Shown: one piece after another, positions 1 through 64,000 of the stretch
Numbering within the stretch: position 1 is the first letter of the stretch
Layout: every line of letters begins with the position of its first letter
Made by a program: the position numbers and the translations under genes
Notes under the pieces: model-generated
Seen by the model: only the letters and a program-made list of their open reading frames with translations
The model's database searches: none
Told to the model about the DNA's origin: nothing
Sequence record: MN850566.1
Strand: one strand, 5' to 3'
From: Escherichia phage garuso
DNA length: 64,000 bases

Positions 1-2057
1 ATGTTTGTGTTGATAAACAAACTCAAGAGTACTCAGATATGGCTGGACGACTGCTTTTGGGTATTATCTACAAAGAAGCCTTTGGAGGCTTTACTAAGGT
101 TCCTACGCTGGTTACCTTCGTTAAAAATATGGAGAGAGCAGGACTTTGGGAGAAGATGGATTATTCACAGGAAGAGCTTGAATACCTGCAAGGTTACATC
201 GTACACTCAAAAGATATCTCTTACGGTTATGCAGTCTTGAAACAGTTCAGAGACAAGTATGGTATCCGTGATATTAAAACAGGAAGACTTTTTGAGTCAC
301 CACAATTTATGTTTATGGGTATGGCTATGAAAGCCTTTGAGAAGCAACCAAAGCACCGTAGACTGCAAGATGTTATCAAGCTGTACACTTACCTATCTGA
401 CCTGAAGATTAATGCTCCTACGCCTTATTTAAATGGTTTAAGAGCTACTAAATCAGGTTATGCGTCATGCTGTTTGATTAAGGCGAATGATACTGCTGAA
501 TCTCTAGGTATTGCTGCAAAGGTTGCCTATGACATGACCACAAAGCAAGCTGGTATTGGGATGCTGATGGAGACTCGCACTATTGGTGATGGCATCCGTC
601 AAAATACTATTGAACACATGGGTAAGCTGCCTTATTATAAGCTTGTACGTTCATCTGTAGAGGCAAACAAACAGAAGAGTCGTGGTGGTTCAGCTAATAA
701 CTTCTACACTGCTCTAGACCCGCAGATTGAAGATTTACTGCGTTTGAAGCACCCTACAACGGTTCCTTCTAAACGTATTAATGAGATGGACTACTCATTC
801 GGCACAAACGATTATTTCTGGCAGTGTGTTCAGTATGATACAGATTGGTTGCTATTCTCTTACAAAGATGCACCAAAACTCTATGACATGTTCTACACAG
901 CATCTGCTGATGAGTTTGCTATGGCAGTTGGTCACGCAGTACATTCAGGAGTTAAGCACAGACGAGTAAAGGCTCGTGAAATTGCTAAGCTGTTTATTCA
1001 ACAGCGTTATGCTACAGGTCGTGTGTATCCATTCTTCACTAACAATGCAAACACGCATACACCATTTAAAGAGTCATTGAAGATGTCAAATCTTTGTATG
1101 GAAATTGTGTTGCCAGTGTATGGTTTTGAGAAAGAGACAGACCTTTACAGAGATGATGCTGTGAAAGAGGATGGTGAGGTGGCTCTTTGCTTCCTAGCTA
1201 GTTTGGTTGCAGGGAGAATTTCAGAAGATGAATACGCTGACGTTGCTTATTATGCTCTTGCAATGGTTGACTCCGTTATTGACCTTATGGATTATCCGTA
1301 TCCGTCGATGCGTAACCATGTTCAGAAGCGTCGTTCTGTTGGGATTGGCCTTACAAATGTGGCTCATTACCTTGCGAAGAACTACGTGAACTACTCTTCA
1401 CGAGCAGGTAAAACGAAGCTTCATGAGCTTGCTGAAATGCACTCTTACTATCTGCATGAAGCCTCTCTGAGACTTGCTAAAGAGCGTGGTGTTCCAGAGT
1501 ACATGAAGTTCACTAAGTATCCTGAAGGCTGGGTTCCTCCAAAGACAGCTAACAAGAAGATTGATGAAAAGCATGATGCAAAACTAAGATATGATTGGGA
1601 TGACTTAGCACAACGTATCAAAGAGAATGGTGGAATCCGAAACTCTGTATTAGAAGCTTACATGCCTAATGAGAGTTCTTCACTAGCAACTAATACGACA
1701 AATGGCTTGTACCCAATTCGTGACTTTATTTTAACTAAAAAATCTGCAACTGGTAACGTACTGTTTATTGTTCCAGATTATGAAGAGTTGAAGTATGTTT
1801 ATGAAATTGCTTGGGATATTGACACCTTTGATATGATTGATTGTTATGCAATTGTTCAAAAGTTCACTGGTCAAGCTATTTCTTCAGACTTCTATGTTGA
1901 CTATGCAAAGTCTAAGAAGGTATCATTGGCTCAAGCTTTGAAGTACATGATTTATGCCAACTCAGTTGGTATGAAAACCATGTACTACCTTAACAGTCGC
2001 ATTGGTGTAGGTAAATCTGCACTGCAAGATGCTTATTGCGAGGGTTGTGGTGTTTAG
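1..2057 (+). CDS. nrdA: Ribonucleotide reductase class I large (alpha) subunit, 5'-partial (runs off window start)
   Basis: Frame-3 ORF open from nt 3 with no stop before the first in-window ATG at 39; RNR-alpha active-site motif SNLCMEIVLP and C-terminal redox tail CEGCGV; followed by nrdB. Confidence 0.85.
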   Translation, partial: VCVDKQTQEYSDMAGRLLLGIIYKEAFGGFTKVPTLVTFVKNMERAGLWEKMDYSQEELEYLQGYIVHSKDISYGYAVLKQFRDKYGIRDIKTGRLFESPQFMFMGMAMKAFEKQPKHRRLQDVIKLYTYLSDLKINAPTPYLNGLRATKSGYASCCLIKANDTAESLGIAAKVAYDMTTKQAGIGMLMETRTIGDGIRQNTIEHMGKLPYYKLVRSSVEANKQKSRGGSANNFYTALDPQIEDLLRLKHPTTVPSKRINEMDYSFGTNDYFWQCVQYDTDWLLFSYKDAPKLYDMFYTASADEFAMAVGHAVHSGVKHRRVKAREIAKLFIQQRYATGRVYPFFTNNANTHTPFKESLKMSNLCMEIVLPVYGFEKETDLYRDDAVKEDGEVALCFLASLVAGRISEDEYADVAYYALAMVDSVIDLMDYPYPSMRNHVQKRRSVGIGLTNVAHYLAKNYVNYSSRAGKTKLHELAEMHSYYLHEASLRLAKERGVPEYMKFTKYPEGWVPPKTANKKIDEKHDAKLRYDWDDLAQRIKENGGIRNSVLEAYMPNESSSLATNTTNGLYPIRDFILTKKSATGNVLFIVPDYEELKYVYEIAWDIDTFDMIDCYAIVQKFTGQAISSDFYVDYAKSKKVSLAQALKYMIYANSVGMKTMYYLNSRIGVGKSALQDAYCEGCGV

Positions 2058-2112
2058 TTTTAATAACTATGAGGGTCGTAAAAGACCCTCTAAAAATAAC
2101 TTTGGAGAGACC

Positions 2113-2370
2113 ATGAAAGATTTAATAGAAAAACATGAGCGACCTATATACTTGCTCCACAAGCCTCGGAAAACGATGTACTATGTGAGTAGCACAGATA
2201 TGATGATAAAACAAAAGGATGACTCATGGGTTGCTGGTATCTCTTACATCTCCACAGTAGATGGTAAAATCTATGCAAGACCTTATGAGATGTTTAACAA
2301 AGAAAATTGGGAAGTTTTAGACAGAAAACAAGCCTCAGAAATGATAAAGAAAGGAGAAATCACACTATGA
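2113..2370 (+). CDS. Hypothetical protein (85 aa)
   Basis: In-frame ATG at 2113 inside track ORF 2029..2370, preceded by GGAGAG; stop overlaps nrdB start (ATGA). Confidence 0.45.
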   Translation: MKDLIEKHERPIYLLHKPRKTMYYVSSTDMMIKQKDDSWVAGISYISTVDGKIYARPYEMFNKENWEVLDRKQASEMIKKGEITL

Positions 2371-3440
2371 TTAACCAGCACCCAATCTTTTTAGGTGGTG
2401 AGAGAAAAACTTTTGACTCACTCAATAAGCACTACCCAAAAATCTTTGAACTTTATAAACAACAAAAAGCACAAGATTGGTCAGAAGATGAGTTCCCTTT
2501 TGAACAATCACGTCTTGATTTTGAGAGTGTCCCAGCATCAATGTCAGGTGTAATGCTTGAGATTCTTAAGTGGCAATGGGAAGCAGACACTCAAGTTGCT
2601 AAGAGCTTGGCATTTGCCTTTGCACCTTTTATCTCTGATGACATATATGCAACTGCAATTATGAAGCAGTCTGAGATTGAAAACCTACATGCTCTTACTT
2701 ACTCAGAGATTGTAAGGCAATGTATTAAAAACCCTGAAACAATCTTAGATGAGATTAACCAGAATGTTGCTGTGCAAGACCGATTAAAAACTGTGAATCG
2801 TGTTCTTGAAGAATTATTGGATGAAGGGATAAACTACCGACTGAGTTATGTACGTGATTCACTTCTGGACAAAGACCCTTTACACTTCCATAAAGTGATT
2901 CTAAAAGGTCTGTTTGCAGTGACTGCACTTGAAGGTATATCTTTTATGGCATCCTTTGCATGTACCTTTGCACTTGATGCTCAAGATAAATTTCAGGGTA
3001 TTGCTCAAGCTGTCCAGAAGATTATGCTTGACGAAATCCTTCACACTAAAATTGATATTGAAGTTTTAAAAGAAACTTTAAGAGATGATGAGTGGCAGAA
3101 AGCTTTTCAACAGATTCTTCCAGAGATTAAAGTAATCTTAGATGAAGTAGTTGAAAGTGAAGAGAAATGGTCGTATTATATCTTCTCCGAAGGACGTGCT
3201 GTAGTTGGCTTAAATACAAAGCTTCTTCATGAGTGGGTTTACTATAATGCTGCCCCACTGTATGATATGTTTGGCATTCCAAGAGATTTTGTAGCTCCCA
3301 AAGAACCACCTTTGAAGTACATGATTAAGAAGATGGAAATTGATAAAGAGCAGAATGCTAATCAGGAGCAACAGAACGGTGCGTACCTGTTGAATACTGT
3401 TGTAGATGATTTGAATAGTGGATTTTTAGAGGTTCCTTAA
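2367..3440 (+). CDS. nrdB: Ribonucleotide reductase class I small (beta) subunit
   Basis: Ferritin-like R2 features (…ALEGISFMASFACTFAL…, EILHTKIDIE); ATG 2367 preceded by AAAGGAG; track ORF starts upstream at 2307. Confidence 0.85.
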   Translation: MINQHPIFLGGERKTFDSLNKHYPKIFELYKQQKAQDWSEDEFPFEQSRLDFESVPASMSGVMLEILKWQWEADTQVAKSLAFAFAPFISDDIYATAIMKQSEIENLHALTYSEIVRQCIKNPETILDEINQNVAVQDRLKTVNRVLEELLDEGINYRLSYVRDSLLDKDPLHFHKVILKGLFAVTALEGISFMASFACTFALDAQDKFQGIAQAVQKIMLDEILHTKIDIEVLKETLRDDEWQKAFQQILPEIKVILDEVVESEEKWSYYIFSEGRAVVGLNTKLLHEWVYYNAAPLYDMFGIPRDFVAPKEPPLKYMIKKMEIDKEQNANQEQQNGAYLLNTVVDDLNSGFLEVP

Positions 3441-3682
3441 TGACTTATATAATTTACTCCAAAACTGGATGCCCTCAGTGTGAGACTGCAAAGAATTTTG
3501 CAAAAGCTCGTGGTATTGACCATGTTGTGAGAATGTTAGGGCAGGATTATGAACTGTCAGACCTGATGGATATTGCACAGATGCCAGTTCGTCAGATGCC
3601 ATTCATCATGAAAACCGATGGACAAAACCTAAAACCTGTTGGGACGCTACAGAATTTTATGGCAGAGGTGAATAATGCTTAA
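3440..3682 (+). CDS. Glutaredoxin/NrdH-like redoxin (CPQC active site)
   Basis: 80-aa ORF with N-terminal CPQC dithiol motif; start overlaps nrdB stop (TAATGA); sits between nrdB and nrdD. Confidence 0.7.
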   Translation: MTYIIYSKTGCPQCETAKNFAKARGIDHVVRMLGQDYELSDLMDIAQMPVRQMPFIMKTDGQNLKPVGTLQNFMAEVNNA

Positions 3683-3881
3683 ACGCATTTGGGAAGGTTT
3701 GGTTGTTGATGCACCAGCTATTGTGATTGGTATGCTTATTGTTAACCTATTTACTGACTTTGAACAAGGTTCATTGTTTGGAGCCATGTTACTATGGGTT
3801 ATCTTCGAAATATTAGAGATACAGCTAGGCATCACTGAAAAACTAAGAGAAATCTTTGCGAAGTTTTCTAAAAAGATTTAA
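3675..3881 (+). CDS. Small hydrophobic protein (68 aa)
   Basis: Track ORF with predicted membrane helix; followed by intrinsic terminator at about 3888-3910. Confidence 0.35.
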   Translation: MLKRIWEGLVVDAPAIVIGMLIVNLFTDFEQGSLFGAMLLWVIFEILEIQLGITEKLREIFAKFSKKI

Positions 3882-3887
3882 AATGAA

Positions 3888-3910
3888 AGGGTCTCTTCGG
3901 AGACCTTTTT
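3888..3910 (+). terminator. Intrinsic terminator
   Basis: GGTCTC-TTCG-GAGACC hairpin followed by TTTTT. Confidence 0.6.
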
Positions 3911-3929
3911 AGCATGTAAAGGGGCAATA

Positions 3930-6074
3930 ATGAACAAAGTACAGATTATTAAAAAGAATGGCTCACTTGAAGAACCTGATATCAAAAAAGTTTTAGCAGC
4001 AGTCACAAAGTCAGCTAACAGAGTTGGTTATAAAGAGCTTCCACCAGATGTTACTCAAGCTCTTGAGTCAGCATTTATGAGGATTCTGGTAAAGTCCACT
4101 AAGCAGAATAATTTGCTAATTTCGGTAAATGATATTCACAGTATTGTTGAGGGTGCTTTGGCAGAAGTCAATCACGAGATTTATGAGTCTTACTCAACAT
4201 ATAGAAATTACCGTAAAGAGGTTGCTCAAAATTGGGATGAGCTTTACCAAAAGACTAGAGATACACTCTTCTTAGGTGACCGTGAAAATGCTAACTTTGA
4301 CAGCAGTTTAATTTCTACAAAAGGCTCAATTATTCGTGGTTACTTGACTAAAGAAATCTTTAAACAGTACCATTTAACACCAGAGGAACTTGAAGCCATT
4401 GAAAAAGGGTTTATCTACATCCATGATTTAAGAGACCTAATTTTTGGTGGTATCAACTGTTGCCTGTTTGACATCGGTAAAGTACTGAAAGGTGGCTTTG
4501 AAATGTCTGGTATCGAATACTGTGAACCAAAGTCTGTGCTGTCAGCCTTACAGGTTATTGGCGATGTAGTTCTTTCAGCAACTGCACAGCAATTTGGTGG
4601 CTTTACTTTAGCAGAGATTGATAAGGTACTTGTACCGTATGCTAAAAAATCTTTAGTGTACCACTCAGAGAAAGCTGAAGAGTACGGAATACCTAAAGAG
4701 CAACACTATAATTACGTAATGGAGCAATTACAGAATGAGTTAACACAAGGTTTCCAATCTCTTGAAATGAAACTTAACACTGTTCCTTGCAGTCGCGGTG
4801 ATTTTGCATTTACTACTCTGACATTTGGCCTGTTGGAACCAGATATGCACAATGAAGATAACCGTCTTCAGTTTATGATTACCAATACAATCCTTAATGT
4901 AAGGATGAACGGGCAAGGAAAAAGCAAAAAACCTGTTGTGTTTCCTAAACTTGTGTATATCTATGAAGAGACAAGACATAAACTTGATGTATGCCAAGCA
5001 AGGTTGTTTGAAAAAGCTATTGAGTGTTGCTCTAAAGCGATGTATCCAGATTTCTTAAGTGTATCTGGTCATGGTGCTGTAGCAGATGCTTTTAAGCGTT
5101 CTGGTAAGGTGATTTCACCGATGGGTTGCAGAGCTTTCTTATCTCCATATCTTAACGAGAATGGAGAAGAGTTCTATGTTGGTCGTGCTAACATTGGTGC
5201 TGTATCTTTGAACTTGCCAATGATTTACCAGTATTCTAAAGAGAATGGTTTAGATTTCTGGAAAGAGCTTGATAAGTACCTAGAGATGATTCGCAGCTTC
5301 CACAAGAAACGCTACGAAATGATTGCTAACATGCCAGCAAGCTCTAACCCTCTTGCATTCACACAGGGTGGTCTGTACAAAGGGAATAAGAAACCTACTG
5401 ACAAGGTTGGCTGGGATATCGTGAAGTCCTTCACAGCTTCTTTTGGGGTTACTGCGCTTGATGAGCTATCTGTTCTTGCTGAAGGTAAACGACTCCATGA
5501 AGTTGGAAGCTGTAGTTTTGCATATGATGTTCTGGCATACATTAACATGAAAACTGAAGAGTTTAAGAACGAAGATGGCTTCTTGTATGCGGTATATGGC
5601 ACTCCAGCAGAATCACTTTGTGGAACTCAGTTAAAACAGTTCAGAGATATGTTTGGCGTTATTAAAGGTGTCTCTGACAAGGAATACTTTACAAACAGTT
5701 TCCATATGAATGTTGCAGCAGACATCTCACCATTTGAGAAGCAGGACTTAGAAGAGCCATTCTTCCATATCTGTAGAGGTGGTAGAATCCAGTATGTAAG
5801 GGTAGCTAACCCAGAAAACTTAACAGCACTTAAAAGTTGTATTACAAGAGGGATGTTGAAAGGTTTCTATCAGGGGCTTAACTTTGACTTAGCAATCTGT
5901 GAACATTGTGGTAACAGACCAAAGGCTGATGTTGAAGAATGTGAGGTTTGCCATTCACATGATATCTCTGTGATTAACAGGGTGTGCGGGTACTTGTCAT
6001 TCACAAAAATTAAAGGTCAGTCTCGAATGAATGACGCTAAGATGGCAGAAATTAAGGATAGGGTTTCTATGTAA
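3930..6074 (+). CDS. nrdD: Anaerobic ribonucleoside-triphosphate reductase (class III)
   Basis: 714-aa ORF; C-terminal glycyl-radical motif (…VINRVCGYLS…) preceded by Cys-rich Zn ribbon (CEHCGN…CEVCHS); GGGG RBS before ATG. Confidence 0.85.
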   Translation: MNKVQIIKKNGSLEEPDIKKVLAAVTKSANRVGYKELPPDVTQALESAFMRILVKSTKQNNLLISVNDIHSIVEGALAEVNHEIYESYSTYRNYRKEVAQNWDELYQKTRDTLFLGDRENANFDSSLISTKGSIIRGYLTKEIFKQYHLTPEELEAIEKGFIYIHDLRDLIFGGINCCLFDIGKVLKGGFEMSGIEYCEPKSVLSALQVIGDVVLSATAQQFGGFTLAEIDKVLVPYAKKSLVYHSEKAEEYGIPKEQHYNYVMEQLQNELTQGFQSLEMKLNTVPCSRGDFAFTTLTFGLLEPDMHNEDNRLQFMITNTILNVRMNGQGKSKKPVVFPKLVYIYEETRHKLDVCQARLFEKAIECCSKAMYPDFLSVSGHGAVADAFKRSGKVISPMGCRAFLSPYLNENGEEFYVGRANIGAVSLNLPMIYQYSKENGLDFWKELDKYLEMIRSFHKKRYEMIANMPASSNPLAFTQGGLYKGNKKPTDKVGWDIVKSFTASFGVTALDELSVLAEGKRLHEVGSCSFAYDVLAYINMKTEEFKNEDGFLYAVYGTPAESLCGTQLKQFRDMFGVIKGVSDKEYFTNSFHMNVAADISPFEKQDLEEPFFHICRGGRIQYVRVANPENLTALKSCITRGMLKGFYQGLNFDLAICEHCGNRPKADVEECEVCHSHDISVINRVCGYLSFTKIKGQSRMNDAKMAEIKDRVSM

Positions 6075-6136
6075 AACTTGACAAGGTGGTGTGGGTCTTG
6101 ATAGGCTTACATCACCTTTTTATTTGGAGTTACATT

Positions 6137-6472
6137 ATGGACTTGTGGCTTTATGTAGCAGTTTGTGGGATTGTATGTCTGATAATCTTATTTATTCTTG
6201 GAATAATGCGATTTAGAGACATCATACAGTCAGATTTTTTGCCTGAGTTTACCATGATAGTTGGAGTTATTACACTTTGTGTCTTGGCTGTGTTCTATTC
6301 ATACAAAACTGTGATATGGATGGAGGCAAACAATTGTGTAAAAACTCATCAGCATCGTGAGGTTACTCATTTTGTGAGTGTACTTAGTGGTAGCACCACT
6401 ATACTTGTCCCACAAACTTCTGTAGAGTATCTTTACACATGTGATAATGGTAAAACTATATGGTGGAATTAA
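6137..6472 (+). CDS. Membrane protein (111 aa)
   Basis: In-frame ATG at 6137 with GGAG RBS inside track ORF 6086..6472; strongly hydrophobic N-terminal half. Confidence 0.4.
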   Translation: MDLWLYVAVCGIVCLIILFILGIMRFRDIIQSDFLPEFTMIVGVITLCVLAVFYSYKTVIWMEANNCVKTHQHREVTHFVSVLSGSTTILVPQTSVEYLYTCDNGKTIWWN

Positions 6473-6675
6473 CAATGACAACACTCTTAAAAGTATTGAT
6501 ACCCATACTACATATAGCAGTCTTCTTTTTTGGTGTTAGTGTTATGGTATGGGGATTTTCAGACCCACAATGGAGTTTCTCATATCATGGTCAGATGGAT
6601 TTATGGTCATGCTTCAAACCATTTTTAGGGTTAGCTATAGCATTCAGTGCATTACCAACTAAGGTGAAATTATGA
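6460..6675 (+). CDS. Small membrane protein (71 aa)
   Basis: Track ORF; hydrophobic segment; overlaps neighbours by a few nt. Confidence 0.35.
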   Translation: MVELTMTTLLKVLIPILHIAVFFFGVSVMVWGFSDPQWSFSYHGQMDLWSCFKPFLGLAIAFSALPTKVKL

Positions 6676-7067
6676 TTAAGTTGAACCAAAAACAGTTAGA
6701 GTGGATTAAAGATTATGCCTCAGAGTGTGGCTCTTGTGAAAAGAATCACGTAAGGTACTCAACATTCCATACGAACTTCACATTGTATATTGGTGACAAT
6801 GTTCTAAGTGATTCTGTAGAAGATGGTGTAGTATTGCCTAATGAATTACTTGATAAACTAGCTGTAGTCTCTGGAACTTGGTCTGAAGAAGATGGTCACG
6901 AGCTGTCTGATGATGTTGTCTTCTACACCCTTGAAAACATCATGAACCCAGAGTACATTATGCTAATGACTTGCGCACAAGATTGTGTACCATTACAAAA
7001 CTTCATTAAAGAGCACTGTGAAGAATTTATTACTAAACAGGTTCCTTGTCAGGTGGTATTTGAATGA
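6672..7067 (+). CDS. Hypothetical protein (131 aa)
   Basis: Track ORF; start overlaps upstream stop; no recognised motif. Confidence 0.45.
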   Translation: MIKLNQKQLEWIKDYASECGSCEKNHVRYSTFHTNFTLYIGDNVLSDSVEDGVVLPNELLDKLAVVSGTWSEEDGHELSDDVVFYTLENIMNPEYIMLMTCAQDCVPLQNFIKEHCEEFITKQVPCQVVFE

Positions 7068-7363
7068 GTAAAACAATTCGAAGAAAAGGTTTAAAGAACG
7101 TTCATGGACTTTATGAGTGGAGAAATGAGGTACGTAACAGAGAAAATGCTTCAGAGGTCTACTACCACTCTGATATGATGTCTAGAAAAGGTGGCTCTTA
7201 CGACTTCACAAGCCAGCCTTGTAGAGAGATTAAGAAGGCTACTAAACGTCTTACAAGAACACAAATAAGGCAGCTTTCTAAGACATCCTACTTAGATGAA
7301 GACTTTGACATTGATAGCAAGTCTCCAAAGAAAGCTGCTCAGAGCACTTATATGTATTGGTGA
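7064..7363 (+). CDS. Hypothetical protein (99 aa)
   Basis: Track ORF; overlapping start/stop with neighbour. Confidence 0.45.
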   Translation: MSKTIRRKGLKNVHGLYEWRNEVRNRENASEVYYHSDMMSRKGGSYDFTSQPCREIKKATKRLTRTQIRQLSKTSYLDEDFDIDSKSPKKAAQSTYMYW

Positions 7364-7372
7364 GGTAACTAG

Positions 7373-7858
7373 ATGAATTACATGGAGATTCGACCATTTG
7401 ATACAGCTAATGGTGAAGGGGTTCGTGTAAGCCTCTTCGTAGCTGGCTGTAAACATCACTGTGAAGGCTGCTTTAACAGGGAGTCTTGGAAGTTTAATGC
7501 TGGTAAAGTGTTCACTTATGCAAACCTCTACGGCATCATTAAGTTAATGGATGATGATGCTGTCAGTGGGCTGTCAATACTTGGTGGAGAACCTCTGGAT
7601 GATAGAAATATTCAAGAGGTTACCAACATATGCAAACGTATTAAAACCGTTTACCCAGAAAAATCTATCTGGCTCTGGACAGGTTTTCAGTTACACGAAA
7701 AAATTCACCTAGATGTGATGAAATATGTTGACGTGGTGATTGATGGTAAGTATGATTCATCTAAACCAACAGTTAAACCATATCGTGGTTCTGATAACCA
7801 AAACCTCTGGAGAAAAGAGTATGGATGGCAAGGCGATTGTCAATGGCGAGCAGAGTGA
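7373..7858 (+). CDS. nrdG: Anaerobic RNR activating enzyme (radical SAM)
   Basis: 161-aa ORF with CxxxCxxC cluster (VAGCKHHCEGCFN) typical of glycyl-radical activases; downstream of nrdD. Confidence 0.8.
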   Translation: MNYMEIRPFDTANGEGVRVSLFVAGCKHHCEGCFNRESWKFNAGKVFTYANLYGIIKLMDDDAVSGLSILGGEPLDDRNIQEVTNICKRIKTVYPEKSIWLWTGFQLHEKIHLDVMKYVDVVIDGKYDSSKPTVKPYRGSDNQNLWRKEYGWQGDCQWRAE

Positions 7859-8096
7859 TTATTCTGGCAAATGGACTTACGACATCAACAAGTTAGATGC
7901 TTGGATGATTTATACGAGAGAAAAATTTGGTGCAAGTTCATTATGTGCTCTTGCAACGATGGTGAAGAACGTTACCTTTGACATTCATGACTCAGATAAG
8001 TTTGGAGACTTCTACAGGATTCAAAACATCAGAGAAGGCATGACTCCAATTGGTATCACTGAAGAAGAACTTCATAAGTTCTGTATTAAACTTTAA
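7821..8096 (+). CDS. Hypothetical protein (91 aa)
   Basis: In-frame ATG at 7821 inside track ORF 7740..8096 that overlaps the nrdG 3' end; AGAAAAGAG upstream. Confidence 0.4.
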   Translation: MDGKAIVNGEQSDYSGKWTYDINKLDAWMIYTREKFGASSLCALATMVKNVTFDIHDSDKFGDFYRIQNIREGMTPIGITEEELHKFCIKL

Positions 8097-8377
8097 TGAG
8101 AGAGACTAAAATGGGAATTTTAGGTAATATGAAAGCTGGCTTCTTGAAGGCACTGGCAAAAGCAGCAGCAATCATTTCTATGACTGGAAAGCAGGTTGGT
8201 GTAGATGCTTCAGCAGTTGCACAAGTTCTTACAAGCCAAATTGAACAGCAACCTTACATCTACGTAGGCCGTGGCAAAGGTGGTAAAAAACAAGCACATC
8301 GACCAACTGGTGCAGCAGCAATTAAACGTGCAGCTAAAAAAGCTCGTAACCGTAAACGTAATAAGAAGGCTAAATAA
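8096..8377 (+). CDS. Hypothetical protein with Lys/Arg-rich C-terminus (93 aa)
   Basis: Track ORF; C-terminal KRAAKKARNRKRNKKAK. Confidence 0.45.
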   Translation: MRETKMGILGNMKAGFLKALAKAAAIISMTGKQVGVDASAVAQVLTSQIEQQPYIYVGRGKGGKKQAHRPTGAAAIKRAAKKARNRKRNKKAK

Positions 8378-8379
8378 TC

Positions 8380-8700
8380 ATGAGCAAAGTTTATAACACT
8401 CGCAAATTACAGATTTTCGTACTGTGCCAGTTTATGGCTAAAGAATACAACTTCTACTATTGCGGCACAGGTTTTATTAGCGACGATGATGGTTCATACC
8501 TACCATTCAAAGAAGCTGTAAAACTCTTTAATGAAGAGAAAAGCTCTAAGAAAGATATTGAAAAGGTTAAGCTAACTTACAGTAAGAAAGATAAGAAGAT
8601 TATCTGCCTAGATAACTTTGTAAAAGTTACTGGAGAAGCAAAAGAGTTTATGGATGAGAGTGAGATTTCATTCACAAGCATCTTGAAAGTAGCTCAGTAA
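8380..8700 (+). CDS. Hypothetical protein (106 aa)
   Basis: Track ORF; followed by intrinsic terminator at about 8713-8741. Confidence 0.45.
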   Translation: MSKVYNTRKLQIFVLCQFMAKEYNFYYCGTGFISDDDGSYLPFKEAVKLFNEEKSSKKDIEKVKLTYSKKDKKIICLDNFVKVTGEAKEFMDESEISFTSILKVAQ

Positions 8701-8712
8701 ACAGATACTATA

Positions 8713-8741
8713 AGGGAACTGTAAAGGTTCCCTTTTTATTT
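8713..8741 (+). terminator. Intrinsic terminator
   Basis: GGGAAC-TGTAAAG-GTTCCC hairpin followed by TTTTTATTTT. Confidence 0.65.
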
Positions 8742-8751
8742 TGGAGATGAT

Positions 8752-9267
8752 ATGTATCTGTCAAACCTAAAACGTTCTGCTGCAATGTCAGTGCTAAGAC
8801 TCAGCTTTGAGGAACGTCAAGAGTTCATTGACTCCCACCAATACGACCCTTCTAACTCCAATCACATGATTCTCTGGAATCGTGGCAGTACTCGTGAAAG
8901 AGCACTATTCCGTTACTACCCGCATTACACCATAGATAACCTGTATGAATGTTTTGTTGTGAAGAACACCATTACAGTACTTAATAGACTTTGCAGATAC
9001 ACAGGTAGTCAATCCTTCACATTAGGCCACCACAAACCTGTTACAAAGGGTGGTGAGCATCACTGTGCGAACTGGTTTATCCAAACTAAAGCTGATAACC
9101 AGAAGCAAGGAGATAGACTCCTAAGCATCCCTAAGATGACCTATGAAGAGCAAGAGAAATATATCAAAAATAATATGCCAGATGTGCTTGACAACAACTA
9201 TACAGATTTGGCAATATCTCTCCTGTTGAAGTTCGAGACAGTTTATAGGGCAACTTACAATGGCTAA
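8752..9267 (+). CDS. HNH homing endonuclease-like protein
   Basis: 171-aa ORF with HNH-like motif (…GHHKPVTKGGEHHCANWFIQTKADNQKQGDR…); sits between nucleotide-metabolism genes. Confidence 0.55.
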   Translation: MYLSNLKRSAAMSVLRLSFEERQEFIDSHQYDPSNSNHMILWNRGSTRERALFRYYPHYTIDNLYECFVVKNTITVLNRLCRYTGSQSFTLGHHKPVTKGGEHHCANWFIQTKADNQKQGDRLLSIPKMTYEEQEKYIKNNMPDVLDNNYTDLAISLLLKFETVYRATYNG

Positions 9268-9538
9268 AGAGAAGTGGGAGATTTTACCATTAGTCAGTGA
9301 AGGCGGTAATGGTTGTGAAATGTACATGATACGTGGTCATGTTCCAGAACCAATTGCACTTGAGATGGTAAACAACTTTACAGATGGCTCTTACAAAGAC
9401 TTAGGGGAGCCAAATATAAAGCAGCAATGGGTAAAGCCTGTACCAGACAGCACAGGTAACTGTAGTGTACTTTATCACGTTGTAGACCCTGCAAAATGCA
9501 AATCTGCAATGGCAGTAACAAACGTAACTTTTGATTGA
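9260..9538 (+). CDS. Hypothetical protein (92 aa)
   Basis: Track ORF overlapping neighbours. Confidence 0.4.
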   Translation: MAKEKWEILPLVSEGGNGCEMYMIRGHVPEPIALEMVNNFTDGSYKDLGEPNIKQQWVKPVPDSTGNCSVLYHVVDPAKCKSAMAVTNVTFD

Positions 9539-9549
9539 GAGAGAAAACT

Positions 9550-10431
9550 ATGAAAACTGTTATTGAAGCCGTCGTCACCGCACAAGAGAAATTCTTCCAC
9601 ACAGAAAAATTTAATATCATTCAATTCCCATCTGGAGAAATTGGTGGAAACTTCTCTGAAGATTTTGTTAAGTTTACTGAGCGTAATGCTGGTAAGATTG
9701 ATAATGTTATAATTACTGTACAGGGATATGACAAAGATACACTGTTTGCATTAGCTTTGGCTAAGGATGCCGTTGACAGTCTTGTTCCCCAGAAATCAGC
9801 GATGAAAACCGTTGTTTTCGGGTTCTTACCAAATGCTCGATATGACCGCCACATGTTCAAAGGTGATGCAGCAGCACTGAAAGTCTTTGCCAACCTAGTT
9901 AATGCAATGGGTTTTGATGCAGTATGTGCTCTTGACCCTCACAGTAATGTTGCAGAAAACTTATTTAAGTGCTTTCAAAGCATGAAGCAAAAAGATGTGG
10001 CAGTACACTTTGCAAGTGACCCACGCATTGATTTCTTGGTAGCCCCAGATGCAGGTGCAGCTAAGAAGACTGAAGATACCGCTAAAGAGGTGGATAAACC
10101 GTATATCACAATGTCTAAGGTGCGCAATCTTAAGACTGGTGAAATTACTGGTATGCGAATCCTTGATGATGTTGATTTGACAGATAAAACTGTCATGATT
10201 CTGGATGATATTTGTGATGGAGGCCGAACCTTCGTAGAGGCAGCTAAACACCTACGTGAAGCAGGTGCAAAACGTGTGGAACTCTATGTAACTCATGGTA
10301 TTTTCTCTAAAGGTGTTGAAAACTTACTTGACAACGGTATTGACCATATCTACACTACAAACACTTTAGGTGAAGCTAAAGACCGTGGCTTAACACATTA
10401 CGCCCAAGTTACTGTAGCAACCATTGATTGA
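9550..10431 (+). CDS. Ribose-phosphate pyrophosphokinase (Prs)-like protein
   Basis: ATG 9550 inside track ORF 9535..10431; type-I phosphoribosyltransferase signature (VMILDDICDGGRTFVEAAKHLREAGAKRV); directly upstream of the NAMPT-like gene. Confidence 0.75.
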   Translation: MKTVIEAVVTAQEKFFHTEKFNIIQFPSGEIGGNFSEDFVKFTERNAGKIDNVIITVQGYDKDTLFALALAKDAVDSLVPQKSAMKTVVFGFLPNARYDRHMFKGDAAALKVFANLVNAMGFDAVCALDPHSNVAENLFKCFQSMKQKDVAVHFASDPRIDFLVAPDAGAAKKTEDTAKEVDKPYITMSKVRNLKTGEITGMRILDDVDLTDKTVMILDDICDGGRTFVEAAKHLREAGAKRVELYVTHGIFSKGVENLLDNGIDHIYTTNTLGEAKDRGLTHYAQVTVATID

Positions 10432-10476
10432 AACTTTATAGGGGCTTGAAAGCCCCACTTTGAGAGAGATTAAAAG

Positions 10477-12258
10477 ATGACTAAATCACTTTACGCAGTA
10501 CCAGCAGGTCTTAATGCAGATGCTTACAAGGCATCACATATATATCAGTATCCAGATGCTACGCAATATCTTATGTTGAACCTGACACCACGTAGTGATA
10601 AATGGTTTAACAGCCCTTTGGCAATTGACGGTGTAGTGGCTTTTGGTATTCAACGTTTCGTTAAAGATTACTTGATAGACCACTGGAACGCCACTTTCTT
10701 TGAACGTGATAAAAAAGAAGCCATTGATGAAATCTTAGAAATCATGAATGGTGTTCTGGGTAAAGATGCTATCGGTCGAGAGCACTGGGAAGCACTTCAC
10801 GACTTAGGTTATCTACCAGTTGAAGTATACGCTGTAGAAGAAGGTACAGTTGTCCCTATGCGCGTCCCAATGATTGTCTTCCAGAACACTGTTTCAGGCT
10901 TCCATTGGGTAGCGGGGTATCTGGAAGATGCTTTCTCTGCTGAGATTTGGAAGGCTTGTACCATTGCAACTATTGCATTGCACTACAAACGTATCTGTAA
11001 GAAGTGGGCTGACCTTACTTGTGACAACGACTTGCATTTGCCTTATCAGTGCCATGACTTTGCTATGCGTGGTATGTCCGGCTTTACTGATGACGCATTT
11101 AACGCTGTAGGCCACTTAACCAGCTTTAAAGGAACTGATAGCTTCCCTGCTGTGTATACGGCTAAACGAATCTATGGACAGTCCTACCCAATCTCTGATA
11201 TTGGTAGCTCTGTACCAGCCACTGAGCACTCTGTAATGTGTGCAAACATTGCTTGGGAAGGTGGTAATGAGTTGATTGAAGAAGAAAGACGCTTTAAAGG
11301 TGAGTTACAAACCTTCCGTCGTTTCTTAACAGAAACTTACCCAACTGGTATTGCAAGTGTTGTTTCAGACACTTATAACTTCTGGAGAACTGTGTCAGAA
11401 ATTTTACCAGCACTTCGTAAAGAAATTATGGAACGTGATGGCAAACTGGTAATTCGTCCTGACTCTGGAGACCCTGTACATATTGTCACAGGTTATAAAG
11501 CAATCCACTTAGAATGTGCTAAAAAGGCTTATTACGAGCACCTAAGCAAGCTGGAAGCCAGTGACACAATGTTGAATGCTGTTCTGAACATGAAGCTTGA
11601 AAATATCAACTATGGTATTGCTGGATGGCTACTGTCAGAAGGCTACGAAATGGTTGTTGACAGAGAAGACTTTGAAGTTGCTGATACAGTGATGTTGAAA
11701 AATGCTTATATGGTTGGTTCTGCAAACGTTGTAACACGTCCTGTAGCTGAGATTGATGGAGCTATTAAGACACTGTACAACATTTTTGGGGGAACTATTA
11801 ACTCTAAAGGGTTTAAGGTACTGGATGAGCATATCGGACTTATCTATGGTGACTCTATCACGCTGGAACGTGCAAACGAAATCCTGAAGCGTCTGTATGA
11901 AATGGGGTTTGCAAGCTCTAACGTGGTGTTTGGTGTAGGCTCTTACACTTACCAGTACATGACTCGTGACACCTTTGCATTTGCTGTCAAAGCAACTCTT
12001 GCAAGCATTGGTGGCAAAGAGATTATGCTTGCAAAAGACCCTAAAACAGATAGTGGTGTTAAGAAATCTGCCTTTGGTGGTGTAGCGCCTATGTGGGATG
12101 GTGATAAGTTGAAAGCTGTAGATGGCTATGGAATACAGAGTTTTGCAGATGCACTTGAACACCCAGCTTGTGCTTTACGTTTAGTCTTTAGCGACTCTGA
12201 GCAGTTCGGTTATACAACTCTTGGTGATATTCGAAATAATATTGACAAGCAGCTTTAA
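10477..12258 (+). CDS. Nicotinamide phosphoribosyltransferase (NAMPT/NadV)-like protein
   Basis: 593-aa ORF; N-terminal NAMPT-like motif (…DAYKASHIYQYP…); GAGAGAG RBS; terminator downstream at about 12273-12296. Confidence 0.75.
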   Translation: MTKSLYAVPAGLNADAYKASHIYQYPDATQYLMLNLTPRSDKWFNSPLAIDGVVAFGIQRFVKDYLIDHWNATFFERDKKEAIDEILEIMNGVLGKDAIGREHWEALHDLGYLPVEVYAVEEGTVVPMRVPMIVFQNTVSGFHWVAGYLEDAFSAEIWKACTIATIALHYKRICKKWADLTCDNDLHLPYQCHDFAMRGMSGFTDDAFNAVGHLTSFKGTDSFPAVYTAKRIYGQSYPISDIGSSVPATEHSVMCANIAWEGGNELIEEERRFKGELQTFRRFLTETYPTGIASVVSDTYNFWRTVSEILPALRKEIMERDGKLVIRPDSGDPVHIVTGYKAIHLECAKKAYYEHLSKLEASDTMLNAVLNMKLENINYGIAGWLLSEGYEMVVDREDFEVADTVMLKNAYMVGSANVVTRPVAEIDGAIKTLYNIFGGTINSKGFKVLDEHIGLIYGDSITLERANEILKRLYEMGFASSNVVFGVGSYTYQYMTRDTFAFAVKATLASIGGKEIMLAKDPKTDSGVKKSAFGGVAPMWDGDKLKAVDGYGIQSFADALEHPACALRLVFSDSEQFGYTTLGDIRNNIDKQL

Positions 12259-12272
12259 AAGTATATGATAAG

Positions 12273-12296
12273 AGGCTCCTACGGGAGCCTTTTTAA
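12273..12296 (+). terminator. Intrinsic terminator after the NAMPT-like gene
   Basis: GGCTCC-TACG-GGAGCC hairpin followed by TTTTTAATTT. Confidence 0.65.
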
Positions 12297-12311
12297 TTTC
12301 TGGAGAAAACT

Positions 12312-12647
12312 ATGAAAATCAAAGAGATGAACATCAACATTGTCTTAGAAGAACGTTGGGAGAACATTAAGAAACCTGAAGATGGTAAAAAGTTCCTTAA
12401 CAAAATTTTAGTAGCAGCTAAAGAAGAACTGACTGGCAAGATTGCAGCAGCAATCACAATAAAAATCTGTGTAAAAGGTCTTCCACAACATCACCAATTT
12501 GCACTTGACGAGTTTAAAGAAAGCTTCTACAATCCAAACAAACAGATGCTTGAAAGTAACTTTGCAGTGTCTACAAGTATCGTCCATGACAGAAGCTTTA
12601 TCCTTTACAAGAATATGAGAGGTGAGTCATGCAAGCATATTGGATAG
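12312..12647 (+). CDS. Hypothetical protein (111 aa)
   Basis: Track ORF; GGAGAAAA RBS. Confidence 0.45.
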   Translation: MKIKEMNINIVLEERWENIKKPEDGKKFLNKILVAAKEELTGKIAAAITIKICVKGLPQHHQFALDEFKESFYNPNKQMLESNFAVSTSIVHDRSFILYKNMRGESCKHIG

Positions 12648-12805
12648 AAATTTTACTGTCACTTGGTAGTGTAGCAGTATTTGTTTACCTTCTTTGCAAG
12701 TACTATGCAGAGCACAAGAAGTGTGATTACTGCAACGGGGAAGGGTACACAAGAGCAGGTTGTTGCCCTATTTGTGGTGGTTCTGGTAAAATGTTTAATA
12801 AGTAA
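12629..12805 (+). CDS. Small Cys-rich membrane protein (58 aa), absent from the ORF track (below length cut-off)
   Basis: ATG 12629 after AGGTGAG; translation MQAYWIEILLSLGSVAVFVYLLCKYYAEHKKCDYCNGEGYTRAGCCPICGGSGKMFNK with one helix and CxxC…CxxC. Confidence 0.3.
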   Translation: MQAYWIEILLSLGSVAVFVYLLCKYYAEHKKCDYCNGEGYTRAGCCPICGGSGKMFNK

Positions 12806-12833
12806 TTTAACAGTAAACTAAGAGGAAAGTATT

Positions 12834-15200
12834 ATGCGCATGGTAAACGACCACGCAGAAGTGATTAAGAGTTCAACTTCTTTGGAGACATCTCAAGCAC
12901 AGATTACAATGACACCTGAAATGTTCAGCCTTTTGAGTTCAGGTGTATACACATTCAAAGAAAGGGCAGTGATTCGTGAACTGTCATGTAACGCAGTAGA
13001 TGCTCAAAAAGAAGCTGGAAAAGAGAACATCCCATTCCATGTGCATTTACCTACTCGATTTGAGCCTTACTTTGAAGTCCGTGACTTTGGAACTGGTTTA
13101 ACCCATGACAAAGTAATGAGTTTGTATCTGAACTATGGGGCTTCTACGAAGAATGACTCCAATGATTACATTGGTGCAATGGGTATCGGCTCAAAATCCC
13201 CATTTGCAATTGCTCAGTCATTCACAGTATCTAGCTATGTTGATGGTGTTGTTAATAAGTACTCTGTTTACCTTGAGAATGGTATCCCTCAAGTAACTAA
13301 GCTTACTACCAACCCAACAAATGAACCCAATGGTTTAGCTGTACGTGTGGCAGTTGCTGACCATCGTATTTCAAAGTTCTTTGAAGAGGCTGGTCACGTA
13401 TACTCATACTTTGCTGTAAAACCAGAAAGTAACATTGTGTATGATGATGTATTAGCAGATATGAATGTCATTGCCCGTGAAGAGGGTGTTTATGATGCTA
13501 TGATTCATAAGCAAAGCTGGCGTTCTAGTGGCAACAGGACAGAGTTTAATGTGGTGATGGGTAATATTGCCTACCCAGTGAACATGGAAGCATTACTTGG
13601 TGATGATTTCTTCAAAGTCTTGCCAGAGTTTTTCCGTAGGAGCGTAGACCTTGTAAACATCTACATGCCTATTGGTTCAGTGGCTATTGCAGCTTCTCGT
13701 GAAGCATTGCAGATGAATGACACGACAAAAAATGTTATCATTGAGGCTACTAAAAAGATAACTGAAGCCATTACAAAGGATGTTATCAAGAAAGTTAACA
13801 ACCAACCTACACTCATGGATGCTGCACAGGCTTATGCTGAGTTACGTTTGAACTCACGAGAGATGTTTAATGCTGTGTGTCCAAAGCTAGAGTGGGGAGG
13901 CATTAAGCTTGATTCTCTGGAAGAAGAATTACTAAACATTCGTCGTGGGATTATCTACGCAGAAGACGGCTCAGTCATTTATGAACGTGACGGTAAAGGT
14001 AATATCAAGGTTGATAGGAACGGGAACAATATCCCTAAAGTGGATTATCTTTATAATCCAGTTGCTTATGTCAAGTTCAACTCTTTAGAGAGTAAGATTC
14101 GTGCAGCAGCACTTTCCTACACTCAAGAGGCAAGTATGTTCAATATCTTTGGTGCAATGCGTAAAAGCCAAATTGAACAGTTTTTGTTCGTGATTAATGA
14201 CCGTCGTAATAAAAATGGCACTGAGAAGACTGTAGGCCGCAATCAGATTCTGCGTGGTGCATGTCGAGACTACGCTAGCGAGTCAAGCCTGTTCCACAGA
14301 TACAATGGTATTGTGTTTGTATTCTCGACTGAAAAAGAGTTAGATGATTTAATCAATCTACACAAGCTTGATAAAAGTTTGTTAAAGATTGTGAAGATGT
14401 CTGATAAGGAACACCATTATCAGCGTAAAGAAGCTGTGAGGGGTGTTGTAAAACTCTGGAAAGCTGTTCCATCAGAAACTAAAGCTTCATACACAGAGGT
14501 GTCAGAAGACCTAGATACAATTGAAGAACCCCAGCTTTATATCAAGGCAGTAGGCGACACAGTTGATGGTGAATGTTTTTGCTCATCCCCAGAAGATGTA
14601 GCTAAAACAATTGCTAATGTTATAGGAAAAACAGTCTATGTTTTCCGAAAAGCAAATTGGAAAAAGATACCAGAAGACTGGATTGAAGTAGATGAGAAGC
14701 TATTGAATGACAGCTTAACTGATGTTCACTGGATTAATCATAACAGGTATATGACACGTATCTATATGAATGGTGTCCTTGACCTTACAAGTAGTTGGAT
14801 TATTGCCAGAAACTTTACGTTTAATAACAAGAAGATTTCTCGCGGGTATTGCTATTCACGAGATACAAACAAAACCATCTTCTTAGAAGGTAATGAGAAT
14901 GCTGTTGAGGCAATGTTTGGTAAGATTCAGTATGTGGCTGCACCGTTTGCATACACTTACACTATCAGTGTTCTTCAGGATTTGAAGTCATGCCTTGACA
15001 ATGATACAAAACTGTACAAAAAGATTAAGAAAGCGGGTGACCGCATGGTTATCAAACTGACAAACTATCTTTCAAAAAGAAAACAAGAAAACTTCTTGCT
15101 TTCTCATTTAGATTGGAATAAAGTGTCACCCATCGAAGTGAGTAAGTTCTTAGGTTTTGATGTGAAGTGTGTTCCAGAAGGAACTACAATTTACGATTAA
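12834..15200 (+). CDS. Hsp90/HtpG-like GHKL ATPase-domain protein (788 aa)
   Basis: N-terminus has Bergerat-fold boxes in Hsp90-like order: AVIRELSCNAVDA (N box), DFGTGLT (G1), GAMGIGSKSPF (G2); AGAGGA RBS; remaining ~600 aa unassigned. Confidence 0.55.
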   Translation: MRMVNDHAEVIKSSTSLETSQAQITMTPEMFSLLSSGVYTFKERAVIRELSCNAVDAQKEAGKENIPFHVHLPTRFEPYFEVRDFGTGLTHDKVMSLYLNYGASTKNDSNDYIGAMGIGSKSPFAIAQSFTVSSYVDGVVNKYSVYLENGIPQVTKLTTNPTNEPNGLAVRVAVADHRISKFFEEAGHVYSYFAVKPESNIVYDDVLADMNVIAREEGVYDAMIHKQSWRSSGNRTEFNVVMGNIAYPVNMEALLGDDFFKVLPEFFRRSVDLVNIYMPIGSVAIAASREALQMNDTTKNVIIEATKKITEAITKDVIKKVNNQPTLMDAAQAYAELRLNSREMFNAVCPKLEWGGIKLDSLEEELLNIRRGIIYAEDGSVIYERDGKGNIKVDRNGNNIPKVDYLYNPVAYVKFNSLESKIRAAALSYTQEASMFNIFGAMRKSQIEQFLFVINDRRNKNGTEKTVGRNQILRGACRDYASESSLFHRYNGIVFVFSTEKELDDLINLHKLDKSLLKIVKMSDKEHHYQRKEAVRGVVKLWKAVPSETKASYTEVSEDLDTIEEPQLYIKAVGDTVDGECFCSSPEDVAKTIANVIGKTVYVFRKANWKKIPEDWIEVDEKLLNDSLTDVHWINHNRYMTRIYMNGVLDLTSSWIIARNFTFNNKKISRGYCYSRDTNKTIFLEGNENAVEAMFGKIQYVAAPFAYTYTISVLQDLKSCLDNDTKLYKKIKKAGDRMVIKLTNYLSKRKQENFLLSHLDWNKVSPIEVSKFLGFDVKCVPEGTTIYD

Positions 15201-15279
15201 AGTGTTTGACAAGGGGCTTCGAAGCCCCTTAGAATAGCCTTACAAAATGATTTATTAACTAACAAGAGAGAGTAATAAG

Positions 15280-16389
15280 ATGACTACTAAAACTAAAGCA
15301 CAGATTGACGCAGAAATTTACGAACTGGTTAAAGAAGGTAAGCTGACTAAAACAGCTATTGCACAGAAGTTCAATACTTCAACCCGTTCAGTTGGTCGTG
15401 CTGTAGAGCGTCATGAAGCAACCTTAAAAGGTAAGAAAAAGGTAGCTTCTAAACCAGCTACGAAGACTTTGAAGCAAGTTGCTAAATCAGTTAAAAAGAA
15501 AGCTGACAAACCAGTTGAAAAGGTTGTTAAAGAGCCTGTACAGAAAGCTCCGGTAAATAAACTGCATGAAGCTATGCAGAATGGCAACCAGATTGAGTAC
15601 ATGATTACTGGCGACTCTGTTATCATGACTTTCGGTGCAGATTCTGAAATCGTTGAATCTACCCATCCGAACTACAAAGAAATCGTGATGGCTGTTGTAT
15701 CCGGTGAGTATAAGAAAGCTTTCGAACTGATGAACATTCGTAAGTCTATCGAAAACTTCACTCAGGGTGCTATCACCATCAAAGGTGACAAGTTATTCTA
15801 CGGTGCTGTTGAGATGCGTTCTACTCTGGTTGACCGTATTCTTCACATGATGAAGACTGGAGATAAGGGTTTTGAACGCCTTGTGATGTTCTTCGAAAAA
15901 CTGATGGAAAACCCATCTAAAGACTCTGTAGAACAACTTTGGGGATTCGTATCTCACCTTGATGTTGAAATTGATGAAGAAGGCTACATCATTGGTTGGA
16001 AGAAAGTCTCTACTCATGAAGGCAAGCTGGTTGACTCCCACACCTACAGAGTACCTAATGATTTGGGTAACATTGTAGAAATGCCACGTTGGATGGTTGA
16101 TAATAACCGTAACGTGACTTGCTCTCAGGGTCTTCACGTTGGTGCTTGGGATTATGTTCGTTGCTTCTCAGGTGATACAATCCTGAAGGTTCGTGTCCAT
16201 CCACGAGATGTTGTATCTGTTCCAACTGATTACAACGATATGAAGATGCGTTCGTCTCGTTATGAAGTTGCAGCAATCGTTGATAATCAACGTAAAGTGC
16301 TGAAAGAATGGGATGGCAAGACTGAAGCTTTGCATGTCATCGTTGGCACTGCTGGTGAACTAATCTCCCAACGTAAACGTGAAATCTAA
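15280..16389 (+). CDS. Hypothetical protein with possible N-terminal DNA-binding region (369 aa)
   Basis: Track ORF; own promoter-like TTGACA-N17/18-TAGAAT at about 15206-15237; terminator downstream at about 16405-16432. Confidence 0.5.
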   Translation: MTTKTKAQIDAEIYELVKEGKLTKTAIAQKFNTSTRSVGRAVERHEATLKGKKKVASKPATKTLKQVAKSVKKKADKPVEKVVKEPVQKAPVNKLHEAMQNGNQIEYMITGDSVIMTFGADSEIVESTHPNYKEIVMAVVSGEYKKAFELMNIRKSIENFTQGAITIKGDKLFYGAVEMRSTLVDRILHMMKTGDKGFERLVMFFEKLMENPSKDSVEQLWGFVSHLDVEIDEEGYIIGWKKVSTHEGKLVDSHTYRVPNDLGNIVEMPRWMVDNNRNVTCSQGLHVGAWDYVRCFSGDTILKVRVHPRDVVSVPTDYNDMKMRSSRYEVAAIVDNQRKVLKEWDGKTEALHVIVGTAGELISQRKREI

Positions 16390-16404
16390 TAAGTAATTTC
16401 TTAA

Positions 16405-16432
16405 AAGGCTGCTTCGGCGGCCTTTTTTATTT
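16405..16432 (+). terminator. Intrinsic terminator
   Basis: AGGCTGC-TTCG-GCGGCCT hairpin followed by TTTTTTATTT. Confidence 0.6.
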
Positions 16433-16489
16433 GTATTTTGTGCAGAGTGCTGTATAATTGTTGTCACGATAAACTAAACAGGAGAACCA

Positions 16490-17038
16490 ATGAAGAAATT
16501 GATTCTAGGTTTGTGCTTAATGTTTACAGCACACTTATCTTATGCAGTTGACTGCCCAGAGCTATCAATTAGCCAAAAAGTAAACATGTTAAAAGCTTAC
16601 CAGTATGGTGAGAATAACATGGGTAAAGGTTGGGGTATCACTCTAGCTGCTATAGCCTTACAAGAGTCAGAGTTAGGTCTGAAGGTAGAGAATAAAAAGA
16701 CACATGATTATGGTATCTTCCAGAATCACTTGAAGACTGTTGTAAAGCGTAACAAAATTAGTCCTAATGTGGCTAAAAAGAAACTCTTAAAAGACTTTGA
16801 CTATGCTGCGAAGGAAACTCACAAAGAGCTTGAGTTTTGGACAAAGGTGCATGGTCAGCCAAAGTCAAAGAAGACTTTACAAAAAGTTTTAGCATCATAT
16901 AATGCTGGGTATTCGTACAAAATCCCTAAAGCTAAGAAATATTCTCAAGATGTCTATAACAACATGAAAGTCATTGCTCAATGTGAATTTGCAATAAACA
17001 TTTCTAAGGTAAACCATGAAAAAATTAAAAAAGTCTGA
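16490..17038 (+). CDS. Secreted lytic transglycosylase-like protein (SLT domain)
   Basis: N-terminal signal peptide (MKKLILGLCLMFTAHLSYA) and SLT-like catalytic region (…LAAIALQESELG…). Confidence 0.55.
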   Translation: MKKLILGLCLMFTAHLSYAVDCPELSISQKVNMLKAYQYGENNMGKGWGITLAAIALQESELGLKVENKKTHDYGIFQNHLKTVVKRNKISPNVAKKKLLKDFDYAAKETHKELEFWTKVHGQPKSKKTLQKVLASYNAGYSYKIPKAKKYSQDVYNNMKVIAQCEFAINISKVNHEKIKKV

Positions 17039-17711
17039 TGAAGTACTGTGTCATGCTTACGACTTACATCCTCATGAGTTAGGTCTTGATTCCTGTGTAT
17101 GGACTCCAGAACAGTGTAGGGATTTTGAAGACACTGCAAGAGAAGTTGTATGTTCACTCGAAGAGTTCCACACATCAGAGCCAATTGTGAATGTTGTAGA
17201 TAAAGAGACTGGACAAACTATAGGTGTAAGTCGTGATAGCTTAGTCATAGTCAATAAAGACCTTGTAGAAAAAGGTAACCTCATCTTAGCAGATATTGAT
17301 GGTGTTCTTACAAATTTTAATCACGAAGATTGCTCAACGGAATTGACTGATGGGTCATTCTCACAGTACACTAATCTTCTTGACTCTGTAAGAGCAAAAC
17401 CAACGTATGTCTTTAGTATTATTGATGCAATTGCTAATCATGCTGCCGTTGGACTCTTGACAGCGAGAGGCGAATCTCAGAGAATACCTACTGAGATGTT
17501 TTTAAGGCATAACACAGAGCATGATTATATGCTTTTTATGCGTGGTTTTGGAACTAACTCTATAAGTGCAGAAAGTTTGAAAGTGAGGATGATTCAGTCT
17601 TGCATTCTGCCTTACTTTAATATAGTATGTTTTATAGAAGATACAGAGAAGAATGTGCAGAAGGTGAATAGAATCCTTCCACACATCAAAACCATGTTAG
17701 TTAAACATTGA
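17016..17711 (+). CDS. Hypothetical protein with possible HAD-like phosphatase motif
   Basis: Track ORF; motif ILADIDGVLTNF resembles HAD motif I (DxDGxL); weak. Confidence 0.4.
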   Translation: MKKLKKSDEVLCHAYDLHPHELGLDSCVWTPEQCRDFEDTAREVVCSLEEFHTSEPIVNVVDKETGQTIGVSRDSLVIVNKDLVEKGNLILADIDGVLTNFNHEDCSTELTDGSFSQYTNLLDSVRAKPTYVFSIIDAIANHAAVGLLTARGESQRIPTEMFLRHNTEHDYMLFMRGFGTNSISAESLKVRMIQSCILPYFNIVCFIEDTEKNVQKVNRILPHIKTMLVKH

Positions 17712-17721
17712 GAGAAAACTT

Positions 17722-18186
17722 ATGAACAATATCATTACGGTAGCACTGGACGTTACGGCAAACAAATCTGAAGTAGTTCGTAACATTATCAAGAACAACT
17801 TTGAGGGTAAAATCTTTCGTGCTGTCAACGTAAAAGCAGACGGTAACATCAGAGAGTATCGTGCTCTTTTGAATGTTAAGAAACACGTCAAAGGTGCTGG
17901 TTCAACGACTGCACACAAAGAAAACCTGATGACTATCTATGATATGGGTATGGCTTCAGAGTTAGGTGCTGAAGGTATCGTTAAAGAAGGTGCTCCGTAT
18001 CGCTCTTTCAATCTGGAAACTGCTCTCATGCTTTCCTTTACAAGTGGTTCTAAAACAACTACTTATCTCTTTACTGATGCTGCAACGGTATCTGCTATCA
18101 AGGATAACGCTATCAAAGCTGGGGTAGCTGCTGCTGCAAAAGCTTCTTCGATGGCTGCAAATGTCCTTGCTAAAGTCCTCGGTTAA
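17722..18186 (+). CDS. Hypothetical protein (154 aa)
   Basis: Track ORF with GAGAAAA RBS; Ala-rich C-terminus; terminator at about 18198-18223. Confidence 0.45.
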   Translation: MNNIITVALDVTANKSEVVRNIIKNNFEGKIFRAVNVKADGNIREYRALLNVKKHVKGAGSTTAHKENLMTIYDMGMASELGAEGIVKEGAPYRSFNLETALMLSFTSGSKTTTYLFTDAATVSAIKDNAIKAGVAAAAKASSMAANVLAKVLG

Positions 18187-18197
18187 GGTTAAGATAC

Positions 18198-18223
18198 AGG
18201 CTCCTTCGGGAGCCTTTTTCATT
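18198..18223 (+). terminator. Intrinsic terminator
   Basis: AGGCTCC-TTCG-GGAGCCT hairpin followed by TTTTTCATTT. Confidence 0.65.
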
Positions 18224-18238
18224 TCAGGAGATTGTTAA

Positions 18239-18586
18239 ATGACATTTAAAGAGTTCTGTCAAGCTACTTTCATAATTGTTTTCTTAGTTGGGGCAGGTGT
18301 CTGGGGAGGATACTCTTACAGAGACTATCAAGTTGCTGAAACTGAGCTAAACAATCAAAAGCTCATAAGTGTTGCTAAAGATGCTTATCAGGAAGGATTA
18401 GTAACATTGAGCACCAATTACAAAAATGATTTGAAGGATGTGCTTGCTAAGAATAAGCATACAAAAGAGGTACTAACATATGAAAAAACTAAGCCAGAGT
18501 TTTATAATGTTTGTGTTACTGATAACTATGTCAGGGTGTTCAACGAACAAAGTGAGCAGTACATTCAAAAACTCCCAAGTAAGTGA
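18239..18586 (+). CDS. i-spanin-like protein (Rz-like)
   Basis: N-terminal transmembrane helix (FIIVFLVGAGVWGGY) followed by a charged region; an o-spanin-like ORF is embedded in its 3' end in another frame. Confidence 0.5.
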   Translation: MTFKEFCQATFIIVFLVGAGVWGGYSYRDYQVAETELNNQKLISVAKDAYQEGLVTLSTNYKNDLKDVLAKNKHTKEVLTYEKTKPEFYNVCVTDNYVRVFNEQSEQYIQKLPSK

Positions 18587-18749
18587 GAGTGATAAGTACA
18601 CTCAAGAAGAATCACGGTATATCATCAAAGGCAACACAGGCAGTGATGTAGCAGCAGCCCTTGAGTTCTATCGTGACGGCTTTTACCAGTGCACAATCAA
18701 AGCTAACAACCTTATTGACATGATTTTATTAGGGAATAAGCAGCAATGA
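18480..18749 (+). CDS. o-spanin-like outer-membrane lipoprotein (Rz1-like)
   Basis: Lipoprotein signal with lipobox (…LLITMSGC…); overlaps the 3' end of the i-spanin-like ORF out of frame. Confidence 0.5.
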   Translation: MKKLSQSFIMFVLLITMSGCSTNKVSSTFKNSQVSESDKYTQEESRYIIKGNTGSDVAAALEFYRDGFYQCTIKANNLIDMILLGNKQQ

Positions 18750-19015
18750 CAGAGAATGAAGATACTTTCTATGTAGAAGGTTACTTACTGTTACCACGAC
18801 CAAAAGAAACTTATATGCGAATTGACTTCATACCAACCATTATGGATAATGTGATGTGTCATATCTTTATGCAAGGTGTCACAGCACAGCTTAAGCATGT
18901 CGGTAAAGACTGCAAAATAAAGGTTGACACTCATCCAGAAATCAAAGAGAATCACTACACATGGTTCTTACCAGACTCTAAAGAAATCTTAGCAGTTCTC
19001 AAAACGAGGAAGTAA
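18746..19015 (+). CDS. Hypothetical protein (89 aa)
   Basis: Track ORF; start overlaps upstream stop. Confidence 0.45.
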   Translation: MTENEDTFYVEGYLLLPRPKETYMRIDFIPTIMDNVMCHIFMQGVTAQLKHVGKDCKIKVDTHPEIKENHYTWFLPDSKEILAVLKTRK

Positions 19016-19017
19016 CT

Positions 19018-19344
19018 ATGCAGATTAATGGAAGAGACTTTGTAGCCGTTTACTACGAGAAAGGTAAAGAGGTTGGTGTAGCACAAGTAACTTATGGCAA
19101 TGGTAAGTGGCTGTATGGAACAATCGCAGTAGTAGGAACAAGAAGTGATACAAAAACTTTTAAAGATTGTGTTGACCTTCTTGAAGAATCCATCCACAAT
19201 CATTGGTGTCTGATATGGATGACTGACAATGAAGTGATGGAACGTTTCAAAAAGATTGATATCAACATAGACAGCATTGAGCATGTTGACTTGTATGAAC
19301 TGACTGAGAAGGTAAATTATGAAAGTAATTCTAGCCAGAGATAA
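19018..19344 (+). CDS. Hypothetical protein (108 aa)
   Basis: Track ORF. Confidence 0.45.
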   Translation: MQINGRDFVAVYYEKGKEVGVAQVTYGNGKWLYGTIAVVGTRSDTKTFKDCVDLLEESIHNHWCLIWMTDNEVMERFKKIDINIDSIEHVDLYELTEKVNYESNSSQR

Positions 19345-19546
19345 AAAGACACGGAAAATTATCCGGTCAGCAGTATTTATTGGAAGAAATGAAGTGATTC
19401 CTTTTACAGCAAATGATGTGATAGTCTACAGGAAAAAATTAGCATTCAGTTATTGCTTACGTGGCTTTATCTCCCAGCCATTAGAAGATTTTAAAAATCG
19501 TTGTGGTAAAGGCATCATCATTCAAGAGGCAATTATTCATGGCTGA
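19319..19546 (+). CDS. Hypothetical protein (75 aa)
   Basis: Track ORF overlapping neighbours. Confidence 0.35.
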   Translation: MKVILARDKKTRKIIRSAVFIGRNEVIPFTANDVIVYRKKLAFSYCLRGFISQPLEDFKNRCGKGIIIQEAIIHG

Positions 19547-19739
19547 CTTCTGCAAAGACTGTGCTATCGAGATGTTTGGACGTGATACAGGTGATTTAAA
19601 AGGTCTTATCACTGAAGATGACTTTAAAGCTGGCTATGCAATGCCAGTAATCTGTGAAGGTTGTGGGTGCATCTGGGTAGACCATGAGGGGCAACGTGTA
19701 AAACCTTCAGAAGATAAAGAATCTTGGGAGAGATGTTAA
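19539..19739 (+). CDS. Small Cys-rich protein (66 aa)
   Basis: In-frame ATG at 19539 inside track ORF 19503..19739; CxxC…CxGC pairs (CKDCAIEMFG…CEGCGC). Confidence 0.4.
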   Translation: MADFCKDCAIEMFGRDTGDLKGLITEDDFKAGYAMPVICEGCGCIWVDHEGQRVKPSEDKESWERC

Positions 19740-20525
19740 ATGGGTATTGTAAAAATCATCAATGGTGATATCTTTGCTGCATTTGATAAAGGTAAGTTTG
19801 ACATCATTGGTCATGGTTGTAACTGTATGAACCTAATGGGTGCAGGTATCGCTGATAAGATTTCTAAACTTTACCCAAAAGCATATGAGACCGATACAGA
19901 AGTTTATCTATATGCAGGCGGTATAGGCCACAAACCCTGTGAAAATTTACTAGGTAACTTCTCTGTAGCACGTTTAAAACAAGGCCGTATAGCTAACCTT
20001 TACACTCAGCTTAAGACTGGTAAAGATGCCCGATACAGTGCTTTAGAGTCATCTTTGAAACAGCTTAACAGATACTGTGAAGTCAATCAGTTGAAGAAAG
20101 TCGGGTTACCTATGATTGGTGCAGGTATCGGTGGGCTAGACGCTCAAGCCGTCACAGTTATCATTAATCAGGTGATGAAGAGTGTAGATGTGTATCTGTA
20201 TGTCTATGAAGGAGAGATGTACCACAAGTTACGCTCAGGTTGGAAGAACTACTGTGAACCAGAATACTTTGCAGGTGTAGTAACGTTCACAGACAATACA
20301 GTTACCCTCTTCAGACGAAGAAAAGGTAAGATACATCAAAGTAACCCTCCGGTTGAAAAGATGTCTCTAAGTAACGCTCTAGTTACCCACCTGTCGAAGA
20401 GCAATCACAGGATTGCAGTAACATTTGGTAGTGATGCAGACACTTATATCTATGCAAGAACTGATGAGGGTATCGAGACAGTTTTCTCTTCGCCAGAAGT
20501 TACCTTCTTAGACGCAAAGAACTAA
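19740..20525 (+). CDS. Macro-domain (ADP-ribose binding/processing) protein
   Basis: 261-aa ORF; N-terminal half has macro-like glycine-rich motifs (…IIGHGCNCMNLMGAGIADKI… and …GLPMIGAGIGGLD…). Confidence 0.55.
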   Translation: MGIVKIINGDIFAAFDKGKFDIIGHGCNCMNLMGAGIADKISKLYPKAYETDTEVYLYAGGIGHKPCENLLGNFSVARLKQGRIANLYTQLKTGKDARYSALESSLKQLNRYCEVNQLKKVGLPMIGAGIGGLDAQAVTVIINQVMKSVDVYLYVYEGEMYHKLRSGWKNYCEPEYFAGVVTFTDNTVTLFRRRKGKIHQSNPPVEKMSLSNALVTHLSKSNHRIAVTFGSDADTYIYARTDEGIETVFSSPEVTFLDAKN

Positions 20526-20595
20526 GAAACTCTGTAGAGTATTCACAATAAACTAAGCCTTTCTTATCTGGTAAATTTTTCAGGTAAGGAGGGCT

Positions 20596-20794
20596 TTTTC
20601 ATTTCAGAATTGTGCAGGTATATTTCTATAGAGAAATCTGTAGAGGAAATTTTGAACTCCAAAGAGAAAATTCATTTTCAAACTGTGCAGGTAATCTCCA
20701 AAGGGTTTTTTCATTTTCAAAACGTGCAGAGAAAAATCAGGTCGGGCAAGAAAAATCATTTTAGAATTGTGCAGGTAGGTGGGTGCAGGTGGGG
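20596..20794. repeat. Array of four to five direct repeats, consensus TTTTCATTT(T)CA(A/G)AA(C/T)TGTGCAGGTA
   Basis: Copies at about 20596-20620, 20668-20694, 20707-20730, 20753-20778 plus a partial GTGCAGGTGGGG at 20783-20794; lies between a terminator-like hairpin and the first early promoter. Confidence 0.6.
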
Positions 20795-20954
20795 ATGTCG
20801 CCATTTCTCACAAGGCTACCACATCTGGAAATAAAAGTCAACAGAAAAATTTGTAGCGGATTGAAAAATAATTCTTGATTGTAGTTCTGTTTTGTGGTAG
20901 TCGCGCGCACCCGTTTCATTACAATCTTTGCAAAAAATATTTTTAAAATTCCTA

Positions 20955-20983
20955 TTGACTCTTTGAGTATGGTTATCTAATAT
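20955..20983 (+). promoter_or_regulatory. Sigma70-like promoter at the start of the early-gene block
   Basis: TTGACT-N17-TAATAT with an AT-rich upstream tract. Confidence 0.5.
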
Positions 20984-21033
20984 TTGCATCAGACGGGCAA
21001 TCAAGCCCACTTCCTAAACTGGAGATTCAAAAA

Positions 21034-21222
21034 ATGGCATCAAGAAAGATTAAAGTTGGCGATGAGATTAACATCAAGCACGAACACTCTTACAAAATGC
21101 TAACTATACGCTCTTATAAGGTTTATCAGGTGGAAGCTATCCACAAAGATAACACTTTTTCCTTAAAAGGTTATAGCGAACGTTTCCCTGCTGAACTCTT
21201 TGAGAAATGGAGCGCGAAATAA
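21034..21222 (+). CDS. Small early-region protein (62 aa)
   Basis: Preceded by TTGACT-N17-TAATAT promoter (20955-20983) and …ctaaactggagattcaaaaaATG RBS. Confidence 0.5.
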   Translation: MASRKIKVGDEINIKHEHSYKMLTIRSYKVYQVEAIHKDNTFSLKGYSERFPAELFEKWSAK

Positions 21223-21428
21223 TGCTTTACAGTCGTAAATTGATGGTTACAACTAACGTTAACACAAAGGTAAAACGTTTTTACATGCAAATTTGTGGCG
21301 TATGGTCTAGAATATCAGAGGCTGACTATTGCAACTATGTAGAAACAGCTATAAACTCTAATTGCTACCTTACAAGAAATACTAAGAATTTTACAAGGCA
21401 AACAGTGATTTACTATTACGATAAATAA
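21222..21428 (+). CDS. Small early-region protein (68 aa)
   Basis: ATG 21222 overlapping upstream stop (TAATG); track ORF starts at 21207. Confidence 0.4.
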   Translation: MLYSRKLMVTTNVNTKVKRFYMQICGVWSRISEADYCNYVETAINSNCYLTRNTKNFTRQTVIYYYDK

Positions 21429-21429
21429 A

Positions 21430-21515
21430 AAGTACTTTACATGGGGCTTAAAAGTCTGTAGAGTAAGCCCCAGATAAAGAGCTTTACCAACAACCTTAAA
21501 CTAGGAGATTCAAAA
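21430..21515 (+). repeat. Family-1 promoter/hairpin/RBS cassette, copy 1
   Basis: aagtacTTTACA-[GGGGCTTA…TAAGCCCC hairpin spanning the spacer and -10]-cagataaagagctttacc…cctaaactaggagattcaaaaATG; reads as TTTACA-N17-TAGAGT. Confidence 0.6.
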
Positions 21516-21899
21516 ATGGCTTATCGTGCACCGAAATTCATCAACAAAGACAACTTTCGCAAAGTACTGGAGAAGTCACTTGATGAGAATTTTAAAGGCA
21601 ACATTATTGTTGTTCACTCGTTTAATTTCAAGTATGATATCAACGGGAATAAAATCAACCATTACACGGCGACAATGCTAGATGGTACTCTTTCAAGTGA
21701 AAAAGCCATTTTACATGCACTTGCTGGACGTGGTAAAAACCTGATAAAATGCGATAAGAGACGTTATCAGGGTGGCGCATATGGTTATGATGATGCTGTT
21801 TATCATCTTGAAAATATGGGCTATAAAGTAGAAAAAGCTGGGGTATCGCAAATCATCGGGAGCGATGGTTATGTAACAATCTTCAAAATTAACGAATAA
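21516..21899 (+). CDS. Small early-region protein (127 aa)
   Basis: Preceded by family-1 promoter/hairpin/RBS cassette. Confidence 0.5.
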   Translation: MAYRAPKFINKDNFRKVLEKSLDENFKGNIIVVHSFNFKYDINGNKINHYTATMLDGTLSSEKAILHALAGRGKNLIKCDKRRYQGGAYGYDDAVYHLENMGYKVEKAGVSQIIGSDGYVTIFKINE

Positions 21900-21985
21900 A
21901 GTACTTTACAAGGGGCTTATAGTTCGATAAAGTAAGCCCCAGATAAAGAGCTTTACCACTAAATCCTAAATTGGAGAACTTAAAA
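21899..21985 (+). repeat. Family-1 cassette, copy 2
   Basis: Same architecture; -10 TAAAGT. Confidence 0.6.
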
Positions 21986-22243
21986 ATGGCTATTATCAAA
22001 AACGTTGTAATTACCGCAAAGACTCGTGATGACGCTCGTATCATGGCTAAAAAGTTATGCGGAAAAGTGGTTGACAACGGAAAACAATCTGCTGTAAGGT
22101 GGGGCGTGAAGGTTGATAAACAGTTAACTTTAAAACGCAGTTCAAACAACCTTTTTAAAGGTGTAAAAACACTCGGTAAAGTGAACGTGTTCACTAAACA
22201 AGGTTACAAAATGCACTTATCTTTAACTGGCAATTTAATCTGA
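21986..22243 (+). CDS. Small early-region protein (85 aa)
   Basis: ATG 21986 placed by the conserved cassette RBS (…ttggagaacttaaaaATG); track ORF starts at 21971. Confidence 0.5.
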   Translation: MAIIKNVVITAKTRDDARIMAKKLCGKVVDNGKQSAVRWGVKVDKQLTLKRSSNNLFKGVKTLGKVNVFTKQGYKMHLSLTGNLI

Positions 22244-22244
22244 T

Positions 22245-22331
22245 AAAGTACTTTACATGGGGTTTAAAAGTTGATATCTTAAGCCCCAGATAAAGAGCTT
22301 TACCACTAAATCCTAAACTGGAGATTCAAAA
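22245..22331 (+). repeat. Family-1 cassette, copy 3
   Basis: Same architecture; -10 TATCTT. Confidence 0.6.
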
Positions 22332-22844
22332 ATGAAAACTGTAGACGCTACTTTTGAAGTTGTAAAAGAAAAATTCACCATTATCTATGAAGCGGTAAAT
22401 TGCTACGAAGCAAGCCATAACCTTGATAATTGGAAGTTTACAGATGACCATCAAGGCGGCGTGACTGTTAAAAATCCTAACTATCAGCATAATGCATTTA
22501 AATATGCAATCCCTTTGCATTACAGCCTTAAACAGCTTTCAAGTGACTATGCAAAACAAGGCCGGGAAAATCCATCAAAAGAGGCTTACATCAGCTTACA
22601 AAAAGAACTAGAAAGAGATTTAGAAGCTTCAGAGTATAACATTGCCGCGAAAGTTGTAGATGCAAACGGTAAAACGGTTTTAGACAGCTTTTATATTGGT
22701 TACGCTTTCGATTGGTGCTATAGTGACGGTGAGGATTTAGAAGATAGACTAAAAGAAGAGGTGAACAATTCAGACGCAGAAACTGAAGTATTAGAACGTT
22801 TGGAATCGTTGAAAGACTCAGTGATGAATATCTTTAAGAACTAA
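22332..22844 (+). CDS. Small early-region protein (170 aa)
   Basis: Preceded by family-1 cassette. Confidence 0.5.
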   Translation: MKTVDATFEVVKEKFTIIYEAVNCYEASHNLDNWKFTDDHQGGVTVKNPNYQHNAFKYAIPLHYSLKQLSSDYAKQGRENPSKEAYISLQKELERDLEASEYNIAAKVVDANGKTVLDSFYIGYAFDWCYSDGEDLEDRLKEEVNNSDAETEVLERLESLKDSVMNIFKN

Positions 22845-22846
22845 AT

Positions 22847-22936
22847 AGATTTCTTTACACGGGGTTATCAAGCTGGTAAGATAGCCCCAGATAAAGAGAT
22901 TTATCAAATAAAGCCCTTAAACTAGGAGATTCTAAA
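22847..22936 (+). repeat. Family-1 cassette, copy 4 (divergent)
   Basis: Same architecture with more substitutions. Confidence 0.5.
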
Positions 22937-23233
22937 ATGAAATTATCAAATCAAGTGCGTGAAAATCTGAGCAAATTACTCAACAAAATTGATTTTATCG
23001 AGACATCAAGAAATAATCATGATGTTATGGAATGGTTGCACGGCAAAATAAAAGGCCGTCGCGTAGTGATTTGCTTATGGAATAGTTGCAGGGAGTATAA
23101 AAAACCTGTATTGCAAGTAAATATTTATGATGATACTTTTAAAAGTCCAGTAAAGTCTAAAAGTGACTTATTAGAATCTTATGAGATAACTGTAAGTGGC
23201 AAAGTATCACGTAAAGAGGAAACACCATGTTAA
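22937..23233 (+). CDS. Small early-region protein (98 aa)
   Basis: Preceded by family-1 cassette variant. Confidence 0.5.
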   Translation: MKLSNQVRENLSKLLNKIDFIETSRNNHDVMEWLHGKIKGRRVVICLWNSCREYKKPVLQVNIYDDTFKSPVKSKSDLLESYEITVSGKVSRKEETPC

Positions 23234-23559
23234 TGACTGGTATCACTGCAATCATTGCCATTTTCGCGCTATATAAGGCATATAAAGCCTATAATCTAGC
23301 AAATAAGGCAATCACGCAACAGGTTAGCAATAACCTTGTAGAAAGCTTTCTAGGACGTCTCAGTGATGAGCAAATAAAGCGGCTAGAGATGAGCTTCAGA
23401 TATAAAGCCAAAACCTATCAGATAAGTGACATCTTCAAAGATGATTTTCAGTTAGTTGATGATTATAATTCTCTGATAAATGCTTTAAACATCAGTGACT
23501 TGAAAGACTATCATGCTGTAATTGTTCAAGAGTTGAGCAAACGAAAACAAAATTCTTGA
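23227..23559 (+). CDS. Small early-region protein (110 aa)
   Basis: Track ORF; AGAGGA RBS; overlaps upstream gene by 7 nt. Confidence 0.45.
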   Translation: MLMTGITAIIAIFALYKAYKAYNLANKAITQQVSNNLVESFLGRLSDEQIKRLEMSFRYKAKTYQISDIFKDDFQLVDDYNSLINALNISDLKDYHAVIVQELSKRKQNS

Positions 23560-23647
23560 CACTGGTTTTTAGATAGATTAAATTACACATCAACGGGGAG
23601 GGAATGACCTTCCCCACTAAATAAAGTCCTAAACTGGAGATTCTAAA
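23556..23647 (+). repeat. Family-2 promoter/leader-hairpin/RBS cassette, copy 1
   Basis: TTGACA-N17-TAAATT, then leader hairpin GGGGAGGG-AATGA-CCTTCCCC, then actaaataaagtcctaaactggagattctaaaATG. Confidence 0.6.
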
Positions 23648-23920
23648 ATGTATACTACTAACAACGGTCGCACTTTAAATGTCACACTACGTCACTATGT
23701 AGATGGTGTCATGCACTTTGAAGACTTACAAGCTGAACAACATATCTTAGATTGGCAAGTCGCAGGACTCCAAAAAACTGCTACCGGATACGGTAAAAAG
23801 ATTCCAACCAGTTGGAAAGTACACTATGAAGGCCGTTTGCGCAGAATTTATCAGGATGTGCAAAGCAATAGTGCATCGAGTTACATTATAGTAAAAGGTA
23901 AAAAACTGCATTTAGTGTAA
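23648..23920 (+). CDS. Small early-region protein (90 aa)
   Basis: Preceded by family-2 cassette (promoter, GGGGAGGGAATGACCTTCCCC hairpin, RBS). Confidence 0.5.
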   Translation: MYTTNNGRTLNVTLRHYVDGVMHFEDLQAEQHILDWQVAGLQKTATGYGKKIPTSWKVHYEGRLRRIYQDVQSNSASSYIIVKGKKLHLV

Positions 23921-24005
23921 AGTACTTTACAGGGGGCTTATAGTTCGATAAAGTAAGCCCCAGATAAAGAGCTTTACCACTCAATCCTAAATTGGAGATT
24001 CTAAA
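23919..24005 (+). repeat. Family-1 cassette, copy 5
   Basis: Same architecture; nearly identical to copy 2. Confidence 0.6.
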
Positions 24006-24410
24006 ATGGCTATTAATAACCGTGAATTATCAATCTTAAAAGCACGCTTGACCGTTAATCGAATCAATATCATGACGTCATCAGCGCCTGATGAAACATT
24101 GCACAACATTATCGGAAAGATTCAAAGCGTTATCTTAGACGTTGAAAACGTAAAAAGTTCATTGGCTGACGTTGCAGCAGGTATCACGCTAGACGGTGCG
24201 CAATATGAAATGGCTGACATGTTAGGCAAATCGAAGGTAATGAATAAAGAGCTTGATTTAAAAATGTTTCGATTTGCCGTGAAAGTATGGTTATCTGTCG
24301 AGTATGACGCTAATTTTGCAATCGCTGATTTCTTTGCCACTTGGTTACAACGTAATTTGACAAATCATGATTTTCGTGATGTCTGTGATGCAATTTATGC
24401 AGAACTCTAA
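24006..24410 (+). CDS. Small early-region protein (134 aa)
   Basis: Preceded by family-1 cassette. Confidence 0.5.
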   Translation: MAINNRELSILKARLTVNRINIMTSSAPDETLHNIIGKIQSVILDVENVKSSLADVAAGITLDGAQYEMADMLGKSKVMNKELDLKMFRFAVKVWLSVEYDANFAIADFFATWLQRNLTNHDFRDVCDAIYAEL

Positions 24411-24418
24411 AAATTTTG

Positions 24419-24511
24419 TTGACACTGGTTTTTAGATAGATTAAATTACACATCAACGGGGAGGGAATGACCTTCCCCACTAAATAAAGTCCTAAACTGG
24501 AGATTCTAAAA
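24419..24511 (+). repeat. Family-2 cassette, copy 2
   Basis: Near-identical to copy 1. Confidence 0.6.
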
Positions 24512-24715
24512 ATGGCTATTATTAACGGCTTAACCATTGAAACTACACACATCAAAGATATTAAAGTTGGTGATATAGTCCTTTCCCACGGCGTAGAAAA
24601 AACTGTCACTGCAAAGGATATCAAAGAGGATTCTTTCATGGGTAGGACTCTCTTCGGTGATTCTTATTGCTTAGGTTATCTTGCAGTTTTAAAAGTTGTC
24701 AAAAATAACAAATAA
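24512..24715 (+). CDS. Small early-region protein (67 aa)
   Basis: Preceded by family-2 cassette. Confidence 0.45.
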   Translation: MAIINGLTIETTHIKDIKVGDIVLSHGVEKTVTAKDIKEDSFMGRTLFGDSYCLGYLAVLKVVKNNK

Positions 24716-24801
24716 AGTACTTTACAGGGGGCTTGGAAGTTGATATCTTAAGCCCCAGATAAAGAGCTTTACCACTAAATCCTAAACTGGAGATTCAAAA
24801 A
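24714..24801 (+). repeat. Family-1 cassette, copy 6
   Basis: Same architecture. Confidence 0.6.
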
Positions 24802-25344
24802 ATGAAATGCTTTCACGGTACTACTCAAGAAAACTTTATCAACCTGATTAATAATGGTGATAAGCCATCAGGTGCATGGAATTGTTCGGATATGGATGGC
24901 AATTTTTACGTATACCCAGAAAATAAAATCTATGGTGACGATGAGGAAGAGATAGTATCCGAAGGTATTCAACAGGCGTTAGGAAATGCCACTATCACGG
25001 CAGCTTTCCAGATGAAAACCCAAAACATTGTTATCTTGGAACTTGATATTCCAGAGGACGAATTAAATGATGATTATTCTTGTGATAATATGTCTGGCGT
25101 AGCAAGTTTTACAGAATACTTCGATTTAAATTGGATTAAAAAGGTTTACGTAACCGAGTTTAATGCGATGTTTTCGCCTTTTTGTCTTCCTTCATTGGAT
25201 AACCCAAATTTAAACTATCTTGATGAGTCTCTGGAGCTTCTTGCTAAAAGCGTTCAACAGTCGGACAGTATTCAGGTTTTTTGTGACATCATGGATACAC
25301 TGGCAGGAAACATCGCAGAAGAGGATTTAAAGAGCTTTTTTTAA
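24802..25344 (+). CDS. Small early-region acidic protein (180 aa)
   Basis: Preceded by family-1 cassette. Confidence 0.5.
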   Translation: MKCFHGTTQENFINLINNGDKPSGAWNCSDMDGNFYVYPENKIYGDDEEEIVSEGIQQALGNATITAAFQMKTQNIVILELDIPEDELNDDYSCDNMSGVASFTEYFDLNWIKKVYVTEFNAMFSPFCLPSLDNPNLNYLDESLELLAKSVQQSDSIQVFCDIMDTLAGNIAEEDLKSFF

Positions 25345-25410
25345 AAACCTATGCAATCACCTTATAAACACTAATCAGCCCCTTGTAGGGGCTTTTAGGG
25401 GGCTTAAATC

Positions 25411-25644
25411 ATGCTTACAACCGTTTACCTCATCCTTTCCATCTGTAATGGTCATTCATGCGATTTTAAAGGGCTTGAAGAGTTTACAGGAAGTAAAGAA
25501 AATGCTATTCAAGTTTGCCAGATAGCACGGCAAGACTATCCCGCAAGTGATGATATACAATGCTACTTTAAGACAGAAGATAAAGACGGCATCTATTTTG
25601 ACAGCGTTGACGGTCAATATGAAATTATCATTGAAAAAGACTAG
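25411..25644 (+). CDS. Small early-region protein (77 aa)
   Basis: Track ORF; AGGGGG RBS-like sequence upstream. Confidence 0.4.
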   Translation: MLTTVYLILSICNGHSCDFKGLEEFTGSKENAIQVCQIARQDYPASDDIQCYFKTEDKDGIYFDSVDGQYEIIIEKD

Positions 25645-25734
25645 ACAAGCCTGATAAAAGTCTGTAAATTGTCAATCAACGGGGAGGGAATGACCTTCCC
25701 CACTAAATGAAGTCCTAAACTGGAGATTCTAAAA
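25641..25734 (+). repeat. Family-2 cassette, copy 3
   Basis: TAGACA-N17-TAAATT with the same leader hairpin and RBS. Confidence 0.55.
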
Positions 25735-26076
25735 ATGGCTTATGTAACCGTAATTACCGATAAAGCTGGCGCATCTTGGTCAACTCAGGTTAGTGATAAG
25801 ATGTCGCCTATGCAGTGCCTAAAATACTTTGAACAGTGGAACAAAGGCGAGGACACAAGCCCCTTTCACGTAATGCAGATTATTCATGTAGACAATGAAG
25901 GGAAGAAAACAACTCTGAATAGTGAGTACTACGCAAGCCGTTTTGAAACGAGAAGTAAAGCAATGAAGCTCTTACGTGAGGCCGGATATGGTCACATTGC
26001 CGCGATAATCTGGGATGACCTTCTAAAAAGTCAACGTATCAGCTATGTAAAGCCTGAAAAAATATTCATCAGTTAA
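25735..26076 (+). CDS. Small early-region protein (113 aa)
   Basis: Preceded by family-2 cassette. Confidence 0.5.
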   Translation: MAYVTVITDKAGASWSTQVSDKMSPMQCLKYFEQWNKGEDTSPFHVMQIIHVDNEGKKTTLNSEYYASRFETRSKAMKLLREAGYGHIAAIIWDDLLKSQRISYVKPEKIFIS

Positions 26077-26204
26077 TCAATAACTTACAAAAAACTTTTA
26101 AAAAAGTGTTGACAATACCCCTTGACATTGGTAACTTTGTTCGAGGGGGTTTATCTAAAAGGGATTCACTTAAAAGATTCTTTATAGATAAGCTTAAAAA
26201 TTGC

Positions 26205-26295
26205 TTGCAATCAGCTATCAAAACAAGTAAATTACTAATCAACGGGAGGGATGACCTTCCCCACTAAATAAAATCCTTAAACTAGGAGAGTCAAA
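26205..26295 (+). repeat. Family-2 cassette, copy 4 (divergent)
   Basis: TTGCAA-N17-TAAATT with shortened hairpin GGGAGGG…CCTTCCCC and RBS …ctaggagagtcaaaATG. Confidence 0.5.
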
Positions 26296-26826
26296 ATGAA
26301 CAAGTTTAAAGCTATCAACTTCATTCGTTCAAATGCTGTAATGTCAAAACCTGTAAAAGACACATACGAATTTCGCTGCAATGGGGTACACTTTGCAACC
26401 ATCACTAAGTCAGAAAACGGGGCTTATTACATTCATCGCCGTAATGTTTCTACTGTTGTAGTCTCTCACTTTATGCAAGCTGTAGCGGAATTATTACCGT
26501 TATTCTTAGAGATTTACTTAGATGAGTGCAAAAACGTTCGTAACCACGTTAAAAACCTTTTAAACGGTTATAAAATGGCTTATGAACGTTCTATCAAGTC
26601 CTTAAACAAGTTTTATAAAGCCCCTGTAAATACTGTTTCAATGGCTTACAGTGTAAGCGGTGAGTTGGTTAGTCTCTTCGAAGTGGAAGAAATCGAACTA
26701 TATAACTCACGTCCTAGCGGTTACTCTAAGACACTAGGAGAGGGCTTATCTTTCAATATCAAGAACTTAGAAAAAACTTTAAAAGATATTGAAAAAGATA
26801 TTGACGAGACAATCAAAAGTCTGTAA
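26296..26826 (+). CDS. Small early-region protein (176 aa)
   Basis: Preceded by family-2 cassette variant. Confidence 0.5.
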   Translation: MNKFKAINFIRSNAVMSKPVKDTYEFRCNGVHFATITKSENGAYYIHRRNVSTVVVSHFMQAVAELLPLFLEIYLDECKNVRNHVKNLLNGYKMAYERSIKSLNKFYKAPVNTVSMAYSVSGELVSLFEVEEIELYNSRPSGYSKTLGEGLSFNIKNLEKTLKDIEKDIDETIKSL

Positions 26827-26905
26827 ATTGTCAATCAACGGGGAGGGAATGACCTTCCCCACTAAATAAAACCCTTAATCAACTTCCTAAACTGGAGATT
26901 CTAAA
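26801..26905 (+). repeat. Family-2 cassette, copy 5
   Basis: TTGACG-N17-TAAATT with the same leader hairpin and RBS. Confidence 0.55.
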
Positions 26906-27154
26906 ATGGCTACTATCCGCGCAACTGTTAACGAATTCGGCTTCTACTCTCTGGACGTTAAATTTGACCTTGTAGGTACTGATAACACCTTTGAAATGGT
27001 GAAAGGCCTTATCAGCCAGACCATCAGTGACTACAACCCCTCTGATGAATTCTGGAAAGAAACAAAACAGGAAGTTCTCAAAGAGGGTTATACATACCAC
27101 TACTGGGGTGAAAAAATTGTCTCCCTGTACTACGACAAAAAAGGCACTAACTAA
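26906..27154 (+). CDS. Small early-region protein (82 aa)
   Basis: Preceded by family-2 cassette; last + strand gene before the noncoding region; terminator at about 27193-27219. Confidence 0.5.
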   Translation: MATIRATVNEFGFYSLDVKFDLVGTDNTFEMVKGLISQTISDYNPSDEFWKETKQEVLKEGYTYHYWGEKIVSLYYDKKGTN

Positions 27155-27192
27155 ACGCCGCAACGGGGCTAAATAGCCCCAGATACCTTTAC

Positions 27193-27219
27193 AGCCCCTT
27201 TCCCATAGGGGCTTTTTTA
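27193..27219 (+). terminator. Intrinsic terminator ending the + strand early-gene block
   Basis: AGCCCC-TTTCCCAT-AGGGGCT hairpin followed by TTTTTT; a second GC hairpin (GGGGCTAAATAGCCCC) lies just upstream. Confidence 0.6.
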
Positions 27220-27224
27220 CGTCT

Positions 27225-28790
27225 TATCAAATCCCTTATACAACCCTTTCCCTTTCCTTTCCAGAATCTTATCAGACCTTAAAAAGCAATAACTCTATAG
27301 TCTACTCTATAGCCTTTTATCAAATCAACTTAAATATAAGCCCATAACCCGAAAGGGAAGGGCAACCGTTTAAACGCTCTATAAAGCTCTATAACAGCCT
27401 TATCAACCTAACTTAAGGGATTGCATTAACTCACCCTAAAAAGCCCTTTATAAAGCTTCCCAGAGACTTAAAAGAATCTTATAAGGGTGTAAGCTTTATC
27501 ATCTCGTTAGCTATCTTGTGAACTACTAAACAAGCCCCTTGATAGTAACTGAAAAGTATGTTATAGGGGCTTTAAAGTTACTTTGAAGTAGCTTAAAAGT
27601 TACGTAAATGCTAGCCCCCTTAACATTTTCTTAACAATTTCTTAACAATCCCTACATAGTTATGCTTTTAAGACACTTGTTAGCAACTTGTTAGCCCCTT
27701 GTTAAATCTCTGTTAAGACCACGTAAAAGCCTTGTAAGAACCTTTGACATAGCCTTAAAAGCTCCTGTAAAGCCCTATAAAGAGCTATCTGTACAGTTGG
27801 GGGGTAAATACTAGGAAGAGACTTAAAAGGGGTTATACAGAGCTATACAGAGCTTTTAAGAGGTATGTTTAAAGAATCACTAAGAAAGGAAAGGGAACGA
27901 TAAGAAAAGAGTAGTGACCATGTTAATAGCTTGTTAAAAAGATTAAACACTTGTTAGAGACTTGTTAATTATCTTAACAAAATAACTCTTAACATTTAAC
28001 TACTTAGCTCTTGTTAGTCATCTGTTAAGATTCTGTAAAGCCTATTCAGCACTTGTTAAGAAACTGTTACACCCTTGTTAGTTCTGTTAAGAAACTGTTA
28101 AGACCTTTGAAGAGTTGTTAAGAAGATGTGAGAACTGTTAAGAGATTGTTAAGGATATTTTAAAATTTTGCAAAGTACTTGTAAGGGAGCTGTTAAGGGC
28201 TACCAAGCAGATATACATCCTAGACAGATATTTTTCAGTTCCTTCAAAGACCCTAAAAAATGACTTGATAGTCCTATTTTATAAAAATTTTAAAATTCTG
28301 AATAATTACCTATACAGTCTTTTAAAAATACAGGTAGAAACAGGCTTATAAGATACCTTGTTAGTACCGTGTTAGACCTTGTGAGATAAGGTCTGTAAAG
28401 ATATTCCTGTTAAGTTTGTTAAAACAGTCTATATAGAGGCTTAGTAATACCTAGTGAACACCTATAGAGGGTATCATAGCTAACCTAGAGATTAAGAGGT
28501 GTATAGGAGCTTCTAAGAGGGTATAGAGAGATGGTTAAGGTGATTGTATAGGTTGTTTAGAAGGCTTGTTAGAAGAGTGTTTAGAAGGGCTATACAGAGG
28601 GGCTATTAAGACCACTAGATAGTTACTAAGATACTATATAGTACTATATAACTATATAGAGAGTAAGATTAAGAAGGTTGTTAAGAAGGATGTTAAGAAG
28701 GATAGATATTTTATTCACATATGATGGTGACCCAGAGGTTGGGACAACCGATGAAATTTTATAAAAATTAAAAAGCCCCCAACTAAGGAG
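27225..28790. repeat. 1.6-kb ORF-free, repeat-dense region at a convergent junction
   Basis: No ORF of 60 aa or more on either strand; dozens of irregularly spaced copies of (C/T)TGTTA(A/G)(G/A) (CTTGTTAG, CTGTTAAG, GTTGTTAAGAAG), densest at 27650-28200 and 28350-28720, plus CTATATAG/ACTATATA clusters at 28620-28660. Confidence 0.6.
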
Positions 28791-28800
28791 GCTCTTAAGA
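28770..28800 (-). terminator. Intrinsic terminator ending the minus-strand block
   Basis: Minus-strand reading gives GAGCCTCC-TTAGTTG-GGGGCT hairpin followed by a T-rich run. Confidence 0.45.
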
Positions 28801-28804
28801 TATT

Positions 28805-29398
28805 TTAAATCAGTGTTTCCAGAACTGTCTTCAGTGATGACTTGGTTGTCTGATAAAAATGAGTAAATCCATTGTTGTTATCAAACACCTGCATCATGAT
28901 ATCATCTCCCTTGATTGGGTATACTCGGATATCATAGTGGAACCCATTAAAGACAGCAGAACCATTACAGAATGCACTAAAGTCATCCACTGAGATATAC
29001 TCTTCATGACCTGTGATTTTTATGCAAACACCTTTACTCGGTCTCTTAGGGTTGATATCCTCCATCACAGACATACTCTGTCCACCAAGAGATATCATAG
29101 TGACCACTTTACGGTTCTTCTGTCTAAAGTACATCTTAACTTTCTGTAAAGTGTCTTCATAGAACGGATAAGACTTCTCTACAAAGATGCCTTCTAATGG
29201 CTCTTTGCCGTTTACAATACCTCTGGTATGACGTACTGAGAAGATAAGTTGCTCTAGTATGTCAAGGCTTTCTTCGGAGAGTGCTTCCCGAATATCATTC
29301 CAGTCAAGGACTAGGTAGTTGCCTTCAACTTCTTTTAAGTTATCTTTTTTCATATCTATCACACCATTATCGTAAAACTTGGTAATCTGGGGCTGCAA
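28805..29398 (-). CDS. Hypothetical protein (197 aa)
   Basis: Track ORF; last gene of the minus-strand block, followed by a minus-strand hairpin plus T-run. Confidence 0.5.
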   Translation of the reverse strand: MQPQITKFYDNGVIDMKKDNLKEVEGNYLVLDWNDIREALSEESLDILEQLIFSVRHTRGIVNGKEPLEGIFVEKSYPFYEDTLQKVKMYFRQKNRKVVTMISLGGQSMSVMEDINPKRPSKGVCIKITGHEEYISVDDFSAFCNGSAVFNGFHYDIRVYPIKGDDIMMQVFDNNNGFTHFYQTTKSSLKTVLETLI

Positions 29399-29831
29399 AC
29401 TTGTTGTCTTTGTTTTTAATGAGGTCTTCTTTTGTTACAAAGAATGTAAGCCCACATAAGTGTGTATAGTGGCTACCATACTCAAATACTTTAAGTAAGT
29501 ATTCGCCATCATCATAAACATGCTCTACTACACCTTTTGCAACAATCTTCCCAGTCTTGAAGTCTTTAAGAGGGTATACGTTACCAACTTTAGGGACTGT
29601 TTTCATCTCAGGTTCTTTTAGTTTCTCACCAACTTCTACATCACCTAGTAAGTGAGAACTTTCAAAAGCTACATATTGCATATAAGCTTCTGAGCATTCC
29701 CAGATAAAGCAATGTACAAGAGCCTTAGCAGCATGTCTTGAACAATTCAACTTATCACAAATCTCTTTGTACATTTCATCTTTAGTTGAGTTGTCAAGCA
29801 TTGCTTTTTGAACAACTTCTTTAATTTTCAT
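29367..29831 (-). CDS. Hypothetical Cys-containing protein (154 aa)
   Basis: Track ORF, minus strand. Confidence 0.45.
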   Translation of the reverse strand: MKIKEVVQKAMLDNSTKDEMYKEICDKLNCSRHAAKALVHCFIWECSEAYMQYVAFESSHLLGDVEVGEKLKEPEMKTVPKVGNVYPLKDFKTGKIVAKGVVEHVYDDGEYLLKVFEYGSHYTHLCGLTFFVTKEDLIKNKDNKFAAPDYQVLR

Positions 29832-29884
29832 TTCGCTACCTTCTAAGTTTCTACAAAGGGGCTATCAAGTAGCCCCTCAAGTTA

Positions 29885-30109
29885 CTACTCAGACTTTTCA
29901 GTCTTCTTATCGGATTTCTTACTAGTCTTCTTCTCAGCTTTCTGTTCAGGTTCCTTCTCAGAAGTTGCCTTGATAACCATATCAAGAAGCTCTGATAAAT
30001 CACTCTTCAGCAAAGTAACAGGCTGCTCGTTGTAGAAGTTTTTGTCAAGATAAATTTTGAACTCTTCAATAGATGGAAATCCAAAAATTGGTACAGGTGT
30101 CTTAATCAT
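29885..30109 (-). CDS. Hypothetical protein with Lys/Glu-rich tail (74 aa)
   Basis: Track ORF, minus strand. Confidence 0.4.
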   Translation of the reverse strand: MIKTPVPIFGFPSIEEFKIYLDKNFYNEQPVTLLKSDLSELLDMVIKATSEKEPEQKAEKKTSKKSDKKTEKSE

Positions 30110-30185
30110 TACTTAGTCTCTCCATAGGCATCTTTTAAGATTGCCTTGTTAATCATTTCAGCGATTGCAAAACGAACACATACAG

Positions 30186-30719
30186 CTATAATTGTAGGTT
30201 GCATTCTTTACTTACCTCTTCAAGTTTAACCTCAGAGTCCTTAAGTCGTTTCTTATGAACTCTGAACCTTATTAGTGAGACGATAATACCAGCTAAAGGA
30301 ACAGCATACAAGTACCAGATATCATGTATCTTTGTAGTAATCTGTGTAATGGTCAAATCTTGAGCTATGCAGCTAATTGCTGATACTGCCAGTAGCATTG
30401 CTAAGAAGAACGCCAGTACCATAACAATACTTAGGCAACCTCTGGCATGGTGTTCATGCTTAATACACTTATTCTTTTCGTCAACAACTCTGTTGTAGTC
30501 ATTTGCAAAGTCTCTGTAGAAAGCTTTCAGGTATTCTTGAGTGTAGCCTTCAAAGCAACCTGTACCATACCAATAATCACCACCAAAATGTGCTATGATA
30601 CCAACCTCTCCATTTGGTTTCGTCACTCTTAAAGAAGTATGATGGCAAGTATCCTGAAAATCTATCTTGTATCTTTCTTCGTAAATCATTTTCCAACCCC
30701 TCTCAATCGTTTGTTCCAC
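30186..30719 (-). CDS. Membrane protein (177 aa)
   Basis: Track ORF with two hydrophobic helices. Confidence 0.45.
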   Translation of the reverse strand: MEQTIERGWKMIYEERYKIDFQDTCHHTSLRVTKPNGEVGIIAHFGGDYWYGTGCFEGYTQEYLKAFYRDFANDYNRVVDEKNKCIKHEHHARGCLSIVMVLAFFLAMLLAVSAISCIAQDLTITQITTKIHDIWYLYAVPLAGIIVSLIRFRVHKKRLKDSEVKLEEVSKECNLQL

Positions 30720-30904
30720 TCAAGGTCAACAAGTCTTTGCAGGACTTTCCCTCTAGGTGTTACGCCTTTTAAATCTGCATCATAGCAACGGTAAAAGTCA
30801 CCTTCAGCGTGCTTACCATAGCATTTTCTGATATTCTGGCTTCTACGATACTGTTCTAACAGGGAAAGTTTGTAGTAATCTTCAACTGTAGTTAACTTTT
30901 TCAT
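30686..30904 (-). CDS. Hypothetical protein (72 aa)
   Basis: Track ORF, minus strand. Confidence 0.35.
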   Translation of the reverse strand: MKKLTTVEDYYKLSLLEQYRRSQNIRKCYGKHAEGDFYRCYDADLKGVTPRGKVLQRLVDLEWNKRLRGVGK

Positions 30905-30987
30905 TCTTTTACCATGTCTCTTATCTAGAAACTAAAAAGGGAACTACCTCTCGATAGCTCCCATCATAATCAGTTTTGTATACTCGG

Positions 30988-31569
30988 TCAAGAGTATTTT
31001 TTAGGCAGTAATGCACTGCGCTTGTTACTCTCTTCACTCAATAGTGCGATAAAATCATCACTTTTACCTTTCCACGGGCTGAATGAAGGGATATGTTCAC
31101 GGATAGCCTCGATAACCGTCTTAAGTGCTGTGTTCTTCATCCACCAATCAGAATCTGCTGATGCTATCACGTAGTATCCACCGTCATCAGTTAAAATTGG
31201 CTCTGAAATACATGGTGAAATCAAAGTGGTGATGATTGAACCATTGTTCATGTAATATGTGCGCTTAATAACCTTTTCAAGAAGCTTGTGAAGGTCACCA
31301 AACAGTGTTACAAGTTCTTTGTGGTCGATGTCTTTTTCTAGGTTTGCTCGGTACTTCAATAGTGCAGCGTCAACCTCTCTGTCATTAAACTTGAAATATT
31401 GAACTTCATCAACAAGGCAAACACTGATGTTGTTAACATTCATAGTCAGCTTGCAAACTTTTGCAGGAGAGTTGATGCTTGGTTGAAAAAGTGCAACACA
31501 CCCTTCAATATTTCCAAAGTGTTGTACAAGTGTTACTTGTGGAATGATATCCTGTTGCTCTTCGGACAT
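30988..31569 (-). CDS. Hypothetical protein (193 aa)
   Basis: Track ORF, minus strand. Confidence 0.5.
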   Translation of the reverse strand: MSEEQQDIIPQVTLVQHFGNIEGCVALFQPSINSPAKVCKLTMNVNNISVCLVDEVQYFKFNDREVDAALLKYRANLEKDIDHKELVTLFGDLHKLLEKVIKRTYYMNNGSIITTLISPCISEPILTDDGGYYVIASADSDWWMKNTALKTVIEAIREHIPSFSPWKGKSDDFIALLSEESNKRSALLPKKYS

Positions 31570-31913
31570 TACAGTTTCCTCATTAAATACTTTTTAAGTT
31601 GTGTGTTAGGTTTCTCAAAAACTTCTATAGAAGATATCTTGACAGCTTCACCACGCATACCTGTATGTTTGAATATATAATACTCTAACATCCCTATGTA
31701 CTTTGCTGGTAAGTCATGTTTGACATACACCGTCACAGAATCTTCAAATTCAACGACCTTTGTACCATCTTTGTAGTTAAACTCTTTAGGATGGTTGTAG
31801 TTGTCTATGTCATACATTAAAAAGAGTCTTTTACGTTGTAAGTCAAGCTTATTTGTTAAAGACTCTTTGATATCTGAGAAGTTTTTGTACACTGTGACAT
31901 GGAGCTTACTCAT
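31569..31913 (-). CDS. Hypothetical protein (114 aa)
   Basis: Track ORF, minus strand. Confidence 0.45.
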   Translation of the reverse strand: MSKLHVTVYKNFSDIKESLTNKLDLQRKRLFLMYDIDNYNHPKEFNYKDGTKVVEFEDSVTVYVKHDLPAKYIGMLEYYIFKHTGMRGEAVKISSIEVFEKPNTQLKKYLMRKL

Positions 31914-32199
31914 CGTTAAACTCTCTGACGAAGAAATAGTTGACTTTGTTATTACCTACCATAAGGTCAAAGCAGGTATTCTCAAAAGGTTTGTTGTAGG
32001 CATCATATGAAACATATGGGTCAGCTACTTGCTTAGTGCTTAACTTCTTACTTGATGGGTTTAAGAGGCCACCATACAGCTTCTTGATAGACTCTTCTAC
32101 AACAGACCAGATGATTTCGTCAGTAATTTCTTCGTACAGGTCAAGTTCACGCTCTAGTGAGAAGTCACAAATAGGGAAAATAACCTGTACTTTACTCAT
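31906..32199 (-). CDS. Hypothetical protein (97 aa)
   Basis: Track ORF, minus strand. Confidence 0.45.
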   Translation of the reverse strand: MSKVQVIFPICDFSLERELDLYEEITDEIIWSVVEESIKKLYGGLLNPSSKKLSTKQVADPYVSYDAYNKPFENTCFDLMVGNNKVNYFFVREFNDE

Positions 32200-32594
32200 T
32201 AGCGAATGACCTGTGTTACCTGAATAGCTTCAGTTACTGACAAATCACCAACCGTTTCTTCTTTGACGAAGGTGAAGGTAAGTTCAACAGGCTCTTGTTC
32301 TTCCTGCTCAACCGGAATACCGTTAAGCTCATCAAAGATTGATTGAGTTGTCCAGTCTTCTCCACCATCTGGGTAGTGGATTGCGTAAAGTGGAAACTCT
32401 AAATTATACCAAGCAAAAACAGGGCAACCATCTGCATCATCTCGACATCTGTGGAGACATGTGTTTGTACCTTCAAAATGCAAATGGAGATTACCATTCT
32501 TCTCAAATAGAAGAGCATCTTGCAGGTCTAGTTCCTCATTTTCGCTGTAACGGCTGACATCAACCTTAACATGGATATGACTGTTATTATTCAT
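32199..32594 (-). CDS. Hypothetical acidic protein (131 aa)
   Basis: Track ORF, minus strand. Confidence 0.45.
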   Translation of the reverse strand: MNNNSHIHVKVDVSRYSENEELDLQDALLFEKNGNLHLHFEGTNTCLHRCRDDADGCPVFAWYNLEFPLYAIHYPDGGEDWTTQSIFDELNGIPVEQEEQEPVELTFTFVKEETVGDLSVTEAIQVTQVIR

Positions 32595-32985
32595 AAAAAC
32601 CTCTCTCTGCTTGTTCGATTTTTGCTCTTAAAATTTCGCAATGTTGTAAATGGTAGTTAGCTTCTTGTTCATGTGTTGCTAACTGCCTTTCAAGAACAGT
32701 TTTATAATAACCTGCAAGTTGCTCTTTTGTCAACGGGTGTTCTGAAATAATATCGAGTCCACTTTCGCCAAGAGGGTTGAATTGTCCATGCTCATTGACA
32801 TTGTAAGTCTCAAACTTGAACAGGCCATTGTTCACAGACTCAATAGGTGACAGTTCAACAAGCTCTACAGTAAACCGTGTATATACCTTGTCACCTCTTG
32901 AAACCACATTGTTCCCGACAATGCGTACAAGCGAGCCATTACGAGTGTACTTAAAAGTTCCAAAGTCGCTAGCCCAAAGCTTCAT
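32587..32985 (-). CDS. Hypothetical protein (132 aa)
   Basis: Track ORF, minus strand. Confidence 0.45.
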   Translation of the reverse strand: MKLWASDFGTFKYTRNGSLVRIVGNNVVSRGDKVYTRFTVELVELSPIESVNNGLFKFETYNVNEHGQFNPLGESGLDIISEHPLTKEQLAGYYKTVLERQLATHEQEANYHLQHCEILRAKIEQAERGFYE

Positions 32986-33003
32986 AGTTTTCTCCTTAGA
33001 AAA

Positions 33004-33030
33004 TAAAAAAGGCTCCCGAAGGAGCCTATG
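33004..33030 (-). terminator. Intrinsic terminator downstream of the endolysin gene
   Basis: Minus-strand reading gives GGCTCC-TTCG-GGAGCC followed by TTTTTTTATTTT. Confidence 0.6.
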
Positions 33031-33036
33031 AAGATA

Positions 33037-33501
33037 TTACTTTGGATATACACTGTCAAGATAAATGTCAGCTTCCATTCTACGTCTGTTTTTCAGGCCG
33101 TTTGAAGTGACCTTCTTACCTTTCACTGTAACCTTGTTCCACCACTGCATAGCTTCTGCACAACCTACCTTATTACCAGCATTGTGGCGCTTGATAAATG
33201 TAGAATCCTGCATAGCTGTGATGCCGATGTTGTATGTTTCACTTACAAGTGCATCAAACTCGTTCTGAGAAGTTGGAACCTTGATGGCTTTGTTCACTGC
33301 TGCAACGAACTTTTCAACATCTGCAAGAAGATACTGTTCAGCTTGTTCAGCGGTAATCTTCATACCCATCTTAACAGGCTTCCCACCAATACGAATTGTC
33401 CCATACCCGATTGTAGGGATTCCGGCAGAGTCTTCGTAAGCCTCTAACTTCAGACCTTCGAAGAACTTAATAGCATCTAAACCTTTTCTTGAGAGTTGCA
33501 T
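33037..33501 (-). CDS. Endolysin, T4-lysozyme-like (glycoside hydrolase family 24)
   Basis: 154-aa ORF with the phage-lysozyme N-terminal signature (…FFEGLKLEAYEDSAGIPTIGYGT…); minus-strand terminator hairpin plus T-run immediately after its 3' end. Confidence 0.8.
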   Translation of the reverse strand: MQLSRKGLDAIKFFEGLKLEAYEDSAGIPTIGYGTIRIGGKPVKMGMKITAEQAEQYLLADVEKFVAAVNKAIKVPTSQNEFDALVSETYNIGITAMQDSTFIKRHNAGNKVGCAEAMQWWNKVTVKGKKVTSNGLKNRRRMEADIYLDSVYPK

Positions 33502-34385
33502 TATGCCTCCCCTGCTGGATTAACTGTAACTGTTGCTGCATTAGATGTTACAGAGCCACCTGCGCCAGTAACTACACAGGTGTAGCTTCCTGAATCAGCA
33601 GCGGTTGCACCTTCTTTGGTGTAGGTTGCAGTAGTTGCATCGAGGATGTCTTCCTCATCTTTCTTCCACTGATAACCTGTTGCACCTGTTGCCACAACAT
33701 TCAACGTTAAGGTCTCACCTTCATTGATTTCTTGATTGGTTGGCTGTTGAGTGATGACAGGAAGTGCATTCACAGTCACTGTTGCTGCATCTGAGGTAAC
33801 ACTTGTTCCACCCTCTCCAGATACAACACAAGTGTATGAACCAGCATCAGAAGGTGCTACTGACTGTTTTGTGTAAGTTGCAGAATTGGCACTAGGGATG
33901 TCCTCACCATCCTTCTTCCACTGATATCCAGTGGCGTTAGTTGCTAGAATGCTTAGAGTAAGTGTGCCACCCTCATTGACTGTTTGACCTGTCGGTTGCT
34001 GAGTAATTGCTGGTGGCTTAATAGCATCCTTCAACTTAGCATTCAACATTGAGAACGGCTTAACTCTTGCCAACCATTCACAGTAAATTGTGTCAACATC
34101 TTTACCATTGATGATTGCATACTGCAAATCCATGAAGAAATCAGCAGTTCTCATCTGTGCACCAACACTGTAAAGCAATTCATCACTAAATGGAACTTTG
34201 TAGTCTGGTTTGTAGTCAAACTTCTCAACTTCTGCAATATCAGCTTCAGGCCAATATGAACTATAGGTAAGTGGTAAAATAGCCTCTTGATATGTTCTAA
34301 AATCATACCTCTTACCAGCCTTTACATTTGCAATGAAACCCTTCACAAACTCTTTGAAGTCTGGGTAAGTCTTTGCTTTAATCAT
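33501..34385 (-). CDS. Protein with two tandem Ig-like domains
   Basis: Two ~95-aa internal repeats (ITQQPT…NEG.TLTL…ATGYQWKKD.EDI…ATYTK…GSYTCVV.G.GG…SDAATVTVN); N-terminal domain is paralogous to the downstream 123-aa ORF. Confidence 0.55.
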   Translation of the reverse strand: MIKAKTYPDFKEFVKGFIANVKAGKRYDFRTYQEAILPLTYSSYWPEADIAEVEKFDYKPDYKVPFSDELLYSVGAQMRTADFFMDLQYAIINGKDVDTIYCEWLARVKPFSMLNAKLKDAIKPPAITQQPTGQTVNEGGTLTLSILATNATGYQWKKDGEDIPSANSATYTKQSVAPSDAGSYTCVVSGEGGTSVTSDAATVTVNALPVITQQPTNQEINEGETLTLNVVATGATGYQWKKDEEDILDATTATYTKEGATAADSGSYTCVVTGAGGSVTSNAATVTVNPAGEA

Positions 34386-34753
34386 TTCTTTTTAGCCTCT
34401 AAATGTGCGTTTAGTCTAAAATAACCTTTGTGATGCGGAGATACATCACCAACAACAATACCTTTAACCTTATAGCCTTTACCAATTACATACTGGATAT
34501 CCATAAGGAATCTTCCAAGTCCAACAATATGGAACATTGGATATAATAGGTTCTCAGAATCTGGAATATTGATTTCAGGTTTGTAGGTACGCTGTTCGAT
34601 TGTTGGTGTAATATCTTCTTCAGGCCATTTGCTGAGTCTCCATGTCAAAGGTGTTGGGATAACATCATTAAGGTTGTACCTTTCACCATTTTGCACGGAA
34701 TTGATATAGGATTGTAGGAAGCAATAAAAGTCTTTTGCACTCTTAGCTTTCAT
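34382..34753 (-). CDS. Hypothetical protein, paralogue of the N-terminal domain of the Ig-like protein
   Basis: Shared motifs with 33501..34385 (AK..DF..F…I..V..G.RY, WPE.DI, YKP….P.S..LLY, F.MD.QY.I). Confidence 0.5.
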   Translation of the reverse strand: MKAKSAKDFYCFLQSYINSVQNGERYNLNDVIPTPLTWRLSKWPEEDITPTIEQRTYKPEINIPDSENLLYPMFHIVGLGRFLMDIQYVIGKGYKVKGIVVGDVSPHHKGYFRLNAHLEAKKK

Positions 34754-34800
34754 TAAATATCCTTATAAATAGTTAAAGGGGCATCAGCCCCTATTCACAC

Positions 34801-35391
34801 TTAAGCTTTGGTCTTAAGTAGGTTCTTAAGTTTTTTAAGATTCATACTCTCATCAAACTTAAAACCAAATCCATTGACATAATCAATGAACTCGGATTTC
34901 TTACTGAGTGACAATGCGTAGCTCATATCAAAGTTCTTACTTGTTTCTGCGTCTGGGCTAGAGTTTACATCAAATGAAATTTCTGTAGGCTCTTGCTTAC
35001 TTTTTCTCATATTATCAATCAACAAACATGTATAGTTTGCTGGATAGAAGTTTACACTACCATCAACGTAGCTGTACTTATTATTATGGATAAGGTTGGA
35101 AAATACCTTAAGGAATGTTTCTGAGTCGTGGCAAACAAGTTTGAATTGGCTGCTCTCTCCAAGCGCAACTAATGAGTACGGACTTTCACTATCAAAGTCA
35201 TAATTTAGATTCGATGCCGTCACTGTTACACGCATCAAGTTATTAGCAATAGTCTTCTGTTTAAAAGAATTTTGAACATAGTGAAGACCTCTATCACACT
35301 GATTGACTAGCTCTTTAAGCAGGTCATTTGCATATGGCGAATTAATTGATACAGAGCCATCACTATTGTAATTAAAACTTACTGTTAACAT
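34801..35391 (-). CDS. Hypothetical protein (196 aa)
   Basis: Track ORF, minus strand. Confidence 0.5.
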   Translation of the reverse strand: MLTVSFNYNSDGSVSINSPYANDLLKELVNQCDRGLHYVQNSFKQKTIANNLMRVTVTASNLNYDFDSESPYSLVALGESSQFKLVCHDSETFLKVFSNLIHNNKYSYVDGSVNFYPANYTCLLIDNMRKSKQEPTEISFDVNSSPDAETSKNFDMSYALSLSKKSEFIDYVNGFGFKFDESMNLKKLKNLLKTKA

Positions 35392-35618
35392 TTTTCAGTT
35401 CTCCTGCGATTTATAATTTTGCTGCAATAGAGAAACGAAGTAAACTCACTGGAAGAAACCACTAAGTGTTGTTCACTAGATTGAGCCATTGCCCTGAAAT
35501 ACATTCCAGTCAAAGCATCATAGTGACTATTCTTTCCAATTGAGGTTATATAGCCATGACTCTTTGCAGTTTGATATAAATCTATAATATCTGCGATTTC
35601 TAATTGGGAACTACACAT
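35385..35618 (-). CDS. Hypothetical protein (77 aa)
   Basis: Track ORF, minus strand. Confidence 0.4.
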   Translation of the reverse strand: MCSSQLEIADIIDLYQTAKSHGYITSIGKNSHYDALTGMYFRAMAQSSEQHLVVSSSEFTSFLYCSKIINRRRTEKC

Positions 35619-35782
35619 AGATAATCCTCTTGTCTTCTGTAATTTTGAAAGAACAGGTACAGACCAATTTCAGAGGATGAATAGTAGATTAATTCTACCC
35701 TTTTTGATTCCTTACAGTGATTGGTATTCTTACCTTTCTTCGGTTTATTTGATTTTCTCATTAAGTCTCCTTTGTAGAACAA
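35600..35782 (-). CDS. Small basic protein (60 aa)
   Basis: Track ORF at the 5' end of the minus-strand block; at the length cut-off. Confidence 0.3.
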   Translation of the reverse strand: MFYKGDLMRKSNKPKKGKNTNHCKESKRVELIYYSSSEIGLYLFFQNYRRQEDYLCVVPN

Positions 35783-36010
35783 GGCAGACCTACAGCTTTA
35801 AGTAAGATGGTACAGTAATCCATACAACAAGTCAAGAACTATTGCAAGTTAAAAAAGTTGTTGACAAAGTACTTGACAAGGTGTAGGCTTATAAATACTT
35901 AGAAGATAACTTAAAAGGTTCCTCTAAAAAGGCTATTTAAACAGATATCTTTCTGGATATCTATCTTTTATCTTAAAAGCCTTTTAAGAGGTCTTATAAG
36001 AGGCATACCA
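35783..36010. promoter_or_regulatory. Divergent intergenic region
   Basis: 228-nt gap between the 5' ends of the minus-strand block and the + strand block; contains two overlapping TTGACA hexamers on the + strand. Confidence 0.35.
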
Positions 36011-36382
36011 ATGAAAAACAGAACAAACAAAGGCCAGTTTAAAAAAGGCCAATCTGGAAACCCATCTGGAAGACCAAAAGGCTCTCGTAACAAAAGCTCA
36101 CTTGTAAAAGCTCAACTGACCATTGATAATTCTGCTGAGTTTGCTGCAAAACTGTTTGAGGCGATTGTTACAAGGGACGCTGCTAAGCTTGCAGAGTTCG
36201 GGTTAAACACAGACGACGTAACCATCAAGAGTATGATTGAGGTCGGTAAAACCATCTTTACTCACTCAGCAGGTGAGATGAAAGCACTTGCAGCAGATAC
36301 TAAGAAAACCCCTGATAATGGTGGTCAGCCACAGACAGATAACAAACCAACGTTCTCTGCTGTAGCGACTCTCAAAAAATAA
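36011..36382 (+). CDS. Hypothetical protein with GNPSGRPKG motif (123 aa)
   Basis: Track ORF; first + strand gene after the divergent region; Gly/Pro/basic N-terminal motif. Confidence 0.5.
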   Translation: MKNRTNKGQFKKGQSGNPSGRPKGSRNKSSLVKAQLTIDNSAEFAAKLFEAIVTRDAAKLAEFGLNTDDVTIKSMIEVGKTIFTHSAGEMKALAADTKKTPDNGGQPQTDNKPTFSAVATLKK

Positions 36383-36463
36383 TTTTAAAAGGTGTTGACA
36401 GACTCTACAAAGTTGCTCTAAAGTCTGTCACATCAAACAACAAATGAGAGAAGAGAGTAAAAT

Positions 36464-42248: not shown

Positions 42249-42327
42249 GCTCCATTACTCCAATTGGCAGAGAGGCCAGACTTAAAATCTGTGTTATGTA
42301 TCGGTTCGAATCCGATATGGAGTACCA
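42249..42327 (+). tRNA. tRNA-Leu (anticodon TAA), short (7-nt) variable arm
   Basis: Acceptor GCTCCAT/ATGGAGT, A73, Leu-type D-arm (CTC-CAATTGGCAGA-GAG), loop CTTAAAA, T-arm ATCGG-TTCGAAT-CCGAT, CCA encoded. Confidence 0.55.
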
Positions 42328-42332
42328 AATTT

Positions 42333-42408
42333 AGCGGCATAGCATAACTGGCAATGCAGCAGTCTCTGAAGCTGTCTTATTAAGGTTCAAATCCTTATGC
42401 CGCTGCCA
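42333..42408 (+). tRNA. tRNA-Gln (anticodon CTG)
   Basis: Acceptor AGCGGCA/TGCCGCT, D-arm GCAT…ATGC, anticodon stem GCAGT/GCTGT with loop CTCTGAA, T-arm TAAGG-TTCAAAT-CCTTA, CCA encoded. Confidence 0.7.
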
Positions 42409-42439
42409 CTTCTAAGGATTCTTACGAGAGTCCTTAAAT

Positions 42440-42515
42440 GTGGCCTTATCATAAACGGTAATGACCCATGCTGTGAACATGGTCTATACGGGTTCAAATC
42501 CCGTAGGTCACCCCA
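42440..42515 (+). tRNA. tRNA-His (anticodon GTG)
   Basis: Acceptor GTGGCCT/AGGTCAC, D-arm TCAT…ATGA, anticodon stem CCATG/CATGG with loop CTGTGAA, T-arm ACGGG-TTCAAAT-CCCGT, CCA encoded. Confidence 0.7.
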
Positions 42516-42520
42516 ATTTA

Positions 42521-42597
42521 TAGTCCAAGTAGCTTATATGGTTAAAGCGCGTGTCTGAAAAACATGAGAAGAGGGTTCAAATCCCACTGGACTACCA
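42521..42597 (+). tRNA. tRNA-Phe (anticodon GAA)
   Basis: Anticodon stem CGTGT/ACATG with loop CTGAAAA, T-region GAGGGTTCAAATCCCAC; acceptor/discriminator assignment ambiguous; 3' end overlaps the GTG-initiated extension of the next track ORF. Confidence 0.6.
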
Positions 42598-42613
42598 ATT
42601 TCAAAGGTGCTTA

Positions 42614-43348
42614 ATGAAAGAGATGACAGAACAAGGTAAGGAGATTTTCAATCTCTTAAAAACTGGTAAAGGGTTTTCTAACCCCCTTATTACTGGTGCA
42701 GCAGTTCTCGGTGGAACCGTAGCTGCCTCCACATCACTTGTAAGCTCTATTAGTTCTGTATCAGACCCTACAGTAAAAGATAAGCTTGTTGCTGCTGGAC
42801 TTACAACAGTTCTGCTTAACAGCTTTACCACGAGTCTGACAAGCACTACATCAACTACCAAAACACTAACAGATTACGGTCAAAAATCCATTGATGAGTT
42901 TTCATCACGTATGCAGGTAGCAAAAGGTTATTCTAATGTTATGGGTGCAGCAGGTGAACAAGTTGGCTGTACACCATTTAGTGGTATTATGGGTGTTGCT
43001 ACAGAGTATGGTCAAAAAGCTATTGATACGATTAACAGTGCACTAGATAGTGTTAATGGTGTGTTAAGTGACTTACAAGATGCTATTGACAAAGGTCTTG
43101 ATACTATTTCTGATTTAGCTGAGCAAGCTGTTAGTAAGATTAATGAAGGTATTTCAAAAATTACAGCTTATGCAGATGAAGTTGTGCAGATGATTGAAGA
43201 AGAAGCTGCTCTTATTGCAGAGTACCTTAAAACGAATATCAATGGGTTCTTAGCAGGTATCTTACCAGACTGGTTTGATGATGCTTGTAAAACTGGTGTA
43301 ATTGACACTATTGCAACACCAGAAATGAAGAACGCATTACAGAAATAA
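42614..43348 (+). CDS. Hypothetical Ser/Thr-rich protein (244 aa) inside the tRNA cluster
   Basis: In-frame ATG at 42614 (AGGTG RBS) inside track ORF 42551..43348, whose GTG start would overlap tRNA-Phe; low-complexity S/T-rich N-terminal half. Confidence 0.5.
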   Translation: MKEMTEQGKEIFNLLKTGKGFSNPLITGAAVLGGTVAASTSLVSSISSVSDPTVKDKLVAAGLTTVLLNSFTTSLTSTTSTTKTLTDYGQKSIDEFSSRMQVAKGYSNVMGAAGEQVGCTPFSGIMGVATEYGQKAIDTINSALDSVNGVLSDLQDAIDKGLDTISDLAEQAVSKINEGISKITAYADEVVQMIEEEAALIAEYLKTNINGFLAGILPDWFDDACKTGVIDTIATPEMKNALQK

Positions 43349-43349
43349 T

Positions 43350-43442
43350 GGAAGATTAACCCTAAAAGGTAAGGGAGCAGTTTGCTAAACTGCCAGTAGC
43401 TGAGAAATCGGTGTACCAGTTCAAGTCTGGTATCTTCCTCCA
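43350..43442 (+). tRNA. tRNA-Ser (anticodon GCT), long variable arm
   Basis: Acceptor GGAAGAT/ATCTTCC, anticodon stem GCAGT/ACTGC with loop TTGCTAA, long variable arm, T-arm ACCAG-TTCAAGT-CTGGT, CCA encoded. Confidence 0.7.
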
Positions 43443-43446
43443 ATTT

Positions 43447-43522
43447 GAATCCGTGACAGAAATGGATATGTGCCTGTCTGCAAAACAGGTTTATAAGGGT
43501 TCGAGTCCCTTCGGATTCTCCA
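43447..43522 (+). tRNA. tRNA-Cys (anticodon GCA)
   Basis: Acceptor GAATCCG/CGGATTC, U73, anticodon stem CCTGT/ACAGG with loop CTGCAAA, T-arm AAGGG-TTCGAGT-CCCTT, CCA encoded. Confidence 0.7.
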
Positions 43523-43689
43523 AGTTATTTTACTCTCTCTCAATTAAAATAATAATAATGCCCTGCTATAAGTATTCTTCCTTTCGCTACCGAAGAGTAT
43601 TTTTAGACAGGGCTTTTTTACAGAGTTATACTTTATAAGAAGGCTTATACAGTATGTCTCTGACGTACATTGTGGTTTCTCCTTGACGG

Positions 43690-43716
43690 TCTCTGTGCCG
43701 TCTTTTTTAAGGAGAA
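43690..43716 (+). terminator. Intrinsic terminator after the tRNA cluster
   Basis: GACGG-TCTCTGTG-CCGTC followed by TTTTTT; a longer imperfect hairpin plus T6 lies upstream at about 43560-43622. Confidence 0.5.
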
Positions 43717-43744
43717 ACATGGTTAATTATTTGGAGAAAACATA

Positions 43745-43945
43745 ATGAGTGAGACCGTTTATAAAGAACTTTATGAAGCTAACAAAAAGCTAGAATTTAT
43801 GCAGAACACTATCATGGCAATTGCAGATAGATTATCTGTAGCAACAGGTATTGATATCAAAGAAGCCTCTATGGATGCACTTCTTGATGCTGTTGATGCA
43901 AAGTTCGAAGTTAAGAAAGAAGAGACTGCTACAGACTCTGAATAA
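43745..43945 (+). CDS. Small acidic protein (66 aa) upstream of terminase
   Basis: Track ORF with GGAGAAAA RBS; position suggests a packaging-associated protein. Confidence 0.4.
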   Translation: MSETVYKELYEANKKLEFMQNTIMAIADRLSVATGIDIKEASMDALLDAVDAKFEVKKEETATDSE

Positions 43946-43966
43946 TTCTATTTGCGGAGGTGCTTA

Positions 43967-45568
43967 ATGGACTTAAATGCTGTTAAGCAGAAGCGAGTGG
44001 AAGATGTTAGGAAAGTCCTAGCTGGAGAGTTGGGGCTTTCTGATGAAGTAAAAGAAATTATCAAATCATTCGGTAAAGACCCCTCTAAATTCCTTCCAAC
44101 TCAAATTCTGACTTTATTAAGATACACACCAGACCAAGTTCGCCTTATCTTTAAATTGATGACTGATAAGAACTATGTAGCCCCTCAGCCGGGTTCTCAA
44201 GAGGTCTTTTTAAATACTAATGCTGACTTGGTTCTCTATGGTGGTGCTGCTGGTGCTGGTAAGACTGCTGCATTGTTAATGGACTCTTTAAGATTTATTG
44301 AAGACCCTAACTATAATGCTGTGTATTTCCGTCGAAACACAACACAGTTACAAGGTGGTTTATGGCCTGCTGCAAAGAAACTATTTGGTAAGTTTGGTGG
44401 GGTTCCTCACGAGCAGAAAATGACTATTACATTCCCTTCTGGGGCGACTATCAAGTTTACCTATCTAGAACTTGAAAAGCACGCTGAAGGTCATCAGGGT
44501 ATTGAATACTCAGCTATTTACTTTGACGAAGGTACACACTTCTCTGCTTCACAGATTTCATACCTACAAACACGTCTTCGTTCTGGTGCTGAAGGTGATT
44601 CATACATGAAGATTTCCATGAACCCAGACAGAGACCACTTTATTTACGATTGGGTAGAGCCATTCTTAGATGAAGAAGGCTATCCAGACCCTGAAAAGTG
44701 TGGTCGTATTCGTTGGTATGTAATGAATGATGGTGTGATGGTTTCTGATTGGGAGAGAGACAAGATTCTTGAAATGTTTCCTCTTGAGATTCCTCAAACA
44801 TACACCTTTATCTCTGGTACGATTGATGATAACCCAATCCTTGACTTCTTAGAACCTAAGTACCGTGGTAAGTTGGAAAACAACACTCCTGTAAACGTTG
44901 CAAGACTTCGTTTCGGTAACTGGAAGGCTCGTGCAGAAGGTTCAAACTATTGGCAAAGACAATGGTGTGAAATTGTTGATTCACTCCCAGAAGATGTATT
45001 CGATGTTAGAGCATGGGACTTAGCAGCAACTTTACCATCTGAGGTTAACCCTAATCCAGACTGGACAGCAGGTGTTAAGATGGGTAAATCTAAAAAAGAC
45101 GGTTGCTATTATATCATTGATGTAGTAAGATTTAGAGATAGACCCTCTGGAGTCGAAACACAAATTAATTTGACTGCTGAAAGTGACGGTAAGCGAACTG
45201 GTATTTTTATCCCTCAAGACCCAGGCGCTGCTGGTAAATCCTACGCAACATCCCTCATCAGGAAACTTGCCGAGAAAGGCTATCGTGCAAGAGCTAAACC
45301 AACAAATAAAGATAAAGTTACCCGATTTGCGGGGTTTTCTGCTGCTTCTGAAGCTGGACTTGTAAAAGTTTTGAGAGGTAGTTGGAACGAAGCTTATTTC
45401 CAAGAGCTTGAAGGCTTTTGTGGTGATGGCAAAACTAAAGATGACCAAGTGGATGCTACCAGTGATGCTTTCAACAGTCTTAACGAAGTTAAATTATTCA
45501 AGCCACCATCAATGGGTGCTCACACAGACTTAGTGAGAGGAAACCCATATGAGGGGCTTAGACGTTGA
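43967..45568 (+). CDS. Terminase large subunit
   Basis: ATG 43967 with GGAGG RBS inside track ORF 43952..45568; Walker A (LYGGAAGAGKTAALL) and Walker B-like (IYFDEGTHF); followed by the portal gene. Confidence 0.7.
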   Translation: MDLNAVKQKRVEDVRKVLAGELGLSDEVKEIIKSFGKDPSKFLPTQILTLLRYTPDQVRLIFKLMTDKNYVAPQPGSQEVFLNTNADLVLYGGAAGAGKTAALLMDSLRFIEDPNYNAVYFRRNTTQLQGGLWPAAKKLFGKFGGVPHEQKMTITFPSGATIKFTYLELEKHAEGHQGIEYSAIYFDEGTHFSASQISYLQTRLRSGAEGDSYMKISMNPDRDHFIYDWVEPFLDEEGYPDPEKCGRIRWYVMNDGVMVSDWERDKILEMFPLEIPQTYTFISGTIDDNPILDFLEPKYRGKLENNTPVNVARLRFGNWKARAEGSNYWQRQWCEIVDSLPEDVFDVRAWDLAATLPSEVNPNPDWTAGVKMGKSKKDGCYYIIDVVRFRDRPSGVETQINLTAESDGKRTGIFIPQDPGAAGKSYATSLIRKLAEKGYRARAKPTNKDKVTRFAGFSAASEAGLVKVLRGSWNEAYFQELEGFCGDGKTKDDQVDATSDAFNSLNEVKLFKPPSMGAHTDLVRGNPYEGLRR

Positions 45569-45584
45569 TAGCTAGGTGAGAAGA

Positions 45585-47051
45585 ATGGCAGATATTACAG
45601 AAACACAAGAAAGCTTACCACCATTTAGAATGGGTGAAGTAGGTTCTTTGGGTCTGAAGGTTAAGAATGGAAGAATCTATGAAGAACCTCGTCAGGCACT
45701 AAGGTTCCCTGAAAGTATTAAAACTTTCCAATTAATGATGCGTGACCCTGCTGTAGCAGCATCTGTAAATATTATTAAGATGTTTGTCAGAAAAGTCAAC
45801 TGGAGATTCGTACCTCCAAAGGGAAAAGAGCAAGACCCTAAAATGCTTGAAAGAGCAGACTTCTTTAATTCTTTAATGGATGACATGGAGCATGATTGGG
45901 CAGATTTTATTAACTCTGTAATGTCATTCTGCACTTATGGGTTCTGTGTTAACGAGAAAGTTTATAAGAAGCGTCAGGGTAAAAAAGGAAAGTACCAGTC
46001 AAAATTTGATGATGGTCTAATTGGATGGGCTAAATTACCAATCAGAAACCAGTCAACACTTGATAAGTGGTATTTTGACGAAGACTTTAGAAAAGTTACT
46101 GGTGTCAGACAAAATCTGAGAAATGTTTCACATATTGCTGGAGCAATTAATCTTGGAGAGAGACCATTAACAAGAAAACTTCCACGAGCTAAATTCATGC
46201 TGTTTAAGTATGATGATGAATATGGAAACCCAGAAGGTCGTTCACCATTACTTAATGCCTATGTACCGTGGAAGTATAAAGTTCAGATTGAAGAGTACGA
46301 AGCTGTTGGTGTTTCAAGAGACTTGGTAGGTATGCCAAAAATTGGTTTACCACCAGATTATCTGGATGAAAATGCAGAACCTGAAAAGAAAGCTTTCGTA
46401 CAATACTGCAAAACTGTTGTTAACGATATGATTGCTAATGATAGAGCGGGTTTAATCTGGCCTAGATATATCGACCCAGATACTAAAGAGGATATTTTCG
46501 AGTTCTCATTAGTTTCTAGACAGGGTGCTAAAGCATACGATACAGGCTCTATTATTGACAGATATTCCAAGCAGATTATGATGGCATTTATGTCAGATGT
46601 TCTTGCTATGGGTCAGTCAAAATATGGTTCATTCTCTCTTGCGGATTCTAAGACAAGCTTACTAGCGATGTCGGTAGATATCCTGCTGAAGCAAATTAAG
46701 AACGTAATTAACCGTGATTTAGTTGCACAGACTTATGCTCTTAATATGTGGGACGATGAAGAACATGTACAAATCACTTATGATGATATCGAAACTCCAG
46801 ACCTTGAAGCAATTGGTTCTTATATCCAGAAGACTGTTGCAGTAGGTGCTTTGGAAGTTGACAAAGAGCTATCTAACAAGCTTAGAGAGCATATTGGTCT
46901 TCCTCCTGCTGATGAGTCTCAGCCAGTATCTGAAAAGCTTTCTCCAAATAGCCAAAGCCGTTCAGGAGATGGTTATAAGACCGCTGGAGAAGGTACTGCA
47001 AAGACACCTTCAGCGAAAGACCCAAGCACAGCAAATAAGGCAAATAAATAA
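45585..47051 (+). CDS. Portal protein (putative)
   Basis: 489-aa product from ATG 45585 inside track ORF 45576..47051; sits between terminase and protease/scaffold. Confidence 0.55.
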   Translation: MADITETQESLPPFRMGEVGSLGLKVKNGRIYEEPRQALRFPESIKTFQLMMRDPAVAASVNIIKMFVRKVNWRFVPPKGKEQDPKMLERADFFNSLMDDMEHDWADFINSVMSFCTYGFCVNEKVYKKRQGKKGKYQSKFDDGLIGWAKLPIRNQSTLDKWYFDEDFRKVTGVRQNLRNVSHIAGAINLGERPLTRKLPRAKFMLFKYDDEYGNPEGRSPLLNAYVPWKYKVQIEEYEAVGVSRDLVGMPKIGLPPDYLDENAEPEKKAFVQYCKTVVNDMIANDRAGLIWPRYIDPDTKEDIFEFSLVSRQGAKAYDTGSIIDRYSKQIMMAFMSDVLAMGQSKYGSFSLADSKTSLLAMSVDILLKQIKNVINRDLVAQTYALNMWDDEEHVQITYDDIETPDLEAIGSYIQKTVAVGALEVDKELSNKLREHIGLPPADESQPVSEKLSPNSQSRSGDGYKTAGEGTAKTPSAKDPSTANKANK

Positions 47052-47551
47052 TGGCTGAAGTTATCTCTATTTCAAATGCTACACGAGTGCATTCGTATAG
47101 AGGTGTTCTTATCGTTACTGACAAGTTATCTGTAGAGGCTGGCTCAAGGGTCAGCCTTTCAGGTTATGTAAGTGATGGTGGAACCTCTGACGTTTTCACT
47201 ATTTGCAGGTTACTTGATGCTCCAATGAGTGGAAAACCGTTTATTTCAGGAAATTGTAGTGAAATTGTTAAAATTCCATTTGACAGTTCATGCCTTTTGG
47301 GTGTAAAGTTATATAACTGCGAGAATAAACGTATCAATGTTAATAGCATTGAAGCCGCTTTCATTACCCTCGACACCGCATTTCAATCTCCAATGGCAGT
47401 TAATAAAGAAACAAACAGACTTGAGTACATTTTTTCACAAAATGATTACAAAGTACTTGTCAAAGGTAAAGTATATGATATGATTGTAAATGTGGTAGAT
47501 GAATCTGGTAACCATTCAACAGTCCTTAAACAAAAAGTAAGGTTTAATTAA
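47051..47551 (+). CDS. Hypothetical head-module protein (166 aa)
   Basis: Track ORF; start overlaps portal stop. Confidence 0.45.
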   Translation: MAEVISISNATRVHSYRGVLIVTDKLSVEAGSRVSLSGYVSDGGTSDVFTICRLLDAPMSGKPFISGNCSEIVKIPFDSSCLLGVKLYNCENKRINVNSIEAAFITLDTAFQSPMAVNKETNRLEYIFSQNDYKVLVKGKVYDMIVNVVDESGNHSTVLKQKVRFN

Positions 47552-47883
47552 TGGGAACATTAACTATTGATGGTAAGAATAAAATCCTCGCCACGCTAAC
47601 CCCAACGACTATTATTTTACACAATGTAGACCCAACGGCAGACCCTACAGCAAATAAGGTTACTCAGCCAGTGGCTATTTATTTTTCTGAACCGGATAAT
47701 GGCTTAATTGCCTCAGAAGATACAGTTAATATTACTGTTCCAGCTTCTGCAACGGTCTCACACTATAGCTTGTGGGATGCTAACGATAAATGCGTGGCAA
47801 CTGGTGCTCTTAGCAAACCTCAATTCTTCGCTGAAGAAGGTATCTATGTTATCTCTTCAGTCTCTGTAGATTTAAACAAATAG
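47551..47883 (+). CDS. Hypothetical head-module protein (110 aa)
   Basis: Track ORF; overlapping start/stop. Confidence 0.45.
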   Translation: MGTLTIDGKNKILATLTPTTIILHNVDPTADPTANKVTQPVAIYFSEPDNGLIASEDTVNITVPASATVSHYSLWDANDKCVATGALSKPQFFAEEGIYVISSVSVDLNK

Positions 47884-47894
47884 GGTGAGTAAAA

Positions 47895-49241
47895 ATGAGT
47901 TCGAATATCTTCAGACTTGCTGATAGATTATTCAACCAACCTTTACTAGCCACTGAATCATTAGCTCACTCAGCAGCAACTTATGTGAATAACAGATTGC
48001 TGGGTGATGTCCAAGCAGCAGTAAACTTTGATAAACCCAAAGGTGAAGCAAGAAGTCTTTTAAAAGTGAAAGATGACATTGCTATTATCCCTATTATGGG
48101 TGGTTTAACCCATCGTATGACATTCATTGATGCAATGTGTACAGGTGGATTAAGCTCTTATGAAGGTTTGCGTAGAGGCTTTGACGAAGCTTTAGCAGAT
48201 GAGTCAATCAAGACTATTGTTCTGCACATCGATTCTGGTGGTGGTGAAGCTTCAGGTTGCTTTGAATTAGCACGTCACATTATGGCTTCAAGAGGCCAAA
48301 AGAAAATTATTGCTTATGTAGATGAGTTCGCTTGTTCCGCTGCATACGCTCTTGCATCTTCTGCTGAAGAAATTATTGCATCACCAGATGCAGATGTTGG
48401 TTCTATTGGTGTAATCATGGTTCATCAGGAATTAACTAAGGCATTTGAAAAGAATGGCGTAACAATTAACGTCATCAAAGCTGGTGAGTTTAAAGGTATG
48501 GGTTCACCATTCCAAGCACTCTCAGAAGAAAGCAAAGAAAGACTTCAAAAGAGAATTAATGATACCTACGCAACCTTTACAGGTTTTGTAGCCGAATCCC
48601 GTAATCTCTCTGAAGAAGCTGTAAAGAATACTGAGGCGAATGTTTATTCTGCTCAGGAAGCTCTTGAACTTGGTTTAATTAACTCAATCATGTCTCAAGA
48701 TGATTTCTTAAATTACTTACAAGGTTCTGAAGAGGCTCCTGTAAGTTTAAACGTTAACAATTCAGGTGAAGAAATGACTGAACAAGAAAAGCAAGAACTA
48801 GAAGCTTTGCGTCTTCAGGTTGCTCAAATGAAAGCTAAAGAACAGGAAGCTGCTTTGTCAGATTTGACTAATAAGATTTCTGCTTCTGCTGAAGCTTTTG
48901 GATTTGATGCAAAAGAAGCTGCAACGACTATTTTAGGTGCTGGTCTTGATAACCCTCTGAGTGTTCTGTTTATGAATGCTATGGAAGGTGCTAACCAGAA
49001 ACTTAATGAAACTATCGCGTCCCATGCTTCTGCAATGGAAGAAAAAGAATCAGAAATTACCAAGCTGAAAGAAACTGCTGGTGCTGTTCTTGAACATTCT
49101 AATGCTATGGAAGAAATGGGTAATGACGGCGAAGCTGATTTGGTTGAAGAAGAAAAAGAACCAGCTAAGAATGCTTCCGAAGACACCGCTGAACAACGCA
49201 AACTGGCTCTCCAGAATGCTCTAAAATCTCTTATCAAATAA
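47895..49241 (+). CDS. Prohead protease (S49/ClpP-like) with C-terminal scaffold-like region
   Basis: 448-aa ORF; N-terminal peptidase-like region (…IVLHIDSGGGEASGCFELARHIMASRGQKKIIAYVDEFACSAAYALAS…); C-terminal Ala/Glu-rich coiled-coil-like tail. Confidence 0.6.
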   Translation: MSSNIFRLADRLFNQPLLATESLAHSAATYVNNRLLGDVQAAVNFDKPKGEARSLLKVKDDIAIIPIMGGLTHRMTFIDAMCTGGLSSYEGLRRGFDEALADESIKTIVLHIDSGGGEASGCFELARHIMASRGQKKIIAYVDEFACSAAYALASSAEEIIASPDADVGSIGVIMVHQELTKAFEKNGVTINVIKAGEFKGMGSPFQALSEESKERLQKRINDTYATFTGFVAESRNLSEEAVKNTEANVYSAQEALELGLINSIMSQDDFLNYLQGSEEAPVSLNVNNSGEEMTEQEKQELEALRLQVAQMKAKEQEAALSDLTNKISASAEAFGFDAKEAATTILGAGLDNPLSVLFMNAMEGANQKLNETIASHASAMEEKESEITKLKETAGAVLEHSNAMEEMGNDGEADLVEEEKEPAKNASEDTAEQRKLALQNALKSLIK

Positions 49242-49252
49242 GGAACACAATA

Positions 49253-49630
49253 ATGGCATATCAAGGTTTTACTAAGTTAGGTAACAGAGAACCTCTGAAT
49301 GATATCATTCTTTGGGAACAGATTACCCCAACAGGCCACTCTCGTAAAGAGTACACTCCAGTTGCTTCAACAGAATACCGCGTAGGTGAAGTTCTGAAAG
49401 CAGATGGTACTAAGGTACAAGCTGGAGAAGAAGCCCAAGCAGACTCTGTATGTATCGTTAATTTCTACGCAGACCTGCAACTGTCTTATCATGGTCAGTT
49501 GAAAGTGGTAGGTATCTACCGTGATGCAGAACTAAAAGACATGCTTACTCTTGAAGCGAGCGTTGATGCTGCTGCCGTCAAGACAGCTCTGGCTGCTAAA
49601 GGTATTGATTTCGTACCAACTGGCCTGTAA
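49253..49630 (+). CDS. Hypothetical head protein (125 aa)
   Basis: Track ORF between protease and major capsid genes. Confidence 0.5.
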   Translation: MAYQGFTKLGNREPLNDIILWEQITPTGHSRKEYTPVASTEYRVGEVLKADGTKVQAGEEAQADSVCIVNFYADLQLSYHGQLKVVGIYRDAELKDMLTLEASVDAAAVKTALAAKGIDFVPTGL

Positions 49631-49663
49631 TAACAATAATAAGACATTCTGGAGAATTTTACA

Positions 49664-50770
49664 ATGTTGACTAATTCTGAAAAAAGCAGATTTTTCCTTG
49701 CTGACCTGACTGGTGAAGTCCAGTCTATCCCAAATACTTATGGGTATATTTCCAACTTAGGTCTGTTCCGTTCAGCACCAATCACCCAAACTACTTTCCT
49801 TATGGACTTGACTGATTGGGATGTTAGCTTGCTTGATGCGGTAGACCGTGATAGCCGTAAAGCAGAGACTAGCGCACCTGAGCGTGTTCGTCAAATCAGC
49901 TTCCCAATGATGTACTTCAAAGAAGTTGAAAGCATTACTCCTGATGAGATTCAGGGTGTACGTCAGCCAGGCACTGCAAACGAACTGACTACTGAAGCTG
50001 TAGTACGTGCTAAGAAGCTGATGAAGATTCGTACCAAGTTCGATATTACTCGTGAGTTCCTGTTTATGCAAGCTCTGAAGGGTAAAGTTGTTGATGCTCG
50101 TGGTACTCTGTACGCTGACCTGTACAAACAGTTCGACGTTGAGAAGAAGACTATTTACTTCGACCTTGACAACCCTAATGCTGACATCGACGCTTCTATT
50201 GAAGAACTGCGTATGCACATGGAAGACGAAGCTAAGACTGGCACTGTAATCAACGGTGAAGAAATTCACGTAGTTGTTGACCGTGTATTCTTCAGCAAAC
50301 TGACTAAGCACCCTAAGATTCGTGACGCCTATCTTGCACAGCAGACTCCACTGGCTTGGCAACAGATTACTGGTTCTCTGAGAACTGGTGGTACTGACGG
50401 CGTTCAGGCTCATATGAACACCTTCTACTACGGTGGTGTTAAGTTTGTCCAGTACAACGGTAAGTTCAAAGACAAGCGTGGTAAGGTTCACACTCTGGTG
50501 AGCATTGATAGTGTAGCAGACACTGTTGGTGTTGGTCATGCTTTCCCTAACGTATCTATGCTTGGTGAAGCTAACAACATCTTCGAAGTTGCATACGGTC
50601 CATGTCCTAAGATGGGTTACGCAAATACACTTGGTCAGGAACTGTATGTATTCGAATACGAAAAAGACCGTGACGAAGGTATTGACTTCGAAGCTCACTC
50701 TTACATGCTGCCATACTGTACTCGTCCTCAGTTGCTGGTAGATGTTCGCGCTGATGCTGAAGGCGAATAA
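49664..50770 (+). CDS. Major capsid protein (putative)
   Basis: 368-aa ORF immediately after protease/scaffold; strongly biased codon usage; several long antisense ORFs in the track overlap it and are treated as spurious. Confidence 0.6.
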   Translation: MLTNSEKSRFFLADLTGEVQSIPNTYGYISNLGLFRSAPITQTTFLMDLTDWDVSLLDAVDRDSRKAETSAPERVRQISFPMMYFKEVESITPDEIQGVRQPGTANELTTEAVVRAKKLMKIRTKFDITREFLFMQALKGKVVDARGTLYADLYKQFDVEKKTIYFDLDNPNADIDASIEELRMHMEDEAKTGTVINGEEIHVVVDRVFFSKLTKHPKIRDAYLAQQTPLAWQQITGSLRTGGTDGVQAHMNTFYYGGVKFVQYNGKFKDKRGKVHTLVSIDSVADTVGVGHAFPNVSMLGEANNIFEVAYGPCPKMGYANTLGQELYVFEYEKDRDEGIDFEAHSYMLPYCTRPQLLVDVRADAEGE

Positions 50771-50791
50771 TATTCTTAAGGAGGGTTATGA

Positions 50792-51241
50792 ATGTGTTAT
50801 ACAGGCGACCCAGCCAATAACCCTCTTGATAGAGTAAGAATCCTCTGCACAGACACCAATAATGATGAAATTCTTATTGAGCAGTCTGTGCTAGAGTGGT
50901 TCTATCTAGAATCTGGAAAGGATGAAAAGAAAGCAGCCATCAAAGCTCTTAAATATTTACTCTTTCAAGTAGCCAAGATGGGAGATGAGAAGGTTGGTGG
51001 TGTTTATTTACGTAACTCTTCCAGATTCAAGTCTCTGAAAGCTGTTTATGACGACCTTGTTAAAAGCTCTGTTTCAGGACTACCCTATGCAGGTGGTATT
51101 AATCAGTGTGATATTGACATGCGTCGTCAGAATCCTTGCTCTGTCAAGAAATACACAGAATATGGTGATGCTGCCAGATACGAAGGCAGAGATTACTGCA
51201 ACCGTGTTAATGGCGTATTTATTATCGAGCGAGATGAATAA
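50792..51241 (+). CDS. Hypothetical head/neck protein (149 aa)
   Basis: Track ORF with GGAGGG RBS. Confidence 0.45.
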   Translation: MCYTGDPANNPLDRVRILCTDTNNDEILIEQSVLEWFYLESGKDEKKAAIKALKYLLFQVAKMGDEKVGGVYLRNSSRFKSLKAVYDDLVKSSVSGLPYAGGINQCDIDMRRQNPCSVKKYTEYGDAARYEGRDYCNRVNGVFIIERDE

Positions 51242-51723
51242 TGGTTAAAAGGGTTATTCACCCCGCTAGAGCAAAATTAGTCGGGGCTATGAAGAACTTG
51301 CAAACGGCTAATGCTCAAGTTGGGTATTTTCAAGAACAAGGTCAACATAGCTCTGGTTTTTCTTATCCTGCTTTAATGTATTTACAAGAAGTTATTGGGG
51401 TTCCTTCAGCTTCTGGTAAAGTATATCGTAGGTTGTTTGAAATCACTATGATGCTAAACAAACAGACCTTGTTAGAGCAGACTAAGAAGAATCTATATAA
51501 GCAACTTAGCAGTCTCAACACAGACCCTTCGAATACCTTAGAAGCATTTGCAAAAAATGCTCAAAAGGCAATTAAAAGAGGCTTTGGTAATTCTGCTATC
51601 CTCCCTCCTAACGCACCTTCCACAGTCAAGAAAAAAGGCTTTAATGCACCTCTTGTTGAGACAGGTGACTTAAGAGATAACCTTGCTTATAAAATTTCTA
51701 CTAAGAAGGGTATTAAGAAATGA
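51241..51723 (+). CDS. Hypothetical head-tail joining protein (160 aa)
   Basis: Track ORF; overlapping start. Confidence 0.45.
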   Translation: MVKRVIHPARAKLVGAMKNLQTANAQVGYFQEQGQHSSGFSYPALMYLQEVIGVPSASGKVYRRLFEITMMLNKQTLLEQTKKNLYKQLSSLNTDPSNTLEAFAKNAQKAIKRGFGNSAILPPNAPSTVKKKGFNAPLVETGDLRDNLAYKISTKKGIKK

Positions 51724-52121
51724 GACTCTTAAACAGACACAGCTTTGTAGTAAAGCGTAAAGTCTCTGAAGACGGTTATTATAACGATGATGGTGATTGG
51801 GTAGCTTCACAAGATATTGTAGAGGTTAACTGTAAAGGTAATATCCAGCCATATATCAAAGGTTCTGTAAAGAACGGTACACAGATTGCTTTACCGGAAG
51901 GTATTAGACTTACCGATACAAGAATCCTGTATACCACATATAAGCTTAGAACTTCAGATGATGTAGAGTGGAATGAGTCTGATATTGTTATGATTGATGG
52001 TCATGAGTATGAAGTATTTATGACTATGGATTGGTCACAGCAATTAGCCCATACGTCCCATTATGAATATATCATTATTAGAAGGGATAAAATGAATGCA
52101 GTTAGAAACAGCAGAACTTGA
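51720..52121 (+). CDS. Hypothetical head-tail joining protein (133 aa)
   Basis: Track ORF; overlapping start. Confidence 0.45.
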   Translation: MRLLNRHSFVVKRKVSEDGYYNDDGDWVASQDIVEVNCKGNIQPYIKGSVKNGTQIALPEGIRLTDTRILYTTYKLRTSDDVEWNESDIVMIDGHEYEVFMTMDWSQQLAHTSHYEYIIIRRDKMNAVRNSRT

Positions 52122-52695
52122 AAAAGGTCTAGTTAGAACCTTAGTGGATGTTATTGGTCACAGATTAGCTCGTGATAAAAATAATAGGCCAAACGTAATT
52201 AGGGCTTACCCTTCTGATAACTCAAATGACAAAGGTTTAAAACCTGACCAGCCATTTATCACCGTATATTGTCAAGATGCTGCAACACCTTATGGTTGGG
52301 TTCTTGATAAGTTTGTTGAGGATGATGTAGTTTGCTACAGAATTGCTTTTCAGATTCCTGTATTGATTACGGTAAATGGTAAAGGTGCTCACAGTATTAT
52401 GCTTGAGCTTAAACAACGATTAGAGATGAGTTCAGTCAGAGATTTAATCCTTGAAGAAACAGGAGCTACAGTACTAGACACTGGAGCTATCCCGAATGAC
52501 TATACTTATCTCAATACAGATTTCGAAAATTCTGCGCCTCTTGTTGTAACTCTTGTAAAAAACTCAGTCCTGAAAGATGAACGCGGAAGTATTATTGAGT
52601 GTGTCATTGTTGATGGTGAGTTGGTTTATGAAGAAGGACAAGAGCCACCAGAATATACTATCCATCTAGATGTAGACTCCAAAGGGGTAAAATAA
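52096..52695 (+). CDS. Hypothetical tail-completion protein (199 aa)
   Basis: Track ORF. Confidence 0.45.
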   Translation: MQLETAELEKGLVRTLVDVIGHRLARDKNNRPNVIRAYPSDNSNDKGLKPDQPFITVYCQDAATPYGWVLDKFVEDDVVCYRIAFQIPVLITVNGKGAHSIMLELKQRLEMSSVRDLILEETGATVLDTGAIPNDYTYLNTDFENSAPLVVTLVKNSVLKDERGSIIECVIVDGELVYEEGQEPPEYTIHLDVDSKGVK

Positions 52696-54048
52696 ATGTG
52701 GAATCCAATTGTTAATGTAGATATTACATTGAACACCGCAGGAACTACAAGAGAAGGTTTTGGTTTGCCACTATTCTTAGCTTCAACAGATAACTTTGAA
52801 GAAAGAGTACGTGGTTACACTTCCTTAACTGAAGTTGCTGAAGATTTCGATGAAAACTCTGCTGCATATAAGGCTGCTAAACAACTTTGGAGTCAGACTC
52901 CTAAAGTAACTCAGCTTTATATTGGTAGACGTGCTATGCAGTACACTGTATCAATTCCTGATGCCGTTACCGAAAGTACAGACTACTCAATTACTGTAGC
53001 TGTTGGCGGTGGAATTTCTCAACCATACCAGTACACAGCACAAGATTCAGACACTGCTGAGGTAGTGTTGCAACAGTTTAAAACACAGATTGAAGCTGAC
53101 CCAACAATCAAAGATAAGGTTTCTGTGAATGTAACTGGTAGCAATGGCTCTGCCACAATGATTATTACCAAAGCTGGTGATAATGACTTTGTGAAAGTAA
53201 CAACCACAGCACAGACTGTATATATTGCAAGTACAACTGCCGATACAGCAGCAACTGCTCTGGCAGCTATCGAAGCTTATTCTACCGACTGGTATTTCAT
53301 TGCAGCAGAAGACAGAACTCAACAGTTTGTCTTAGCAATGGCTTCTGAGATTCAGGCTCGCAAGAAAATCTTCTTTACAGCTAACTCGGATGTAACAGCA
53401 CTGCAAGGCACAGAACTAGCCAGTGCAAATGATGTTCCAGCACAGCTTGCTAAGAATATGTACACTCGTACAGTTTGCTTGTGGCATCACGCAGCAGCAG
53501 AAGATTACCCAGAGATGGCATACATTGCTTATGGTGCTCCATATGATGCAGGTTCAATTGCTTGGGGTAATGCTCAACTAACTGGTGTAGCAGCTTCTCT
53601 ACAACCATCTAATCAGAGACCTCTGACAAGTATTCAGAAGTCTGCTTTAGATGTACGTCACTGTAACTTTATTGACCTTGATGGTGGTGTTCCAGTGGTT
53701 CGTAGAGGGATTACTTCTGGTGGGGAATGGATTGATATCGTCCGTGGTGTTGACTGGTTAGAATCAGACCTGAAAACTTCTCTGAGAGACTTGCTAATTA
53801 ACCAGAAGGGTGGTAAGATTACTTATGATGATACTGGTATTACCCGTATTCGTCAAGTCATTGAAACCTCTCTGCAAAGAGCAGTCAACAGAAACTTCCT
53901 GTCATCTTACACAGTTAATGTTCCTAAAGCCTCTCAAGTTGCTTTAGCAGACAAGAAAGCGCGTATCCTAAAAGATGTTACCTTCGCAGGTATCTTAGCA
54001 GGGGCTATCTTGGATGTTGACTTGAAAGGTACAGTGGCTTACGAATAA
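52696..54048 (+). CDS. Tail sheath protein (putative)
   Basis: 450-aa ORF followed by a ~150-aa ORF (tube candidate) and a strong terminator; call is positional. Confidence 0.45.
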   Translation: MWNPIVNVDITLNTAGTTREGFGLPLFLASTDNFEERVRGYTSLTEVAEDFDENSAAYKAAKQLWSQTPKVTQLYIGRRAMQYTVSIPDAVTESTDYSITVAVGGGISQPYQYTAQDSDTAEVVLQQFKTQIEADPTIKDKVSVNVTGSNGSATMIITKAGDNDFVKVTTTAQTVYIASTTADTAATALAAIEAYSTDWYFIAAEDRTQQFVLAMASEIQARKKIFFTANSDVTALQGTELASANDVPAQLAKNMYTRTVCLWHHAAAEDYPEMAYIAYGAPYDAGSIAWGNAQLTGVAASLQPSNQRPLTSIQKSALDVRHCNFIDLDGGVPVVRRGITSGGEWIDIVRGVDWLESDLKTSLRDLLINQKGGKITYDDTGITRIRQVIETSLQRAVNRNFLSSYTVNVPKASQVALADKKARILKDVTFAGILAGAILDVDLKGTVAYE

Positions 54049-54063
54049 TAGAGGTAAATTGGA

Positions 54064-54510
54064 ATGGCTATGTATCAGCAATATTCCCCTAAAGACGTTG
54101 TATGTAGCTGGAACGGCATTGCTATTGAAGGCTTTGCTCCAGACTCATTCTTGCGTCTACAGAGAACATCACCACTTGTGACACCAGTTGTTGGTGCAGG
54201 TGGTCAGGTTGCTCTGACAAGAAATGCAGACAAGACAGGCACTATTGAGATTGAGTTAATGCAGACTTCTCTCTCTAACCAGATGCTTTCTGCAATTCAA
54301 GCTAAACAAGACAATATGGAACTTGAAGAAGATATCTCTTCTAACTTCGTAATCTACGACCCATCAGGCTCTGTTCTGGCAACTGGTATTAACGCTTGGT
54401 TGCAGGAGTTACCACAGATTGAACTTGGTCGTGACCAGAACTCTAAAACTTGGATTTTTGGTTGTGAGAAGTTAGACTACACTTCTACAATTCCAGCGTC
54501 AAGTGTTTAA
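54064..54510 (+). CDS. Tail tube protein (putative)
   Basis: 148-aa ORF after the sheath candidate; strong terminator at about 54522-54556. Confidence 0.45.
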   Translation: MAMYQQYSPKDVVCSWNGIAIEGFAPDSFLRLQRTSPLVTPVVGAGGQVALTRNADKTGTIEIELMQTSLSNQMLSAIQAKQDNMELEEDISSNFVIYDPSGSVLATGINAWLQELPQIELGRDQNSKTWIFGCEKLDYTSTIPASSV

Positions 54511-54521
54511 TAAATCCTATA

Positions 54522-54556
54522 AGGGGGAGACTTTAAAAGGTCTTCCCCTTTTTTGT
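54522..54556 (+). terminator. Intrinsic terminator after the tail tube candidate
   Basis: GGGGGAGAC-TTTAAAAG-GTCTTCCCC followed by TTTTTTGTTTCTTTT. Confidence 0.65.
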
Positions 54557-54583
54557 TTCTTTTAAAAGTATTAAGGAATCACA

Positions 54584-54982
54584 ATGAAAACAGAATCTAG
54601 AGTAATTAATGGTAAGAAAGTAAATATCGTTCTGCTTGGGGCAAGAGATGGTATTAAGATGTCTATGAAGTTGGGTAAAATTGTTGTTCCAACCTTTGCA
54701 CAGATGCTATCAAGTCTGACTGACAAGGATAAGAAAGAAGCTCCAATGGTTCCATTTAAAGAACTTGTTGAAGCTTGTTTTGACAGAATTGAAGAAATTA
54801 ACCTTGAAGAGATGGCAACCCTGTTATTTCAAGGGGCAACTGTTGATGACTTCCCACTTAATATTGATACGTACTTCCAAGCAAACTACGGTGAATTTAT
54901 TGATTACTTAGCATTTGCGCTGGAGGCAAACTTCGGAAGTTTTTTCGAAGCAAGCATTTTCAAAAGCCTAACTTCTCAGTAA
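54584..54982 (+). CDS. Tail assembly chaperone (putative)
   Basis: 132-aa ORF upstream of the tape-measure gene. Confidence 0.45.
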   Translation: MKTESRVINGKKVNIVLLGARDGIKMSMKLGKIVVPTFAQMLSSLTDKDKKEAPMVPFKELVEACFDRIEEINLEEMATLLFQGATVDDFPLNIDTYFQANYGEFIDYLAFALEANFGSFFEASIFKSLTSQ

Positions 54983-54984
54983 AC

Positions 54985-55223
54985 ATGGGTAATACTCTAC
55001 AGACACCACTGACTGATGCTGCTGTAGAGGCAACCTATGAAGAAGCAGACGAGATGAAATTTGTGCTTGCTATTTATGGTATGGAAGGGTGTAAAGAAAC
55101 ACTTGACCAACTCTTTGCTATGACATTCTCTGATTTATTATCATTGAGACAATTTCTTGAGATTCAGAGGTCGTATAAAGAGGAAATTGCTTACAACGAA
55201 CTTAGAAGAGCAGGAAAAATGTA

Positions 55224-55224
<1 letters not shown>
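54985..55224 (+). CDS. Tail assembly protein (putative, 79 aa)
   Basis: Track ORF directly upstream of and overlapping the tape-measure start. Confidence 0.4.
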
Positions 55225-63222
<7,998 letters not shown>

Positions 63223-63224
63223 TA

Positions 63225-64000
63225 ATGGCAGTAGGTGAAATTCAAATTAGTGCCTTGCCTCAAGCAGCCTTACCAATTGACCTTAGTGATATCTTCCATC
63301 TTAAACAGGGTATCGAGGATAAGAGATGCACTCTTGAGCAATTACTTGCTCCACACTCAAGCCTAAGAAATAACCCTCATGGTGTTACTAAGACACAAAT
63401 TGGTTTAGATAACGTTATTAATGCTCTCCAGTTAGTTGCTGAAAATAACTTATCAGACATTGTTAATGTAGCTGAGGCAAGAGCAAATCTACAGATTATG
63501 TCTTCAGAAGAGGTTAATAATCTTATTCAACAACATATTGATGATAAGAGCAACCCACACAATACCACTAAGGCACAGGTTGGATTAAGTAATGTTCAGA
63601 ACTGGGTGACATCTAACCTTTATAATGAGGATGCAGATAAGTATGCTACAGCAAGAGCAGTAAATAACTTGTACAAGGCTGTTCAGGCTTCTTATCCAGT
63701 AGGTACTATCCATCTCTCTATGAATCCTGCAAACCCTTCTACATATTTAATTTGTGGAGGTACTTGGGAGTTAGTTTCAAAAGGAAGAGCACTTGTAGGT
63801 TATGATAGTGCTTCTAGGCCAGTTGGTTCAACGTTTGGTTCGCAGACTACTGCACTGACAGTTAACAACATTCCTGCACATACTCACTCAGTATACGTCA
63901 CTGGTGGTGGTCACACACATGGTGCAACGGCCTCTATCAGTGCTTTTGACTACGGTACTAAAGGGACTACAACGTTTGACTATGGAACAAAGACTGTATC
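63225..64000 (+). CDS. Tail fibre protein, 3'-partial (runs off window end)
   Basis: ATG 63225 opens a frame with no stop to the window end (so absent from the track); tail-fibre-like repeats (…NPHGVTKTQIGLDNV… / …NPHNTTKAQVGLSNV…) and His-rich HxH segment (…HTHSVYVTGGGHTHGA…). Confidence 0.55.
   Translation, partial: MAVGEIQISALPQAALPIDLSDIFHLKQGIEDKRCTLEQLLAPHSSLRNNPHGVTKTQIGLDNVINALQLVAENNLSDIVNVAEARANLQIMSSEEVNNLIQQHIDDKSNPHNTTKAQVGLSNVQNWVTSNLYNEDADKYATARAVNNLYKAVQASYPVGTIHLSMNPANPSTYLICGGTWELVSKGRALVGYDSASRPVGSTFGSQTTALTVNNIPAHTHSVYVTGGGHTHGATASISAFDYGTKGTTTFDYGTKTV

Follow-up and report, generated by a model that had tools for sequence, protein, structure and literature searches.

The question raised by this locus is why a run of small phage genes should be separated by repeated elements that combine a promoter-like sequence with a GC-rich hairpin, and what these elements could do. 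The stretch of DNA analysed (64 kb, hereafter the window) comes from a Felixounavirus and shares 96% identity with Escherichia phage allfine; all elements described below lie on its + strand. The analysis indicates that the block 20955-27213 (~6 kb) is probably made up of a series of PeSL-type (promoter-early stem-loop) units, each of which is self-contained and serves to express one gene.

Anatomy of the block and of its cassettes

The block lies between two intrinsic terminators that are present in the Felix O1 list of PMC3185647, namely t13 upstream (20555..20596; a 17-bp stem then TTTTCATTT) and t23, which closes it (27193..27213; AGCCCCTTTCCCATAGGGGCT then TTTTTT). Between them, 12 of the 15 small genes have a cassette in front of them, and all 12 cassettes share the same anatomy: sigma-70-like -35 and -10 hexamers separated by 17 bp, together with a GC-rich hairpin and, as ribosome-binding site, GGAG. 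An earlier note on this DNA had described two repeated families, which were confirmed with 6 and 5 copies, and had counted 11 genes with a cassette; those 11 stand, and a twelfth cassette (20955-21033, TTGACT-N17-TAATAT) was found just outside the start that it had given to the block. The note had also given a single form of the ribosome-binding site: the GGAG site is indeed common to all cassettes, but it occurs in three variants (CCTAAACTGGAG, CCTAAATTGGAG and CCTTAAACTAGGAG). Outside the block, the cassette motifs are absent from the rest of the 64-kb window. A chance origin of these motifs is excluded, with 9 matches to the 16-mer ribosome-binding site motif (0.49 expected), 7 occurrences of GCCCCAGATAAAGAG (1.3 expected) and 8 of GACCTTCCCCACTAAAT (0.11 expected), and in each case none of 100 shuffles reaching as high.

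Family 1 comprises six cassettes, before the ATGs at 21516, 21986, 22332, 22937, 24006 and 24802. Every copy carries TTTACA, a 17-nt spacer and TAnnnT; the TAnAnT previously given for the -10 was too narrow, as TATCTT and TAAGAT occur. A hairpin, GGGG(C/T)TTA...TAAGCCCC, covers the spacer together with the final base(s) of the -10 and the 6-7 nt that follow. This hairpin forms just the inner portion of a far longer structure that the note had missed, an interrupted helix of ~20 bp around the whole promoter, in which a 3x3 internal loop separates an outer stem of 11 bp from an inner stem of 9 bp; the helix starts 0-3 nt past the upstream stop codon. The promoter being engulfed by its own helix, only read-through RNA contains the full helix. 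A covariance model of the family finds exactly six strong + strand matches in the 64 kb (69-93 bits, versus 20-37 bits on the antisense strand), and the folds range from -24 to -28 kcal/mol (z -3.1 to -4.6). In brief, these cassettes include: 21426..21515 (-35 TTTACA 21436-21441, -10 TAGAGT 21459-21464, inner hairpin 21443-21471, Shine-Dalgarno (SD) 21504-21507; 85 bits, -24.4 kcal/mol, z -3.9); 21897..21985 (-35 21905-21910, -10 TAAAGT 21928-21933, inner hairpin 21912-21940, SD 21973-21976; 90 bits, -24.2 kcal/mol, z -4.6); 22241..22331 (-35 22252-22257, -10 TATCTT 22275-22280, inner hairpin 22259-22287 with U·G at pair 5, SD 22320-22323; 93 bits, -25.7 kcal/mol, z -4.1); 22842..22936 (-35 22854-22859, -10 TAAGAT 22877-22882, inner hairpin GGGGTTATC..GATAGCCCC 22861-22888, a 13-bp outer helix, SD 22925-22928; 69 bits, -27.6 kcal/mol, z -4.4), both helices of which are set apart from the other copies by compensatory changes; 23918..24005 (-35 23926-23931, -10 TAAAGT 23949-23954, inner hairpin 23933-23961, SD 23994-23997; 86 bits); and 24713..24801 (-35 24721-24726, -10 TATCTT 24744-24749, inner hairpin 24728-24756, SD 24789-24792; 89 bits).

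Family 2 comprises five cassettes, before the ATGs at 23648, 24512, 25735, 26296 and 26906, each with a -35, a 17-nt spacer and TAAATT, as claimed; the TTGACA that had been attributed to the whole family is found in only two of the five (others TAGACA, TTGCAA and TTGACG). The hairpin, GGGGAGGG-AAUGA-CCUUCCCC, has its first base 10 nt past the -10, and the folds have z of about -2 to -2.7. The copies are located at 23556..23647 (-35 TTGACA 23556-23561, -10 23579-23584, leader hairpin 23595-23615, SD 23636-23639), at 24419..24511 (-35 TTGACA 24419-24424, -10 24442-24447, leader hairpin 24458-24478, SD 24499-24502; 96% identical to the copy at 23546-23648), at 25642..25734 (-35 TAGACA 25642-25647, -10 25665-25670, leader hairpin 25681-25701, SD 25722-25725), at 26205..26295 (-35 TTGCAA 26205-26210, -10 26228-26233, leader hairpin GGGAGGGATGACCTTCCC(C) 26244-26262, SD 26285-26288) and at 26801..26905 (-35 TTGACG 26801-26806, -10 26824-26829, leader hairpin 26840-26860, SD 26894-26897). 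The last of these has a chimeric leader, and at its site relatives carry an additional gene (n7) with a second cassette. The twelfth cassette (20955..21033, family-2b, before ATG 21034) has its -35 TTGACT at 20955-20960, its -10 TAATAT at 20978-20983, the hairpin GGGCAATCAAGCCC at 20995-21008 and the SD GGAG at 21021-21024; in relatives, the same gene has this promoter in combination with the GGGGAGGG hairpin.

Two further hairpins were noted. A promoter-less one (GGGGCTAAATAGCCCC then AGATA, 27165..27180), located 10 nt past the stop codon that ends the block's last gene and conserved in L009 and L057, could be either a cassette remnant or a 3' hairpin. Outside the block, between rIIA and rIIB, a related promoter-hairpin composite (15206..15240; TAAAGTGT-TTGACA-a-GGGGCTTCGAAGCCCC-t-TAGAAT) has its hairpin entirely within the spacer and matches the family-1 covariance model weakly (22 bits, E 0.015).

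Conservation and rearrangement among relatives

About 300 more cassette copies were taken from relatives, and their conservation pattern is of the promoter type. The family-1 -35 is TTTACA in 158 of 158 copies; in the -10, T, A and the final T are kept and the three middle bases comprise all four nucleotides. In the family-1 fold, the unpaired bases that never vary (CA of the internal loop, TA of the apical loop and, at the predicted +1, AGA) fall on positions critical to a promoter. The 75 unique family-2 promoters fall into at least 6 unrelated sequence classes, whose sole common features are the hexamers, the 17 bp between these and their distance from the hairpin; in 74 of the 75, the hairpin lies exactly 10 nt from the end of the -10. 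A promoter was found in 316 of 318 unique regions with a cassette-type ribosome-binding site. This conservation demonstrates selection on the promoter bases and bears out the earlier reading of the cassettes as predicted promoters; counting against it, the hexamers are ordinary (8-10/12) and no better than many other sites of the window. No transcript data were found for any Felixounavirus in the searchable literature.

The hairpins are conserved as pairings. RNAalifold recovers the same family-1 structure with 19 pairs, and in 113 distinct sequences pairing is kept in 98.0% of cells (91.4±0.3 when shuffled) and 139 cells show two-sided changes (26.8±3.9 when shuffled), with 0/500 shuffles as high in either case; this covariation rests on 5 of 20 pairs, much of the stem being invariant, and comes from related sequences, in which a single substitution, once spread by recombination, is counted repeatedly. 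Slid registers, used as a control, give 33-56% pairing. In the family-1 copies of relatives, the non-Watson-Crick pairs are G·T in 28 cases and A·C in 1, and the Kolesnikvirus stem has GGUG...CACC where others have GGGG...CCCC. The 55 distinct leader hairpins belong to several unrelated classes, including some with GNRA loops, all at +10/+11. Because compensatory and G·U changes are abundant, the comparison demonstrates selection of the hairpins as + strand RNA, in line with the RNA-level role proposed earlier. A stable leader hairpin is absent from 17 of the 318 cassettes and is thus dispensable at some genes.

The cassettes are also associated with rearrangement breakpoints, in line with the recombinational shuffling proposed earlier. 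Indeed, 67 of the 88 HSP ends (76%) that mark breaks of collinearity with relatives fall inside cassettes, which make up 20% of the block, as do 23 of the 38 distinct breakpoints (p=8e-8); part of this enrichment is to be anticipated, since any replaced cassette makes BLAST alignments stop at its edges. Gene-order maps reveal that whole single-gene units have been gained, deleted, replaced, duplicated and translocated among relatives, and at 5 slots the cassette in front of a given gene switches between family 1 and family 2 from one phage to another. Every part of the earlier interpretation that sequence comparison can address is thus supported. No function could be assigned to any of the 15 proteins of the block, for which the note had suggested host-takeover or anti-defence roles.

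Proposed function and alternative readings

From these features we infer initiation at the cassettes, early timing and a biochemical role for each hairpin. A cassette would act first as a host sigma-70 promoter, with a C-A start dinucleotide 7-8 nt past the -10, followed by a short A-rich leader whose GGAG Shine-Dalgarno precedes the ATG by 7-9 nt. Since each cassette holds a complete sigma-70 promoter, leader and Shine-Dalgarno, host RNA polymerase could express the small genes independently; the phage itself has no gene for an RNA polymerase. In RT-PCR of Felix O1, ORFs 16, 20, 21 and 22 were highest at 5 min; counting against early timing, the block ORFs 14, 17, 19 and 23 were highest at 25 min. 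The family-2 hairpin, located 10-11 nt past the -10 and ~2-4 nt from the predicted 5' end, would form a 5'-terminal stem-loop on its own mRNA and may shield it against 5'-end-dependent decay; in read-through RNA it would also lie at the 3' side of the upstream cistron. The family-1 promoter lies within a 60-nt inverted repeat, of which a transcript begun there would hold only the 3' half. Read-through RNA from the unit upstream would form the helix of ~20 bp that begins at the upstream stop codon, a putative boundary element for the upstream cistron that could serve as a 3'-exonuclease barrier, an attenuator or a double-strand-specific nuclease site. As direct repeats of 60-100 nt every 300-600 bp, the cassettes are probably also the preferred crossover points for single gene units, which are thereby deleted, duplicated, replaced or moved.

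That the hairpins are mainly transcription terminators or attenuators insulating the units, as in the original PeSL view, rather than stability or processing elements, is considered rather unlikely. The isolated stem-loop of an RB49 PeSL lowered lacZ expression as much as rrnB T1 did (PMC2839356), the position of the family-1 helix next to the upstream stop codon would suit such a role, and the last gene of the block also has a hairpin behind it (27165-27180). However, a T-run follows none of the 12 cassette hairpins and is present at the true terminators of the same genome, and the family-2 hairpin keeps its distance to the -10, not to the upstream stop codon. Moreover, the selected family-1 helix can form in read-through RNA only, which implies that read-through happens.

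It appears highly improbable that the cassettes are not promoters and that one polycistronic transcript comes from the promoter at ~20955, the repeats being processing, stability or translation elements and the hexamers incidental. The weak family-1 hexamers (TTTACA and TAnnnT, 8-9/12), the need of the outer RNA helix for part of the -35, and the fact that every relative examined opens the block with a family-2-type cassette would fit such a transcript. Against it, the RNA-unpaired CA of TTTACA and TA of the -10 are (nearly) invariant while adjoining loop bases are free, the family-2 promoter regions are unrelated but for the hexamers and their exact 17-bp spacing, and RB49 elements of the same layout have measured promoter activity. 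Inverted repeats acting as DNA, either as operators bound by a dimeric repressor (of phage or host) that shuts off early promoters or as cruciforms, are hardly credible. The repeats do lie across spacer, -10 and start site, the classical operator position, and the family-1 flanks are conserved across genera; nevertheless, T stands opposite G at pair 5 in 47 of 113 distinct copies and U·G occurs in the outer helix in 106 of 113, pairs that break DNA symmetry and are neutral in + strand RNA. Different stems occur within one genome, the loop varies in sequence and length, the antisense model scores much lower, and the hairpins found at one and the same place in family 2 are unrelated in sequence.

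Comparison with known systems

The preferred reading, an array of single-gene expression units, has its closest counterpart in the PeSLs known from the T4-type phages RB49/phi1, T4/PST and KVP40/nt-1 (Arbiol et al. 2010, PMC2839356, which also discusses morons; Comeau et al. 2014, PMC4122927). The cassettes match them, which the note had not recognised, and appear to be the same kind of element in another phage subfamily. Indeed (i) the order of parts is the same, with an upstream stop codon in an A/T-rich stretch, sigma-70-like -35 and -10, stem-loop, Shine-Dalgarno and ATG, (ii) a GGGG...CCCC stem-loop with G·U pairs lies in the spacer, over the -10 or just past it, and (iii) the repeats stand before small genes without known function, in a plastic region where indels between close relatives are bounded by the elements. 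RB49 PeSLs read from the genome have the same layout and a nearly identical ribosome-binding site tail (GGAGAATCAAAAATG, versus GGAGA(A/T)TC(A/T)AAAATG here), and a PeSL-like architecture recurs in Mooglevirus, Kolesnikvirus and one Vequintavirinae phage. By contrast, the host phage here belongs to the Ounavirinae and not to the Straboviridae, family 1 adds an 11-bp outer helix where the folded RB49 examples have only a short stem, and family 2 holds its hairpin at a fixed +10/+11 in the transcribed leader. Between the block and the RB49 region, no genes in common were found. Whereas the cassettes described here are predicted from sequence, RB49/phi1 has demonstrated promoter and terminator activity as well as mini-circle formation.

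The RNase III sites of the T7 early region (R0.3-R1.3) are intercistronic and consist of an upper stem, an internal loop and a lower stem. The family-1 helix resembles them in its intercistronic position, its length of about two helical turns and its internal loop between two stems of ~10 bp, and by its predicted geometry a cut 3' of the loop would give the upstream message a 3'-terminal hairpin; it differs in containing a promoter. Stabilising 5'-terminal stem-loops occur in the E. coli ompA 5' UTR and the T7 phi10 leader. Family 2 likewise has a GC-rich hairpin a few nt from its 5' end, then an unstructured A-rich leader and a Shine-Dalgarno, although here this 5' end is predicted and some cassettes (17/318) have no such hairpin. 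Morons of lambdoid phages are promoter-gene-terminator units, and the SPO1 host-takeover module can be compared likewise; all are autonomous small expression units with accessory genes that are added or removed singly. Morons are inserted by illegitimate recombination and have true terminators, whereas the cassettes carry hairpins without U-tracts and provide homology as shared linker repeats.

Cassette architecture of the small-gene block

The phage is a Felix O1-like myovirus of the genus Felixounavirus, and the presence of 25 tRNA genes at 38-43.5 kb is in keeping with a Felixounavirus-type group. The segment 21000-27400 shares 96% identity with Escherichia phage allfine over its full length, and 256 phage records match it. 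The block also occurs, at 92% identity, in record GU169904 ('Staphylococcus phage SA1', 147 kb); this record is probably mixed or chimeric, and a staphylococcal phage with these genes is less likely.

The block is composed of 15 small + strand genes, named here by their ATG coordinates, and is enclosed by two intrinsic terminators with U-tracts, at 20555-20596 (5' edge) and 27193-27213 (3' edge), which correspond to t13 and t23 of Felix O1 (PMC3185647). Further U-tract terminators are found in the window at 8714 and 54523. All 15 block proteins matched only families of unknown function in PHROGs and Pfam scans. The Felix O1 genome paper lists 57-bp and 39-bp repeats as direct repeats, without interpretation, and describes temporal regulation in this phage as unknown (PMC3185647). 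Two family-2 promoters are annotated in GenBank record AYO145A, and RT-PCR on Felix O1 gave peaks at 5 min for the block ORFs 16, 20, 21 and 22 but at 25 min for 14, 17, 19 and 23. No transcriptome, transcript mapping or promoter study of a Felixounavirus was found in the searchable literature.

The two families of repeated cassettes (promoter, hairpin and GGAG ribosome-binding site ahead of a small gene) were confirmed where the earlier note had placed them. Its count of 11 cassette-bearing genes among the 15 rises to 12: the 11 stand, and a cassette at 20955-21033, assigned to a family 2b, had been missed. This twelfth cassette carries TTGACT-N17-TAATAT, the hairpin GGGCAATCAAGCCC and the same ribosome-binding site as the others. 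The core cassette motifs are far commoner than in shuffled sequences and are absent from the rest of the 64 kb. In all 12 cassettes the -35 and -10 are 17 bp apart, a GC-rich hairpin is present, and GGAG is located 7-9 nt 5' of the ATG. In family 1, the TAA of the upstream gene lies within (A)TAAAGTAC, directly 5' of TTTACA, and the hairpin covers the spacer, the -10 hexamer and the discriminator. In family 2, AAAAATTTTG or AAAAAATTGC, an A/T-rich stretch with an upstream stop codon, precedes the -35 hexamer, and the hairpin lies 10 nt 3' of the -10. Among the three genes without a cassette, 21207 and 23227 overlap the 3' end of the preceding gene, and 25411 comes after a separate hairpin.

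Several non-coding elements were observed in and around the block. Between t13 and the first cassette promoter (20590-20774) there are four copies of TTCATTTTCAAAnTGTGCAG; this four-fold repeat is kept in an Erwinia Kolesnikvirus (L060, 9330-9470) and therefore probably serves as an array of binding sites ahead of the block. In the long spacer that separates genes 25735 and 26296 there is an extra conserved element of about 100 nt (26100-26200), with tandem TTGACA boxes, one of them followed by TAACTT at 17 nt, and two hairpins (fold of 26077-26215, -32.5 kcal/mol). It is conserved in two of the related loci (L009 and L057) and in Mooglevirus, is annotated as a promoter in AYO145A, and may represent a small RNA or an additional regulatory site. 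Directly 3' of the block terminator, about 1.6 kb (27214-28800) are free of ORFs and hold at least 25 copies of a motif of about 9 nt (CTTGTTAG / CTGTTAAGA) at spacings of 11 and 31 nt, in reversed orientation at 27617-27660 and 28020-28160. Phage Bas63 (JohannRWettstein), in which the same block makes up genes 98-111, has the same gene-free gap (70492-72155). This region may be an origin, a packaging region or a protein-binding array.

Promoter conservation and gene turnover among relatives

IMG/VR was scanned twice with exact patterns anchored outside the cassette stems, which retrieved 56 loci on about 30 Felix-like contigs; these loci and the window yielded 158 family-1 and 127 family-2 instances. 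The cassette-type ribosome-binding site defined 318 unique upstream regions: 145 of family 1, 154 with a promoter and a leader hairpin, 17 with a promoter but without a stable hairpin, and 2 without a recognisable promoter. A promoter was thus recognisable in 316 of the 318. The family-1 -35 hexamer TTTACA is invariant (158/158 copies), and the hexamer at 17-nt spacing reads T-A-n-n-n-T in 53 of 59 unique sequences, with all four bases used at the three middle positions; the remainder have an 18-nt spacer. Furthermore, the CA of TTTACA, the TA of the -10 and the AGA at the predicted start are unpaired in the family-1 fold yet conserved, which promoter function explains and RNA pairing cannot. 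At least six classes of unrelated sequence make up the 75 unique family-2 promoter regions, with TTGACA, TTGCAA, TTGATT, TAGACA, TTGACG or TTGACT as -35 and TAAATT, TAAAGT, TAGTAT or TAATAT as -10. They have only the hexamers and the spacer in common, the latter being 17 bp in 72 of 75. This conservation of promoter type in both families bears out, as far as sequence goes, the reading of the cassettes as promoters. The idea that these are exceptionally strong promoters was dropped, since the hexamer scores are ordinary (8-10 of 12), and for the same reason promoter strength cannot be judged.

The same elements are present in Mooglevirus (Citrobacter phage BSwM KMM4) and in Kolesnikvirus (Erwinia phage vEam_PM_27, compared by eye). 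In the latter, the inner stem is GGUG...CACC and the family-1 flanks are kept, although identity in the neighbouring macro-domain protein is down to 43%. Conservation of the family-1 element extends to at least three genera of Ounavirinae. Variant layouts also occur, with the hairpin entirely inside the spacer or with stems flanking the -10. Outside the block, a promoter between rIIA and rIIB (15206-15240, TTGACA-N18-TAGAAT) has a spacer hairpin (15213-15228) with the stem GGGGCTT..AAGCCCC, and the same stem forms a promoter-less intercistronic hairpin at 10441-10456.

The suggestion that cassettes favour recombinational shuffling is upheld by breakpoints that concentrate in the cassettes and by gene changes that proceed unit by unit. 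Indeed, gene-order maps of 27 long loci show that synteny is kept, with gain, loss, duplication and translocation of single units: (i) gene 21986 is missing in three loci, (ii) gene 24512 is replaced by an unrelated gene in four loci, or is absent, (iii) eight loci have an additional cassette-bearing gene between 26296 and 26906, (iv) other insertions precede 23648, 24512 and 25735, and (v) gene 21034 occupies a different slot in locus L003. When the window was compared with the 27 loci, 67 of 88 breaks in BLAST collinearity fell in cassettes, which cover 20% of the block; counted as distinct positions, 23 of 38 breakpoints did so (binomial p=8e-8). In five slots, the cassette of one and the same gene belongs to family 1 in some phages and to family 2 in others; otherwise, cassettes are inherited along with the downstream gene. 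Concerted evolution within genomes was also considered as a source of the similarity between copies. It was rejected, because similarity is higher between genomes at one slot than between slots of one genome (0.82 vs 0.74 in family 1, 0.79 vs 0.51 in family 2), so that there is no strong homogenisation in a genome.

In L003 (IMG/VR UViG 2974556886, ~7090-7778 on the reverse complement), the homologue of gene 21986 is duplicated exactly in tandem, and an 'empty' cassette stands between the duplicates, its ATG running directly into the -35 that follows (...AAAATG|CTTTACATGGGG). Another contig has a comparable junction of family 2 (...AAAATG|TTTGGTTTTAAAAGC...). These junctions are either scars of cassette-to-cassette recombination or assembly artefacts. 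The 'empty' tandem cassettes and the L003 duplication may point, indirectly, to mini-circle formation between neighbouring elements.

RNA structures of the two hairpin classes

Folding of the full intergenic regions revealed a larger structure around the GGGG...CCCC hairpin of family 1, which makes up just its inner part; in this structure UAAAGU.ACUUUA pairs with UAAAG.AGCUUUA. The 5' flank includes the upstream stop codon and most of the -35, and the 3' flank lies at +3 to +15 of the cassette's own predicted transcript. The resulting 11-bp outer helix, 3x3 internal loop and 9-bp inner helix fold at -24.2 to -27.6 kcal/mol (z -3.1 to -4.6), and RNAalifold yields the same 19 pairs. A MAFFT alignment of the hairpin alone puts a 1-nt length difference in the 3' arm, which would artificially break pairs; a gap-free seed, a covariance model built from it and a model-guided alignment were used instead. 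The model recovered 133 sense-strand copies of family 1 in 32 sources. Over 113 distinct sequences, 98.0% of cells are paired (91.4±0.3 with shuffled partners) and 139 cells show changes on both sides (26.8±3.9 when shuffled); none of 500 shuffles reached either observed value, and slid registers gave 33-56% pairing. Five pairs covary, one in the outer helix (GC/UA) and the others in the inner helix (UA/AU, AU/UA, AU/UG/CG/UA and CG/UG/UA).

What kind of signal these hairpins constitute was weighed among several possibilities. A palindromic DNA operator was rejected: read on the + strand, the family-1 mismatches are G·U in 28 cases and A·C in one, and the covariance model scores the antisense strand at 20-37 bits vs 69-93 bits for the sense strand, so the selected object is a + strand RNA and not a DNA palindrome. 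With this pairing, covariation and strand bias, the proposal that the hairpins are RNA-level elements holds in family 1. A reading as intrinsic terminators was likewise rejected, as the U-tract is missing: the tails are AGATAAAGAG (family 1) and ACTAAATAAA (family 2), and 8-nt stretches with 5 or more T follow the terminators at 20555, 27193, 8714 and 54523 but none of the 12 cassette hairpins. Hairpin promoters of the N4 type, DNA hairpins of 5-7 bp with a 3-nt loop used by a virion RNA polymerase, disagree with the loops of 4-13 nt seen here, with the ordinary sigma-70 hexamers and with the fact that Felix O1 encodes no RNA polymerase (PMC3185647). Rfam 15 covariance models gave no match at E <= 1 in 20000-28500 on either strand.

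Within the reading as RNA elements, the predicted start of family 1 (the A after CCCC) is 3' of the inner hairpin, so that only RNA coming from upstream can form the structure. The roughly 20 bp of coaxial, intercistronic double-stranded RNA, often split by an internal loop, that characterise RNase III sites of the T7 early type occur in family 1 only (11 + 9 bp, 3x3 loop), the family-2 stem being only 6-8 bp. It is conceivable, though rather unlikely, that family 1 is a dual-use signal, acting as a sigma-70 promoter in DNA and as an RNase III-type substrate in read-through RNA. In such a mechanism, the same 60 nt of read-through RNA would fold into two stems of about 10 bp around the internal loop, and cleavage within the 3' strand of the loop, CCCC^AGA^UAAAG (CCCC^AGAUAAAG), would create a 5' end nearly identical to that made by initiation at the embedded promoter. 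Each gene would then yield a uniform monocistronic mRNA, whether its RNA had started locally or upstream, and the upstream message would retain a protective 3' hairpin.

The family-2 leader folds only into its hairpin (-15 to -19.5 kcal/mol). Across relatives, 55 distinct leader hairpins were found, several of whose stem classes are unrelated: GGGGAGGG/CCUUCCCC, GGGGAGG-GAGA or GAAA-CUUCCCC with GNRA loops, GGGC-AAGCAA-GCCC, GGGGC-AAGAUAGAA-GCCCC and GGGGAAG-AAAUCA-CUUCCCC. In 137 cassettes the hairpin begins 10 nt past the -10 and in 13 it begins 11 nt past it, together 150 of 154. If transcription starts at the conserved C-A found 7-8 nt beyond the -10, the hairpin would lie 2-4 unpaired nt from the 5' end. 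In ompA, a stem-loop near the 5' end protects the mRNA from 5'-end-dependent decay; by analogy, the family-2 hairpin would occupy a protective 5' position.

Two further observations concern the cassettes and their surroundings. In all cassettes, a pyrimidine run complementary to the SD sequence lies 5-6 nt upstream of it (e.g. 21013-21024, 22918-22928). The combinations seen are CC-UAAAYU-GG (n=242) and CCU-UAAAYU-AGG (n=117), with a single insertion alone in 0 of 359, and CCUU-AUA-AAGG and CCUC-AAA-GAGG in Kolesnikvirus. A covarying mini-hairpin of 3-4 bp occluding the SD is possible, and simple linkage could alternatively account for these forms. Cleavage at the GGAG sites by a nuclease resembling T4 RegB is a further conceivable possibility. 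Immediately 5' of the block, the product of the gene at 19740-20525 is a macro-domain protein (Pfam PF01661, E 1.5e-7; PHROG 'phosphatase'). Among its homologues in phages, some bear the annotation 'RNase III inhibitor', after E. coli YmdB, which is curious beside the RNase III-like geometry of the family-1 RNA.

Comparison with promoter-early stem-loops

The observation of the earlier note is real, and its interpretation is supported to the extent that sequence can support it. The direct repeats of Felix O1, previously only listed, are now interpreted, and 12 transcription start sites and two RNA hairpin classes with differing roles are predicted. The cassettes mark entry and exit points of accessory genes, possibly anti-defence genes, and as compact, apparently insulated expression units they could serve phage engineering.

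Promoter-early stem-loops (PeSLs) of T4-type phages are defined by a sigma-70 early promoter, an A/T-rich upstream stretch with an upstream stop codon, an SD sequence with ATG, and a polyG/polyC stem-loop in or beside the promoter; they cluster among ORFans in hyperplastic regions and bound the indels of close relatives (PMC2839356, PMC4122927). The defining examples were located in the RB49 genome sequence, and their layout is the same as that of the window cassettes, down to nearly identical ribosome-binding tails (GGAGAATCAAAAATG in RB49, GGAGA(A/T)TC(A/T)AAAATG in the window). Every sequence-testable PeSL feature was found in the block: a sigma-70-type promoter, whose spacer (16-18 bp in the PeSL definition) is 17 bp in all 12 cassettes, an A/T-rich upstream stretch with a stop codon in both families, a stable polyG...polyC stem-loop with G·U pairs, which PeSLs have inside the spacer, across either hexamer or closely behind the -10 and which here overlaps spacer and -10 (family 1) or follows the -10 (family 2), an SD and start codon at the 3' end of the element (12/12), and a plastic region of small genes with indels bounded by the elements. 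On these sequence features, the cassettes are of PeSL type. What is new in detail is that the helix of family 1 engulfs its promoter and that the leader hairpin of family 2 keeps a fixed position. With the block proteins as queries, tblastn found no significant match in 40 kb of RB49, and no application of the PeSL concept to the Felix O1 subfamily was found in the literature searched.

There are block genes with homologues in unrelated phages. The 180-aa protein encoded at 24802-25344 has homologues in Pakpunavirus and in Vibrio and Pectobacterium phages, and is a homologue of Bas63 gp107, which a preprint reports to be more important on E. coli S17-1 and to resemble weakly, in structure, the NAD-binding domain of RNA 2'-phosphotransferase (10.1101/2024.10.10.617714). 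Cronobacter phage CR8 (Vequintavirinae; NC_024354, 82329-84935) encodes a small-gene array including a homologue of gene 23648, in which TTGAC(A/G/C) and a TATAAT-like box, with a GC-rich hairpin in the spacer between them, stand ahead of most genes. Among large enterobacterial myoviruses, cassettes of PeSL type therefore seem to be widespread. The PeSL idea is extended beyond T4-type phages to the Felix O1 subfamily, widely used in Salmonella and E. coli typing and biocontrol. This suggests that PeSL-type cassettes, in which accessory-gene turnover is coupled to regulatory sequences that are portable, represent a design general to large virulent myoviruses of enterobacteria.

Follow-up and report, generated by a model that had tools for sequence, protein, structure and literature searches.

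A gene-free gap with helically phased TGTTAAG arrays as the probable genome terminus of Felix O1-type phages

Phages with short direct terminal repeats (DTRs), such as T7 and T3, package their DNA from concatemers, with cuts made at fixed sites and the repeat duplicated in the process. To our knowledge, the recognition and duplication of such ends are understood only for T7 and T3. Short repeated sites near a packaging cut are a familiar theme elsewhere: at the R sites of lambda cosB (bound by gpNu1) and the pacL and pacR boxes of SPP1 (bound by G1P), the small terminase subunit binds cooperatively and bends or wraps the DNA. The T7 sequence itself shows a related layout. The heptamer C[CA]TAA[AG]G occurs four times in the 160-bp DTR, 11 times at 175-355, directly to the right of the left DTR copy, and five times at 39621-39700, to the left of the right copy, with a spacing that is mostly 13 nt. 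We know of no established role for these flanking heptamer arrays, so likeness to them is not in itself proof of a packaging role.

Short DTRs have also been published for the Felix O1-type phages, with lengths of 581 bp in Pr103Blw, 608 bp in UAB_Phi87 and 613 bp in Ro111lw; the termini were set with PhageTerm in Pr103Blw and Ro111lw, and with Bal31 digestion and run-off sequencing in UAB_Phi87. In the literature we searched, the DTR is given by its length only, and its location in a gene-free gap, the phased TGTTAAG arrays that fill it and its inverted edges are not described. The Felix O1 genome paper, a comparative Felixounavirus paper and the papers on VpaE1 and Michonne do not mention the gap, and the PhageMaP essentiality screen of the Felixounavirus Bas63 targeted genes only. 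We would stress that the DTR is already known for the genus: the DTRs of UAB_Phi87, Ro111lw, Pr103Blw and M7 are the same element as the one described here, which is homologous from boundary to boundary to a 614-bp segment of UAB_Phi87 and to the terminal copies in the records of CRP22, NBEco005 and E9, and the place of which corresponds to that of the DTR in M7. What is new is a testable detail of that element, its phased and symmetric array, and not a category.

The DNA analyzed here, the window, is a stretch of 64,000 nucleotides from Escherichia phage garuso (record MN850566.1). Judged by its sequence, it belongs to a Felixounavirus, that is, a Felix O1-like myovirus, and the gap that it carries at 27155-28804 (about 1.65 kb) is conserved in more than 250 Ounavirinae genomes. 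In all, 256 phage records match the region with its flanking DNA (80-94% identity), almost all of them from Felixounavirus or other Ounavirinae, and the hosts of the matching Felix O1-like myoviruses are Escherichia, Salmonella, Shigella and Citrobacter; in Felix O1 the counterpart of the gap lies at coordinates 12301-13933. A preliminary description of this DNA had stated that the region is devoid of ORFs of at least 60 aa and that both flanking transcription units end at it. Both statements were borne out: an ORF scan finds nothing of that size, the two longest ORFs being one of 35 aa on the minus strand (27843-27950) and one of 31 aa on the plus strand (28168-28263), and a hairpin resembling an intrinsic terminator closes the gene block on either side (Table 1). 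The two flanking terminators are annotated in the records of ASO1A and Moogle.

It could be argued that the gap hides genes for small proteins or non-coding RNA, or that it holds a plasmid-like partition centromere, and we regard this as hardly probable at all. Some records do annotate "hypothetical proteins" of 25-50 aa here, and the repeats bring to mind the 11-bp iterons in parC, the centromere of plasmid R1; against this, no ORF exceeds the 35 aa just mentioned, Par-like genes are absent from the four flanking ORFs, and searches for RNA signals returned little. A search of the gap against Rfam at a permissive E-value gave no match below E = 0.2, the best hits scoring 25.5 and 20.1 bits where the gathering scores are 55 and 40, and hence no known structured RNA. 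A sigma-70 promoter scan of the gap found only weak 9-of-12 matches (12, vs 6.3 ± 3.1 expected), several of which are the repeats themselves. Among curated records of relatives, we found no credible gene annotation in the gap, and in the records of some relatives it bears "repeat_region" features.

Table 1. Coordinates of the features in and around the gap, and of the large terminase gene, as positions in the 64-kb window.
Feature	Position	Strand	Details
Intrinsic terminator, ends upstream gene block (last ORF 26906-27154)	27193-27213	+	7-bp stem, 5 GC pairs, T-run; homologous site annotated in ASO1A and Moogle
Left unique flank	27215-27613		CTCTATAG twice, CTTATCA-type and AAGTTAC(G)TAAA repeats; no strict TGTTAR copies; 0.7-0.95 identity across 9 Felixounavirus/Mooglevirus sequences
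Predicted DTR, single collapsed copy, 591 bp	27614-28204		Starts GCCCCCTTAACA, ends TGTTAAGGGCTACC
Three reversed TGTTAAG (CTTAACA) at DTR left edge, outward-pointing	27620-27648	-	Exact 11-nt spacing; period 11, 95% match
Four forward (C/T)TGTTA(A/G)	27675-27717	+	Exact 11-nt spacing; at 27678, 27689, 27700 and 27711
Four forward, then two reverse copies	27921-27995		Forward at 27921, 27932, 27952 and 27963; reverse at 27974 and 27989
Main forward array, 10 strict copies plus degenerate TGTAAAG, TGTTAC, TGTGAG and TGTAAG	28012-28197	+	Period 31, 3.3 copies; direct-repeat spacing 31, 31, 31
Conserved AAGCAGATATACA directly outside right DTR boundary	28205-28217		Identical in CRP22, NBEco005 and the window; present at the homologous phiEa21-4 boundary
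AT-richest 100 nt of the window, candidate easily melted segment	28254-28353		GC 0.22; 50 nt beyond right DTR boundary; 0.90-0.95 identity
Secondary TGTTAG/TGTTAAG sub-array outside DTR, 4 strict copies plus TGTGAG and TGTAAAG	28346-28425	+	Motif scan
TATAG-type palindrome/repeat cluster	28426-28665		CTATATAG at 28429, 28634 and 28652; also CTATAGAG, GGTATAGAG and CTATACAG
12-nt tandem repeat TTAAGAAGGATG, 2.9 copies, with 2 TGTTAAG	28666-28705	+	95% match
Intrinsic terminator, ends downstream gene block (last ORF 28805-29398)	28771-28796	-	10-bp stem; annotated in ASO1A
Large terminase subunit, presumed cutter at DTR boundaries	43952-45568	+	PHROG 979, E = 1e-233; Pfam Terminase_6N, Terminase_6C

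The records of relatives make it very probable that the short DTR of the Felix O1-type phages maps to 27614-28204, the core of the gap. In CRP22 (579 bp), NBEco005 (651 bp) and E9 (580 bp), 100%-identical copies stand at both ends of the record, all mapping to this interval, and the boundaries in the three records are the same to the nucleotide: on the left aaatgcta gives way to GCCCCCTTAACA, and on the right TGTTAAGGGCTACC gives way to aagcagatataca. The records of H12, NBSal004, BPS15Q2, MET-P1-301, ECOH1, SPJ41 and NJ12 start or end at the same points; for E9 and H12, the termini were set with PhageTerm. Over these stretches, the window is 86-89% identical to the DTR-bearing records, and the boundary sequences match exactly. 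Identical sequence at both ends, the mark of a T7-type genome end, is hence present in close relatives, and M7 adds a 444-bp copy; the termini moreover behave as fixed and non-permuted: both boundary strings are identical in three independent records and invariant in nine Felixounavirus and Mooglevirus genomes. From this homology we infer the termini of garuso, and the assembly behind the window would have collapsed the two copies of the DTR into one. In the virion, the left flank (27215-27613) would thus lie just inside the right-end copy of the DTR. The preliminary description had offered a menu of roles for the region. Two of these, the genome end of a linear molecule assembled as circular and a packaging site, gain support from the mapping of the relatives' DTR inside it; a third, a partition-like site, goes without support, there being no Par-like genes adjacent and the phage being lytic, as the Felix O1 group has been described.

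A more distant comparison points the same way. The Erwinia phage phiEa21-4, a Kolesnikvirus, aligns with the window over only 74-83 nt, all of it within the main forward array (28012-28197), but both the gap and the motif are present in it, and from the conserved boundary strings a DTR of 439 bp is predicted there. The record of its relative M7 carries an identical copy of 444 bp at both ends, the start of which is 3 nt, and the end 2 nt, off the prediction, and 12 Kolesnikvirus records begin or end at the predicted point. Because this cross-genus prediction is matched by the ends of M7 and by these 12 records, we place the genome terminus in the gap throughout the Ounavirinae. Three genera retain a motif density of about 18/kb, also where their DNA can no longer be aligned, and a (G)GTTAAG run resembling the 12-nt tandem repeat occupies the same relative place in phiEa21-4; the TATAG-type cluster is found in Mooglevirus and is absent from Kolesnikvirus.

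The motif itself is strongly concentrated. Strict TGTTA(A/G) occurs 30 times in the gap, at 18/kb vs 1.7/kb elsewhere in the window, and when the 64 kb are divided into 500-nt bins, two bins hold 13 and 14 copies and all others hold 0-4. Within 27225-28790, 25 strict copies lie on the plus strand and five on the minus strand, giving a plus-strand density of 16/kb vs 0.8/kb in the rest of the window (about 20-fold). The preliminary description had counted some 35 copies, which agrees well with the 36 sites returned at a score of at least 7 by a weight matrix with the consensus (C/T)TGTTA(A/G)(G)a, and the enrichment over the rest of the genome that it had left to be measured amounts, within the 64-kb window, to 38-fold for TGTTAAG in 27225-28790. 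Its cluster of palindromes is likewise real, with CTATATAG present three times in the gap and nowhere else in the 64 kb, and CTATA[TC]AG six times in the gap vs once in the rest of the window. It was mistaken, however, in calling the copies irregularly spaced, since they lie 11, 20-22 or 31 bp apart and are helically phased. Eleven of the 19 neighbour distances of up to 45 nt are exact multiples of 11, a count reached in 0 of 20000 random draws, and most of the rest measure 9, 20 or 31 nt. Overall, a period of about 10.1-10.5 nt fits best, and a super-period of 31 nt (three helical turns) runs across 28021-28160.

That the motif fits no consensus that can be named, as was also claimed, still stands after comparison with PhoP, DnaA and IHF consensus arrays and with Rfam. 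Scans for host-factor consensus sequences gave no match for IHF, Chi or the PhoP box, and one for DnaA. A role of the array as a decoy for a regulator of the PhoP/OmpR type was considered and rejected on the zero matches to the PhoP box (KGTTTA-N5-KGTTTA), the 11-nt register of which fits the array while its hexamer does not fit TGTTAA/G.

The arrangement of the copies follows the predicted DTR closely. The DTR holds 23 of the 30 strict copies (39/kb), and the remaining seven lie in the right flank. Its two edges are inverted repeats of each other, 27620-27648 being the inverted-repeat partner of 28168-28199 and of 28126-28163, and an outward-pointing TGTTAAGGG stands 5-7 nt inside each boundary; on the right, this is the last copy of the main forward array, which ends 5 nt short of the boundary. 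Reading inward from either physical end, the DNA hence opens with GCCC(CC)TTAACA.

Among the nine Felixounavirus and Mooglevirus genomes, the DTR-equivalents range from 569 to 866 bp and hold 21-31 motif copies, and their indels cluster at 11-12 and 22-24 nt, sizes that are consistent with unit-wise gain and loss of repeats. One could read this variation in length and copy number, with indels in steps of about 11 and 22 nt such as slippage typically leaves, as the mark of functionless, slippage-prone repeats that are tolerated in a gene-free place, with only the boundary sequences being of consequence. We deem this very improbable. The heptamer, its density and its phasing persist in Kolesnikvirus despite unalignable surrounding DNA, the orientation of the edges is conserved, and the motif cores are more conserved than the spacers: within the DTR, identity across the nine genomes is 0.966 for motif columns and 0.839 for spacers (p = 3e-14), a comparison that is partly circular, since the window itself served to define the motif and repeats are prone to align with one another.

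We propose that the gap is probably the concatemer junction and genome terminus, and that the TGTTAAG array serves as its packaging signal, most likely as a set of protein-binding sites. For the packaging role of the arrays taken by itself, our confidence tips only modestly beyond even. By analogy with T7, the terminase would act on replicated concatemers, cutting at both DTR boundaries, with duplication of the DTR. The copies of (C/T)TGTTA(A/G)(G), which we infer to be binding sites, would be occupied by a protein that marks the junction, be it the terminase itself or a factor that resembles a small terminase or recognises the ends. As the sites recur at about every helical turn (11, 20-22 and 31 nt), they would lie on one face of the DNA, which would favour cooperative binding or wrapping, and as the arrays at the DTR edges are inverted, a single recognition geometry could position both cuts. 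The large terminase gene lies 15.7 kb from the gap. In the four ORFs that flank the gap and the four upstream of the large terminase gene, neither PHROG nor Pfam detected a DNA-binding or small-terminase family, and the small ORFs that neighbour the large terminase belong to no known family; in the UAB_Phi87 paper, likewise, a small terminase was not recognised in either Felix O1 or UAB_Phi87. The array could also provide a lead to the small terminase or end-recognition protein that has so far been missing in the Ounavirinae.

A more elaborate version of this proposal can be put forward as a tentative and, taken whole, rather unlikely scheme, in which the ends of the Ounavirinae are set by a nucleoprotein array. 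A putative protein would coat some 20-30 phased TGTTAAG sites over the whole DTR, the inverted edges would work as rulers for both cuts, setting them 5-7 nt past the last outward-pointing site, and the AT-richest segment would start replication, either of the kind that duplicates the DTR or of the genome. If this were true, the gap would be a combined packaging, terminus and origin module, of a type that has not been described for myoviruses.

The AT-rich segment also raises the question of whether the gap is in the first place a replication origin, in which the phased repeats are iterons and the AT-rich neighbour an unwinding element, the overlap with the DTR being secondary or the locus serving as origin and packaging site both. 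The direct repeats are indeed iteron-like and helically phased, and they stand beside an AT-rich element in the manner of iteron origins, 50 nt separating the array from the segment listed in Table 1. The position of the gap between convergent transcription units, which therefore leaves it free of read-through, and a consensus DnaA box at 28711 may be added on the same side. Iteron origins and R1 parC share with the gap these blocks of direct repeats at about one helical turn beside an AT-rich segment, but garuso differs from them in having no adjacent initiator or partition genes and in that its arrays are bounded by genome termini. No initiator-like gene was found adjacent, the flanking ORFs being without a known family in PHROG and Pfam; the DnaA box is single, unclustered and not above background (one, vs two elsewhere in the window); the GC skew of the window tracks gene orientation only; and the exact stop of the arrays at the DTR boundaries, together with their inverted symmetry, is nothing that an origin requires. 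We therefore consider an origin unlikely as the explanation of the arrays, while noting that the origin and packaging readings are compatible and not exclusive.

In T5, a repeat-rich non-coding region within the terminal repeat is linked to the stop in DNA transfer, and the arrays described here might similarly act at the ends during or after DNA ejection, by binding a virion or early protein that protects against RecBCD, that pauses or anchors the entering DNA, or that promotes recombination between the DTRs. Since the arrays lie within the DTR, 23 copies would be present at each physical end, and the terminal gene blocks are transcribed toward the ends and stop short of them, as would suit such a function. 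A two-step transfer was not found for Felix O1 phages in the literature searched, however, nor was a candidate protein found among the flanking ORFs scanned, and the inverted layout, centred on two cut sites, is better explained by the generation of termini. We judge an ejection function to be improbable.

Returning to a packaging terminus, the closest likeness is to the junction of T7, where a short exact DTR also lies in non-coding DNA packed with a heptamer in one orientation, both inside and beside the DTR; in garuso, too, one short motif, in one orientation, adjoins the DTR in non-coding DNA. This is an analogy and not a homology, as the two share no sequence homology. The motif and its spacing differ (CCTAAAG at 13 nt in T7, TGTTAAG at 11, 20-22 and 31 nt in garuso), as does the placement of the copies, which are mostly outside the DTR in T7, whereas 77% are inside it in garuso. 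The DTR of garuso is moreover about four times longer than that of T7, and it belongs to a myovirus with a large terminase of the T4 type and without a phage RNA polymerase. Lambda cosB and the SPP1 pac site, for their part, resemble the garuso locus in having several short repeated sites beside the cut, and the cooperative binding of a small terminase subunit at those sites, with bending or wrapping of the DNA, is the mechanism that we would propose here by analogy; but they have three to seven sites and a known small subunit, in contrast to the approximately 30 sites, the two cut sites 591 bp apart and the small subunit unrecognisable in our scans that characterize garuso. A second, unrelated lineage with a denser, phased and symmetric array would nonetheless provide a cleaner system in which to ask what such arrays bind.

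The placement of the terminus also has practical consequences. Most of the more than 250 public genomes of Felix O1-type phages are opened at arbitrary points, and the invariant strings GCCCCCTTAACA on the left and TGTTAAGGGCTACC followed by AAGCAGATATACA on the right would allow them to be oriented at their true ends, which would be useful for synthetic or cell-free rebooting and for the engineering of therapeutic and diagnostic phages. At least one record, that of UAB_Phi87, carries a false terminal overlap. Its ends are identical over 542 bp and map to 41830-42371, in the tRNA/terminase region, and we considered, and rejected, the possibility that the terminus lies there and not in the gap. 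The overlap is an assembly artefact, because 87603 - 542 + 608 = 87669, which is the published physical length; the record ends were rejected as a terminus because they predict a SpeI end fragment of 1134 bp, while fragments of 4.3 and 2.8 kb were observed, and because the other records put the DTR in the gap. The UAB_Phi87 segment homologous to 27614-28204 is 614 bp long, vs 608 bp in the publication, and with the SpeI sites on either side of it the terminal fragments should measure 4431 and 2751 bp. These compare with Bal31-sensitive SpeI bands reported at 4322 and 2819 bp, an agreement to within 2.5% only. The figures in the UAB_Phi87 paper are themselves not fully additive, as 4322 + 2819 - 6568 gives 573, and not 608.

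Upstream of the gap, the gene-free and TGTTAAG-repeat-rich region of the window, we note a cassette of about 70 nt, (G)TAAATTACACATCAACGGGGAGGGAATGACCTTCCCCACTAAATAAAGTCCTAAACTGGAGATTCTAAAATG, which is found in five copies before successive small genes. Its features are a GC hairpin, a Shine-Dalgarno sequence and a 3' limit at the ATG of the small gene. This cassette, which overlaps a 39-bp direct repeat known from the Felix O1 paper, looks like a repeated promoter/5'-leader module. Within the gap itself, in the stretch that separates the right-hand terminator from a 12-nt tandem repeat, lies a single perfect match to the DnaA-box consensus, TTATTCACA (28711-28719). Since a consensus scan returned two further matches in the remainder of the window, this box may be a chance occurrence.

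Further downstream, a putative tRNA gene cluster has the terminase block on one side and, on the other, the early divergent promoter region at ~36.4 kb, the counterpart of the intergenic region that separates genes 40 and 41 in Felix O1.

Positions of the features discussed (window coordinates unless an accession is given)
Feature	Position	Strand	Length	Basis
Cassette copy	23579-23650		~70 nt
Cassette copy	24442-24522		~70 nt
Cassette copy	25664-25737		~70 nt
Cassette copy	26227-26296		~70 nt
Cassette copy	26823-26908		~70 nt
Putative tRNA gene cluster	38159-41585	+		homology to annotated UAB_Phi87 tRNAs
PC79-13 "repeat_region"	OR687644.2 86760-86886 (L019 1880-2006)		127 bp

Counts over the whole window (1-64000) reveal that GATC is absent, against some 217-225 copies expected, and that CTGCAG (0 observed, 23 expected), CAGCTG (0, 15) and ATGCAT (1, 15) are strongly avoided. 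This absence or depletion indicates genome-wide selection against Dam/MboI-type, PstI, PvuII and NsiI sites.

The record of UAB_Phi87, a Felix O1-type relative (JN225449), bears an identical 542-bp overlap at its two ends (1-542 and 87062-87603; L004/L005), and users who take these for physical ends can be misled. The overlap is tRNA/terminase-region sequence, equivalent to 41830-42371 of the window; it is an assembly artefact, distinct from the published 608-bp direct terminal repeat (DTR). A 90.5%-identical copy of the Felix O1-type DTR is present at 135884-136463 (H88) of GU169904.1, a 147-kb record titled "Staphylococcus phage SA1", and its occurrence there suggests that this record is chimeric or contaminated. 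The record of Suspvirus PC79-13 has its terminus inside the DTR-equivalent, and the "repeat_region" annotated at that point probably reflects an overlap left by the assembler at k = 127 and not a repeat of biological origin.

Follow-up and report, generated by a model that had tools for sequence, protein, structure and literature searches.

A stand-alone paralog of the capsid-binding domain accompanies the hexamer decoration protein of Felix O1-type phages

The closest described relatives of the proteins considered here are the hexamer decoration proteins of phages Bas63 (Hex-Dec) and Sf14 (gp20), which cryo-EM places as monomers at the centers of capsid hexamers; their N-terminal ~118 to 120 residues form a capsid-binding domain (CapBD), and their Ig-like domains, which vary in number, point outward (PMC12609058, PMC11821841). 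Variants of this family with one to four Ig domains are already on record (PMC12609058, PMC11821841). On the T=9 head, Hex-Dec/gp20 occupies only the pentamer-adjacent (quasi-3-fold) hexamers and leaves the true 3-fold hexamers free (PMC12609058, PMC11821841). Such a head has 60 pentamer-adjacent hexamers and 20 on the true 3-fold axes. In Sf14 gp20, Arg79 and Arg107 form salt bridges to Asp221 of three major capsid protein subunits, and the displacement of Asp221 at the true-3-fold hexamers keeps the protein off them (PMC11821841).

The DNA analyzed here (the window) is a stretch of 64,000 nucleotides from Escherichia phage garuso (MN850566.1), a Felixounavirus. The region of interest is 96 to 99.5% identical to many Felixounavirus genomes, with Escherichia phage bumzen as the closest match, and the gene order is the same in Felix O1. 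It contains a 123-aa ORF directly upstream of a 294-aa ORF, which we label SA and HD, respectively. The features of the locus, numbered by position in the window, are as follows.

34778..34791, minus strand: hairpin of the form GGGGC-loop-GCCCC with a T-rich tract behind it, separating SA from the upstream 196-aa gene
34760..34764, minus strand: Shine-Dalgarno-like AAGGA, 6 nt 5' of the SA start codon, invariant in 28/28 loci
34382..34753, minus strand: SA (123-aa ORF), stand-alone Hex-Dec CapBD paralog, corresponding to Felix O1/FO1a gp37, Bas63 gp125, and PHROG 4463
33501..34385, minus strand: HD (294-aa ORF), predicted Hex-Dec/Sf14 gp20-type hexamer-center capsid decoration protein, two-Ig variant
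34020..34385, minus strand: CapBD of HD, residues 1-122, including R79 and R107, with a gapless alignment to Sf14 gp20 residues 1-102 and onward
33765..34016, minus strand: HD Ig-like domain 1, residues ~124-207 (Pfam Ig_3 / I-set)
33513..33764, minus strand: HD Ig-like domain 2, residues ~208-291 (Pfam Ig_2 / I-set at 209-288)
33037..33501, minus strand: endolysin (GH24 phage lysozyme; Pfam Phage_lysozyme, 6.7e-41), last gene of the SA-HD-lysin unit
33010..33027, minus strand: intrinsic terminator 3' of the endolysin, AGGCTCCTTCGGGAGCCT then TTTTTATTTT, from the terminator scan

In garuso, the SA stop and the HD start overlap by 4 nt (ATGA), and the HD stop and the endolysin start overlap as TAATG. 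Across a set of 28 loci, made up of the garuso stretch and 27 IMG/VR contigs, the overlap between the SA stop and the HD start is 4 or 8 nt without exception (28/28). The terminator 3' of the endolysin is a strong one by the terminator scan, and the same terminator is annotated in phage Barry. The hairpin 5' of SA drew no flag from the scan; its stem is retained in nearly all of the 28 loci around a variable loop (TGAT, TAAT, GAAA, and others), it is also retained in genomes without SA, and it is probably a terminator or an RNA end. Given this conserved 5' hairpin and the terminator after the endolysin, SA, HD, and the lysin look like one unit, which we assume from its gene content to be expressed late.

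HD is almost certainly the Felixounavirus hexamer-center capsid decoration protein. Comparison with the PDB returned Bas63 chain 9ncf_S ("immunoglobulin-like domain protein"; E = 5.8e-248) and Sf14 gp20, 9c2d_S/9c3a (deposited as "tail protein"; E = 7.4e-165), each aligned over residues 1-290, and over the CapBD and first Ig domains HD is nearly identical to both; its CapBD is >95% identical to that of Bas63 Hex-Dec. Both contact arginines, R79 (QMR79TADF) and R107 (LAR107VKPF), occur in HD, as they do in every HD sequence aligned. From the >95% CapBD identity, HD should bind as a monomer at the quasi-3-fold hexamer centers of a T=9 head, and by homology to the solved structures its two Ig domains are predicted to project outward, as in T4 Hoc. 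These domains, recognized as two Ig-like repeats in a preliminary description of the sequence, match Pfam Ig_3 (3.5e-23), Ig_2, and I-set and share 68% protein and 66% DNA identity; HD lengths of 210, 294, 377, or 461 aa across loci correspond to one to four Ig domains. The same description proposed a surface-exposed adhesion or decoration protein, and the near identity to the cryo-EM-resolved proteins of Bas63 and Sf14 bears out decoration, with the shared domain serving as capsid anchor and not as adhesion module. HD is thus already known: it is the two-Ig form of a structurally characterized protein.

HD matches PHROG 3995 at 1e-171, and the label "tail protein" or "HK97 major tail subunit" attaches to the annotation of that family and to Felix O1 gp36. 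The Felix O1 "gp36 major tail protein" is the HD gene, and gp36 was found in Felix O1 virions by proteomics. We rejected the tail assignment for HD, as the PHROG tail-protein profiles match only its Ig region and its homologs lie on the capsid by cryo-EM; the authors of the Bas63 study likewise call the "tail protein" annotation of the Hex-Dec gene incorrect. In databases, HD should therefore be named a hexamer capsid decoration protein instead of a "tail protein." The wrong tail label has also spread to SA, both in UniRef and in the PhageMaP manual annotation.

SA belongs to PHROG 4463, a family of unknown function, and has no match among Pfam, NCBIfam, and PADLOC families. Its sole significant PDB sequence matches are the CapBDs of 9ncf_S and 9c2d_S, and structure comparison of an AF2 model, of moderate confidence (pLDDT 69), returned fold matches limited to the Bas63 and Sf14 CapBD structures, covering the complete two-lobed CapBD fold. 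The ORF stops 3 to 5 residues past the CapBD and lacks the Ig-like display domains. All 51 of the SA homologs found are 88 to 124 aa long, and all those longer than 104 aa are full-length CapBDs. Across the SA and HD families, 31 alignment columns are invariant, mostly hydrophobic or aromatic, including the motifs WPExDI, LLY, FxMDxQY, and KxxxxLNAxL. The earlier proposals that the 123-aa ORF shares the N-terminal domain of its neighbor, and that a local duplication was followed by divergence, are therefore both upheld, the former by sequence and by the structure prediction suggested as a check: SA is a genuine tandem paralog of the HD CapBD, which arose long ago when this domain, and no other part of HD, was duplicated in tandem. 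The two paralogs differ at the capsid contacts. HD R79 aligns to SA Gly78 (HIVGLG), which is invariant in every SA copy, and HD R107 aligns to His107 in garuso and to Gln in most SA sequences, position 107 being Gln or His throughout the cultured genera and Arg solely in a divergent uncultured protein (P0097); this contact-residue argument concerns two residues named in one paper (PMC11821841), not a computed interface. The net charge of SA drifts among lineages, with pI values from 9.1 to 5.1.

SA is a real gene under purifying selection, yet accessory. It is intact in 28/28 loci, all of which have the AAGGA Shine-Dalgarno sequence and an ATG start. Its pairwise dN/dS is 0.12 (median dS, 0.71), compared with 0.045 for the HD CapBD, 0.11 for HD Ig1, and 0.07 for the endolysin, and its non-synonymous evolution is 2.7 times faster than that of the HD CapBD. 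At ≥60% identity, SA was present in 233 of the 252 phage records with the locus, spanning Felixounavirus, Mooglevirus, and Suspvirus. The CapBD family as a whole appears narrow, since a profile of both paralogs found only 12 clusters among 1.84 billion representative proteins. These include the stand-alone P0097 (122 aa) together with an HD that is likewise divergent and uncultured, P0098 (298 aa); in other clusters the CapBD is joined to a Big_2 domain, another Ig-type domain, or a Lys/Ser-rich tail. At the single Kolesnikvirus locus examined, that of Hafnia phage SPARTY, the SA gene is absent and one CapBD-Big_2 gene stands before the endolysin. SA is present across three genera, so the duplication predates the Felixounavirus/Mooglevirus/Suspvirus split; in a neighbor-joining tree drawn without bootstraps, the Kolesnikvirus CapBDs group with the HD clade and not outside both paralogs.

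One sublineage carries a common SA pseudogene remnant with a lost start, a ~225-bp deletion, and frameshifts; SA has thus been lost once in nature, with quick decay where selection was released. Phage REP9 is among those that naturally lack SA. HD remains intact where SA has been lost and so does not depend on it. In Bas63 (record MZ501086), the gene order is bas63_0125 (SA), bas63_0124 (Hex-Dec), and bas63_0123 (endolysin), and the PhageMaP knock-out screen recovered g125 mutants, which were viable (10.1101/2024.10.10.617714). On strain S17-1, the PhageMaP scores were +0.16/+0.52/+0.26 for g125, -0.23/-0.11/-0.15 for g124, and -1.41/-0.30/-1.02 for the major capsid protein; scores were noisy on another strain, and g124 mattered more on S17-1 than on three other strains (10.1101/2024.10.10.617714). 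Taken together, we are highly confident that SA is a selected, dispensable CapBD paralog. A paralog consisting of the CapBD only is what is new here, and the novelty is modest; no description of one was found in the literature searched, and neither structural paper mentions a paralog or a duplication (PMC12609058, PMC11821841).

Both Sf14 and Bas63 encode SA. SA was not modeled in either cryo-EM study, and no density was reported on hexamers other than those carrying Hex-Dec (PMC12609058, PMC11821841). Virion proteomics of Felix O1 lists gp36 and not gp37, which is SA by the FO1a annotation. In VpaE1, SA is gp40 by accession order, and the accessible part of the LC-MS/MS report names only gp54, gp58, and gp68 beyond the Felix O1 set; 30-kDa FASP filters were used in that work, and SA is 14 kDa. 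The proteomic negatives are weak, as at ≤20 copies a protein of 14 kDa readily goes undetected on gels, and overall the negatives for SA in virions are suggestive but weak. We also considered whether SA might be the helix-rich trimeric density at the Bas63/Sf14 tail tip; this idea found no support and is very remote.

As for what SA may do, the explanation that we judge best overall, and reasonably probable, is that HD is the decoration protein and SA a selected accessory paralog with an intracellular assembly role. SA would keep the CapBD fold. Of the arginines that contact Asp221, R79 is replaced in all copies and R107 in the cultured genera; these replacements, together with the failure to observe SA in virions or in capsid maps, suggest that SA no longer sits at the Hex-Dec site of mature heads. 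Its most likely place of action would be the infected cell, in the assembly of heads or of their decoration; there it could, for example, modulate loading by binding hexamer centers or Hex-Dec transiently or weakly. Taken by itself, the assembly-modulating role is a tentative suggestion, to which we give rather less than an even chance. A non-capsid role, such as interaction with a host or defense component, with the CapBD fold kept as a scaffold only, is in our view doubtful, although the same loss of R79 in every copy and of R107 in the cultured genera would suit it, as would the 2.7-fold-faster non-synonymous evolution relative to the HD CapBD and the spread of pI from 9.1 to 5.1. The PhageMaP authors, moreover, made a gp125 expression construct beside their counter and trigger candidates, and g125 is probably, by elimination, one of their six candidate defense triggers. 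However, only g40 and g123 were validated as triggers, SA matches nothing in PADLOC, Pfam, or NCBIfam, and the tight, conserved overlap with the HD start argues for a linked function.

It is quite unlikely, in our estimate, that SA is a minor virion protein, whether a blank plug at the 20 true-3-fold hexamers that Hex-Dec avoids or an occupant of low-occupancy sites. A plug of this kind would be missed, because an on-axis monomer is averaged out and a low-copy 14-kDa protein escapes proteomics, and several features would fit it: the complete CapBD fold with 31 columns invariant with HD, changes at exactly both positions that contact Asp221, the residue displaced at true-3-fold hexamers, and the overlap with the HD start in a common operon. 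Nevertheless, neither cryo-EM study reports density on the other hexamers (for Sf14 there is also a 4.5 Å asymmetric map), three-fold-averaged on-axis density would normally stay visible, SA goes unreported in the Felix O1 virion proteome and in the accessible part of the VpaE1 one, and it has been lost without loss of viability. Distinctly unlikely is a division of the capsid hexamers between the paralogs, in which Hex-Dec, with its Ig fibers, would take the 60 quasi-3-fold hexamers and SA, lacking a display domain and changed at the Asp221 contacts, would plug the 20 true-3-fold ones or else immature heads, overlooked so far owing to symmetry averaging and its small size. That SA is dispensable in the laboratory and was lost once in nature might suggest a functionless leftover of the duplication in slow decay, but we consider this very improbable given its presence in 233/252 records across three genera, its conserved ribosome-binding site and start codon, and the quick degradation of the gene where selection was released; we rejected a decaying pseudogene on the dN/dS of 0.12, at a dS of about 0.7, and on the intact ORFs in 28/28 loci. 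Finally, a programmed -1 frameshift at the A_AAA_AAG-like run before the SA stop would fuse SA to HD, yielding two tandem CapBDs followed by Ig domains, and the garuso sequence GCT AAA AAG AAA TGA permits a -1 slip that would enter the HD frame past the TAA in that frame. The AAAAAG run is nevertheless missing from Mooglevirus and Suspvirus-type junctions (GCTAAGAAATGA, GCTAATAAATGA, GCTAATAAAAATGATTAA) and from two Felixounavirus loci (GCTGAAAAG), the P-site codon would need to re-pair with UAA, and HD has its own ribosome-binding site and start, with Met1 as the first residue modeled in the capsid maps. We rejected this fusion, which is hardly credible, since conservation of the motif does not extend beyond most Felixounavirus loci.

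Whichever of these readings holds, SA is a natural, display-less copy of a capsid anchor, kept by selection beside the full decoration gene across three genera, and it is experimentally very tractable. An SA that still bound capsid-protein hexamers would reveal how quasi-equivalent hexamers are told apart by a decoration protein, and it could provide phage display on Felix O1-type heads with a minimal anchor; Felix O1-type phages are used in Salmonella diagnostics and biocontrol. Should the paralogs split the hexamers, they would be a duplicated decoration pair reading quasi-equivalent hexamer conformations. If SA does not bind, it would be a clean case of a structural domain co-opted for a non-structural function.

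Among better-known systems, T4 Hoc resembles Hex-Dec in being a hexamer-center monomer with a small capsid-binding domain and a projecting string of Ig-like domains, and it is non-essential and implicated in adherence and aggregation (PMC12609058, PMC11821841). According to the Bas63 authors, the CapBD is larger than the Hoc domain, topologically distinct, and pseudo-C2 symmetric (PMC12609058). The capsid-binding domain of Hoc is also C-terminal, so that the domain order is reversed relative to HD. PHROG "Hoc-like head decoration" profiles match the Ig region of HD, and T4 Hoc chains are absent from both the PDB sequence matches and the fold matches of SA; the likeness of HD to Hoc is functional and confined to the Ig domains. 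For the capsid-binding domain of Hoc, no stand-alone paralog is known. Many siphophage major tail proteins end in Ig-like domains that resemble those of HD, and the corresponding matches (PHROG 158/853/3575) cover only HD residues ~96-208. Closer to HD are the Kolesnikvirus CapBD-Big_2 proteins, SPARTY_111 and the BIG2 protein of Erwinia phage phiEa104, whose N-terminal CapBDs are homologous (profile E = 1.8e-10 and 2e-7; Foldseek probability, 1.0); SPARTY_111 immediately precedes the endolysin, as HD does, and the Kolesnikvirus proteins differ in that their display domain is Big_2 and not I-set. Closest of all are Bas63 Hex-Dec (bas63_0124; 9ncf chain S) and Sf14 gp20 (9c2d/9c3a chain S), which are of the same family as HD and collinear with it from residue 1, sharing the R79/R107 CapBD, the I-set Ig repeats, and the position beside the endolysin, while the number of Ig domains is two in garuso HD, four in Bas63 Hex-Dec, and three in Sf14 gp20. 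SA differs from these two proteins in having no Ig domain and in the replacement of R79 in every copy and of R107 in the cultured genera.

The stand-alone paralogue of the Hex-Dec capsid-binding domain (SA; 123 aa) lies beside HD, a Hex-Dec-type capsid decoration protein of 294 aa, and four further features of this neighborhood were considered:

34766-34791, minus strand: GGGGC-N4-GCCCC hairpin followed by a T-rich tract, conserved and directly 5' of the SA ribosome-binding site
33037-33501, minus strand: endolysin adjoining HD, counterpart of Bas63 g123
32199-32594, minus strand: 131-aa ORF with a homologue labelled "D-alanyl-D-alanine carboxypeptidase"
36464-37879, plus strand: 471-aa ORF homologous to Bas63 gp130

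The GGGGC-N4-GCCCC hairpin was found at the matching position in the loci compared with the window (L004-L033); its stem is retained in nearly all of them, and the loop varies (TGAT, TAAT, GAAA, and others). In Mooglevirus-type loci the hairpin 5' of SA, with the sequence GGGGCGAAAGCCCC TTTTATTTTG, resembles a classic terminator. As for the SA product itself, nothing ties it to the helix-rich trimeric density in the baseplate of Bas63 and Sf14 (PMC12609058).

A Felix O1-type SA-HD locus also occupies positions 142318-143558 of GU169904.1, which is 147 kb long and carries the name of a Staphylococcus phage ("Staphylococcus phage SA1"); the assembly behind this record is probably chimeric or contaminated. 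One HD homologue, P0078 (209 aa), loses the Ig frame after approximately residue 157, and its sequence suggests a frameshift or an assembly error as the cause of this departure. In the 109-kb record of Salmonella phage GE_vB_B3 (MG969406), matches to the capsid-binding domain occur at three places.

On the other side of HD, the identification of Bas63 g123 as a defence trigger in the PhageMaP knock-out study is an unexpected result for a lysozyme. The carboxypeptidase label of the 131-aa ORF, carried by its homologues in bumzen and Bas63 (g121, in the PhageMaP table), looks like a propagated annotation.

Relatives of the 471-aa ORF are annotated as DUF2828 or "RNA-binding protein," and a tRNA cluster lies directly downstream of the gp130-type gene in Felix O1 and Bas63. 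Bas63 gp130 itself is described as Ro60-like in the PhageMaP preprint, according to which it counters the ppl defence system, an effect that is transferable to T7 (10.1101/2024.10.10.617714).
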